Of a stretch of DNA of 64,000 nt, positions 1 to 64,000 are shown piece after piece. Source of the DNA: Octopus vulgaris (lineage: Eukaryota); the NCBI GenBank assembly GCA_951406725.2, contig OX597837.1, forward strand, positions 13,268,001 to 13,332,000, given 5' to 3'. Numbering within the stretch: position 1 is the first letter of the stretch; the number at the start of each line of letters is the position of its first letter. A program made the translations under genes and the position numbers. Below the pieces are notes generated by a model that ran no database searches, had not been told where the DNA came from, and saw nothing but the letters and a program-made list of their open reading frames with translations.

Positions 1-159
1 CCCGTGTTTAAAGAAACGATTGAAATAGAATTAGTCGTTGAGCTAATGCTATATTTTCCTCATTTTCATAAGCAATTTTAATGAGGTATTTAATCTTCAC
101 CACATTTGATATGTTCGCTAACGTTGCTTTTGTTACAAATAGTCATATGATTATAAAGT

Positions 160-355
160 TACACACACATATACACGCGCCTGCGCATAGACACCACGAA
201 CAACACCAAACCTCACAAACACACTTATACGTACACATATACATGCAAACATACAAATATATATACCTACATCCATACATATATGCATATACGTACATAT
301 ATACATGTGCGTGTGTGCATGCGTGCGTGTGTGCATGCGTGCGTGCGTGTGTGTG

Positions 356-393
<38 letters not shown>

Positions 394-705
394 TTCTTGT
401 ACATATACACAAGCACACACATACATTCAGAGACAGAGGGGAGAGAGAATGGTATGTGTGTGTGCGTATGCATATATATTTATATACATATATATATATG
501 CATTCTTATACATATACACAAACACACACATACACACATATATATATAGAGAGAGAATGGTGTGTTTGTGTGTATATATATATATATATATATGCATTCT
601 TATGCATATGCACAAACATATACACACATATATTAGAGGAAGAGAGAGAGAATGGTGTGTGTGTGCGTGTTCATGTGTATGTGTGTGCGTGCGTGTGTGA
701 GTGAG
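160..705. repeat. Compound (CA/TA/GT) microsatellite forming ~100-bp higher-order units
   Basis: gcattctt...gagagaatggt recurs three times between 390 and 660. Confidence 0.85.
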
Positions 706-846
706 TGTAAGTCTGTATGCATTTGTTTAAGCGAGGGATATCCTGTGACAATTTTTCTTCTTCTTCTTCTGTAGTAGAACTTCCTGCAGTAAGTAGATGC
801 ATCTAGAAGGTTCTCTTGAAGTGCATCCTTCCCGCTCTTTGTACGC

Positions 847-879
<33 letters not shown>

Positions 880-1244
880 GCGCGCGCTTCCATTGCCATC
901 CTTTACCAATTCCTTTGTCACCAAACCGTTCTTCTACCCCCCGACCCCACCCCGACACTTACTGACATCCACTCACCCCCCACCCCCACCAACTCCAGCT
1001 TCGTAGCTTTGCTAAAAACACGTGTCGTTCTCTGCTACGCTTTCTTTCATAAATTTATATACACCTCCCGTCTATTCATTCCAGTGTGTGTGTGTGTGTG
1101 TACGTGTATTTATACATATATATTTTATATATATATATACACACACACACGCACACATACATGCACACGCGCATTCATGTTTGAGTGTATGTGCAAGTTA
1201 TATGTATACAATATATATATATACACATCATGTAGATTTGTACT

Positions 1245-1283
<39 letters not shown>

Positions 1284-3578
1284 GTGTGCAGGTGCGTTTG
1301 TGCGCATATATATATGCACACACATACAGCTGGAGACGAAAAAGTGGAATAAAGCTGAAAAGGCGATCCGACTGGAGAGAAGCAAAAGGACAACCCAGAG
1401 TTGAGAAACGGGAGGAGGAAGTCATCGTTAGCCTGTGCTCCATAGAAAGCGAAGGGCCTAAGAGAAGACTCGACTATAAAAGCAAGATTCTATTAGTCTA
1501 TTAATGGTAATTGATAACTTGCAAGACCTGGAAGAGGAAGGCCTTCTCTCGGGGAAACTACAATAGAGCAGGGATCCAGCGGGAGAGTGACAGAGAAGAC
1601 AGTCCAGAGTTGAGAAGCAGTGAAGGAAAGTCATCACCAGCCTATGCCCCACAGAAAGTGAAGGGCTTAAGTGAAGACTCACCCAAAAGAAGGCAGTGTT
1701 GGATTACTTCTCCTTCTAACTTGATAAAGAACGGCTGTCCGAAACATCGATACATTTTCCTTTCCCCCACAGTGCACTGCATTGGCCAGTGTGCAAAATA
1801 ATTAACTTATTGAATTACTTAACTTACAAAATAACGAACTTTAAAGAATAAGTAAAGTTCTTTTCATAGATCATCGTCTAATGCAGCCGTTTGCATCATC
1901 TCCCGATGATGTTCCCTGCGGTCATTGAGTGCTTTAAGTTTTTCAGCAATAACATCCTGAACCAGGCAACCCAACTAGGAGTGATTAAGCTTGTATTCAG
2001 TCAGCATTACACCGCATATTTATTTACAGCGGTGACGTAGGCAAAACCCGGATTTGCCGATTATGAATTAATAAAGAACTTTGAGAATTGTCTGCTCAGA
2101 TATATTTGACATTTCTTTCGCTTCAATGTTCAGCAGTATTCAGACAATCCCTGGTTAGGAAGTGCTGAGAATCCGGAAGCCGGACAATCATAGGTTGCTA
2201 ATTTAACATTCTCTGACTGATGACCTTACAGGTTATTATTTCACTGGCAGCCGGACATTCCTTAACTGGTGACTGAGTAACCTCAAGCCATTAGTCACAT
2301 CAATCAGATCACCACAAGTCACCAACTGGACACATTCTAACAGGCAACTAGAAAAAACCCAAATGAGTCTCTGGTGACGTCATTTTAGTTATTTGTTTAT
2401 CTATTTATTTTCTTTTACTTAGACTGCGGCCATGCTGGAACACCATCTTAAAGAATTTTACTCGAACCAATCGACACCGGGGATCTTTTCAATTGTGTGG
2501 CCAGGAACCCAGATCTTTCTACTTAACTAAATAATTTGAAACTTCGTATGCTGGTATCGTTATTGTTTTGTTTACATTTGTTTACATACCATATGTTTAC
2601 TACGTCACCAAATTGGTGGTCGAGACGGAGTAAATAATATGAAGCCGAAAGACGGAATACCATTGGTTAAAATTCTAATTCTTAAACAATGTTAAACTTA
2701 GAAGTTACAATTCCATTTTCATTCTGGTTTACAATTAAGTTTACTTTTGACACATTCTACCAGTATACGAAGTTTCAAATTGTTTGGTTCAGTAGGAAAA
2801 ATTTGGAAAAACTGGCTTCACAAATGAAAAGATCCGATACCGGTGTTAATGTTTTAAGTCTAGTACTTGCTCCATCGGTGTCTTTTGCCGAACCGCTAAG
2901 TTACGGGGACATAAGCAGGCCAACACTGGTTCTCAAGCGGTAGTGGGGAACGAGGAAAAACACACACACACACACACACACATACATACACACACACGCA
3001 CGGACGTACGTACGTACATACATATTTACATCATACGTACATACATACGTACGTACATACATACATACATGCAAACATACATACGTACGTACGTAAATAC
3101 ATACGTACGTAAATACATACATTCAGTTTCCGTCTACCAAATCCACTCACAAGGCTTTGGTCGGCCCGAGACTATAGCAGAAGACACTTGCCCAAGGTGC
3201 CACGCAGTGGGACCGAACCCGGTACCATGTGGTTGGGAAGCAAGCTTCTTGCTACGCAGCCACGCCTTATTCGTCCACTTATTTTCGACCAGGAACCACG
3301 ATTCATTGGAAACGCCAGAGAACGTTGCTGGATTGGACATTAAACGTTTAGTTGAACCTCTTTTCATTCTCATCCTATGTTTATGAAGAGAAAGAAAGAA
3401 AGAAGGAAAGAATGGGAGAGAGATGGTGGGGAGGGAGTGGTGGCACTCGTTTGTTCATGTAATTGCTGCGAGGGGGAAATGCTGCAATATTTCTCGGAAT
3501 CTAGTTATGGTTTGGCATGCGAAGAATTCGGCGTCGTCTGACGTTATAATAATGGATATAATGATAGTTATAATAATG

Positions 3579-3584
3579 GCGGTG

Positions 3585-3642
<58 letters not shown>

Positions 3643-3781
3643 TGGTGGTGGTGGTGGTGGTGGTGGTGGTGTAGTAGTAGTAGTAGTAGTGGGTGTGGTG
3701 GTGGTGTGTGTGTGTAGTAGTAGTAGTGGTGGTGGTGGTAGTAGTAGTGGTGGTAGTAGTGGTGGTAGTAGTAGTAGTGGC

Positions 3782-3812
<31 letters not shown>

Positions 3813-3840
3813 GCAGCAGCAGCAGTAGCGGAGGTGGTAC
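3579..3840. repeat. (GTA)n/(GTG)n trinucleotide microsatellite
   Basis: Directly visible; explains the poly-V and poly-T ORFs. Confidence 0.95.
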
Positions 3841-4998
3841 TGAGAGCGGTGGCTATTTCTGAAACAAGTGACAGATAAATAAATAAATAACAGCCAACGC
3901 GCTCAGTCATTTCTGTCACCTTGTTCTGCCAGAAGTGAATTCTAATGTTTCAAGAATTGTATGTGGGAGTGAGGAGGGGGTTGTCTTGTTTTCTTTCTTT
4001 GATTTTGTGGAGGCAATAATTAAATTATTCATTAAATAAATAAATAAATAAATAAACCTTGTAACGGAAACTGAAAGAAGCCCGTCCTATGTGTGTGTGT
4101 GTGTGTGTGTTTCTGTGTCTGTATTTTCCGCCACCACCGCTTGGCAACCGTTGTAACTTAGCAGTTCAGCAAAAAAGACGGATAGAGTAAGCACCAGGCT
4201 TAACAAAAAAGAATAAGTATTGGAGTCGATTCATTCGACTAAAACAAATTCTTGAAGGCGGTGCCCCAGCATGGCCGCAGTCTAATGACTGAAACAAGTA
4301 GCAGATAAATAAATAAATAACAGCCAACGCGCTCAGTCATTTCTGTCCCTTATTCCTGAGAAGGTCAAGGAGGCAGTGCCCTCAGACCCCTTCTCCACAG
4401 GGTCCTGTCACAAGAAAGTTGTCCTTATACTTTCCCAAGCGTGACCAACTGAAACTCTGGTATCGTGCAACCGTTTCGCTCGTGGCCTACCCCCAGGGTC
4501 TCCCGCTGGTTAATTCGACTTAAAGAATCCGCCTTGATATAGATACAGATTTTTCTCTACAACTGCTTCAACTGCATAATATGAATTTTAAGTACTTTAA
4601 TTATATTCATTGAGCTGATACCCACTTTTGAGCCATCGTGTAGTTCACCGCTGGGTTTCTTGGATATGAAAGACGGTGTCTGAGTAATACGCAATGAACA
4701 GTACATACCTGTTTCTTTACTACCCACAAAGGGCTAAACACAGAGAGGACAAACAAGGACAAACGGATTAAGTCGATTACATCGACCCCAGTGCGTAACT
4801 GGTACTTAATTTATTGACCCTTAATTTCTGAGAGCAGTCAGGTTCAATTTTAGTATTCTCGTTTGTGAGAGCAGTCGAGTTTATTTAAGATATTCTCGTT
4901 TTAAGAAACATCTCCGGCTAATCATTGAGAGGACATTGATGTTGACTTGGCGGAAGTTTGCGCTATCTGAGTGCTTTTGTTATCATTTGTAATGTGGC

Positions 4999-5360
4999 AA
5001 GGCGGCGAGCTGGCAGAAGCGTTAGCACGCCGGGCGAAGTGCTTAGGGGTATTTCGTCTGCCGCTACGTTCTGAGTTCAAATTCTGCCTTTCATCCTTTT
5101 CGGGGCCGATTAAATAAGTACCAGTTACGCACTGGGGTCGATATAATCGACTTAATCCGTTTGTCTGTCCTTGTTTGTCTCCTATGTGTTTAGCCCCTTG
5201 TGGGTAGTAAAGAAATAGGTATTTCGTCTGCCGTTACGTTCTGAGTTCAAATTCTGCCGAGGTAGACTTTGCCTTTCATCCTTTCGGCCAGTCGATAAAT
5301 TAAGTACCAGTTGCGTACCGGGAACGATCTAATTTCGGGCCCTGTGCCTAGAGTAGAAAC
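4999..5360 (+). mobile_element. SINE family B (Meta-domain type)
   Basis: Head GGCGGCGAGCTGGCAGAA..GTTAGCAC, GAGTTCAAATTC B-box, central GCCTTTCATCCTTTCGGGGTCGATAAAT.AAGTACC present twice; flanking duplication atttgtaatgtg. Confidence 0.8.
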
Positions 5361-6062
5361 CATTATTTGTAATGTGAAGAAATGGCAGAATCTTTAGCAG
5401 GTCGGACAAAATGCCTTGCGGAGGTTCTTCCAGCTCTTTACGTTTTGAGTTCAAATCCCGCTGGGACAGACCTTGCTTTTCATCTCTGCGGAGTCGATAA
5501 AATAAGTACCAGTTGAATACTGGGGTTGATGTAATCGACTATCGCACACCTGAAGTATTGCTGGCCTTGTGCTAAAATTATTACTGTAAGAATAGAAGCG
5601 TTGAAGCGTCGGTAAAAATGCTTTTCGGTATTCCTGCTGTTTACGTTCTGGGTTCAAATCCCACCGTGGTCAACTTTTCCTTTTATCCCTCCGATAAAAG
5701 AAGACACTAGTCAGGTACTGGGGCTGATGGTGTTGATTGACATCCTCCCTTCAAATTTGCTGGTTAATTAATTAATTAATTAACGACCTTCTCTCTCTTT
5801 TTTACTCTTTTACTTGTTTCAGTAAAACGTTAACTCGAATAGTTTCCCAAGAGTTATTTCCCTTAGATAAGTTGCTTATAAAGTAACTTAAAATCAATTG
5901 AGAGAGATTCGGGGTGGAAAGACTTGGTTTACATCTTTCACTAAGTTGCTACCGGAAACCGTATCTCAGCGCACGCATGACTGTTTGGTAAGAAGCCTGC
6001 TTCCCAATCACATGGTTCTGAGTTCAGTCCCACTGATTGTCACCTTGGGCAAGTGTCTTCTA

Positions 6063-6095
<33 letters not shown>

Positions 6096-6098
<3 letters not shown>

Positions 6099-6510
6099 TT
6101 TATCTTTTACTCTTTTACTTCTTTCAGTCATTTGACTGCGGCCATGCTGGAGCACCGCCTTTAATCGAGCAACTCGACCCCGGGACTTATTCTTTTTTTT
6201 GTAAGCCCAGTACTTATTCTATCGGTCTCTTTTGCCGAACCGCTAAGTAACGGAGACATAAACACACCAGCATCGGTTGTCAAGCAATACTAGGGGGACA
6301 AACACAGACACACAAACAAACACACATACATATATATACATATATACGACAGGCTTCTTTCAGTTTCCGTCTACCAAATCCACTCACAAGGCATTGGTCG
6401 GCCCGGGGCTATAGCAGAAGACACTTTCCCAAGATGCCACGCAGTGGGACTGAACCCGGAACCATGTGGTTGGTTAGCAAGCTACTTACCACACAGCCAC
6501 TCCTACGCCT
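6096..6510 (-). mobile_element. tRNA-derived SINE family A (CORE-like box), full length
   Basis: Head GGCG(C/T)AGGAGTGGCTGTGTGGTAAG...GGTTC, CTTGGG(C/A)AAGTGTCTT box, internal (TA/TG)n, AAAGAG tail. Many further copies occur across the window. Confidence 0.85.
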
Positions 6511-6524
6511 ATATATATATATAT

Positions 6525-6893
6525 GTGGAAGCACTCCATCGGTTACGACGACGAGGGTTCCGGTTGATCCGATCAACGGAACAGCCTGCTCGTGAAATTA
6601 ACGTGTAAGTGGCTGAGCACTCCACGGACACGTGTACCCTTAACGTAGTTCTCGGGGATATTCAGCGTGACACAGAGAGTGACAAGGCTGGCCCTTTGAA
6701 ATACAGGTACAACAGAAACAGGAAGTAAGAGTGAGAGAAAGTTGTGGTGAAAGAGTACAGCAGGGATCACCACCATCCCCTGCCGGAGCCTCGTGGAGCT
6801 TTAGATGTTTTCGCTCAATAAACACTCACAACGCCCGGTCTGGGAATCGAAACCACGATCCTATGACCGCGAGTCCGCTGCCCTAACCATTGG

Positions 6894-6897
<4 letters not shown>
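6525..6897 (-). mobile_element. tRNA-derived SINE family D (tRNA-Arg-like head)
   Basis: Head TGGCCCAATGGTTAGGGCAGCGGACTCGCGGTCATAGGATCGTGGTTTCGATTCCC. The tail also occurs at 51588-51725 and 56635-56815. Confidence 0.8.
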
Positions 6898-6932
<35 letters not shown>

Positions 6933-7799
6933 TTATATACATACATACATACGATGCCTATAATCATAGGCGAAATTAGATCTAGCCTGGGGAACCGTCA
7001 AGCTGTCATGAGGCCTTTGCCCCCCCCCCCCCCCGTTCAGAATGTGTGTTGACACTGCGCTCCTCCTACAACATTGAGAGTATTTTAACTCTTGTTTCTA
7101 GCAATGTAGCTGCTCCAGCATCCTTAGTCACAATCATTGACAACTGAACTTTTCCTGTTTGTGTGTGCATGTTTGTCCCCATCCACCGCTTGACAACCGC
7201 TGTTGGTGTGTTTACGTCCATTTAACTTAGCTGTTCGGCATGAGAGACGATGGAAGAATTTTTAATCAAGTGCATCGAACCCAGTACTTGGTTTTTTTTT
7301 CTTTTCTCACTAAAGCCTGGTAATTATTCTAAGTGGTGCTCCAGCATGGTCGAAGTCTAATGACTAAAACGAGTAAGAAGATAAAAGGCGACGTTGCCTT
7401 TCTGCTTTGCATAACAAACTTTTCTAAGTATTTTCTTCGTTTTACTTTCTCAATATTTTTATCTTTTACTTCTTTCAGTCAACACACCAATTGAAATCTC
7501 AATTGCAAAAGCAATATATCTCAACAACTGGGTCACATGGCTTCACAAATCTAAAATATAACTCTGCTTTATGTACTGGATACTTGTTTCATACCTATAT
7601 ATATATATATCTGTGCTGGTGGCACGTAAAAAGCACCCACTACACTCACGGAGTGGTTGGCGTTAGGAAGGGCATCCAGCTGTAGAAACACTGCCAGATC
7701 AGACTGGAACCTGGTGCAGCCTTCTGGCTTCCCAGACCCCAGTTGAACTGTCCAACCCATGCTAGCATGGAAAACGGACGTTAAATGTTGATGATGATG

Positions 7800-7831
<32 letters not shown>

Positions 7832-8626
7832 ACATGAAGTTGTATGTTGGTGTAAATGGTTAGCCCCACACGTACAGGAAAACCTAATTTTTTTCCGTTG
7901 AGGACTTATTATATGCCCCGTTATTAGACAATTTTCTTTAGTTATTGCATGGTGATAGCTTTAAGCTTATAGAATACTATTATTATTATTATAAAGGGTC
8001 AGTCACATAAGATTAATACCCCAAATCACAATATAGAGCTGACTGCTGGTTAAGTGTTTACTTTATGAAAATGGTCCATAGGATTGAGTCTTGGGGGGTC
8101 GGGGGGGGGGCATCAAGGATTCCGGACTAATGTCCAGTGGATAGAATTTCAGTTTGAGTGTGTGTATGTGTTGTCTGTGTGTATGCGTGTTGTGTCTTGT
8201 GTTGTATGTGTGTGTGTGTATGTGTGTTGTGTCTTATCTTGTGTTGTATGTGTGTGTGTGCATGTATGCGTGTGTATGTGTGTGCATGTATGCCTCTGTG
8301 TGTGTGTGTGTGCATGCATGTGTTTTACTGTCTCTCTATCTCGAGAGCACGTGATGGTCGTAAACAAGTGCCACCATCATACGAGCGGTGTCCTTTGCTT
8401 CCAATCTTCCATGGAAACATGTCTGGTTATAGGGAAATATTACCTTCTTTCGAAACAGGTGAGGGTTGACAACAACAAGAAGGCATCAAGCCTCAACAAA
8501 TTCCATCCGACCCCCAACAAGCATGGAAAACTCATAATATCAAAAAACTTTTTTCTTTTTAATGAGAATTTCAGGAAATGTGATATTAACAAAATATATA
8601 TATATCTGATGCACAAACTATGTCCT

Positions 8627-8794
8627 TCATGGCACTTTTTTTTCAATGCAATCCATTTGCAACAAATCAGTGGACAATCTCCATAATTGTAGATTCGCAA
8701 CCAATGGAAAGTCCAATGCTAAATTTTCTACCTTACACTTGCTTTCGCCTGATTCATCTGTGTATACAAACCTAATTACTGCTGTCATTGGTTC
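8627..8794 (-). CDS. MALT1: MALT1 coding exon 15 (stop codon)
   Basis: EPMTAVIRFVYT...LDFPLVANLQLW...KKVP-stop (human GKPLIAKLDM). Possible ATTAAA polyA signal at 8558-8563. Confidence 0.87.
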   Translation of the reverse strand, partial: EPMTAVIRFVYTDESGESKCKVENLALDFPLVANLQLWRLSTDLLQMDCIEKKVP

Positions 8795-11700
8795 CTGCAA
8801 AAAAAAAACAGTATGCAAATTAGAAGAACTATTATTTGTACAAATTAACAAAATACAAATACATTTACTAAACAAGGCAAAAGTCACCAAACTCAGTTCG
8901 ATACCTAGTCAGAACAGAACTGAATTAAAGCAATATAACAGGTACCTATTTCTTTACTACCCACAAGGGGCTAAACACAGAGAGGACAAACAAGGACAGA
9001 CAAATGGATTAAGTCGATTATATCGACCCCAGCGCGTAACTGGTACTTATTTAATCGACCCCGAAAGGATGAAAGGCAAAGTCAACCTCGGCAGAATTTG
9101 AACTCAGAACGTAGCGGCAGACGAAATACTGCAAAGCACTGCCGCCCTGCATGCTAACGTTTCTGTCAGCTCGCCGCCTTAGATATAACAGGTACCATCC
9201 CACCCATGCTAGCATGGAAGACGGACGTTTAATGATGCTGATGATGATGATAAAGATGATGATGATGGTGATGAGGAACAAAACAATAAAAATTAAATTA
9301 CCTGTAATTTTTGAAGGTCCTTTACAACAATCCTTATTTTCTTCTTGTCGACTTGCAGGACAGAAGCTTTATCAGCCGTCAAAGTCTGCAGACAGAAATA
9401 AAGAACAAAATCCATGGCTATATATCACATTCCATTATTGAGATTCCTTCTTATTTGCTATCAGAGTTCTCTTGCAAATTCAAAGACACCATTGTTTTAT
9501 GAAATTAATGCACATCATCATTTAACATCCGTTGTCCATGCTGGCATGGGTTGCACGCTTTGACTGGGCTGGCACACTAGAAGACTGCACCAGGATCCAG
9601 TCTGATTTGGTATGGATTTCTTTGGCTGGATGCCCTTCCTAACGCTAACCACTCCAAGAGTGTAATGGGCGCTTTTATGTGCCACCAGTACAGGTGCCAT
9701 TTGTGTGACACCAGTATCTGCCACGACTGCAATTTTGCTTGGCTTGATGGGTCTTCTTCTCAAGCACGACATAATGCCAAAAGTCTTGACCTTTGCCTCC
9801 ATGAGGCCCAACACTCAAAAGGAACCCACTACACTCTTGGAGTGGTTGGCATTAGGAAGGGCGTCCAGCTGTAGAAACTTTGCCAGATCAGATTGGAGCC
9901 TGGTACAGCCTTCTGGCTCGCCAGTCCCCAGTCAAACTGTCCAACCCATGCCAGCATGGAAAGCGGATGGTAAACAACAATGATGATGATGACTCCCATT
10001 AAGGGTTAGGTTATAAAATACAATGACTTGGTTCACTTACCGAGGGTATGTTTGCTATCCAAGCATAGCAATCTGGAACAGATCCAGAATCCACAACAGT
10101 TACGGTTATTGACATCACATTGGAAAATTGAGAAGAAAATTCAACTTTTAATTTGGCACCAAATTCTTTGATGTCGACATGCATCGTTCGTGGCAACCCT
10201 AGAGATAAACGCAGACAAAAGAAATATTGTAATTATGACTAAACACAACACAAAACATGAGAGGGAAAACATAATTAACCCTTTCGTTACCAACCCGGCC
10301 AAAACCGGCTCTGGCTCTGTAGTACAAATGTCTTGTTTTCATAAGTTTTACATCAAAATATACCACCAAACTTTAGTCACAATTTATATTCCTAATACTA
10401 GCTTAATGATAACTAAGTTATTTTACTAAATTATTTGTTATATTTAAAATAATTGAAAGAAACACAGAGCATCTCAAAATGAATACAGTAACAAAAGGGT
10501 TAAACCTGTTATTGACGAACATACACATGCATTTTCATACATGCATGCGTGTGAAGATGCTGGGCCAGTGGTAAGGCATGTTGCACTCATGACCATGAGA
10601 TCATGCATTCAATTCCCAGGCCAGCTCCACATTTATTCTTGAGCAAAACACTTCATTTCACAATGCTTAACTCCACTCAACAGTAAATGGCTAACCCCTG
10701 CGCGATGAGCCAGCCTTCCAATCAGGGGTGGATGTTGGCCTGGCCACCAGCAGAGTGGCATCATTCAAAAGCTAAAGAAACAATGCAAAATGCATTGTGA
10801 CAGCAATAGTCTGGTTGATGTGATGACATGATCTATCTATCTGTCTGTCATCTTCTTTCCATACTAGCATGGGTTGGATGCTAGTATGGAAAGCTCTGTG
10901 TGTGTATGTGTGCAAACTCACAAATATATTAGAATGCTTTTGGTCTTCGATCTGTAACTTGATTAGAGCACAACTAAATAGAATGTTCTTTTCTACTCTA
11001 GGCACAGGGCCCAAAATTTTGGGGTGGGGCCCAGTTAATTAGATCAACTGGTACTTAATTTATCAACACCAAAAGGATGAAAGGCAAAGTCAACCTCGGC
11101 GGAATTTGAACTCAGAACATAAAGACAGATGAAATACCTATTTCTTTACAACCCACAAGGGGCTAAACACAGAGAGGACAAACAAGGACAGACAAATGGA
11201 TTGAATCGATTGTATCAACCCCAGTGCATAACTGGTACTTATTTAATCGGGCCCCGAAAGGATGAAAGGCAAAGTTGACCTCAGCGGAATTTGAACTCAG
11301 AACATAGCGGCAGACGAAATACCGCTAAGCATTTCGCCCGGCGTGCTAACAATTCTGACAGCTCACCACATTATACGAAGTAAAATATTAACACCCTGAA
11401 AGATTTAATTCCGAGCTTTAATCCTTTACAATCTCCTCCTACTAGTCCATTCTCCATCCTTCTCTACCTAAGTTATATGTCATCCACATGAAATAATAGC
11501 CACATGATGTAACTCACTAATTGCCTGCATCCACAGGTGAGAACGTATGTTGTATTCTTGCGTGTGATTGGTTGTGTTAATTTGGTCTGATAACGATATG
11601 TTCACATTGGCTAAATTGCTGTATAACTCTGGGTTCTGCTGTTTTGGCAGCACCTTTGAGTTGGTGGCAATTGCTAAAAGAAAGGAAAAAAACAACATTA

Positions 11701-12179
11701 TTTAATCAACCAATATAAAACAAAAAAAATTAATGGTTAACAGCCCCGTTTTACAACCACATGGTATTGGGTTCAGTCCCATCTGTATTATAAATTAATG
11801 GTAAAATACTTCTTTACCTTCACCCGTTTAATACAATAAACAAGTTAATTGCATTGCAATTAAAAACATTTATGTATTAAGAATTTGGGTACTTTACCAA
11901 CAGTATATTGGATAAATGCTATCCCTTAGTGGGTTGCACCCATAACCCCTAACTTACTTTGTGTTATAAATATATATTTGTATATATATATTTAAAATTT
12001 ATAAGTTTAAATTAATTTTATGTATTGGCTTATGTTTTTCACTGTTTGATTTGCCTAATAGTGGTTTTATCTCTAATTTAATATAATATAATATAATATA
12101 ATATATTTATACTATAAAATTGGATTTAATCCTAAATCTAATTTTTCCCTGTAAGTTTGGATTTATTCCCTAATATTAT

Positions 12180-12239
<60 letters not shown>

Positions 12240-12621
12240 GATTTTTTGACTCTGATAATGTTACTACTGCAACAATCATCAACAATATTTTCAATCGAGT
12301 AAACCGATCCATGAATGCACTCAAAATATGTATCTGAAACAGCTGTAAGTCTGTAATGCACAAATAAAGGTGTAAAGCTCATTATTTATGCTTATATACA
12401 TGCATACATATATATATATATATAAGCAAAAGCTGTAGTAATAATAGCAAAGGAAAGGTCCTCTCTTACCATGTCGCACTTTCCCGAACATTGCCTCCAC
12501 AGTGTCATCGGAGTAGAGATAGTCTTTTAAGACATACACAAAATTTCCCATTCTGCCATTCAAAGGTTCAAAAGCACTTTGTCCTCGAGAGCTGAAATGC
12601 AAAGAAAGGCAGAGTATTAAA

Positions 12622-12676
<55 letters not shown>

Positions 12677-12683
12677 TCATCAT

Positions 12684-12724
<41 letters not shown>

Positions 12725-12893
12725 CAGGCACAGGAGTGGCTGTGTAGTAAGTAGCTTGCTTCCCAACCACATGGTTACGGGTTCAGTCCCACTACGTGGC
12801 ACCTTGGGCAAGTGTCTTCTACTATAGCCTCGGGCCGACCAGAGCCTTGTGAGTGGATTTGGTAGACGGAAACTGAAAGAAGCCTGTCATATA

Positions 12894-12936
<43 letters not shown>

Positions 12937-14965
12937 GTATGTGTGTGTATGTTTGTGTGTCTGTGTTTGTTCCCCCCAACATCGCTTGACAACCGATGCT
13001 GGTGTGTTTATGTCCCCGTAACTTAGCGGTTCGGCAAAAGGCTCCGATAGAATAAGTACTAGGCTTACAAAGAATAAGTCCCGGGGTCGAATTGCTCGAC
13101 TAAAGGCGGTGCTCCAGCATGGCCACAGTCAAATGACTGAAACAAGTAAAAAAGAGAGTAAGAGGTGAGATGAAATAGACAAGAAAACAGAGAGAAGGTT
13201 TAGGTCAGTGGCAGTTGATGGCCAGAAGGGAAGTGAAACTGGCAAAGAGAAAGCCAGAGACATTATGCTCATCTATGAAAGGGATGAGGACCATCAAGTC
13301 ATCCTTGGATGACTAATAACTTGTGTGGTGACTTGACTTTGTTTAACCCATTAGCATTCAGGTCGTTCTGTGAGACATAATGCTTATTTATTGATATTGT
13401 TTGGCAGCAAGCTGGCAGAACCGTTAGCACACCGGGCGAAATGCATAGCCGTATTTCGTCTGCCGTTACGTTCTGAGTTCAAATTCCGCCGAGGTCGACT
13501 TTGCCTTTCATCCTTTCGGGGGTCGATAAATTAAGTACCAGTTACGCACTGTGGTCAATGTAATCGACTTAATCCATTTGCCTGTCCTTGTTTGTCCCCT
13601 CTATGTTTAGCCCCTTGTGGGTAATAAAGAAATAGGTATTTAGTCTACCGTTACGTTCTGAGTTCAAATTCCGCCGAGTTCGACTTTGCCTTTCATCCTT
13701 TCGGGGGTCGATAAATTAAGTACCAGTTACGCACTGGGGTCAATGTAATTGACTTAATTCATTTGTCTGTCCTTGTTTGTCCCCTCTGTGTTTAGACCCT
13801 TGTGGGTAATAAAGAAACAGATATTGTTTTGCATTAATCATGCATCATGTCATAGCTTTAGATTTCAATGATGTGATTGTGTATTTTTAGAATGACATTG
13901 TAGGGTAGGTGTGAAAGGTTGAGCCTGGCCTGTTTGAACATAAAGCATGTAGAATATTTTGGCCTGATATGGCCTGTTTAAATGATAAAGGGTTAAAGTA
14001 AGTCTCTGAGTTGTGCACCATCAGCTTCACTTTCTCATTTGTGACCCTCTTCCATCGAGGGCCAAAACCAGGTCAAGACAAATGGGAATGAAAGCAGGTG
14101 CAGTGGACGATCGAGATGCCTGGCTTGACTCATCTTGCTGTCTGTGCTCCACAATGTGTTGCCTCAGCCACCTTCTTGCCATTAAGCCATAACAGTTGGG
14201 AATGGAAAATAGTCGTAAATGAATGTCACTGTCACATCATCATCATCATCATCGTTTAACGTCCGCTTTCCATGCTGGCATGGGTTGGACGATTTTGACT
14301 GAGGGCTGGCGAACCAGATGGCTGCACCAGGCTCCAATCTTGATTTGGCAGAGTTTCCACAGCTGGATGCCCTTCCTAACGCCAACCACTCCGAGAGTGT
14401 AGTGGGTGCTTTTTACGTGCCACCAGTACGGAAGCATCAGGCAGTACTGGCAATGACCTCTCTCGAATCTTTTTACACATGCCACAGGCACAGGTGCCAG
14501 TAAGGTGACACTGGTAACGATCACGCTCGAATGGTGCACATAAGCGGCGTTATTCACTTCAAGTCTTTCTATGGAAAAACATGCGGCCAGAAGGGGAAAT
14601 ATTACCTTACTAGGAAACAGGTGAAGGGTGGTGACAGGAAGGCATCCAGCTGTAGAAAATCTGTCTCAACAAATTCTATCCAACCCATGCGAGTATGAAA
14701 AAGTGGACAGAAAAATGATGATGATGATTTGAAGAGTATACTTACGTTGAATACATGTAGAGACTTGAGGTATTAGGTCTCATCTGCAATGGTGAACTGT
14801 AGTATTTAGACTCTTGACAACTGAAAAACAGGAAATGCATGAAGCAAGAGGGAAACAATAAATTAGGAAAAAAATCATTAAAAAATGGTAGTATAAAAAA
14901 ATATAAAAATGATGTTTAACAAATTCCGTTAGAACATAAAGATATTATTATTGTCATTATTATTA

Positions 14966-15000
<35 letters not shown>

Positions 15001-18000
15001 ATTATTATTACTACTACTACTATTATTATTGTTAATTTATAAAGGTTGAGGTAACTCTTCATGAAGGTAAATAAACGATAATAGCACCAATTTATAATAG
15101 AACATTTATTTAACAGTTTGAACAATGCTTCAATAGACCGTCTGTCTTCTTCAGGTTCAAAATGGGAAAAAAACAGAGAAACACAGAAATTCAAAATATA
15201 AATGAGGAAATCTTGCGTTCCGATTTAGACAAAATGACATCATCAGATTCTACTTTCATAACTGGTATCAGGATAAAGTGGAAACTGATAATGTAATTTT
15301 GTCTAAATCGGAACACAGGATTGCCTCATTTATATTTTGAATTTCTGTGTTTCTGCAGTTTTTTTTCATTTTACATTTTGAACCTGAAGATGACAGACAA
15401 TCTGTTGAAATATTGCTTAATCCCTTAAATAAACAATTTCTATTACAAATCGCATTATGCTCTTCTTAATGTCTATCATCATTATTATTATTATTATTAT
15501 TATTATTGAGTGAAAGAGCACAAACATGCCATCAAAGTGACACAAGGGCTCAAATATACAAAGCCCAATATACCCATCGTGACTACCCCTCTAATAGGGT
15601 ACACCAAGCACATGCATCACAACCACACGTGCGTGACATGGTGATTTCATATCAAGATAAACAGTGCGTGAACTTGCGGGTGGGGGCCAGTTAGAATCTT
15701 CTTCAGGCTGTGTGGCTCATCCCACTAAAATGCTCCCTGAATAAGGGCTGTTTGAGAATGATGATTGAAATACCCATGTTTCCAAAGGTGAATTATTCAA
15801 ACACCAAAGAATTCTTGTCAGCACATGGCTATGATGCTCCCCAACTACTTCTGCTCGTGATCAGAGATGCACATATCGTCAGCCATTAAGGGACATGCTC
15901 AACTGGCAGCATCGGTGATGGTGGTGGTGGTGGTGGTGAAGATGATGATGATGGTGATGATGGTTGTGGCAGTGGTGGTGGTTGGTGAAAACAACAGCAG
16001 TGTAGGGGTGTGACAATGATGATGATGATGATGAAAAAGAGCAAAAGACAGCATCATAGGGGAGTGGTAGTAATGGTGGTGGTGGTGGTGGTAGTGATAG
16101 TGACGATGGTGGTGGGGGAGAGGTGGCAGTGATAGTGGTGATGATAGTGATGATGATGGTGGCAGTGGTGGTGGTGATGATGATGATGATGGCAGTGATG
16201 GTAGTGATGATGGTGACAATGACCATGCTGATGACGGTAAACCTACAGAAAACAACCAATGACGCACAGACACAGAAAAACAGGAGAAAGTGATTCTACT
16301 CACATGGTTCGACAAATGTCAAGAATCAGACAACACAAGGATGGATTCCTCTCCAACATCAACTGGTGGATTTTCTGTGCAGACAGACAGACGGTTATGT
16401 CTGCACCCGTGGGTGCGTCAACAGGTAACAGATACGAGTAAGGGTCGCCACTTACTTCGAAACCATGTCCTGCATAGTAGAACACACCGTACACACCATT
16501 ATTGAGAAGTTCGACAAATCGGTAAACTGCCATTTTCATTTCTGTTAGCGTCAAGTTCAAAAGGGACAAAACTTTGAAACCAAGTTTCTGGAAAATGCCC
16601 GAAAGTAGTTTCACATCCTTTGAAGTAGCTTTTAATTTCCTTTCGCTTCTGTAGTCTTCGTTACCAATTAGAAGAGCGATTTTGTCTGTGGCTGGTGAGG
16701 AGAAAAATAAAAGAACAAAAACATAGAAAAAGCTTCTTAACCCTTTAGCATTGAAACTGGTTCCATCCAGCCAAAATATTCTACCTGTTTTATGGTGAAG
16801 CTAACCAAATTCAGCCTTTTACACCTACCTTACAATATTAATCTAAAAATAAGCAATCATATCCTCAAAGTTTTGAAGTTACGACGTCATCATCATCATC
16901 ATCATCATTGTTTAACGTCCACTTTCCATGCTGGCATGGGTTGGACGGTTTGACTGAGGGCTGGTGAGCCAGAAGGCTGCACCAGACTCCAATCTGATAT
17001 GATTAAATTTTTTAAATGTGAATAACTTTACAGTGGATAAATTTACATGATTAATAAATATGATTAAATAATGAATATGAATCAATTTACATGATGATCA
17101 GTAGCCGAGACCTTTGGTGTGCTTGAGAAAACCCAGCAAGCCATGTGAGACCGTAACCGTGGCCTATACCAGTGCAGCGTAACCAGCCCATTTAAAAGTA
17201 TCCTTTAATCAGTGTAACCTTCATAATTTTATTGAATCAGGTGCATATTTTGCCATAAAAAGGAGATGTTACTATCGATCTATTTTATTCATGGTAGCCA
17301 CTGCATAACTTGCCTACCCAGGCAGCACATCCCTGATGTATATATATATATACATACATATATGTGCGTGTTTGTGTGTACACACAGAGGAGTTGGTGCA
17401 GAAAAGTTCCTGGCTTTAAGAACATTACGAAAGGCCTGGTTGGAGGCCCTACCTTCTGAGTTTTTTTACAAGGCCTAGAAAAACTGAAGGACCACTGTAA
17501 TAAGTGTTTGAATCTGAGAGGGGAATATGTTGAATACAATCATAATTAACTGATCCTCCTGTATTTTCTTTGCCCCAAAGCCAGGAACTTTTCAGCATCC
17601 CTTTATGAGTATATATCATCATTTTAACATCCACATTTCCACGTATGCATGGGTTAGCTGGAATTTTTTGTGGCGGATTTTCCGTGACCAGATGCTCTTC
17701 CTGTCACCAACCCTTGTCTGGTTTTCAAGAAAATTAATAACTCCGAATGGGCGTGTTTTTAAGGAAGATTGGAAATGAAGGGCTGATGGAAGCGGTGGCA
17801 ATAGTGGTGGTAACAGTTATGATGGTGGAGATGATGATGATGATGTGGTTTAAAGAAAACATCGTAAATGGCTTACCTTGGCATACCTCTCTGGAAATAT
17901 CAGGAACTGATTTTGTAATTTGCAGATAAGCAAAATCTGATGTGCGGATCGCGGCGAGACACGACACAACACAATAATACATGCCTTTAAAAGATTCTGA

Positions 18001-21000
18001 GGCCACATGGATTTTCAATTCTGCTTTGTTTTCATCTAAAAAGGAAAATGAAATTAGCATTTGTGTAAATTATATACAGCTGTTAATACATGAAGATTCA
18101 TTAATTACAACCCCTAATTACTTCAATTCCAGATTTGGATTTCACTAATTATTTTTATAATCCTGTCTCTTTCATGCTGTCCAACCACTGAAATCCGTGG
18201 GGTTTTTTTTTACTTTAAACCAGCTGGCCTAACTGCTCCACCACCACCATCACCATCCTAACGCCAACCAATCCGAGAGTGTAGTGGATGCTTTTTACAT
18301 GCCACCAGCACAGGGGCCAGAAGAGGCTGGCAATGACCACAATCGGTTAGTGCTGGCATTAGCCACGTTCGGATGGTGCTTTTTATGTGCCATGGGGATC
18401 ACAACTACGATTTCCATTTCATTTTGATTTTGATGTTGATGTACTTGACTCAATAGGTCTCCTCAAGCACAGCTGGATAGCTGGATGCCCTTCCTAACGC
18501 CAACCACTCCATAGAGTGGACTGAGAGCTTTTTGTGGCACTCCCACAGGCAAAGGTCAGTTTTGGCATAGTTTTTACAGCTGGATGCCCTTCCAAATGCC
18601 AGCCACTCCATAGAGTGGACTGAGTGCTTTTTGTGGCATTCACACAGGCAAAGGTCAGTTTTGGCATAGCTTTTATAACTGGATGCCCTTCCAAATGTGA
18701 ACCACTTTACCTTCGAACGTTGGGCCTCATGGAGGCAATGACAATAGACCGATACCTCTGGAGATATGCCGTAACTGAGAAGACCCAGCAAATAAAGTGA
18801 GTTCATGGCTGTAACCTACACCAGTGTCACATAACCAGCCCACTCAAACTTCTTTTTCTAAATATGGAGCCACATCTAGAATTTGGAAATATTTGAATAA
18901 TTGAAATGCAAGCAAAAAAAAAAATAACTGTTTAAAAGAAAATAATCTTAAAGATATCTTACTTGGGAGTATAATGTCATCTTTATACCATTGATAATGG
19001 ATTTCTGCTGGACCTTTCGCTTCACACAAGAATAAAGCAACACCATTCAAGAGTACCATTGTGAACTTGGGTTGTATTACAATCTCCAATGTATCTGACA
19101 CAAGAATAGAGTTTGAAAAATTTTATGAATTTAAATTTAAAATCTTGCTCATAGTAAAACAAGAAAATTGTAGCAAAGCTGTATGATCGTGAAGTCAAAT
19201 ATAGCATATAACTTGTTTTATTTTGGCACAAGGCCAGCAATTTTGGGGGGAGGGGATAAGTCGATTACATCGACCCCCAATACTCATCTGGTACTTACTT
19301 TATCGTCCCTGAAAGGATGACAGACAAAGTCGACCACAGCAGAATTTGAACATAGAATGTAAAGATGGGTGAAATGCCACAAAGTGTTTTGCCTGGCATG
19401 CTAAGTGTTCAGCCAGTTTGCCATCTTACTTGTAACAGAGATATTAATAAAAACCCAAGTTTTTAAAGGAACATGCCGAAAGAAAGGGTTTCATTGAATC
19501 GGGGGAAAAAACATACATTTAAAAAAAGGCTTTTACACAAAAAACAACCAAATGTTAAAAAAACATTTAATTACACCGGGTTCATATTCTCTCAAAATAA
19601 TATTTTTTAAAAATTGCAATATACAATTTTTATATACATTATGCAATGAATTTATAGACCAAAAATACAAAAGATAGATTCTAGACTTCTGGTGAAATAT
19701 ATATATATGCCAATGCAGAATTTGAACTCGGAGGTAAAGTCTACCACAACAGAATTTGAACTCAGAAGTTATTAAATAACAAGAAATATAATTTAATGAA
19801 GGTGGCAAGCTGGCAGAGTCGTTAGCACGCCGGGTGAAATGCTTTGCGGTATTTCATCCGTCTTTATGTTCTGAGTTCAAATTCCACTGAGGTCGACTTT
19901 GCCTTTCATCCTTTCGGGGTCAGTAAATTAAATACTAGTTACACACTGGGGTTGACGTAATCAACTTAGTTCGTTTGTCTGTCCTTTGATTGTCCCCTCT
20001 ATGTTTAGCCCCTTGTGGGCAATAAAGAAATAAGAAATATAATTTAATAAAAACAAAGAAAAGAGAATACTGCATGTTAAAATTCTCACCTGCTGAAACA
20101 TTTATGGTTATTTTCTCACTTGAGATTGAACCTTGGTTGCTAATAACTTCACACCAATATATGCCGCTGTCATGAATGGAAGTTTTCTTTTTCTATACAA
20201 AACAAAAAGATCATATATTAATTAATTAATTAGTACACGATAGCATGAGCACTAAGAGGCCCCCTAAAAAATATTGCTGTACCACCCAAATGTTAGATTG
20301 GACATTCTTTGCTATCTTCTCCACTACACCATTGCCCTACAATATTGTTTTAAAAATTAACAGCTACCCCATCGAAATCTCATAGCTACAAGATTAATGC
20401 ATGATTAGTTCAAAACAATTTGGATGAAAAAGCATTAATTTTGGCAGAATAATGTGAACACTAAAGGGTTAATGAAATTTTATTTTTCAATAAGGAAATT
20501 CTAATATCACAACAAATTATCTCATAACTTAAAAACATGTAAATAATTTATATTATTAAATGTGTGTGTGTGTGTGTGGGGGGGTATATTGGGTTGAGTC
20601 TTAAATAATTCCCGTTTTTTGGAAGCCATGTAAAAGTGCCTGTGCAGCACCACGTAAAAACACCCACACAGCACCATGTAAAAGCACCTGTGCTGTGTCA
20701 AATAAAAGCACCCAGCACATTCTGTGAAGTGGCTGGTGTTAGGAAGGGCATCCAGCTGTAGAAACCATACCATAGCAGACTGGTGTCTCGTGCAGCCTCC
20801 CCAGTCTGCCAGCTCTATTCACACTGTCCAACCCATGCCAGTATGGGTTGGACGGTGTGAACACTAACCACTCTAAGTACTTTTTATGTGTCACCAGTGT
20901 GGGTGCCTATTATGTGCCACCAGCACTGGCCATGACTATGATTTCACTTGGCTTGACGACTTTTGTCAAGGACAGCAAATCACCAAAGAGAGAGAGAGAG

Positions 21001-24000
21001 AAGGGAAACAGAAGATGATGAAGATGTGAAAGCAAATACGCTCAAATTACAGGAAGGTGCAATATAAGTGGGACCAAAGATTAAACAGTGAGTGGGTGGG
21101 AAATTATGCAAGACTGCGAAAGGAGAATGGCAGGTGGAGGGAAAGGGGTTGTTAGGCAGACGTGCTGTGGGGAAGAGATTCAACAGAGGAGAGTATCTAC
21201 ATATATATTCAAAAACAGGTATAACTTCCAGTAACATTCATTTATACTTACTCTGTAATCCTGTGTGGTAGCAATCAATTGACCATCCTTAAACCAGTTA
21301 TAAATCAACTGTGAACAAGTATTTGTGGCATTGCACCATAAATTTAGCACATCTCCTTCTTGTAGCAGTTGAGAAGGAGAAAACTGGGTGATTTTGAAAG
21401 CTGAAACATTAAAAATAGTTATAATAAGGCTGTTATAACTAGCAACCAACAAGTAACCTTCAAAGCCATTGTAACTAGTAACCAACAAGGCCATAGACAC
21501 AGTATGAAATAAAGAAGCAAATATAACCAAATTAGGTAATTTATACTTACCAAAGACTGAAATTGGTATCAAAGTGGACAATAGCACATTTCTTCGACTA
21601 TTGTGTACTCTACATGAATAATTCCCTTCTTGTTCGGTACTATATCAACAACAATAAAAAAAAACCCACTTAAAACAAGAAAGAATGAGTATGTAGTAAC
21701 AAGTGGGGATGGGGAACTAAAAAGTTCCTGGCTTTAAGGGTATCATGAAAGGCCTGGTTGGAGTCCCAACCTTCTGAGTTCTTTTACAGGGCTTAGAAAA
21801 ACTGAAGGACCGCTGCAATAAGTGTGTGAGAGGGGAATATATTGAATAAAATCATAATTAAGTGATCCTCCCGTATTTTCTTTTGCCCAAAACCAGGAAC
21901 TTTTCAGCAACCCCTCGTACAGCATTATTAGGTAGTTTAACACTGTTGTGCCAAAATTTGGAACCATAGTACCAGTGCTGGTGGCATGTAAGAGAACCAT
22001 CCGAACGTGACCGTTGCCAGCGCCACCCCGACTGGCCTCATGTTGGTGGCACATAAAAAACACCATCCGTTCGTGGCCGTTCCCAGCCTTGCCTGGCCCC
22101 CGTGCCGGTGGCACGTAAAAAGCACCATCCGATCGTGGCCGTTTGCCAGCCTCGTCTGGCACGTAAAAAGCACCCACTACACTCACGGAGTGGTTGGCAT
22201 TAGGAAGGGCATCCAGCCATAGAAACATTGCCAGATCAGACTGGGCCTGGTGCAGCCTTCTGGCTTCCCAGACCCCAGTTGAACCGTTCAACCCATGCTA
22301 GCATGGAAAGCGGACATTAAACAATGATGATGATGATGATGATGATGATTATTAATAATAATAATAATAATCCTTTCTACTATAAGCACAAGGCCTGAAA
22401 TTTTGAGGGAAGGGGGCCAGTCGATAAGATTGAACTCAGTATGCAACTGGTACTTGATTTATCAACCCCGAAAGGGTGAAAGGCAAAGTCGACCTCAGTG
22501 GAATTTGAACTCAGAATGTAAAAACAGATGAAATACTGCTAAGCATTTCTTCTGGTTTTTTTGTTTTGAGTTCAAATGACACTGAGGTCAATTTTGCCCT
22601 TCATCATCAGAGGGTTGATAAAATAAGTACCAGTCATGTACTGGGATCGATCTAATTGCCCACCCACTTCCTCAAAATTTCAGACCTTATTAGACATGTT
22701 TCTAATTTTAACCATGATTTTTATGAGAAAAATTGCATAATATTCATTTCACAATATTCTTTTATAGAATTCACTTAATTGTTATAAAACACAACAAAAA
22801 AAAACGCAACAAAACAATAAAGTTACCTTATGTTTGGTATAATTAGTTCTGCTTGATTAGCACCTTCAATAGCATCATCATTTCTGAACCACTGATAACG
22901 AGGATAGGGGAAACCTCTTGCTTTGATGCTTAGTTGAAGCGTGTCGCCTTCTTTTAACTGTCCAGGGTCCTTTGGCTGGTCGATAATTCTGACAGGTTCA
23001 GGGGGAATATTAGCTGTCATGGAGACAAGAAAGAAAAAGATGAGAAGCAAAAACCATTTTGAGTAGAGTCTGATACTCTCTCTTTTACATGTTTCAGTCA
23101 TTTGACTGCGGCCATGCTGGAGCACCACCTTTAGTCGAGCAAATCGACCCCAGGACTTATTCTTTGTAAGCCCAGTACTTATTCTATCGGTCTCTTTTTG
23201 CCGAACCGCTAAGTGACGCGGACGTAAACACACCAGCATTGGTTGTCAAGCAATGCTAGGGGGACAAACACAGACACACAAACATATACACACACTTATA
23301 TATACATATATACAACGGGCTTCTTTCAATTTCCGTCTACCAAATCCACTCACAAGGCATTGGTTGGCCCGGGGCTATAGCAGAAGACACTTGCCCAAGG
23401 TGCCACGCAGTGGGACTGAACCATCAGTGGGACTGTAATGCTGCACTTGCCTGACACTCTGATCTTAGATCACGTGTGAAAACCGAAATGATCTCAGTAT
23501 GGAAGAGTTATGACAAACCATTAAAAATCCATGTGACAACCAGTTGATCTAGCAAGCAGGGTCTCATATCAGTGAGGCGGGGGCCAGTGCACATTGATGC
23601 TGTCGAGAGGTAGGCCTCCAAACAGCACACATTCTTTCCTGATGACCCCATACACTTGCTGGCTTCCGGAATGCGGAGCTTTTGACTGGAAGCAATTGTA
23701 TGTGCAAAACACGTAGATGTGTGATTACGGAGCTTGCTTTCCAACCATGTGGTCTTGGGTTCAGTCCCACAGCACAGCACCTTGGGCAAGTGTCTTCAAT
23801 TATAGCTCCAGGCCAATAAAAGCCTCCATCATCATCATCATCATCATTGTTTAACGTCCATTTAACATACTGGCATGGGTTGGACGGTTTGACTGAGGTC
23901 TGGAGAGCCAGTGGCTGCACCAGGCTCCAATCTGATCTGGTAATGTTTCTACAGTTGGATGCCCTTTCTAATGCCAGTCACTCTGAGAGTGTAGTAGGTG

Positions 24001-27000
24001 CCTTTTACGTGCCACTGGCACAGGAGCCACTCAGGTGGGCCTGACATCGATCACGTTTAGATAGTGCTTTTTACGTGCCGCCAGTGAGTGGAAACTGAAA
24101 GAAGCCCATCATATAGATATATGTGTATGCCTTGTCTAGACATCAAGTGATGGTTATAATTAAGCATCATCTTCATACAAGCAAAGTCGTTTTCCAGTCT
24201 TCGGTGTAAAACATGTCCAGCCATGAAGAAATATCACCATACTTAAAAACGAGTAATAGTTAGGGTTTTGGACTCCTGGTCCTAAGATTATGGTTTCAAT
24301 CTCTGGACTGGGCAACGTGTTGTGTTCCTGAGCAAAGCACCTCCTTTCACATTACTCCAGTCCACTCAGCTGACAAATGAGTCAACCTCCAATGGACTGG
24401 CATCAGCTCCAGGGAGAAATATATACACCACAGAATCTGGGAAACTGGCCCTTTGAGCCGATGGCTTGGGAAGAACCCCTGACCCCCACCTTTTTTTTTT
24501 TTGCTTTAATATCTGCCAATTTACTTCCTTGTATATCATAAAATAACAAAAAGGAGACAATAAAATCACAAGCTTCCATTGCTATTGAGTGGTTTCAGGT
24601 TCAATCCCACAGGATGGCTCCTTAGGCAAGTGTCTTTTACTATAGCCTTGAGCCAACCAAAGCCTTCTGAATGAATTTGATAAACAGCAGCTGTGTAGAA
24701 TACTATTGTGTGTGTGTGTGTTTCTGTTTGCGCTTGTTCTTCACCACCATTTGACAACCGTGTTGGTGTGTTTACATTCTAAAGACTTAGCGGCTCAGCA
24801 AAAGAGATCACTAGAAAAAGTACCAGACTTTAAAAAAAAAAAAAAAATTTTTTTAAAAAGCACTAGAGTTGATTGATTTGAGTATATTCTTCAAGGCAGT
24901 GCTCCAGCATGACCACAGTGCAATGACCGAAATACACAAAAGATATAGCAGAGACTTACCAAAATCTCTGATTGCTTTAACATGTGGCTCCAGTCTGAGT
25001 TCATTTAAAACAAATAAAAGATCACGAATGGTAAATCCCTTTGGAACCAAATAGGCCAGCATCTCTCGAACGATGGTGTTTCCTTGTCTGTTGCCTTTAT
25101 GGATGATTTCCCGATATGTTCCTTGGCTGAAACAAAAAAACAAACAGAACGTTGTTAAACCCTCCAGCATTCAAATTACTCGGTCAGACGTACTCTCTTT
25201 ACTCTTTTACTTGTTTCAGTCATTTGACTGCGGCCATGCTGGAGCACCGCCTTTAGTCAAGCAAATCGACCCCAGGACTTATTCTTTGTAAGCCCAGTAC
25301 TTATTCTATCGGCTCTCTTTTTGCCGAACCGCTAAGTGACGGGGACGTAAACACACCAGCATCGGTTGTCAAGCAATGCTAGGGGGACAAACACAGACAC
25401 ACAAACACACACACATATATATATATATTCATATATACGACAGGCTTCTTTCAGTTTCCGTCTACCAAATCCACTCACAAGGCATTGGTCGGCCCGGGGC
25501 TATAGCAGAAGACACTTGCCCAAGATGCCACGCAGTGGGACTGAACCCAGAACCATGTGGTTGGTTAGCAAGTGACTTACCACACAGCCACTCCTGCGCC
25601 TATAACGATGAAAGGGCTCGTCCGTGATGCTTATTTATTAACATTTTTGGGGATTAATCGTGCATTGTCTTGTAGCTTTGTGATTTCTATGATGGGATTG
25701 TTTATTTTTAGAATGACATTGGCAAGGGCGAATGGAATGAGGTGGTATGGGCATGTGTTGAGGAGGGATGAAGAGCAAGTTCTGAGGAGGGTGATTCGAC
25801 ATTATTATTTCGATATTCTTATTATTATATAATGACCCTCCTAAGACAACATAATTTATTTCAACACAAAAATTCACATCCAGAATCTTGGAAACTAAAT
25901 ACAAAAACGATGCAAAATAATTAAATATATCTACAATTGAATTGACCCAAAGATCAACTAGTTCATAGCCAAATACCATTTTCTCTAAAATTCAATTCAG
26001 TGATTCTCAAATCTATTTTGCTATAGAACCTACCGTATGATTTTCCAAAAGTTGTGGAATTCATACTTATATATTATGGATAATTCCCACCAATTTAATT
26101 CTAATGAGACATTACATTAAATAATAGAAATATTAAAATTACTAAGTCTCTATAAAAGAGATTACGACAGCGTTTACTGGAAATTAATTGTTATCGCCAT
26201 ATTAATATGGCATTCTTATAGATATAAGAATAATCGCTGCCGCTGGTCAGCTCCATGAGGCCACCGCCATCAAGATAGCTATTGATACACGATCTGTATC
26301 CATTATAACCTTCGAACAAGGGAGGTCAGCCGCTTCACACTGCCAGTCCAACAGCTACAGACGCGTTTCGGGGTATTGCCCCTTGTCAATGTAGCGCAGT
26401 CAGACCCGCAGGTGTCGCCACTGACGTCTCTGTTCGAAGGCTTCTATTTACCTAGTTTCAGTGGAATATATCCACTTGTTTTCAATAATAGAAATATTAA
26501 AATTACTAAGTCTCTATAAAAGAGATTACGACAGCGTTTACTGGAAATTAATTGTTATCGCCATATTAATACGGCATTCTTATAGATATAAGAATAATCG
26601 CTGCCATGGTCAGCTCCATGAAAACAAGTGGATGTATTCCACCAAAACTAGGTAAATAGAAGCCTTCGAACAGAGACGTCAGTGGCGACACCTGCGGGTC
26701 TGACTGCGCTACATTGACAATTGACCCAAAGATCAACTAGTTCATAGCCAAATACCATTTTCTCTAAGTCAGTGATTCTCAAATCTATTTTGCTATAGAA
26801 CCTACTGTATGATTTTCCAAAAGTTGTGGAATTCATACTTATATATTATGGACAATTCCCACCAATTTAATTCTAATGAGGCATTACATTAAGTATTTTA
26901 GAGAAAGAATTTAATCACTATAGAAAATATCTAATATCTGTTTTGCTTTTGCATGAGGGTCACCTGTGCCAATAATAAATATATGAACTGGTTCAACTTC

Positions 27001-27672
27001 ATTTATTTATTAGTCATTGATTGGTTAGCTATTTAAGCAACTAATTAATCGATTGTTTGGTTTATCATTTGGTTGACAAACATAACTGACTGATGACAGG
27101 TTAACAAAATGGTTGAATAGCTAACCAACTGATGAATACGAAAAAGAAGTGAAATAAAACCAGTGCATGTGTTTATTATTGGCATCATGACCCTCCAAAG
27201 ATACAACAAAATCTGCTTCATCATATGAATTCACATCAAGAATCTTGCAAACCAAACAGAAATAGGAAATATAAAATCTTATAAATATGAAAATTGTGAT
27301 TAACATGTTTTACTAAATAATTTTTGGTTAAATTCTGTTAAAAGACACTTTATCTCATGGAACTTCAGACTTGTTTTCATGGATCCATCTTACAGAAACA
27401 TGGTACTAAGTCATTTCATTTGGACAGATAACAAAAATTCAAACATGGGAATGCATTTGTCGGACAAGGAAAACAGACTAAAATTAATCAAAGACAGAAA
27501 GAAAATTGGAAAACCGAAATCACCTGATGTGAAAATTGATCCTGGTCACTAAATGAACAAACTGGGGCCAGAAATCATCTGTCTGTTCATATTCAAGACA
27601 ACGCTCGATGGGAGATAAGATTCTCATTGGCATCTTATTAATGCTCAAGGTAAGGTTGGAATTATTTTCCAT
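8627..27672 (-). CDS. MALT1: MALT1-like type 1 paracaspase, whole gene model (15 coding exons, 2286 nt, 761 aa): DD-Ig-Ig-Ig-caspase-like-Ig
   Basis: All 15 exons join with GT-AG sites and matching phases into one open frame. MALT1 motifs present: ATDKIALLIGNEDY, YYAGHG, ILDICR, SAFE, FSSQFSNVM, DLQKLQE, PLVANLQLW. Confidence 0.93.
9302..9385 (-). CDS. MALT1: MALT1 coding exon 14
   Basis: TLTADKASVLQVDKKKIRIVVKDLQKLQ (human SSLQKLK); CAG acceptor, CAG|GTAATT donor; phase 0 to 0. Confidence 0.87.
10041..10198 (-). CDS. MALT1: MALT1 coding exon 13 (C-terminal Ig-like domain)
   Basis: LPRTMHV...KVEFSSQFSNVMSI...CYAWIANIPS, similar to human LPESMCL...GFAAEFSNVMII; donor TCG|GTAAGT. Confidence 0.9.
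10279..10499. mobile_element. piggyBac-type MITE
   Basis: TTAA|CCCTTTCGTTAC ... GTAACAAAAGGG|TTAA. Confidence 0.8.
11518..11673 (-). CDS. MALT1: MALT1 coding exon 12
   Basis: QQNPELYSNL...SLSDQI...RSHLWMQAI, similar to human QALEIRSSL...RALTDPI...RNLQWAKAH; donor A|GTGAGT. Confidence 0.88.
12470..12591 (-). CDS. MALT1: MALT1 coding exon 11
   Basis: SRGQSAFEPLNGRMGNFVYVLKDYL, similar to human QGAEAFE...NGIFMKFLK; phase 2 to 1. Confidence 0.9.
12727..13160 (+). mobile_element. SINE family A, full length
   Basis: Same sequence as 6096-6510, opposite strand. Confidence 0.85.
13347..13992. mobile_element. piggyBac-type MITE interrupted by a SINE (13403-13820)
   Basis: TTAA|CCCATTAGCATT ... AATGATAAAGGG|TTAA. 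Related fragments at ~16741-16885, ~20300-20468 and ~25630-25720. Confidence 0.7.
13403..13820 (+). mobile_element. SINE family B with internally duplicated body
   Basis: Two tandem bodies; TSD gatattgttt. Other copies at ~8945-9180, 10985-11370, 19220-19430, 22370-22550, 27720-28115, 31060-31245 and 38562-38762. Confidence 0.8.
14746..14820 (-). CDS. MALT1: MALT1 coding exon 10
   Basis: CQESKYYSSPLQMRPNTSSLYMYST, ending like human GYAT; tttttCAG acceptor, AC|GTAAGT donor; phase 2 to 2. Confidence 0.85.
15091..15451. repeat. ~165-bp imperfect inverted repeat, probable Penelope-like pseudo-LTR pair with degenerate hammerheads
   Basis: Arms 15091-15254 and 15274-15451; each contains TTTGAAC-CTGAAGA-stem-GAA(A/G)-(T/C)ATT-G(T/C)T(C/T)AA. 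Confidence 0.6.
15910..16236. repeat. (GGT/GAT)n low-complexity tract in a MALT1 intron
   Basis: Directly visible. Confidence 0.9.
16304..16691 (-). CDS. MALT1: MALT1 coding exon 9 (peptidase C14 catalytic core)
   Basis: ATDKIALLIGNEDY...YYAGHGFE...LILDICR. Catalytic His codon at 16465-16467, Cys codon at 16312-16314; donor AT|GTGAGT. Confidence 0.95.
17386..17605 (+). mobile_element. mariner-derived MITE
   Basis: TIR core GAAAAGTTCCTGGCTTT (17401-17417) / AAAGCCAGGAACTTTTC (17577-17593); interior resembles a mariner C-terminus (KCLNLRGEYVE). Confidence 0.7.
17877..18035 (-). CDS. MALT1: MALT1 coding exon 8 (Ig3, second half, plus linker)
   Basis: ENKAELKI...FKGMYYCVVSC...AYLQI; donor AAG|GTAAGC; phase 1 to 1. 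Confidence 0.88.
18481..18705. repeat. 99-bp tandem repeat derived from family C
   Basis: Units begin ctggatgcccttcc at 18481, 18580 and 18679. Confidence 0.85.
18963..19094 (-). CDS. MALT1: MALT1 coding exon 7 (Ig3, first half)
   Basis: LEIVIQPK...LFLCEAKGPAEIHYQWYKD; donor A|GTAAGA; phase 1 to 1. Confidence 0.9.
19800..20031 (+). mobile_element. SINE family B with 17-bp TSD
   Basis: TSD aagaaatataatttaat at 19781-19797 and 20032-20048. Confidence 0.85.
20090..20192 (-). CDS. MALT1: MALT1 coding exon 6 (Ig2, second half)
   Basis: KKKTSIHDSGIYWCEVISNQGSISSEKITINVSA (DxGxYxC motif); donor CAG|GTGAGA; phase 0 to 1. Confidence 0.9.
21252..21400 (-). CDS. MALT1: MALT1 coding exon 5 (Ig2, first half)
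   Basis: FKITQFSPSQLLQEGDVLNLWCNAT...YNWFKDG; donor AGA|GTAAGT; phase 1 to 0. Confidence 0.9.
21551..21639 (-). CDS. MALT1: MALT1 coding exon 4 (Ig1, second half)
   Basis: TEQEGNYSCRVHNSRRNVLLS, an Ig F-strand motif; TAG acceptor, G|GTAAGT donor; phase 2 to 1. Confidence 0.88.
21706..21919 (+). mobile_element. mariner-derived MITE, second copy
   Basis: Homologous to 17386-17605, with the same TIR core. Confidence 0.7.
22827..23013 (-). CDS. MALT1: MALT1 coding exon 3 (Ig1, first half)
   Basis: VRIIDQP...GDTLQLSIKARGFPYPRYQWFRN; donor AG|GTAACT; phase 1 to 2. Confidence 0.9.
23076..23422 (-). mobile_element. SINE family A, 5'-truncated
   Basis: Matches the body and tail of family A. Confidence 0.8.
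24960..25126 (-). CDS. MALT1: MALT1 coding exon 2 (death domain)
   Basis: tttgtttCAG acceptor; QGTYREII...GNTIVREMLAYLVPKGFTIRDLLFVLNELRL is a death-fold pattern; donor G|GTAAGT; phase 2 to 1. Confidence 0.85.
25192..25600 (-). mobile_element. SINE family A, full length
   Basis: Near-identical to 6096-6510. Confidence 0.85.
26121..26720 (-). mobile_element. Penelope-like/retrozyme-like insertion: 364-bp unit, partial tandem copy and inverted segment
   Basis: The start of unit 26121-26484 recurs at 26485-26621; 26619-26720 is the reverse complement of 26383-26483; contains a hammerhead; flanked by a ~180-bp direct duplication. Confidence 0.7.
26354..26395 (-). ncRNA. Minimal type I hammerhead ribozyme, U3-A8 core variant
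   Basis: GCUACA-UUGACAA-GGGG(CAAUA)CCCC-GAAA-CGCG-UC-UGUAGC: 6-bp stem I, 4-bp stem II, palindromic ACGCGU stem III. Confidence 0.75.
27524..27672 (-). CDS. MALT1: MALT1 coding exon 1 (start codon; N-terminal part of death domain)
   Basis: Acceptor tttttCAG at 27681, ACCATGG start, MENNSNLTLSINKMPMRILSPIERCLE...FWPQF, donor CAG|GTGATT, phase 2. Confidence 0.8.
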
Positions 27673-28603
27673 GGTGTTATCTGAAAAAAGGAGAAAAAGA
27701 TAAACGATAACCGATATATATTTCTTTACTACCCATTTCTTTATTACCCACAAGGGGCTAAACATAGAAGGGACAAACAAGGACAGACATAGGTATTAAG
27801 TCGATTACATCGACCCCACTGCGTAACTGGTACTTAATTTATCGACCCCGAAAGGATGAAAGGTAAAGTCGACCTCGGCGGAATTTGAACTCAGAACGTA
27901 ACGGCAGACGAAACATTTCGCCCGACGTGCTAACATTTCTGTCAGCTCGCCGCCTTTTTCTTTACTACCCACAAGGGGCTAAACATAGAGGGGACAAACA
28001 AGGACAGACAAAGGGATTAAGTCGATTACATCAACCCCAGTGCGAAACTGGTGCTTTATTTATCGACCTCGAAAGGATGAAAAGCAAAGTCGACCTCAGC
28101 GGAATTTGAACTCAGAGATAAATAATAACAGATATAGACAGAGGCATGGCTGTGTGATTGCAGGTAAGTTCCTCACCATTAATTCATTGCTGTTAATTTG
28201 CCATGAAGAAAGTTCAATCATTAAGAGAGTTCACTGCGAGGAGAGTTTACCAAGAAAATATATTCATAGTCTCTCACTATTTTATTGAAAAAAAAAAGAA
28301 GTAATGTGGATTCTGTAGTGAGTTGATGACAGTGAACTTACTGGACATGTGGTTGTGTGGCTAAGAAGTTCACTATAGCCTCAGCACAACTAATACTTTG
28401 TGAGTGAATTTGATAGATGGAAACTGTGTGGAAGCCTATTGTGTGTGTGTGTGCGTATACATATACATATACATACATATATATATATATATATTTATAT
28501 GTATATATACAGAGTGTCCTGAAATGTGTGGAAGCCTATTGTGTGTGTGCGTATACATATACATATACATACATATATATATATATATTTATATGTATAT
28601 ATA

Positions 28604-28798
28604 CAGAGTGTCCGAAATTAGGGCGACCAAATTTTCGGGCTTTAATAATTACCAATAAAAGTGATAAGATATGAAAATTATCCATCATTATAAAAGCTTA
28701 GTGTGTCCTCTTCTTGTTTCAGGCTACACAAATTTAGATTTATAAATTAGCTAATGGCTATAGATTACAATACAATCATGACCCTCCACAAGGAGGGG

Positions 28799-28799
<1 letters not shown>
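28604..28799 (+). mobile_element. Possible 5' end of a Tc1/mariner (maT-like) transposon
   Basis: TA|CAGAGTGTCC terminus followed by the ORF start MAIDYNTIMTLHKEG; truncated by a microsatellite. Confidence 0.4.
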
Positions 28800-28835
<36 letters not shown>

Positions 28836-28921
28836 ACAGGCTTCTTTCAGTTTCCTTCAACCAAAGAACCATATGTTTGGGAAGCAAGCTACTTACCCAC
28901 ACATCCACTCCTACATATATA

Positions 28922-28960
<39 letters not shown>

Positions 28961-29497
28961 CCTTGTTTTGAATTTTATCTTTCCAGTTGGTATTATCAAA
29001 GGAGAAAGAAATTAGATGGGAATTTTTCCCCTTCATTTGCTAGCATACCTGCTGGGTCATTAAACACACCATTCAGTGAATGGTTTTCACACATTTTCAT
29101 ACTCATTCTGCTTACTCAAGATATCCATGCCTATTATTATTCTATTTTCTCATCCTGCTCAAACCACTGAACACCCAAATCTATTTTGGGATTTACCCAA
29201 ATTGTTTCTTTCCCAACCTGTCCCACGTATATAAAAGTACCTCAAACAAAAGATCATCAAATTCCTGTTTCATACAACAGGAATTACAATTAATCTTTTA
29301 CTTGTTTCTGTAGCCGTGACAGGGCCTTGAAAGATTTCGGACAAATGAATCGATCCTAGTACTTATATATTTTTTCTAAGTCTGGTACTTATTCTATCAC
29401 TGTCTTTTGCTGAACTGCTAAGTCACGGGAACATAAACAAACTAATCCTGGTGCAGTGATGGGGACAAACACACAGAAATAAATGCATATACATATA

Positions 29498-30008
29498 TCA
29501 TCATCATCATCATCATTTAACGTTCGCTTTCCATGCTGGCATGGGTTGGACGATTTTGACTGAGGTCTGGCAAACCAGATGGCTGCACCAGGCTCCAATC
29601 TTGATTTGGCAGAGTTTCTACAGCTGGATGCCCTTCCTAATGCCAACCACTCCGAGAATGTATTGGGTGCTTTTACGTGCCACCAGCACGGGGGCCAGTC
29701 AGGCGGTACTGGCAAAGACCTCGCTCAAATCTTTTTACCCGTGCCACCAGCACGGGTGCCAGTAAGGCGACGTTGGTAACGATCACGCTCGAATGGTGCC
29801 CTTTCACGTACCACCGGCACGGAAGCCAGTTAGCCGCTCTGGTAACGATCACGCTCGAATGGTGCCCTTTCACGTACCACCGGCACGGAAGCCAGTTAGC
29901 CGCTCTGGTAACAATCACGCTCGGGTGGTGCTCTTGGCACCCTACTAGCACGAGCACAAGTGTCAGTAAGGCGACGATGCTGGTAACGATCACTCTCGAA
30001 TGGTGCCT
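29498..30008 (-). mobile_element. Family C repeat with 66-bp tandem units
   Basis: Units start at 29775, 29841 and 29907. Other family C copies at ~7612-7800, 9512-9990, 14235-14540, 21970-22350, 23826-24085, 32668-32997, 37680-38190, 39670-40010 and 57900-58085. Confidence 0.8.
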
Positions 30009-31435
30009 GAAACATATATATATACATATATATATCAGGACCATGCTATCAGTAATTACTCAGGGTAGGCAGTTGGTGACCTTTATGTAGTAAAACACAC
30101 AAAGTTGACTGAGTTGAAGGCAGATTTCCTTCTACCTTTATAGTATGTAGAGAAAACAGTTTTGTAGGAAATTTGAAGGAAACAGAAAACGGAGAAATAT
30201 TGATGAGCAACAATTGACTTACATCATAATAAATGATAATCGATGTAAGTCAATTGTTCATCAATACCTTTTTCTGTTTCCTTAAATATATGCATGAGTG
30301 TGTGTGTGTGTATGTATATGATGGCCTTCTTTCAGTTTCCATCTACCAAATCCACTCACAAGGGCTTTTAGTCAGCCCATGGTTATAGTAGAAGACACTT
30401 TCCCAAGGTGCCACACAGTACAATTGAACCTAGAAAAGTTAGACCTGTGGTTGGTGGGAAAACCTCTTACCTCACAGCCACACTGAGAAAAAACTTTTTT
30501 CCACCAAATTTCCATTCGTCATATTTCACCCCCCCCCCCCACTACAATTCCAAACCATTTTATGGTTCTATTTTGACATCCAAGTCAAAGTGTTTGCACT
30601 AATCTATTCATTTGCATGGAGGATTGTTACTTTATTGAAAACTTGTTTTGTTCTTTCAATTGTTTACAAAAGGATCTTAGTCAACATTTTTGCCCTCTTT
30701 TCTAATAACCATAAATATCTTTCTTTTGAGGTTCTTTTCCTGTTTCCTTTTTGTACTTTAGTGATCATAATCCTGTCATTATTAGTCTGGGTTTTCCAAA
30801 ATCCACATGTGTGTTTGTGTGTCTGTGTTTGTCCCTCTAGCATTGCTTGACAACCGATGCTGGTGTGTTTACGTCCTTGTCACTTAGCAGTTCGGCAAAA
30901 GAGACCGATAGAATAAGTACTGGGCTTACAAAGAATAAGTCCCGAGGTCGATTTGCTCGACTAAAGGCACACACATACACACACGCACACGTGTGTATGT
31001 GTGTGTGTGTGTGGCTGGCTGGCTGGCTGGATTGATAGGTAGATATTGGTTTCAAATTTTGCCACAAGAGCAGGAAGTTTGGGGGAGGGAGTAAGTCACT
31101 TACATCGACCCCAGTGCATAACTGGTACTTATTTTATCGACCCTGAAAGGATGAAAGGCAAAGACACCCTCAGCAGAATTTGAACTCAGATCATTAAGAC
31201 CAAGTATTTTGCCCAGCATGTTAACGATTCTTCCAGCTCACCAACTTAGATAGATCGACATTAGCTACAGAAGCAGTATTAACACTTAATAGCAATCTGT
31301 GTGTGTGTATGTAATTGAAAAAATTGGAGACATCAAGAAGGGGTACAGTTGGACATTTATTTTTTAATCACTACAAGTGTTTCCGGGCAACACAGGTCTC
31401 CAGGAGTAGAGGCACTTGCTTATGCAACTATTTAT

Positions 31436-31730
31436 ATAATAATAATGAAATTATTGTATACAGTGCTCAGGTGCACCACAACTTGTCAGAAAGTGCGTAT
31501 AGAGTACATGAAGTAATGTAGAAATGTCTGGAAAGCGAACAATGCATGAGTCAGATACATGCTTGTGTGTGTATGGAGGGGAAGAGAAGATCAGGTGTAG
31601 TGTTGGCGAATCTCAGGAAGCATGGAAGTTTTGAAGGATGCAGTGCTCCGACAACTAACAACTGATGCCGGCTGTTTGTTCCATGCTTCAGCAACTCTCA
31701 GCATGAAAAAATGTTTCCTGAAGTCATGCG
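31436..31730 (-). mobile_element. CR1-clade LINE 3' end inserted inside an inverted-repeat element
   Basis: Minus strand reads HDFRKHFFMLRVAEAWNKQPASVV...SFK with an (ATT)n tail; flanked by inverted arms 31299-31384 and 31746-31830. Confidence 0.7.
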
Positions 31731-31925
31731 TTAATATGTTGCATGGAAACAATTGTAGTGATTAAAAAATAAATGTCCAACCATACCCTTCCTGTTGACT
31801 CCAATTTTTTCAATCACACAAACACACACACAGACACATATACATATGCACACAAACACATTGATTCGTACAAGCACACACATACCAAAGACAGAGAGAA
31901 GATATCAGTCATAAATGGAACATAC

Positions 31926-32016
31926 CATTCAAAAGCTGTTGAATCTTTTGGGTTAGAATCGTTCTGTTAATTCTTCCTCTTCAAAACTTCATTCCGCTGT
32001 CTTTCCGCTGCTGTGC
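31926..32016 (-). other. Candidate non-coding 5'UTR exon of MALT1
   Basis: Purine-rich 91-nt block bounded by a tttctttcacAG acceptor and an ATG|GTATGT donor; stops in all three frames. Confidence 0.4.
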
Positions 32017-32261
32017 CTGTGAAAGAAATGCTTTGTGTTTCTTTAATTTGTTTATTATATTTTGGCCCCACCCCAATTCTGTCCACTTCCTTTACTTATG
32101 AAGTAGTGGTAGCTACTCTAACCCTACCCCTATGGTTTTACTTTTCACATGTGACAAGGTGTCTGCACTAATCTATTCATTTGCATAGGGGATCGTTACT
32201 TTATTGAAAACTCGTTTGTTCTTTATATAGTTCATGAAAGGAAGTTACTCCACATTTGGAT

Positions 32262-32650
32262 GTTTTCTGTTTGAACAGCAGTTTTTAACATAATTTCTAG
32301 ATAACTAAAAAATTTTAAACTCGTATACTGGTAGAATCTTTTTCTCTTGGCTTTATTGAGAAAATTCTATACTTTGTAAGATATTTGTTGGGGTTTTTTT
32401 TCTTCAATTTCTGAAATTTCAACCAATCACTGACGTCTATTGAGGTAAAAAACATTCTGTGCTGTATTAATAGGTCCCTCGTTTAAGAAACAGATTGGGT
32501 TTATTTACATTTCTGAAGAAAAAAAGATACCCTTCCCCCCACCCCTAACCCTAAAACAGATTGAAATGCAATAGATTGATACTAGGGTCATAATTATGGG
32601 TGACAATTTCATATGACACCGCTAGAAAAAACTGCTGTTCAAACTGAAAA
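32262..32650. mobile_element. Non-autonomous DNA element with TIRs
   Basis: ttttctgtttgaacagcagttttt / aaaaactgctgttcaaactgaaaa; internal cctaaccctaa. Confidence 0.6.
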
Positions 32651-33420
32651 GGTCCCCGCATTTTTCCCGTGCCAGTGGCACGTAAAAAGCACCATCCGAA
32701 TCGTGGCCGATGCCAGCGCCGCCTTGACTGGCTTCCATGCCAGTGGCACGTAAAATACACCAATCCGACCGTGGCCGTTGCCAGCCTCGCCTGGCACCTG
32801 TGCAGGTGGCACGTAAAAAGCACCCACTACACTCACGGAGTGCTTGGCGTTAGAAAGGGCATCCAGCTGTAGAAACACTGCCAGATCAGATTGGAGCCTG
32901 GTGCAGCCTTCTGGCTTCCCAGATCCCCGGTCGAACCGTCCAACCCATTCTAGCATGGAGAACGGACGTTAAACGATGATGATGATGATGATGATGAATT
33001 AAACAAACATGTACCTTGACAATTGTCCCATTCTCTGTTCTATTTACTTTTATTATCATACTTTTGATCTTTTGTTTTCTTTTCTTTGATTTAGTGACTA
33101 TAATGCTATCGCTTTCAGTCTGAGCTTTTCAAAATCCTCTGTTACTTAGTAAGTGCTGGGAATTGAAATTAAACTTTATATGCCTTTTTTCTTTTTTTTA
33201 ATGTCACCATGGAAGATTTTAGAAATGGGGCAGGCCAATTCAACATTTCATCCAAGTGGGTGTTAAAACTAAACATAAAGTTAGGAAAGATTGGCATTTA
33301 AACTAAAATTAACTTACATCAGAAATTTCATGCTCAAACGATGAAGTATTTATTGAAACAAACACATGGGTGTCTGTGTGTGTGTGTATATATGTATATA
33401 TATATGTATGTATGTATCTA

Positions 33421-33465
<45 letters not shown>

Positions 33466-33657
33466 GTATGCATGTATGTGTGTGTATGTATGTATGTATG
33501 TGTGTGTATAATCATCATCGTTTAACGTCCGTTCTCCATGCTAGCATGGGTTGGACGGTTCAACCAGGGATCTGGGAAGCCAGAAGGCTGCACCAGGCTC
33601 CAGTCTTATCTGGCAATGTTTCTACAGCTGGATGCCCTTCCTAACACCAACCACTCC

Positions 33658-33698
<41 letters not shown>

Positions 33699-33879
33699 AC
33701 AAAATTAGAAAATGGAGAAACATACTTAAATCAATCAAACATCAACCATCAGATGATACCCAATCAATACTTTATTACACCATTACATAACAGTAAAGGC
33801 ATTATACAAAATATACTGTAAATATAATTAGACAAGGAAATAGAAATATAAAATATAAAATATAATATGTAATTATATC

Positions 33880-33991
33880 ATATCTGACAGCTGTTTCGGC
33901 AGTAAGGGCAAGCATGCCTCATTTAACCTATAAGCCATATAAGGCAGGTATAAATGAGACATTAACAAGGATGCCCCACGGCCTCTTCAGA

Positions 33992-33997
<6 letters not shown>
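33880..33997 (-). ncRNA. Type I hammerhead ribozyme with long stem II
   Basis: AUAUUCU-CUGAAGA-GGC...~85-nt branched hairpin...GCC-GAAA-CAGCUG-UC-AGAUAU; canonical core. Predicted cleavage between 33886 and 33885. Confidence 0.7.
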
Positions 33998-34054
<57 letters not shown>

Positions 34055-34062
<8 letters not shown>

Positions 34063-34389
34063 GGTTTGGAGATGATGTACAGGTATTATATATTAGAAGA
34101 AATGAGGTACTCAGAAATCTGGATTGGTTTCATATTTACAGATATTTATAAGTATGTTACATGTTTTTATACATCATATATCATATATCATATATTAGCG
34201 CTTTTGTCCATTCTAGTGGAGTCAGTTCAACTTCACTAGAATGGACGAAAGCGCTAATATATGATATAGGATGTATAAAAACATGTAACATACTAATAAA
34301 TATCTGTAAATATAAAACCATCCGGATTTCTGAGTACCTCATTTCTTCTAATATATAATACCTGTACATCATCTCCAAAACTTCTAATA
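34055..34389. repeat. Near-perfect 335-bp palindrome (fold-back)
   Basis: tattagaaggtttggagatgatgtacagg... pairs with ...cctgtacatcatctccaaaacttctaata; loop near 34222-34230. Confidence 0.9.
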
Positions 34390-34655
34390 TCTAATAGCAA
34401 TATCCTGCTTGACATGAATTTATTAGAATGCCGGAGGAGTGGACACCTGCTGCCAGTGAGGAAGTACATGTACAGTTCTGTTGCCAGACAGTTCTCAACT
34501 GCAAACAACTTGTGTCTGTGCTCTCAGCATTATACATCTGTATGAGAGGATCTCTCAAAGTGAGTTCCACATCAATAAAGTGTTCTAATAATAATTTATA
34601 TGTTTAGCAGGATATAAAGATTTGCCATATACATATATAGATATGCACGTGCACA

Positions 34656-34711
<56 letters not shown>

Positions 34712-35309
34712 TATATATCTCTGTACATATATATATGTATATATCATCATCATCGTTCAACGTCCGCTTTCCATGTTAGCATGGGTTAGACGGTTCAACT
34801 GGGGTCTTGTTATTCTCTTTAAGTGAACATTTTTCTGGTTGAAATACACCGAAAAATGGCTACACAGCAGTTAAAAAAATTGGGATTTTCTCATAGAAAA
34901 AAACAGCACCTTTTTGATGTAAATAATTTTTGGTGTTAACTTGGTCCGATTTGAATTTTTTCTTCTACAGAAGGAAGAGCAAGCCTTCTTCTATCCTACT
35001 CTCAATTTTGGTCAACTTGCGCCGCAGGGTCTCGGAGGAGATAGTGTTAGTTGAAGGCTACCAACCCTGCCATACATGATTCTAGTATACAGTGACGTAC
35101 AGACATACTACTTGACACTTACATTTCATATGTGGAAATTTTGAAGTCTTATTCTACGTCATTTACGGGAAATCCCAGTTTGAAATATAGGATACGTTAT
35201 CATTCGTGAATATCTAATTACAATGCCGTCTCAGTATTCCAAAGAATAGAATCGGAAATTATCTAGTGTACCAAAAACCGTCATTTTTTGAGGTGCGTGT
35301 ATTTTAAGG

Positions 35310-35690
35310 GAATGGCTATATGGTAAGTAGCTTGCTTACCAACCACATGGTTCCGGGTTCAGTCCCACTGCGTGACACATTGAGCGAATGTTTTCTGCTA
35401 TAGCCCCGGGCTGACGAAAGCCTTGTGAGTGGATTTGGTAGACGAAAACTGGAAGAAGCCCGTCGTATATGTATATGTGTGTGTATGTTTGTGTGTCTGT
35501 GTTTGTTCCTTCACCATCGCTTGACAACCAATGCTGGTGTGTTTACGTCCCCGCAACTTAACAGTTCGGCAAAAGAGGCCGATAGAATAAGTACTAGGCT
35601 TACAAAGAATAATCCCTGGGGTCGATTTGCTCGACTAAAGGCGGTGCTCCGGCATGGCCGCAGTCAAATGACTGAAACAAATAAAAGAAT
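35310..35690 (+). mobile_element. SINE family A
   Basis: Head, CORE-like box and tail recognisable. Confidence 0.8.
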
Positions 35691-37406
35691 GGGGTGCTCC
35701 ATTTTCCGTAATTTTTTAGTTTTTAAATTTTTTCAGATTTATGACATATTTTTCGAAGAATCATAACCTCGGATATTTAAAACAAAAATCGGGAAATTTT
35801 TTCTAAACAAAGTCAAAAGAGGAAAAAGTACCGAAAATGAGTGAGGCGGGTGTCAAAAAATGCTTCCCTTCATCCAAACATCAACATCCGTGGAACGGTT
35901 TGGGATTTGTATTTTATATGAATTATATTCAAATTTGCGGAATTTCATTCCGACAAAAAAAAAATGATGAATTATTCATATTTATCGATTAATTGTTTGT
36001 TATATACCATTTTGATAACGGAGTCTGCTTGGTAACGTGGTATATACGAGGTCATTGCTCTATTAAAGCAACTTGAATCTCCTGTTTACAAACACTAAAT
36101 TGAAACTATAAAAAGAAAATGGGATTTCTTCAAACCAACGAAGAAATCTCTACGGGATCGTTCGATCGACTAGAAAACAGCAGCTAAATAAATCCGAGAT
36201 AATCTATTCCTAAAATGAAAAAGAAAACTTGATCTTTATGATTTGAATGCTTCTGATAAGTTAAACAACTTATATTTGCATATGTTTCTCAGCCTCCACA
36301 GCATAGAAGACATACGGGTATAATAGACTGACCCCCACCAATTTCACCACCACGTATTCAGGGTGGAAAGTTTTTAGTGTTAAAGTTTGTGGGAGGCCCA
36401 AATTCATAAACAGAACCCAGGACGGTTTTCTTGAGACATTCTTGAGGGAGAAAAAAAAAGCTGCGTATCATATCCCATCAAATACGAAATAGTCTTTAAT
36501 GCAACCATTTCAGAATTACAATTCGGTTGGTGACATGAAATAAAATTAATAATATTTACGACCGGGTGGTCAAATAACACAGGAGGATCAAATAACTGAG
36601 ATTTGATCCAATTGTTCGGTACTGGAGATAAATAGCTGTGGGTTGACCAAATTCTTTGGAGTGAAATTTGGTTGACAGAAATTGCGAGGAAGGTATCCGG
36701 AAAACCTGGTCCTGTTACAGGGTGGTAGATTTAAGTTAAGGGGTCCGCCCCCATTTAACACCACCGCATGGACCAATGGGCACTTTCTACTGAGTCCCCA
36801 CTGTTTTGAAGATTCGGGATAGGGCCCCGATCACAACATAACTTAATTCTGTGAGTCTTACAGGCTCTGAAAATGACTAAGATCTTACAAAAAACCTAAA
36901 GAAATATTTAAGCGAATGAAAATAAAAATATTATCTTTAAGCAATATATTTCGTTAGTGTTGTTTGAAAGTGATGCTGGCAAACGTTAGTTCAATCTCAT
37001 CATAGGAGAACCAGCGGAGGTTCGAATCGTAGGAGTACCTGTCAGGCCACTCAAATCTGCTAGAAATAGCAGTCAAATCTCTTGTGTCGCACACTACCGT
37101 ATTAAAATCGAAACAATGTCTCTAAGTTTTGCTCTGTCTTTTCGGACATATAATCAAACTACATTACTCGATTGTCATGGTAAGAACGTCTCTGATCATA
37201 CGCTTGCTCTGTTATAGCTGACCTGTCGTTAAACAACAGTGACAATTGTTTTTATGACACAAAATAACGATTTTCGACGATCCATGACGATCACCAACGA
37301 TTTCTTTTTGCAAGACAATAAAATCTATATATATACACATATATAAAACACAACTAGGAAAATATTAAATCGTAATAGACAACCTATAAGTCAATAATAT
37401 ACTCAC

Positions 37407-37520
37407 AGCTGTCTTTGTTCCTCGTGTGGATCAGAGACGTAAATATCCGACAACGTCCGTGATTAGGGAACCGGAACTAAGGCAGGCAACTCTCTCACTC
37501 GTCAAGAGCCGTAAGAGTTA
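37407..37520 (-). promoter_or_regulatory. Candidate MALT1 first non-coding exon and promoter
   Basis: GTGAGT donor at 37406-37401, locally CpG-rich unique sequence, ETS-type CCGGAA at 37471-37476. The start site is not determined. Confidence 0.35.
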
Positions 37521-38218
37521 ATGTTCTTGATTCCCTAATTCGTTTAGCATTAACATTTTAAGCCAATTCCTTGACATTAGCAAGAGTCTTTCTTTAGTCC
37601 TTGCTAAGTTTGCTTTGAGACCCTCTAACTGCATATTTTACTTCCACGTCCGAAGTTTCTTTATTGATTTATATGTAATCATCATTATCGTTTAACGTCC
37701 TCTTTCCATGCTAGCATGGATTGGATGATTTGACTGAGGTCTGGCGAACCAGATGGCTGCCCTTCCTAATGCCAACCACTCTGAGAGTGTAGTGGGTGTT
37801 TTTAAAGTGCCACCTGAGGGCCAGTCTGGCGGTACTGGCAACGGCCACTCTCTAAAATGGTGTTTTTTATGTGCCACCTGCACAGGAGTCAGTTCAGCAC
37901 CCCTGGCAACGACCTCGCTCGAATGTTTTGTTCACGTGCCACCGGCACAAGTGCCAATGAGGTGACGCTGACAACGATCAAGCTCAAATGGTGCTCTTTA
38001 CGTGCCAGACAGCTGCTCTGGCAGTGATCCCTCTTGGATGGAGCTGTTAGCGCTCCCCTGGCATAGGTGCCAGTCATCGAATGCGGTTCAATTTCGATTT
38101 CACTTGCCCCAACAGGTCTTCGCAAGCAGAGTTTAGTGTCCAGTGAAGGGAGGTTGGCATGGGTGCCAGTCGACGAATTTGGTTCGATTTCCAATGTAAT
38201 ATAATATAATATATAAAA

Positions 38219-38555
38219 GGGTAAAGGACCCTTTTCAGTCATGAATGACCGTGGGATTGCACCTAGAAAGTTCCCCTCCAAAGCACAAGTCCAGGCAAGG
38301 TTGTTTATAGAAGGCCAGCAGTCAGGCATGCATACCAGCCTTCCCTCTCCATGCCACTGATGTTATCCAAGGGAAAGGCAAAGGGGCCGATACAGCTTGG
38401 CACCAGTGATGTCGCAACTCATTTCTACAGCTGAGTGAACTGGAGCAATGTGAAATAAAGTGTCTTGCTTAAGAACACAACACACAGCCCTGTCCACAAA
38501 TCGATCTCACAACCTCGTTATTGTGAGCCCACGCTCTAACCACTGAGCCAATGTG
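38219..38555 (-). mobile_element. tRNA-derived SINE family E
   Basis: tRNA-like head (TGGCTCAGTGGTTAGAGCG) followed by CTTAAGCAAGACACTTTATTTCACATTGCTCCAGTTCACTCAGCTG. Confidence 0.7.
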
Positions 38556-39021
38556 CCTTCAGGCACAAGGCCCGAAATTTTGCGGGAGGGGATCAGTCGA
38601 TTAGATCAACCTCAATACACAATTGGTAATTAATTTATCAACCCCGAAAGGATGAAAGGCAAAATCGACCTAGGAGGAATTTGAACTCAGAACATAAAGT
38701 CAGACGAAATACCACAAAGCATTTCGTCCGGCGTGCTAACATTTCTGCCAGCTCGCCACCTTACAATATATAATATAATGCTTTGAGCATGTTAGCTTGC
38801 TTCAGTAGGTTCTGTTGACCCTTGAGGGGTGCAAACAATTGAGGCACTCGATGTTAAATTGGTGTTTCTTTCACTTTTTTCTTTGTTCCTCTTTTTCCAT
38901 TTTCTTTCTTTCCCGGTTTTGGATTTGTACGTGGTGCATAAGGTATTTGAGGACATACCTTTCTGGGGTCATTGCAGCATTTTTTGCTAACTCTGTACAA
39001 TCTTTGTTTTTGAAAATAATA

Positions 39022-39670
39022 ATGGCAGAACCTCAGCTTACTCAAGAAATGAAGAAGCATGCTGTTATTGTGGCTGAGTATAGCGATTTAGAAATATCGT
39101 GAGTTGCCAGATCTTTCGTCTACAAAGTTTGTAAGGTGCGAGAGACTGAAGATGGAAATATCACCAATATCAAAGCATAAAAAGCATTCTAGACGCTCTG
39201 AAATCATTAGAACCCCTGAATTCAACCAACAAGTTCAACAGACCATTGATTACAATCCCAGAAGGTCCATGAGGTCATTTTCAAAAGATGTTTCAGTAGG
39301 GACAGTCAGAAATGTTGTCTGCGAAGACATCAGATATAAGTCTTATCTGATGAGGAAAGGTCAATTTGTCAGAAAAAGCAAAAGGAAATCACTACATCCA
39401 GCAGAAGAATATTTGATTTGGTTTTTCTCAAATGAGAAAAACCTTGACTAAGATCAAAAATTAAACAGAAGAAATAACAGATGGTTATGTGCAGACCCAT
39501 CTGAAGTTCCAAAATTTCCTGCACCTGTCATGGTTTTAGGGGTTGTCAGCAATGAAGGACATGTAATACCTCCTTACTTCTTTCCACAAGGCCTTCAAGT
39601 TAACTCTGCCACCTACATTAAGGTCCTGGAAATAAGTGTTAAGCCCTGGACAGACAGTGTATGCAATGGA
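39022..39670 (+). pseudogene. Degenerate Tc1/mariner-superfamily (maT/DD37D-like) transposase
   Basis: Frameshifted pieces YKSYLMRKGQF, IWFFSNEKN.., NRRNNRWL, KFPAPVMVLGVVSNEGHVIPPYFFPQGLQVNSATYIKVL. Confidence 0.8.
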
Positions 39671-40846
39671 AGGCCTGGAGGCAAAGTGGCCAAGTTCCTT
39701 TCGAGCGTTGGACCTCATGGAGGTAACAACTGAGACCTTTGACATTGTGTCATGCTTAAGAAGACCCATCAAGCTGAGCAAAATCACAGTCATGGCAAAT
39801 ATTGGTATCATGCAAATGGCACCTGTGCCGGTGGCATGTAAAAGCACCCAATACACTTTCAAGGTGGTTGGCATTAAGAAGGGCATCCAGCTGTAGAAAA
39901 CCATGCCAAATCAGACCAGAGTCTATTGCAGCCTTCCAGCTTGCCAGCCCTGGTCAAACCATCCAAGCCATACCAGCCTGGACAACAGGCGTTAAATGAT
40001 GGTGATGATGATAGATCATGCGCTAATGACCTGTATAAGATATAGATCATTAGCAGACATGAGTTATCAAGGAGGAACGGTTTTAAACTCTTCTGTTATG
40101 GCCTGTAGGCATACAAAGAACAGGAACAGGAGCTGAAGAGCTTTGATGAACTTCTTCCCACTTGGTAAATTTCTTACTGTTTGCACCTTTGTCCGTAGCT
40201 TGTAAAGCCCTTACAGGTGATTCATTTGCACCTAATTGCATTAGTGACATCCTGATTACAAAGCCTGACAGTCAAATGCCTTCTCCAAATCATTTAGTAC
40301 TTGATAAAATAATTTACTCTTAGGTAATCACTTTACCTGTAGTTGTCTCACTCGAACGCTGGCCTGATTGACATCTTTCCAGGTATAAAACTGGACAGCA
40401 TCTCATCTACATTAGTTTCGTCCCCTATCATTTATGCTTTAACTTTTCCAGTAACCTTCATAATTTGGCCAAACAGTTTGATGCCTCTGTAAATGCATTC
40501 ACTGAAACGTATCTACTTTGCCCTTGTTGCTATTCATAAGAAAACTACTATACTATTCACCGGGACCGTAACCCAGAAGTTAGGGTTGCACACAAGATCA
40601 CAAGATTGCGATTTCAATTTCTGGGCTGGACGATGCTTTGTTGTCTTGAGCAAAATATTTTGTTTCGCATTGCTCCAGTTCGCTCGGTTTAAATGAATAA
40701 TCCTGCAACAGACTGATATTGTGTAGGGGGAATTCTATGTCACTTAGAAACCAGGCAAACTGGCCCTGCCCAAGGCTGTAATTCCACTGGGTATGACGCA
40801 CCCATCTGTGCTATGGGTCAGATATTTGTGTGATTTGCATGTTTCT

Positions 40847-41080
40847 TATTTCTTTACTAAACACAAGGGGCTAAACACAGAGAGGATAAACAAGGACAGA
40901 CAAACGGATTAAGTCGATTAAATTGACTCCAGTGTGTAACTGATACTTAATTTATTGACCCCGAAAGGATGAAAGGCAAAGTCGACCTCGGCGGAATTTG
41001 AACTCAGAACGCAGTGGCAGACGAAATATCACTAAGCATTTCGCCCGGCCTGCTAACGATTCTGCCAGCTCGCCACCTTC
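40847..41080 (-). mobile_element. SINE family B with 18-bp TSD
   Basis: TSD tgtgatttgcatgtttct at 40829-40846 and 41082-41099. Confidence 0.85.
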
Positions 41081-42221
41081 ATGTGATTTGCATGTTTCTA
41101 CTTTGCCACGCATTTTAAGCATCTGAGTGACTGTTCCTGATTAATGATTAAACAACTGCTTTTCTTGTTCTCATATCAATCAGCTCTATCTACCAAACTA
41201 TTTCGATTTGTATTGCTGCTCCATTTATTGGGTTAACGTGAGGTTGACCCTTTTTTTCCCCATGCAATCCTCTCGTTCAACACTCTCTCTTAATAATATA
41301 GCATTTTCGTGCTCCCTTTCTTTTCAAGAAAAGGAAATGTAAAAAAAAGTAATGCTCACTACAGTTCTGGATATACAAAAAGATGAGATAGTCATGGCTG
41401 GAGTGCCTTTGAATCATAGAGCTGCTCAATAAGGCAGTGGATACTACAGTATGTGCTACCCAGAGCATCCTTTGAGTTTGTTGTTCCTCTCCGGGCCCCC
41501 ATACATATTCAGATTTGTGGCAGACCCAAATGTGTTGCCCCCATAAAACCATCAATCCAAGTGAACCCCCAACCTTGCTTAACTCCCAGCTACTCTACTG
41601 CAATAAGGGATGATGCAAGTTCTAAACAACACCTAACATAAACTGCTGAAATTTCAGATTTGTTCCAGTCATTAGACCACAGCCATCCTGGGTCTCCATC
41701 TTAAGGAGTTTTTAGTCTAACAAATCAACCCCAATACCTTTCATTTTTCTCAAGCCTGGTACTTATTCTATCAGTCTTTTTTGCCAAACTGCTAAGTTAC
41801 GGGGATGTAAACACACCAACACCAGTTGTCAAGTGGAGGTGGAGGACAAACACAGATACAAAGACAACAGGCTTCTTTCAGTTTCTGCCCACCAACTCTA
41901 CTCACAAGATTTTGGTTGGCCTGAGGCTACAATAGAAGACACTTGCTCGAGGTGCCAAGCAGTGGAATTGAACCCAGAGCCATGTGTTCAGGAAACAAAC
42001 TTCTTACCACACAGCTACACCTATGCATCTTTTAATGTAATTCTGGAAACTGGTTTCCAATTTATTTTGCAAGTTTTGCCAATTTTCATTCTGTATGTTT
42101 TAATGAAGAGAAACAACAAAAATCATTCTTGGTCTCCCTAGTACAGTGTTTCTCACACAATAGAGCTGTGATGATTAAAAGGTCGGTGAACAAATTGTGC
42201 TGCTATGTTTACTAAAATACC

Positions 42222-42610
42222 ACGGTCAGCAGAAAAGTTCATAGGCTGACCACGATACTCTCGTGGAATGTCACTAAATGTGGCTTATTTTACAAACTAG
42301 TCCCCCTTGCAGTCCAAAAACTTCTTCCATCGGTGTTGCAGTGATTGGATCCTGTTGGTGAAGAAGCTTTCATCCTGTTGGTCAAAACAAGTCTTCAACA
42401 GCAGATATGATATTATTATCACTGCGATGCTGGTTCCTAGCCAAGTGTTTTTTTATGATGGAGAACAGAAGAGAGTGAGATGAGGCCAAATCAGGAGCAC
42501 AAGGGGTGATCAACCAGTTCAAAGTCACAGTTGTGCGCAGCACCCTTTGAAACTAAGGACTTGAGTGCTGGAGAATTGTCCAGATGAAACAAGACTTCTT
42601 TCACCAGTTC
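42222..42610 (-). pseudogene. mariner transposase 3' fragment
   Basis: Minus strand encodes a degenerate YSPDLAPSD motif (CAPDLASSH) and LQHRWKKFLDCKG, followed by a TIR-like end. Confidence 0.65.
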
Positions 42611-43276
42611 TCCTCAAAAAATGGTTGTAAACTTCTTAAATTTGTCCAACAACATAGCGAAGAAAGAAATCCATGGATGTAAACTGTTTTGTCTTCTCCT
42701 TAGTAAAAAATGTGAGGAAGGGGAAAAACAATTATACTAATATCTTTATCTTTTACTTTTTTCTATCATTGGATTGTGGCCATGTTGGGGCACTGCCTTC
42801 AAGAGTTTTATCAAAAAATCAACCCCCTTAGTTATTTTTTTAAAAGTCTGGTACTTATTCTGCTGGTCTTTCAAGCTTAACAAGCACAGAACATTTCGGC
42901 CCTGGATGGAGGACCCAAGTCAATAACGGACAATACCATTTCCATAGTTGGGGCCATTATAACTCATTGAAGTCAATGCCTGATCTCTATTACTCATCTA
43001 CCCTACAGCCCTACTCTTGATATTTAGTATAATCCTTTCTCCCATCACACACTGTGCTTCAATCATTAATTCTAAACTTGCTATTGTCAGAGGACTTTCT
43101 CTATCTTGCTCACAACCTTCAAATGCAGCCCCACTCCCTTTGGCTATCTCATAACCCTAACTCACACTGGACATCGCCACTACAATTGGCTTTTTGCTAT
43201 TGTAAATAGGGTCTCCCTCATTCCTTTATCTATATGATAATATATATGTGTGTGTGTGTGTATATATATAATATAT

Positions 43277-43308
43277 ACTAGCAGAGACACCCTGCGTTGC
43301 TTGGGATT
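43277..43308 (-). mobile_element. Helitron 3' terminus
   Basis: Minus strand: CCCAAGCAACGCAGGG hairpin, 8 nt, then CTAG|T. Confidence 0.55.
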
Positions 43309-43328
43309 AAAATGGTATAGTTTATATA

Positions 43329-43740
43329 TAATAGAAATATTAATATTTCTAAGTCTCTCTAAAGGAGACAATGGCAGCAGTACTGGATATTAATAGTTAT
43401 CGCCAAGCTAACATGGCAGTCCAGAAAAATAGGACGAATGCTGCTGTTGATTAGCTCCAAGAGGCCATCGCCTCTAGCTAGCTATATAACACACAGACCT
43501 GTGTCCATTATAACCTTTGAACAAGGGAGGTCAGCAACTTCCCCTTGCTGGTCTGGCATCTACAGACTAGTTTTGGGGTATTTGCCCTATTATCAATGTA
43601 AAGTAGCCAAACACAGCAGGCACCGCTGCTGACCGTCTGTTCCGTATTCTCCTTAGAGAGATTTAGAAATGTTAATATTTCTATTTTTGAAAACCAGTGG
43701 AGGTATTCCATTGAATTTAGGTAAATAATCCTTCAAACAG
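43329..43740 (-). mobile_element. Diverged second member of the 364-bp hammerhead repeat family, with inverted terminal segment
   Basis: Colinear similarity to 26121-26430 (e.g. tccattataacctt.gaacaagggaggtcagc); 43648-43685 is an inverted copy of 43330-43368. Confidence 0.65.
43559..43602 (-). ncRNA. Degenerate second copy of the U3-A8 hammerhead
   Basis: UUUACA-UUGAUAA-UAGGG(CAAAUA)CCCC-AAAA-CUAG-UC-UGUAGA. G12 has become A, so it is probably inactive. Flanks are homologous to the 26121-26484 unit. Confidence 0.55.
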
Positions 43741-45117
43741 TTATATATATATATATATATATACAACTCATAAATAAGGGCAAACGTTTGCCCTTATTTA
43801 TGAATTGTTTATAAATTTAACCTTTAAAGGTATTTTTTAATATGCTGGCCATTGATAAGATTTTTTTTTGGAAAATAATTTTTTTAGAAAAAAATTTTAT
43901 CCTACATTAAGATATATATATAACTTATGTGTATATATACATATAAATATATAGATAGATAGATATAATGTGTGTGTGTGAAAATGCATGAACGTTGACA
44001 TATTCTACAGCTTCACTTGTCATTCACTGGCCAAAATGACTTACAAAACCAGTGTTTCTTATTGAAGGAAGGTTTGTGAGGACAGAAAAGATGGACAAAC
44101 ATCCATGGTTAATAAAATGGAAACGTTTTTTTTAACATATTACATATTTTAAATATTGAATTTAAAATATTATGGACAGAAGTTGAAGGTTGTTTGTGGG
44201 ATTTGACTCCACATTGTCAACATAGAACTTTTCCCATCCAAGGGGATTTTTAATCCAATATTTGCATGCTACTATCTAGAGCTTTATCTCCTTCAAAGTT
44301 TACAATTAAAAACGAATCATTAAATCTATATTCTCTGCATCTTCATCCTTGTTCTTTCATTTCAAATCCAAACTTGTAATCCCACCAAATATTTAGGTAG
44401 AAACGATTATCTCCCTTACACTAACGGGCCACCAAGTTGACACCACATTTCAAACAGTATTTGGTTTCCTCATTAACAGAGCTAATTGGGACTGGCCTAA
44501 TTAAAAGAGAAATGGACAAATCAAATCGTTCTGTGTAATTTGGTTGCATTTCTTGAGAGCATGTGGTTAAGGTGTTGCACTCACAATTGCAAGATTGTGG
44601 TTTCAATTCCTGGACCGGGTGCTACATTGTGTTCTTGAATAAGACACTTCATCTTGCATTGTTCTGCATTGATTCAGGCAACATCAGTTCAATGCAGAGA
44701 GTGAACTATTATACAGCACATAGATTTGATCACTATTAATGAATCGTTTGGACAAATTGTTCTTCAATTTCTTGCAGAAACATCTTTCTTAGACTGCAAA
44801 ATATTACCATTTATCTAATTTAGAGAGGGAAGACTAGCTATCCATCCATCCAAAAAAGGAAGGAAAGCAAAATATTTCTCCCATATTTTAGGCAGAGCGA
44901 ACTGCTATTTGTGAATTTGTGAACCACTCTGGTAATTATTATATAAGATTTTCTTAGAAGAAAGGAAGAATTTTAAAAAATTAAATAAAATTAAAAACTT
45001 ACAGCAGCTTTGTTTTACATCATTTTTTTTTTGGTTTCCTAAATCTAACCAAAATTCTTCACTTGACAAAGGAAACCAAATCGATAAAATAGTCCTTCCT
45101 GTGTTGTAACCATATCA

Positions 45118-45290
45118 AGATAATTACCCCCACCCCCACCCCATAGGACAACTACCCCCAACAACAACAACTCCCTAGGACAATAACCCCTCTCTATATT
45201 AAGAAGTTTTAAATCATCTGTTGTCCTCAGGGGTAACTGCCCATGGGGGGAGGTGTTATTGTCCATCGGTGGGGTAAATGTCCTAGACTC
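45118..45290. mobile_element. Fold-back DNA-element remnant with repeated GGACAANTACCCC motifs
   Basis: Three forward motifs (45118-45192) face three inverted motifs (45230-45283), downstream of the DUF3987-like stop codon. Confidence 0.5.
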
Positions 45291-45734
45291 CCTGTAACAG
45301 CTTTTTTCTTTATAAATAACAATGTTGAAAACATTTCCAGGTCTGGGGTCATTATGGGTCTTAGGGCAATTCTTGATAAATTTTTCCAAATCTTATAACA
45401 ACCATTTTCTTTTTTAAATTTCATTTTATACTTTTTTATTGAGCTGTATTTTCTCAACAAATACCATGTTACTTGCAGAAAAATTCAATTTTATCTGTAC
45501 AAAATCCAAAGAATTAGCAAAATTTATAAATAAAATTGACCTTTTTCACTCCACTTAACCTCGCCCTCCGTTTCTCTCTCTCTCTCTCTCTCTCGCTCGC
45601 ATTCTCTCTCTCTTTCTCTCTCACTGTGTTACCTTACACAGTCTCACACACTTTACAACAAAATCAACTGGGAAACAGATTAAAATTCAGATATTTTAAA
45701 ATCAGTTCAAGACCGGAACCGGTAACGTGTGTCC

Positions 45735-47617
45735 TCAGTTGAGCTGTACAAGTTCTTGCTTAACACTGAAGCTTGGATCAAATGCCGAGCTTGACCCTCC
45801 AGTAGAATTCTCATCAACAACATCTGAGTTATCAACAACATCAACAGGAGGGGGCCCTGGAGATGATGTTTCGTAGACATTTGAGCCAATTTTGTTGTAA
45901 AGGTTCATATCAACTCGCAGATACTGCAACATCTGCTTGTTCTTCTCATCAAGCTCTAAAGGATGCTTACGTTTAAAGCGCCAGTACACTTTTTTGTTTG
46001 ATGGATGCTTAATTCTTTCAGCAGCACCGACGCCAAACTCTGAGACCTTTTTAAAGAACAACACCGACACCCAGACAGGGTGTCGGTTATTGGTGGCTTG
46101 TTGTTTCACGGGTGGCGCGATGGACTTTTGAGCAGCTGTCGTAGCCGACACACCCGTTCCATCATCATAACACTCAAGCAAGCGCTTCATTCGTTTGCCG
46201 TGATTAGTGATAAAGGATGCCTTGTCCATAGTGTAAAATTCTGGAATAAAAGGGATCTCATAATCATCATCAGCAAGGACTACTTGAGGCTGGTCCCATT
46301 CTTTGGGTAAACTATTAATGGGTGGCAAAGGTAAGTTCTGAGTGCTGGGAGACGTTTGTATGCCGGACGGGAGAACACCAAGGGCTGTAGATTGAGCAGG
46401 AGTAGGGGGGATAGAAAGGACGGCAGATGAGTTGTGGGTATTTTGTTGTTGCTGTTGTTGTTGAGATGCTGCTGCAACTTGCTGGTTAGACTGTTGCTGA
46501 GCTTGCTGTTGGACTTGCTGTTGCTGCTGCTGTGAAACAACAGCGGCTGCTGCAGCTGCCTGCGATGCGGAGTGTGCAGCTTGTGCACAGTACTGTTGTT
46601 GTTGTTGCAAGGCAGCTGCAGCAGCGGAAACATTGACAGAAGGCTGAAGACCAAGAGACATTCCAGACACCAACATCAATGCAAGTTTTTGCTCCATGAA
46701 ATATTTGCTTAGTTCAATGGCTTTGTGTAGAGTTTCACTGTCGATAACCAAATCCCATTCATAAATAGCTGGATTTGTAGCCTGCATCGTAAACTCGCAA
46801 GCGTTCATTAAGGCCTTCAGCACACCTGCCATACGTACAATCTGACCAAGAGACTTCTCAATGGCGCTTCGACGACGTTCATCGTGATCCAGTTGACTAA
46901 CCATGCTTGCCCACTCTTCGTCGTGCACACGGCACAAATCTTTCCAGGCTTCTGTCGAGAAAACATATTCTCGGTTTTGTTGATGATATGTATGAAGTGT
47001 TTGAAAAATAGTTTTCATAGGAGGTGTGTCGGTAGTGAGAGGAATCGAATTCCAGATGGTTGAAAAGTTGGGATTGTGAGGGCAAGCTACTAAATAGCGA
47101 CTACTAAGCCAGGTTTGACCGTTGAGAAATAAATCCACGACATATTTTGGATGACCCATACCTGTGTGATTAAAGCAGGTAGAATCTAAAGTTGTCATTT
47201 CACCATTCTCTACGTGAAACATTGGACCGCCATCATAGAGAACCAAGAGTTGATCGGGTCCTTTAGAATTTTCTTGGTCTAGTTCTAGCATTTTGTGTAA
47301 CTGATGGAGGTCTTCAGCAAAACACAGAATTTGTCCACTGTTCTTTCGAAGTACATGAGATAAATCTTCGTGAGTCATTGGCCCAGCAATTAATTTTTGA
47401 GGTCCGGGGCCACTGTGAGGTGGAGCGCCAGGGGAAGTAGGACGTGATAAATGCCATTGCTTTTCGAGTTCTCTCTGGATTTCTAAAAGTGGTGTCATAA
47501 GTTGGCGGAGGGCAGCAGATTTCCGTGTGCCTGGGTAGGCACCAATCATTGTCCAAACTACAGGTGGTTCCTGCCATAGTTGATTCACTTTTATTTTTGT
47601 CTTTCTGCCCATCAGAG
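45735..47617 (-). CDS. DUF3987-like gene, coding exon 2
   Basis: Uninterrupted frame of about 627 codons. Walker-A-like GAYPGTRKS (47517-47543), [15 protein letters not shown], polyQ/A tract (~46440-46625), C-terminal VKQE. Confidence 0.92.
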
Positions 47618-49237
47618 CTGGAAAAAAAGAAAAAAAATTCTTTTAATATTTTTTTTTTAATAACAAAAATCATTTAATTATCTCGTTACCAATATTTAAA
47701 TAAGGTGATCACAAAATAGACAGCATTGGACAGATTATAATGGTATTAAGTTGCAATTCTTTACATTAAGTGTTTGAATCTGATAAGGTTGACTTATGAT
47801 TCATCCTTGTGCTAGGCATGGCTGTGTGGTTAAGACTGCTTCCCAACCATGTGTTTTTGAGTTCAATTCTACTTTATGGCACCTTGCACAAGTGTCCTCT
47901 ATTAAAGCCTTGGGCTAGTCCAAGTTGTGTAAGTAGAGTTTGAGGATAGAAACTGAAAGAAGCGCTCATCATATTTGTGTATGTGTGTGTGTGTCCCCGT
48001 GTGTCCTTGTCTTGACATCCCATGACAGTCGTAAACAAGCCTCATCGTCATACAAATGGTGTCTTTTGTTTCCAATTTTCAATGAATTCATTTCTGGCCA
48101 CAGAGAAAATGGAAACAAGTGTGGGTTAGTGACAGGAAGAGCATCCAGCCAGAGTTGAGGCAGGTCCAGTTTGACATCATTGGTTGTTTTTAGCTCGCAT
48201 GCTTCTGAGTTCAATCCCACCATGTGGCACCTTGGGCATGTGTCTTCAGCTGTGGCTCCAAACCAACCAAATCTTGGAAGACAAAAACTGAAAGAAGCCT
48301 GCCTCGTGTGTGCATGTGTATGTGTGTGTATGAATATGTTTGTGTCTCCTTGTCTTGACATTGCGTGGTAGTTTGTAAATGAGTGTCACTGTCATACAAG
48401 CAGTGTTGTTCATTTCCAATATTCTGTGAAGACATATTTGGCCATGGGGGAAACATTACCATTACTTGGAAAAGAGGTAAGGGTTGGTGGCAGGAAGGGC
48501 ATCCAGCCGTAGAATATACACCCCAATAAACTCTGTCTGACCCATGCAAGCAGTATAAAGGGGACATTAAAATGATGACGATGATGATGATAATCCAAAC
48601 TGAACATGAATTAGATATGAACACACACCCACACATTCAAGAAAATTAGAATATTATGCAAAAAGTGGTAAGTTGTCATCAAGTCAGAACATCAAAATTT
48701 CTTTGGCATTAAGTGCCCCCCCCCCCAATATTTCATTGATGTCAGTTCACATTTGTGTGTTTATCTCAAAATATGAGAATGTATTATTTCATAAAAAACA
48801 TCATCATAAGCACAGCTATGGCTGTGTGGTAGGAAGTTTGCTTCCCAACCACATGGTTCCGGGTTCAGTCTCACTGCGTGGCATCTAGGGCAAATGTCTG
48901 CTACTATAGAGCAGGGCCAACCAAAGCCTTAGTGAGTGGATTTGGTAGAAGGAAGCTGGAAGAAGCCCATCGTCTATATCTATATCTATCTACCTGTCTG
49001 TGTGAGTGTGTGTGTGTGACATGTTTGACACCACCACTGCTTAACAACCAGTGTTGGTGTGTTTACATCCCTGTAACTTAGCAGTTGAGCAAAAGAGACT
49101 GATAGAATAAGTACCAGGCTTTAAAAAACGGTTTTTGTGTGTTCCTTAAATGGCTAATAAACACCTTCCACGCTGCAATTGTTTTCGTTCTAGCACACAA
49201 TCTCAGATCAGGTCACTTGCTAAGCATGTACATCTCC

Positions 49238-49287
<50 letters not shown>

Positions 49288-52200
49288 AGTGGTGTATAAC
49301 CGGCCCACTTATGAGTACCCTTCATTCATTGGACAATAAACTTTGTTTGTGAAGACCTATTGAGGCAAGTGAAATCAAAATTACTGACGTGACCAATAAC
49401 AGTTCCGCCTGATTGGCACTTGTGCCAGTGGAACGTTAAGTGCACCATCTGAGAGTGATCATTGCCAGGGTCATTAACTGGCTCTCGTGCCAGTGGCATG
49501 TAAAAAGCACTATTCGAGCATGATCATTGCCAGCGTCACCTTACTGGCACATGTGCCGGTGGCATGTGAAAAACAACATTCGAGTGTGGTCATTGTCAGT
49601 GCCGCCGGACTGGGTCCCGTGCAGGTGACATGTAAAAAACACCTATTGAGCATGGTCGTTGCCAGTGCTGGTGGCACGTAAAAGCACCCACTACACTCTT
49701 GGAGTGGTTGGCGTTAGGAAGGGCATCCAGCTGTAGAAACTTTGCCAGATTAGATTGGAGTCTGTGTTTGCAACCTTCTGGCTCACCAGTCCTCAGTCAA
49801 ACCGTCCAACCCATGCCAGCATGGAAAGCGGATATTAAACGACGATGATATATATATATATATATATATATTAAAATACTCTTTATACTTAATATAAATA
49901 TATATATACGCACACGTTTTATAGACACTGATTGTTGTCTAATTTGTGTCATACATCATAAAACTTGTAAGACAATGTCTGGACTTAAAAGACATATGCT
50001 AGATCACAAAAACATTCCTTTAGAATCAGATTCCAAAGGACAAAGATGTTGAAGAAACTTGAATAATATCCCTGTTACTTGTGTTTTAAACCCTGTCAGT
50101 CAGCAGCTGGTCTTAAAAGTCATCTGTGGGCTCATCAACAGAGGGATTGTGATGGGGTGTGGTGTGTGTGTGTTGATAGGACGGCTATCATAAATGGCAC
50201 CCATGTCAGTGACATGTAAAAGCACCCACTACACTTTCAGAGTGGTTGGCGCTAGGAAGGGCATCCATCCATAGAAAAACATTCCAAATCAAACTGGAGT
50301 CTGGTGTAGCCTTCCAGCTTGCCAGCCCTGGTCAAACTGTCCAATCCATGGACAACAGGCGTTAAATGATGATGATAAGAATGATGACGATACACACAGC
50401 AGGATTCCTCCAGTTTCTGTCAAAGAAATCCACTTACAAGGTTTTGGCCAGCCCAGGGTTATAGAAGACATTTACCCATTCAGTTAGACTCAACATAAAA
50501 CCATAGGATAACTTTGTCTTACTCTGTTAGAGGTGTATATCAATAACGGCATTTTGGACAACGACCAGATCACAAGACTTAACCAGAACTGAAGCGCCAC
50601 CGTTTCCAGCAAGAACAAATTATTTTATTTATAGGTGCAGCCACGGCTGATTGGTATGTAGCTTGCTTCCCCATCACATGGTTCTAGTTTCAGTTCCACT
50701 ACAAGACACCTTGGGCAAGTGTCTTCTAATCAGAGACTCACGTCAACCGAAGTCTTGCGAGTGGATTTGGTAGACAGAAACTGAAAGAAGCCCCTGGTGT
50801 ATGCATGTGTTTTTGTGTGTTTGTCCTCCACCACCACCATTTGAGGATGGGTGTTGGTTTGTTTCCATTCCCATAACTTAGCAATTAGGCAAAAGAGACC
50901 AACACAGTAAGTATCAGGCTTTAAAATAGAACAATAAGTCCTGGCATCAATTCATTCAACTAAAAATTCTTCACGGCAGTGCCCCAGCATGGTCGCAGTC
51001 TAAAGACTGGAGCAAGTAACAGATAAAAGATTATAAGAGTTATATAAAAAAAAAACTATTATCTGAAGGATTACCTCTCTGATGTAATCAGACAATGATG
51101 TTGTAATTTTGTTTGAGATAAGCAGAATTCATATACTCTTTTACTTGTTTCAGTCATTTGACTGTGGCCATGCTGGAGCACCGCCTTTAATCGAGCAACT
51201 CAAGCCCGGGACTTATTCTTTGTAAGCCCAGTACTTATTCTATCGGTCTCTTTTGTCAAACCGCTAAGTGACGGGGACGTAAACACACCAGCATCGGTTG
51301 TCAAGCAATGCTAGGGGGACAAACACAGACACACAAACATATATATATATATATACATATATACGACAGGCTTCTTTCAGTTTCCGTCTACCAAATCCAC
51401 TCAAGGCTTTGGTCGGCCCGAGGCTATAGTAGAAGACACTTGCCCAAGGTGCCATGCAGTGGGACTGAAACCAGAACCATGTGGTTGGTAAACAAGCTAC
51501 TTACCACACAGCCACTCCTGCGCCTATATATTTGTCTGTTGATAACCATTTTAATTCTACAGGACTTCCATTGCTATTTGGAGTCGTGGTACTCCGTCGG
51601 TTACGACGATGAGGGTTCCAGTTGATCCAATCAACGGAACAGCCTGCTCATGAAATTAAAGTGTAAGTGGCTGAGCACTCCACAGACACGTGTACCCTTA
51701 ACGTAGTTCTTGGGTAGATTCAGTGGATATTTATTTCGAATAACTGTTTTTCGAATAATTGTTTTTGAACAATTTTCACAATGCGATCAATTTGATGGAG
51801 GAACAGGTAAGCTAATGCACAACACAAACATTTGACCACAGGTAAACAAATCAGTGCAGTTTGTTCAGCCAACAAAATGCTGACCCCATCGTCTGCCATT
51901 TATGACAAGACAGTCCACCATCTATACACATATATATATATATATATGTGCAGAAGAGTCCAGAAGCTAGCTACCCGCATGGTTCTTGGTCTCAAGCATT
52001 TGTCTTATGAAGAAAGGCTGAAGACGCTCGACCTTTATTCTCTAGAAAAACGACGACACCATGGTGATCTCATTCTTGCTCACAACATCATAAGCGGAAA
52101 GTGTAACTTCTCAAAAGAGCTGTTCTTCACTCCTGCTCCAGAGCGTCGGCTGCGGGGTCACTCCGAAAAGCTCTATCTGCGATGATTTCATCTCAATTGA

Positions 52201-55200
52201 AGGAGAGGGGCTTTCTCCGTCCGGGTTGCGGATCCATGGAATAAGCTGCCGGACAAGATAGTGAAGATGCTGACGACCGCTCGGTTCAAAGTCTCTCTTG
52301 ACCAGAAATGTTTTTGCTTTTTGAGCCAAAAAATTAACTTAACTTAACTTATATATATATATATATATCATTTATCTTTGCTTCACTCATTGAACTGTGG
52401 CCATGCTGGGGCACCAACACATTGATTCCAGTATTTATTCTTTAAGTCTGATACTTATTCCATCAGTCTCTTTTACCAAACCGGCAAGTTACAGGAATGT
52501 AAACAAAACAATACTAGTTGTCAAGTGTTAGTGGGGGGCAACCACAGACACACGCACACGCATATATATATATATATATATATATAGTGGGCTTCTTTCA
52601 GTTTCCATCTACCAAATCCACTCACAAAGCTTTGGTCTCCCTGGGCTTGTAATAGAAGACGCTTGCCCAAGATGCCATGTAATGGGACTGAACCTAAGAC
52701 CATGTGGTCAGGAAGCCAGCTTCTTACAACACAGCCATGCCTGTGCCTGTGTGTGTGTGTGTGTGTGTGTGCATCCACACTGTATTAAAGCTGAAAAAAA
52801 ATCTTCACAGACCGTTACTCCATTTCACATTACTCTCCATCAGACAATTGTGATCACAAGTGTCCGATGAACGGTAATGTGAAATTCTGAGAAACAGTTT
52901 GTGAAGATATTTTTCAACCTTAATAAACAGCATGTTACTCTGCCTTCAGTATATTTGTACTATTTCCTCCACCTTGTTTTGCATTTATGAGCTTACTTAT
53001 GTGTGTGTGTGCATCATCATCATTTAACGTCCGTGCATATATATATATGTATGTATGTGTGTGTGTGTGTGTGGAGGCGCAATGGCCCAGTGGTTAGGGC
53101 AGCGAACTCGCGGTCGTAGGATTGCGGTTTCGATTCCCAGACCAGGCGTTGTGAGTGTTTATTGAGCGAAAACACCTAAGAAGCTCCACGAGGCTCCGGC
53201 AGGGGGTGGTGATCCCTGCTTTACTCTTTCACCACTCTTTCTCCCACTCTTTCTTCTGTTGGCCTGCTCGCTTAGCCAGTGGGGTGGCGTCATTCGAAGG
53301 CTAAAACAATGCGAACGCATTGTGACCAGCGATGTGTAACTACATCTGATGGACTGGTCGGTCACGTGATCACGTGAGATATATATATATATATATATAT
53401 ATCATCATTATTATCATCGTCATTTAGCATCCGTTGTCCATTCTGGCATGGATTGGATGGTTTGACCGGGGCTGGCAAGATGGTTCAACATGGTTTCTAA
53501 GGCTGGATGCCCTTCCTAATACCAACCACACCAAGAGTGCAATGAGTGCTTTTACATGTGACACCAGTATCTGCCACAGATGGTCCTGCTCGAACTGTAG
53601 ATAAGATGCAGGTAGAAGCTCCATAAGATGTACATAGTGTAAGCTATGGACACAAAAGAGGTGCAGCAATATCAAAGAAGGCTAACTGGGAAGATAGTTT
53701 TTGTATGTGGCAGATGCTCTGGAGAAATAAACACTGAAAATGTGCAGAGAACAGCTTCTGCCACATTCCAGGGAGAAAAACTATAAGTAGTTTCCATTAC
53801 CTAGGTGACCAAGTCAGTAGTGGGGGAGGATGCTCTGAAAATGTAGCTGCTAGAATAAGAATAGCCTGGGCAAAGTTCAGAGAGCTCCTACCTCTGCTGG
53901 TGACAAAGGGCCTCTCGCTCAGAGTAAAAGGTAGACTGTATGACGTATGTGTACAAACAACCATGCTACATGGCAGTGAAATATGGGCCGTGACTGCTGA
54001 GGACATGCGTAAGCTTGCAAGGAATGAAGCCAGTATGCTCCACTGGATGTGTAATGTCAGTATGCATACACAACAGAGCATAAGTGCCTTGAGAGAAAAG
54101 TTGGAACTAAGAAGCATCAGAAGTGATGTGCAAGAGAGACGTTTGCGCTGGTATGGTCATGTGTTGCGAATGGATGAGGACAGCTGTGTGAAAAAGTGTT
54201 ACACCTTAGCAGTTGAGGGAACCTGCGGAAGAGGCAGACCCAGGAAGACCTGGGATGTGGTGGTAAAGCATGACCTTCGAACATTGGGCGTCACCGAGAC
54301 GATGACTAGTGACCGAGACCTTTGGAGATATGCTGTGCTTGAGACCACGGCTGTATAACCAGCTAACTTAGGAGTAACCTTCATTCATTGGACAATAAAC
54401 TTTGTTTGTGAAGACCTGTTGAGGCAAGTGAAATCAAAATCGACAGAAGCTATCAACAATCGCTAAGGATCCTTGTCTTTGGAGGACAGAACAGGAAGGG
54501 ACACTGGACAGAGGTAGCAAGAGTGTATAAAAAGAAAGCAAGATTGGGGGGGGTAAAATATGAATTGGATAGAATGAGTGGGGAAGAGAGAAGATGATGG
54601 CCCAGAGACTGGATAGGATGTAAGTAATAAAATAAAGGGTGAAAGTAGTAAATTAAGGGAGAGTTAATCAATGATATATGAGTTGAGGATTAGAAGAACA
54701 TGATAATGAAGGGGGTAGATGGGGGGGTCAAGTGAAGTGGTTTTGGAGAGTAAAGATCACTAGAATCACAGAAAAAGATGATTTATAAAGTATGTTGTTC
54801 TGCCTTCATTTGGATTAGCAGATAACTGAAGTTGGCAAGTGAGAGAGGGGTCAGTTATAAAGAATAAGGAGAATGAGGGAAGATTAGACGAGGAAATTTG
54901 GTTAGGGGCCTAATTGTATATACAGACATTCTGTTTCCAGGACCTCAGCTACACCATAATGGCTGAGTCTTCTCAAACACCACATATCACCAAATATTCT
55001 AGTCATTTGTTGTCCCCACTTGGTAGGATTCAAACTCCTGTGATCAGCCCTCACCCCTTGATCACAAGACTCTCCTCCACAAGTTCCCCTCATGAATCAG
55101 TCATTTGGTTTCACACCACCAGTTGGTCCTTCTGTACTTTTCGTCGAGTCCATTTAGTTGACAGCATTCAGGCCAGGTCTCTGGCATAAGGATACCTTTC

Positions 55201-55444
55201 TGCATCCCTCCCATGAATTGCAGAGGCCCTGTAAAGGGTCCTAGGTGCTGCCTTATCCTCCTGACTAAAAAAATTAAGATAATTAACTTATTAGGCATTG
55301 TTCAGCCAAGGGCTAATGTAGCAGACACTTGGCCAGTGTACGACAAAGTGAAACTGAACTCAAAAGCATTTGGTTGCTAAACAAACTCCTTAACTACATG
55401 ACCCAGTCTGTGCCTATGGTGTACACACACAATATAGATACATG

Positions 55445-55480
<36 letters not shown>

Positions 55481-58400
55481 CATACCCATATATAAATATA
55501 TACTCTAGTGGTCATACCAAAATAGAATTTCTTAAATACTCAACTGGTTCGTTTGAAGTAAATGACAGCTTACATTACCTAGGCAACATAATTAGCAGAG
55601 GAAATGGTTATTCAGGAAGTAAAGCAGCCAGGGTAAGATTGGATTGGAAAAAGTTTGGTGAGTTGGTGTCTGTGTGGGCAGCAAAGGTTCTCCCCCTCAG
55701 AGTGAAGGACGGATTGTATGACATTTGTGTGAGAACTGTGATGCAGTTTGATAGTGAAACAAGGGCCTTGGATGCAAAATAAGTTGTGAATGTTAGAAAG
55801 AAATGTGTAATGTAAGGTGGCGAGCTGGCAGAAACGTTAGCACGCTGGGTGAAATGCTTAGCAGTATTTCGTCTGCCACTACGTTCTGAGTTCAAATTCC
55901 GCTGAGGTCGACTTTGCCTTTTATCCTTTCGGGGTCAATAAATTAAGTACCGGTTACGCACTGGAGTCGATATAATCGATTTAATCTGTTTGTCTGTCCT
56001 TGTTTGTCCCCTCTATGTTTAGCCCCTTGTGGGCAATAAAGATATAAGAAATGTGTAATGTTAATGTGCATAAATTAGGTGCAGGAGTGGCTGTGTGGTA
56101 AGTAGCTTGCTTACCAACCACATGGTCCCGGGTTCAGTCCCTCTGCGTGGCATCTTGGGCAAGTGTCTTCTACTATAGCCTCGGGCCGACCAATGCCTTG
56201 TGAGTGGATTTGGTAGACGGAAACTGAAAGAATCCTGTCGTATATATGTGTATATATATATATGTGTCTTTGTGTGTCTGTCCTCCTAGCATTGCTTGAC
56301 AACTGATGCTGGTGTGTTTATGTCCCCATCACTTAGCGGTTCGGCAAAAGAGACCGATAGAATAAGTACTGGGATTACAAAGAATAAGCCCCGAAGTCGA
56401 TTTGCTCGACTAAAGGCGGTGCTCCAGCATGGCCGCAGTCAAATGACTGAAACAAGTAAAAGTAAAGTAAGTAAAATGCCAGGGTAAAGATGAGCCGAGA
56501 GAAAAACTGGGAATAAGAGGAATCGGGTATCGCATGCAAGAGAGACGGTTGCGCTGGTTTGGGCCTGTAATGAGAATGGAGAATGAAGTCTGGAAAAATC
56601 CAAATTAACAGAACTTGTGGAGGACGGCTTGGCTCTCTGTCGGTTATGACGACGAGGGTTCCAGTTGATTCCATCAACGGAACAGCTTGCTTGTGAAATT
56701 AACGTGCAAGTGGTTGAGTACTCCACAGACACTTGTACCCTTAACGTGGTTCTCAGGGAGATTCAGTGTGACCCAGAATGGGACAGGGCTGGCCCCCTTT
56801 GTATTACTGGTACGACTCATTTTTGCCAGGTGAGTGAACTGGAGCAACAAGAAATAAAGTGTTTTGCTTAAGGACGCAACATGCCACCAGGAATTGAACT
56901 CATGACCTTACGATTGTGAGCCGAATACCCTAACCACCAAGCCATGTAACTTCACTGGTGGACGAAGGAAACCAAGGAAGACTTGTGATAAAGTGAAGGT
57001 TGATCTGAAGATGCTGGATTTCATGGAGGTGGCAAAGAACCATACTAACTAGAGATGTGCACTCCCGCAGCATCTTGGCTCCCTTCAGTGAAATGTAGCC
57101 TGACATGAGGGGAGCGCTTTACAGGCTGAGGGACTTTGTATCCTACCAAGCATATGTTGTACATCTCGCTGCCTCACATCATCCTAAACCCTTTCATCCA
57201 CTTCCCCACCTTGTTGCTCACTTCCCACCACCTTCATACTTCTACTGAACCTATGTAGTGGAGACCCTCACCGCTTCATTAGACACATAAATAAAAAAGA
57301 GACTCCATTGTTCCACCTCATCCCTCTCACTTCCTTACCCATCACTGAACCTTTATACCAGAGACTGCAGCTGTCCACCCTCATCCCTTCACTACGCTGA
57401 AGTATAAGGGACTACACTGGTCAGTCTGTATCCCTTCACTGGCCCAATGTATAAGAGAGTACAACAGTCCATCCTCATGCCTCTATAATTCCGTCTCTCT
57501 ATTGCATCTCTGCATCTCCTCACCTTCTTCACCCTCCTTTACTACCAGCTATCACATTTTGACCACCCCTGGGGCCACTTCTGTTTTCACCCTTTCTAAC
57601 TGATTCTGCTCTAAATAACATTTTGCCACTGACGACTGTACTGATTTGGTCATGTGAGGCAGATGGATGCCGACAGCGCCATAAAGAAGTGCCGATCTCT
57701 CAAGGCAAATGGAACACATGGAAGGAGATTGAGGAAGGCATAGGATGAAGTACTTAGGGACGAACTCAGAACACTGAACCTTTCAGGCGAGAAGACAAAG
57801 CACCGAGATGTCTGGTGCCTTGCTGTACTCAAGAAGACCCTGTCTTCCACAGCAGAAGTGTTAAGGCTGGTCACCCTGGGAGAGGGAATTGGCCTGCAAG
57901 AGTCATGTGTCAGTACCCAGAACAATCTGTAAAGTGGTTGGCGTTAGGAAGGGCATCCAGCCGTAGAAACCATGCCAAATCAGTCTAGAACATGGTGTAG
58001 CTCTCCAGCTTGCCAGCTCTGGTCAAACCGTCCAACCCATGCCAGCATGGACAACGGACGTTAAATGATGATGATGGTGATGATCATCTTCATCATACCA
58101 CTTTTCCTCATTCAGGTCCTTTTCATGTCATAGCTCCCTACCCTAAATCCCTTCCTGGGCCACATGAGCAACCATACATGCCTAAGGTTATTGAGTTAGC
58201 ACTGACTTGCTTTCTTCACTCGCTTCTGACATCCTTGTCGGCATTGCTTCCACCCACGCCTTATTTCCCCTCCATGGTCTACATACCTAAGCTCTGAATA
58301 CTCTCTACATTATCCTGTGACCCAGACAACCCCTGCCTTGTATTGGTGTCACGACACAAAACCGAGAACTCACACACCCTCAAAGAGAGACACTCTCCAG

Positions 58401-58702
58401 TGCCGGGTACAACAAAATGCACCCAGTACCCTTTGTAAAGCGGTTTGTAGAACAGAGGATAACATGGACTTCTGAGGCCGCTTTAATCAACCTTTGTAGT
58501 GCTGGTAACTTGAGAAAATGCACCCAGTACACTCTGTAAATTGGCGGGCGATAGGAAGGGCATCCAACCATAGCAATCAAGACAAAATCAAATGACACAT
58601 AACGACCATCAGTCCATGGTGGTCGCAGTTCCCAACAAGACATGGTTCGACAGTGACAACCCACACCAGCATGGAAAGCAGACAAAAATAATGACGCTAT
58701 GA

Positions 58703-58775
<73 letters not shown>

Positions 58776-59079
58776 AATATACATATGTATAGGTGTACAT
58801 TTAAACGCATACACATATTACGTGTAATATACAAATACACACACACACACCCTGATATCAATCGCTACCGAGAAATAAATCAAGAATTTATCTAGTAATT
58901 TAATACACTTCTATTCGTCTTCTAATACATGCCACTGGCCACTGTGGCGTGCGTATATGTATGCACGTATATACAAACATACATAACATACATACACGCA
59001 CTGACTAAGGCGGCACTGAAAAACGGGAGCATGCTAATAATTTAATGTCAATTATGTACGTCAAATTACATCTAGACAC

Positions 59080-59125
<46 letters not shown>

Positions 59126-59147
59126 TGCATACATTATACATACACCT

Positions 59148-59200
<53 letters not shown>

Positions 59201-59669
59201 TTTAAGTTCGTTAATGGGAACGTTTTTGAATACGTATATAGAAACCCCTATTTTAAAATGCCGGCTTACAGCCCAGCATTAAAATATTTATAAATTCTGC
59301 CCAAAGATTATTATTGTTATCATTATTATTATTACCATATATATATATATATACACAATATATTTAAATAAATATACATACATTATATATATATACATAC
59401 ACTATATATATATATACATACATACAATATATATATATATACATACATACAATATATATATATACATACACTATATATATATATACATACATACAATATA
59501 TATATATATACATACATACAATATATATATATACATACACTATATATATACATACATACAATATATATATACATACACTATATATATATATATACATACA
59601 TACAAAATATATATATACATACATACAATATATATATACATACACTATATATATATATACATACATACA

Positions 59670-59728
<59 letters not shown>

Positions 59729-60361
59729 CATACATACAATATATATATATATATATATACATACAATATATATATATACATACATACAATATATATATAT
59801 ACATACATACAATATATATATATACATACATACAATATATATATATACATACATACAATATATATATATATATACATACATACATACAATATATATACAC
59901 AATATTCATACAATATATATATATATACACACACAATTATATATAAATGCATATATAGATGCATACACACACACATATATATTCTTCAATACATTTCAGC
60001 CTCATGTCTGTGGCCGCCAATACATTTCCATCGCTTCCGACTCCCGATGGCCGTTTCAAAAACGTGGAAACAACGTTATTTTTCCGATTCCGTGTTATTT
60101 ATTATGTAATATTATTAAGACAAATAGATCAACGTATCTATTGTTCATACATTCATGACCGTCGGTGGAACTACGCCAGTCGAAAAGAAGACTATCTTGA
60201 TTCACTCGTAGATAAACGACGGAACATCACATTATGGTTAATATATATACATACATAGAAATGTTTGTGTATATATACATGCGTGTGTGTGTGTATATAT
60301 ATATGTATATATATAGAATACGAGGGGTTTAGTTCAGTTGTCCTTTTTTTCCTTATATATA

Positions 60362-60405
<44 letters not shown>

Positions 60406-60966
60406 CATATAGATATATCTACACATATATATATATGTAGATATATATATAAACGCACACGTATACATACATATATCTACATTTTATATAAATATATACA
60501 TACATATATCTACATATATATATATATACATATATATATACATATATCTATATATATATATATATATCTACATATATATATACATATCTACATATATATA
60601 TCTACATATATATATATATACATATCTACATATATATATACATATCTACATATATATATCTACATACATATATATATATATACATATATCTACATATATA
60701 TACATATATCTACATATATCTACATATATATATACATATATCTACATATATATACATATACATATATCTACATATATATACATATACATATATCTACATA
60801 TATATATATACATATATCTACATATATATACATATACATATATCTACATATATATATATATACATATATCTACATATATATATATACATATATCTACAAA
60901 TATATATATACATATATCTACTTAATCTACATATATCAACATATATATCTACATACATATATATAC

Positions 60967-61010
<44 letters not shown>

Positions 61011-63232
61011 GCGGGCGCGCACACACATATTAGATATGACGCAAATGAACATTGTAAATGTTTACCCATAAATAATTATTTCCTTTTTAATTAAAAAATT
61101 AAATAACTACTTATTTCAAATTAATTATGAAGAAATCGTCAAAAAGGTCGATCGTTCAAATCGCGAGATTGAACGAATTCCAAATATTACGCAAATAAAA
61201 ATGTGGAGCCTTTTCTGATAGACTTAAATATGTATCGATATTTTCCAAGTAGAAGGGGGAAAAAAATCAAATATAATTCTATTCACATTTAAGATGTGTG
61301 ATCGGATTCGATCCAAGCAGTTGGTCCTAACGAGAAGGGGTTTATTTTGTCGGTTACAGAATTATCTAGATTTGAATCTGGTAGTAAAACTTATTCGCGC
61401 TGTCCATTGAGGTTTCACCGAGCAGACTCTGTGGTCAAAGGCGTCCCAGCTGTGACCATTCCGTCAATGTTTTCAAGCCAGTGCACCCAGGACCGACCAT
61501 GTGATCTGTCTTGTGTTCTTCAACGTTTCAAGACACTGGAGCGTGAAATTTAAGGAAATTCAGCTAAATTTTGAATTAGATCGAACGACCGTCTTCGATA
61601 AATTTATTCAGAAGAATTTAATTGGCAAATGGTGAAGGAGTATTTCAAACCAAACGTTTCCATTTTCTTTTTATTAGTATTTATTGAAGACGGCGGGCAA
61701 TGAAATGGATGAAAGGTACTACTCGAGAACAGTGGTCCCGGTGCGCGCACTCGCGCAAGCTAGTCATGACTGGTCGATCCTTACTTTGTGTTTTTGTGTT
61801 ATTTACTTTGTTTAAATTTTTTTAATCTCTGTTTTTGTGTTTTATTTACTTTGTTTTAACAAAAATTATTTACTTTTTTGTGTAAAAAATTTATTTATTT
61901 TGTGTTTTATTTACTTTGCTGGGCAGTCGTTGTAAGGATCGACTAGTCACGACTAGCTAGCGCGGATGCGCAACTACGCGAGTGCGCGCACCGGGACCAC
62001 TGTTCTCTAGTAGAACCTGGATGGAAATTTCGCTACTACGAACGAACCATGAATTTATTTAGTGAGACAAGGCCGAATAACGAAGGTGATGGACGAAAAA
62101 AAAATGTCTGAAAACAAGAGAATGGCGGCGGTGACGTCACAGGAAATAGGTGTAACCGGAAATGGAAAGAAACTAATTGAGTTTTGGGTTGGCAAGTTGA
62201 CGGTCTTTCATAAATAATTGGTTAAAATCGAGAAATAGAGAAGAACGGTCGATGGCAAAACATGTTGCTGTCGTCACACAGCAACAAATTGGGGGACAAG
62301 TAGCGATAGTCGACATAAAACCAGCTCTGGTACCACATTGATTATTATTTTAATATATCGGCACCGGAAGAAAAGAAGAGGTAAAGCTGGAGACGTAGAA
62401 GAAGAGGAGCGTGGCTTTTAGGGAGATTTGATGAGGTACCACAAGGTACCCCGCTCAAGCCCGCCACTTCAGATTGTCACCCATGAAACATGTATAGCTA
62501 TATCTGTGTATATATACATTTATATGTATAGCTATATATGTGTGTGTATATATATACATTTGGCGCATTTATATGTATAGCTATATCTGTGTGTATATAT
62601 ACATTTATATGTATAGCTCTATGTGTGTGTATATATACATTTATATGTGTACGTGGGAAGAGATCGTTTTGAATAATATATTTCGGTTCATAATAAAACT
62701 TAGTTAAGATGCTGCTAAAGCCGAAAGAATGCCGATTATATTTGATGTTTTTTGATATTGTGTTTGGCTTAGTAATTTGTGAATTAAAAGAGTTATTTAT
62801 TTTGGTTCGAAATACATTTTAGAGAGGTGCATGGTGACAAAATTTGGCAAAATTTTACGATGTTAAAAGGGTTGTGGTGTGAATAGAACAAAAATTGGCA
62901 CGAGTGAAAAGAGCAGTCACAAAGTGGGTGATCGAAATATGTGAATAAAATAATTATCAACAGATCCCCCATTTTACAACCGCGCGGTGTACATTTATTT
63001 ACTTACCGGCTGTGCAAGAGAGCAAGGGAAGGAATATATATTCGGAAGGGCAGCCTATGGCATTAGCATGATTGGTGACTAGCCTCCGTATGTTGTAGCT
63101 ACCGACCAAGGCCAGATCCAATAAAGGCACCATCTGGGCAGTCTTGTAACAATCTTGCCAGTTGAACTGGCGTGTGCCCGAGTCTTGCGACGGTGCCATG
63201 GTGCTCGTACCGCCTGGCCTGCCTTCGTCCAT
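45735..63232 (-). CDS. DUF3987-like P-loop domain protein with polyQ/A region, whole gene model (2 exons, 702 aa)
   Basis: Exon 63232-63007 (phase 1, G|GTAAGT) splices in frame across a 15.4-kb intron to exon 47617-45735 (ttttttcCAG). The junction reads [33 protein letters not shown]...[12 protein letters not shown], which resembles the DUF3987 N-terminus. Confidence 0.8.
49296..49848 (+). mobile_element. RTE LINE 3'UTR repeat (family C) with hairpin array and (GAT)n tail
   Basis: 5' part matches 54355-54440, directly after the RTE ORF stop. It continues into GTGCCNNTGGCA(C/T) hairpins, AGGAAGGGCATCC, a terminal CCATGCNAGCATGG hairpin and a GAT tail. Confidence 0.75.
51135..51524 (-). mobile_element. 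SINE family A, full length
   Basis: Near-identical to other family A copies. Further diverged copies at ~2860-3267, 24570-24945, 41700-42025, 48810-49125, 50633-51030 and 52370-52748. Confidence 0.85.
51948..52350 (+). mobile_element. CR1-clade LINE 3' end
   Basis: [39 protein letters not shown]; then [13 protein letters not shown] and an (AACTT)n tail. Confidence 0.88.
53073..53378 (+). mobile_element. tRNA-derived SINE with family D head and a different 3' tail
   Basis: First ~185 nt match the 6897-6710 element, then the sequence diverges; ends CACGTGATCACGTGA. Confidence 0.8.
53575..54450 (+). mobile_element. RTE-clade LINE 3' fragment (ORF C-terminus plus start of 3'UTR)
   Basis: [11 protein letters not shown]...[14 protein letters not shown]...[12 protein letters not shown]...RGRPRKTW. 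Confidence 0.9.
55814..56045 (+). mobile_element. SINE family B with 16-bp TSD
   Basis: TSD aagaaatgtgtaatgt at 55798-55813 and 56046-56061. Confidence 0.85.
56078..56475 (+). mobile_element. SINE family A nested in an RTE LINE
   Basis: Full head-to-tail match to family A. Confidence 0.85.
59080..61010. repeat. Large compound (TA)n/TACA/TCTACA microsatellite-minisatellite blocks
   Basis: Arrays at 59340-59960 and 60360-61010; source of the I/Y-rich spurious ORFs. Confidence 0.95.
61715..62017. mobile_element. MITE with GC-rich TIRs and 9-bp TSD (Merlin- or Mutator-like)
   Basis: TIRs GGTACTACTCGAGAACAGTGGTCCCGGTGCGCGCACTCGCG and its near-perfect reverse complement. TSD tggatgaaa (61706-61714) / tggatggaa (62018-62026). 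T-rich internal repeats. Confidence 0.8.
62118..62165. promoter_or_regulatory. Dense TF-motif cluster (YY1-like ATGGCGGC, full CRE TGACGTCA, two ETS cores) in intron 1 of the DUF3987-like gene
   Basis: aatggcggcgg-TGACGTCA(62132-62139)-caggaa...accggaaat, all within 45 bp of CpG-rich sequence. Confidence 0.5.
62490..62650. repeat. ~35-bp minisatellite
   Basis: catttatatgtatagct...gtgtatatata repeated about four times. Confidence 0.8.
63007..63232 (-). CDS. DUF3987-like gene, coding exon 1
   Basis: MDEGRPGG...[21 protein letters not shown]; GC-rich codons, strong GTAAGT donor. Confidence 0.82.
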
Positions 63233-64000
63233 CTCTCACTTTTGCGCCAATCCTATTTTCCGAGCTACCGCGCACCTCCCCACTGCATAGATCCGATTTA
63301 AGAAACGGCTTGAAAATATTTACATTCCTTAGAGATCGCAATTTAATAATAGTTATCCAATTTACTATTATTTCTAATAATACTGCTTAATTATTATTTT
63401 TATATATGTATCAATAAAGGTGATAATTGTTCTTAATTAAGTGTAATGAGGGGCACTTTACATGGGAAACGAAATTGAAACATTTCAACGTCTTTAAACG
63501 AAAACCAAAATTATATGGTTAGATAAAATAAATATTGTAGATTGTCTTACATGAGAGAAAAGCTTTTACCATGTTAAATTACTACATAGCTATTTAAATA
63601 TTGAAGATTAATAAATATATGTTAAACGAGAAAATATATAAAATTCACGTAAGTACATAGATATAAATAAATTAACCCATTAGATTAATAAATTTGATAA
63701 ATTTAATATGAAAAATGGCTTAATTTACTTTTAGACGGAAAATATTCAAAGAACAAAGTATTAAAAAAAGGATCTGGGTGCTTGTGTGCTTTAGCATATG
63801 CAGGAAAATATATAATATATATGTGTGTGTATATATATGTACATTTGTGTCAATGGGATTCAATTATGTTGACGAAAATGTGTAGTAATTAGCGAGCTAG
63901 TTTACATAATTAAACACAAAAACACAATCTGGTAATAATAAATAAGTGTAAATGTGTGAGTATGGATTTAATTAATTCCGATCTCTCTTTTTTTCTTTCT

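What the first reader, a model, noticed from the sequence alone, without database searches (positions are those of the whole stretch)
26121..26720. 364-bp repeat carrying a hammerhead ribozyme with a compensatory U3-A8 core (candidate cephalopod retrozyme/Penelope family)
Seen: minus-strand 26395-26354 reads GCUACA UUGACAA GGGG-CAAUA-CCCC GAAA CGCG UC UGUAGC. This is a well-formed minimal type I hammerhead, except the CUGANGA box is UUGACAA. It sits in a 364-bp unit that restarts in tandem at 26485 and is followed by an inverted piece. Established: positions 3 and 8 form a Watson-Crick pair in the active hammerhead, so C3U plus G8A is compensatory. Minimal hammerheads with a palindromic stem III mark Penelope-like elements and tandem non-LTR retrozymes, which yield small circular RNAs. 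Inference: this is a self-cleaving retroelement family that strict CUGANGA searches would miss. This locus has only one complete ribozyme, so circles would need longer arrays elsewhere.
Basis: partly seen in the sequence, partly recalled or inferred. Interest (0 to 1): 0.78.

Follow-up and report, generated by a model that had tools for sequence, protein, structure and literature searches.

The report
Ribozyme-bearing parasite of Penelope retrotransposons
A 364-base non-coding repeat, scattered in over two thousand pieces through this animal genome, carries a hammerhead-ribozyme motif whose unusual U3-A8 core is the family norm, and its copies show the insertion marks of Penelope-like jumping genes, so it is likely a self-cutting RNA parasite (a 'retrozyme') copied by those elements: a new member of a known kind.

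Summary
The 364-bp unit (26484-26121, minus strand) belongs to a dispersed family (2,144 pattern matches, 0 in the control). U3-A8 is the family norm, not decay: 153 of 157 copies, none C3-G8. A homologous, more diverged family has C3-G8 (27 of 31), so positions 3 and 8 covary. Stems I and II show compensatory changes, and stem III stays palindromic in three forms. The ribozyme is canonical type I, not 'minimal'.

Copies carry Penelope-like (PLE) marks: partial tandems, inverted 5'-truncated arms, TA-microsatellite targets, and two fixed 3' ends 60 nt apart (101 of 110 arms). Of 61 two-armed insertions with both ends at those sites, 59 use one of each. Neither end is the ribozyme cut site. Intact RT/GIY-YIG PLEs with U3-A8 hammerheads share the genome, but none examined shares flanking sequence with the unit.

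Verdict: a non-LTR retrozyme, likely a non-autonomous PLE. U3-A8 in PLE hammerheads is published (PMC4209133). Cleavage, circles and the partner element are untested.

The parts
26121..26484 (-). Full 364-bp unit of the non-coding retroelement (unit positions q1-q364; q = 26485 minus window position)
   Evidence: 96-100% identical near-full copies at about 40 loci on many contigs; 4 differences from the majority of 37 close copies, none in the ribozyme core
26354..26395 (-). Type I hammerhead motif: helix I 6 bp, core with U3 (26389) and A8 (26384), helix II 4 bp, predicted cut after GUC between 26360 and 26359
   Evidence: sequence, scan, column counts in 157 copies, pair counts; cleavage itself inferred
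26361..26366 (-). Self-complementary helix III hexamer ACGCGU, the predicted dimer interface
   Evidence: 148 of 157 copies hold a perfect palindrome in one of three forms: ACGCGT 80, ACTAGT 35, ACATGT 33
26346..26405 (-). Extension of helix I beyond an internal loop; the ribozyme caps a long rod in the predicted fold of the unit
   Evidence: folds; 82% of cells paired, 2 of 7 pairs with changes on both sides, one position mostly unpaired
26121..26180 (-). About 60-nt 'tail' between the two fixed 3' ends of the family (q298-305 and q356-364); this copy ends at the long site
   Evidence: 44 and 57 of 110 arms end at the two sites
26485..26621 (-). 5'-truncated tandem copy (q227-364), the pseudo-LTR of this insertion; it carries the other family allele at q242-243
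26619..26720 (+). Inverted arm (q1-102); its outer end lies atypically inside the ribozyme core, at a stretch of near-identity with the target
25940..26123 (+). Left copy of the long flanking duplication
   Evidence: seen at 1 of 144 insertions examined, so specific to this locus
26719..26895 (+). Right copy of the flanking duplication (7-bp deletion, few substitutions)
43325..43740 (-). Second, older insertion of a sister subfamily (76% identical): q48-364 at 43642-43325 with a decayed U3-A8 ribozyme, plus an inverted arm at 43643-43740

Best explanation
This is one copy of a dispersed 364-bp non-coding repeat with a conserved U3-A8 hammerhead motif and Penelope-type insertion anatomy, likely a non-LTR retrozyme that is copied in trans by the RT/GIY-YIG protein of a Penelope-like element (PLE). 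Shown: the family, the motif, its covariation, the two fixed 3' ends, the partial-tandem and inverted arms, the TA-repeat targets. Inferred cycle: tandem arrays are transcribed; two ribozymes pair through the palindromic helix III and cut after GUC; monomers are probably ligated to circles, as in mussel and axolotl retrozymes. A PLE protein then nicks AT-rich DNA and starts reverse transcription inside the RNA at q~364 on one target strand and q~304 on the other. It reads through the ribozyme site and past one unit length, giving a partial tandem on one arm and a head-to-head inverted arm on the other. U3-A8 likely arose once from C3-G8 and was kept through successive subfamilies.
For: Family: 2,144 matches of a 3'-region pattern and 620 of a ribozyme pattern, 0 in both reversed controls. 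Core: 153 of 157 copies U3/A8. 0 of 14 core positions differ among four subfamily majorities while 91 of 364 columns do, and N7 does (P about 0.02). Pairing: 91.7% of 712 cells paired, 10 of 21 pairs with changes on both sides, against 27-44% paired in slid controls. 3-8 covariation: a family homologous outside the ribozyme (E 1.8e-14) has C3/G8 in 27 of 31 copies; one change on a 97/98-supported branch of a 17-row tree. PLE anatomy: 101 of 110 arms end at two sites, 68 of 102 in TA/TAT-type microsatellites, 28 of 110 cross the unit junction. 59 of 61 two-armed insertions with both ends at those sites use one of each. These match the pLTR, inverted copy and one-sided tail described for PLEs (PMC8557442) and the two internal RT start sites and AT-rich targets shown in vitro for an anole PLE (PMC11167929). 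Intact 781-aa RT + GIY-YIG ORFs with pLTRs, two 3' ends, TA targets and U3-A8 hammerheads occur in the same genome. Circular folds of five subfamily representatives give z -4.2 to -8.1.
Against: No cognate autonomous element was found. Apart from an independent insertion of the unit itself (L110), the 30 GIY-YIG loci and 7 longer PLE stretches show no similarity to the unit by BLAST or profile. Their hammerheads have weak helix I and a tail of about 35 nt, not 60. 5' truncations do not pile up at the cut site: 15 events in q125-150 against 14 in q90-124, P 0.39 (P 0.013 against the rest of the unit, in a bin chosen after looking). The genome therefore gives no direct trace of cleavage. The anole PLE ribozyme was dispensable for insertion in vitro, and 8 of 9 Xenopus retrozyme dimers did not cleave in vitro. 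Covariation counts reflect a handful of subfamily-level events, not independent ones. The antisense strand folds about as well as the sense strand. 15 of 76 two-armed insertions, this locus among them, have one end at neither site.
Confidence: 0.8

Rival explanations
1. Same element and same PLE mobilisation, but the template is an uncleaved linear multimer from a tandem source locus; the ribozyme only trims transcripts (or acts rarely) and no circle is used for insertion.
For: No 5' pile-up at the cut site. Unprocessed RNA was the dominant insertion substrate for the anole PLE. This locus and L012 carry different family alleles in successive units of one arm, which a monomeric circle read twice cannot give without a template switch or later conversion. 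Arrays up to 5.5 units exist.
Against: Repeats within an arm agree at 149 of 158 polymorphic-site comparisons (95.7 expected at random) and opposite arms at 213 of 221 (129.7 expected). This fits a single monomer template, but also a homogeneous array; sites are linked, so these are not independent counts.
Confidence: 0.35
2. The copies are just 5'-truncated ends (pLTR fragments) of an unseen autonomous PLE, not an independent non-autonomous element.
For: Hammerheads sit in pLTRs, and most PLE hammerheads occur as isolated truncated copies (PMC4209133). My survey of autonomous PLEs was limited to the best GIY-YIG matches.
Against: The unit closes on itself: q364 joins q1 with no ORF between, in 28 of 110 unbiased arms and in arrays of up to 5.5 units. 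The same closed unit of about 360 bp holds across subfamilies down to 60% identity. PLE protein matches near family loci are few and scattered fragments.
Confidence: 0.08
3. A SINE-like element mobilised by a LINE, or a DNA-level repeat (satellite, Helitron or MITE derivative) in which the hammerhead is a passenger.
For: LINE open reading frames lie near some copies; no PLE partner was identified by sequence.
Against: No poly(A) or simple-repeat tail of its own, no short TSDs seen in 30 junction pairs printed, and no terminal inverted repeats. Two fixed internal 3' ends with a one-of-each rule and more-than-unit arms are PLE marks. Compensatory changes show selection at RNA level.
Confidence: 0.06

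Closest known systems
Non-LTR retrozymes of animals (Cervera and de la Pena 2020, PMC7229834, parts 2-4 of 6 read; Li, Clavereau and Pollet 2026 preprint 10.64898/2026.07.22.740005, parts 1-3 of 5 read)
   Same: Unit of 150-450 bp (mussel 350-390), GC under 50% (43%), canonical type I hammerhead with palindromic helix III in each unit, tandem copies, strongly self-paired predicted circle, coexistence with autonomous PLEs.
   Different: Core is U3-A8. Most copies are dispersed, 5'-truncated and two-armed rather than long arrays. PLE dependence is supported here by insertion anatomy (two fixed ends, one-of-each rule, TA targets), whereas the sections I read argue from co-occurrence and pLTR similarity. 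Cleavage and circles are shown there, not here.
Penelope-like elements with C-terminal GIY-YIG and their non-autonomous derivatives such as MRC1 (PMC8557442, passages; PMC11167929, parts 1-2 of 4)
   Same: Partial tandem pseudo-LTR, inverted 5'-truncated copy, tail on one end only, AT-rich and (TA)n targets, hammerhead in the repeat.
   Different: No ORF; tail about 60 nt against the 30-40 nt reported; no 3'-end similarity to any autonomous family examined.
U3-A8 hammerhead variants: Schistosoma mansoni Cercyon PLE min-HHR (PMC4209133, parts 1-2 of 4) and natural variants in Perreault et al. 2011 (PMC3088659, passages)
   Same: The same compensatory core pair; PMC3088659 states that ribozymes covarying at these positions were already shown active in vitro (the paper it cites was not held).
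   Different: Here it sits in a canonical 6-bp/4-bp type I scaffold in a short non-coding unit, and the switch from C3-G8 can be placed on one branch within a single element lineage.

Membership tests
Type I hammerhead ribozyme | Conserved core with a Watson-Crick pair at 3-8, G12-A13-A14, A15.1-U16.1 and an NUH cut site | tested here: met
   U3/A8 in 153 of 157, other core columns at 144-157 of 157, N7 variable; C3/G8 in a homologous family, 27 of 31
Type I hammerhead ribozyme | Helices I and II supported by compensatory changes | tested here: met
   helix I 97% paired, 4 of 6 pairs changed on both sides; helix II 93%, 3 of 4 (34 selected rows)
Type I hammerhead ribozyme | Site-specific self-cleavage | not testable with these tools
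   no raw RNA reads available; 5' truncation points give no step at the cut site
Type I hammerhead ribozyme | Match to an Rfam hammerhead model | tested here: inconclusive
   no match at E up to 10, but two canonical C3-G8 relatives are missed as well
Minimal PLE hammerhead (min-HHR) | Helix II of 7-8 bp, helix I of 4-5 bp, bulged base before helix II | tested here: not met
   helix I 6 bp plus extension, helix II 4 bp (definition)
Non-LTR retrozyme | 150-450-bp unit, GC under 50%, canonical type I hammerhead in each unit | tested here: met
   360-366 bp, GC 40-46%
Non-LTR retrozyme | Tandem copies holding at least two ribozymes | tested here: met
   not at this locus; dimers, trimers and a 5.5-mer elsewhere
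Non-LTR retrozyme | No protein-coding capacity for RT or endonuclease | tested here: met
   no tblastn match of the PLE protein anywhere in the window; the unit closes on itself
Non-LTR retrozyme | Highly self-paired monomer | tested here: met
   circular fold z -4.2 to -8.1 on 25 shuffles each; antisense similar
Non-LTR retrozyme | Expressed as linear and circular RNA | not testable with these tools
   only assembled contigs of runs not on record as RNA
Non-autonomous Penelope-like element | Partial tandem (pseudo-LTR) and inverted 5'-truncated copy | tested here: met
   28 of 110 arms cross the junction; 76 head-to-head two-armed insertions among the loci held
Non-autonomous Penelope-like element | Two RT start sites giving a tail on one end only | tested here: met
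   101 of 110 arms end at two sites; 59 of 61 use one of each; tail about 60 nt
Non-autonomous Penelope-like element | AT-rich or microsatellite targets | tested here: met
   68 of 102 3' flanks are TA/TAT-type repeats, mean AT 0.91
Non-autonomous Penelope-like element | Sequence similarity to the end of an autonomous family | tested here: inconclusive
   none among 30 GIY-YIG loci and 7 longer stretches; the survey covers only the best-scoring of 6,136 candidates

The most novel reading that the evidence does not exclude
The copies are a genome-wide footprint of how a retrozyme moves: a dimeric Penelope RT-endonuclease primes both target strands on one monomeric circular RNA, at two fixed sites 60 nt apart, and rolls past unit length through the religated hammerhead. 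The lineage also records a U3-A8 catalytic-core switch that stayed functional through successive waves, alongside PLEs with U3-A8 and A3-U8 cores in the same genome.
Probability: 0.35. Interest if true: 0.7.

Novelty: new member of a known kind. Interest (0 to 1): 0.45.

Why it matters
The kind (non-LTR retrozyme, non-autonomous PLE) and the U3-A8 core are both in print, so the headline is not new. What this family adds is usable evidence on two open points. (1) Which enzyme moves animal retrozymes: the 2020 paper names PLEs as strong candidates and the 2026 preprint argues from co-occurrence and pLTR similarity. Here the insertions themselves carry a PLE signature with mapped start sites, giving a 364-nt substrate and intact candidate proteins for an in vitro test. 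(2) Tolerance of the hammerhead core in nature: C3-G8 and U3-A8 occur in homologous elements, and A3-U8 in a PLE of the same genome. In practice, CUGANGA-based surveys undercount ribozymes in this genome by at least hundreds.

Tried and rejected
U3/A8 as decay of one copy: rejected.

Long target-site duplication as a family trait: rejected, 1 of 144 insertions.

Ribozyme cut site as an element boundary: rejected; no 3' end at q125 among 234 arms and no sharp 5' pile-up.

Autonomous partner between two ribozymes 5.8 kb apart on C2: the interval holds an unrelated two-ORF element whose second ORF begins like a LINE endonuclease (my reading of the translation, no family scan), inserted into a tandem.

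Partner among GIY-YIG loci: no shared sequence. No PLE ORF beside 30 loci of the C3-G8 family or the 15 loci. A Pfam accession recalled from memory did not exist. A further protein search for other PLE families was not run (one search failed on stop codons), so that survey stays narrow.

Rfam: no hammerhead match for this unit or for two C3-G8 relatives.

Expression: no RNA holder listed. Contigs of eight coded runs (six guessed RNA, two of unknown kind) cover the unit but cannot show ends, strand or level; taken as no evidence either way.

A 359-bp C3-G8 tandem family (L225-L234) was not shown homologous outside the ribozyme by profile.

Literature searches for the family: hammerhead + Penelope + octopus, octopus + Penelope + Neptune + retrotransposon, retrozyme + cephalopod and tail/twin priming/retrozyme listed no paper whose title or abstract start describes it. 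Repeat databases could not be searched, so it may be catalogued there. Lunse et al. (PMC5785218) and Przybilski and Hammann (PMC1986816) were not held, and the preprint's supplements are closed; any of these may already list such variants.

Full report
Observation. I number the unit q1-q364 on the minus strand from 26484 to 26121. The ribozyme spans q90-131, U3 is q96, A8 is q101, and the predicted cut follows q125. A relaxed scan of the whole window gave this single hit. In element orientation the locus reads: flank copy, inverted q102-1, direct q227-364, direct q1-364, flank copy. The flank is duplicated over 184/177 bp at 93% identity, with near-identity between the ribozyme core and the target at the outer junction. 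Such a duplication occurred at 1 of 144 insertions examined, so it is probably a local repair event (inference).

The family. A search of the own genome scored 40 of 2,002 candidates and returned near-full copies at 96-100% identity. 37 such units differ from their majority by 1.7% on average. A second insertion in this window (43325-43740, 76% identical) led to older subfamilies. Exact patterns gave 620 (ribozyme), 1,083 (middle) and 2,144 (3' region) matches, each with 0 in the reversed control; these count arms, not insertions. 70 distinct full units fall into subfamilies at 77-98% identity to the window unit. A 17-row tree of 12 U3-A8 representatives and 5 C3-G8 units shows a ladder-like succession.

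The ribozyme. In 157 distinct copies, 3/8 is U/A in 153, C/A in 2, U/G in 1, A/A in 1 and C/G in none. Leaving out loci found by the core pattern gives 139 of 141. Position 7 varies (T 73, C 69, A 14, G 1), as expected of the one free core position. Helix III is a perfect palindrome in 148 of 157 copies, in three forms, so substitutions there came in pairs; this fits dimer function as described in PMC4209133 and PMC7229834. On 34 rows chosen by hand from 114 haplotype loci to span subfamilies, 91.7% of 712 cells pair and 10 of 21 pairs change on both sides. Slid controls give 27-44% paired; one of five measures (further pair types) did not beat shuffles. These are a few inherited events, not independent ones. 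Among four subfamily majorities, 91 of 364 columns vary, 0 of 14 core columns do, and N7 does (P about 0.02). A pattern with the canonical core found 215 matches (0 control). One of these families matches a profile built only from sequence downstream of the ribozyme (best E 1.8e-14), matches the whole-unit profile at all 30 loci fetched, shares its anatomy, and has C3/G8 in 27 of 31 copies. The tree needs one change between the two states, support 97/98. The root is by midpoint only, so 'U3-A8 is derived' is an inference from C3-G8 being canonical. By the definitions in PMC4209133 the scaffold is canonical type I, not minimal. The likeness of its loops to the Schistosoma tertiary contact is recalled, not tested.

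Insertion anatomy. I took the first 100 places listed for the 3'-region pattern on contig C1 as a sample unbiased for the ribozyme and parsed 110 arms. 3' ends: 44 at q298-305, 57 at q356-364, 9 elsewhere; none at the cut site, also among all 234 arms held. Of 102 arms ending at or beyond q295, 68 abut TA/TAT-type microsatellites. 28 arms cross the q364-q1 junction. Among all loci held, 76 head-to-head two-armed insertions were found: 59 have one short and one long end, 1 two short, 1 two long, and 15 have one end at neither site, including this locus. PMC8557442 describes partial tandems, an inverted truncated copy, a tail often on one end only and (TA)n bias for PLEs (passages). PMC11167929 shows in vitro that an anole PLE protein cuts and extends both strands of AT-rich DNA and starts at two internal RNA sites that delimit the tail. 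The one-of-each rule fits priming of the two target strands at the two sites (inference).

Template. Polymorphic sites agree within an arm in 149 of 158 comparisons and between arms in 213 of 221, against 95.7 and 129.7 expected at random (47 insertions, 9 linked sites). Both arms therefore usually come from one haplotype. That fits a monomeric circle but also a homogeneous array; this locus and L012 are mosaics. 5' truncations are spread along the unit, somewhat denser around the whole ribozyme region but with no step at the cut. Reverse transcription thus commonly crossed the cut site, so the template was uncut or religated.

Partner. The genome holds many RT + GIY-YIG elements (148 matches of 150 scored, 6,136 candidates). 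One young family has a 781-residue frame with Pfam GIY-YIG and RVT_1 matches (the latter just under its cut-off). It also has a cysteine linker of the Neptune/Nematis type (motif described), pLTRs, two 3' ends about 35 nt apart, TA targets and a U3-A8 hammerhead with an ACATGT palindrome. It shares nothing else with the unit, so the cognate partner is not identified.

Comparison. The element fits non-LTR retrozymes on every feature I could test (PMC7229834) and non-autonomous PLEs on anatomy. The 2026 preprint already proposes that the two are the same and reports cleavage in only 1 of 9 dimers tested. U3-A8 is in print for natural hammerheads and Schistosoma PLEs; a search for both pair names listed only the latter. 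Also consulted without changing the reading: PMC6765202 (passages), PMC7151607 (one passage), PMC2920678 (part 1 of 2). Earlier scan notes held nothing for this genome or sequence. A word search listed analogous non-coding units with PLE-type insertions in other genomes, which I did not test.

Verdict. Real, well supported at sequence level, and a new member of a known kind; interest 0.45. Cleavage, circles and the mobilising protein are inferred, not shown.

Noticed in passing
L112, L238-L245 (motif near locus position 1501; e.g. L242, L245): A PLE family whose 3' region holds a small hammerhead-like motif with an A3-U8 core and an ACCGGT palindrome: 14 matches, 12 A3/U8 and 2 G3/U8, 0 control. 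PLE ORF sequence lies directly upstream in L112, L242 and L245. A third 3-8 pairing in one genome.
   Followed up: partly
L122 and L125 (ORFs at 406-1485 and 1745-4090; 268-1707 and 1626-3971): Young 4.7-4.8-kb PLEs with a separate upstream ORF (479 residues in L125, no convincing Pfam match) before the 781-residue RT-EN frame, whereas canonical PLEs are described with a single ORF.
   Followed up: partly
L107 and L113, downstream of the GIY-YIG match: Another PLE family with a hammerhead-like motif that has U3-A8 and GCAA in place of GAAA, with an ACCGGT palindrome (read by eye).
   Followed up: no
L225-L234: A very young (98-100% identical) 359-bp tandem family with a canonical C3-G8 hammerhead, one arm of about five units, and two 3' ends about 47 nt apart. 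Probably the best substrate for a cleavage control.
   Followed up: partly
family-wide, upstream partial copies: 5' truncation points of upstream partial copies appear to cluster at q316-340, about 25-45 nt into the second round. This could mark a stall at a protein-bound end region; not tested against detection bias.
   Followed up: partly
L091 (G000:C2): A two-ORF element of about 5.5 kb, LINE-like by eye, with an open 1,140-residue frame sits inside a tandem of the unit, with q48-75 present on both sides.
   Followed up: no
L221, 3253-5252: A 5.5-unit array at 99-100% internal identity, four ribozymes matching an intact pattern: a candidate source locus.
   Followed up: partly
window 25452-25555, 24590-24693, 28369-28453: Copies of another abundant short repeat (SINE-like by recall) and (TA)n tracts surround the locus.
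   Followed up: no
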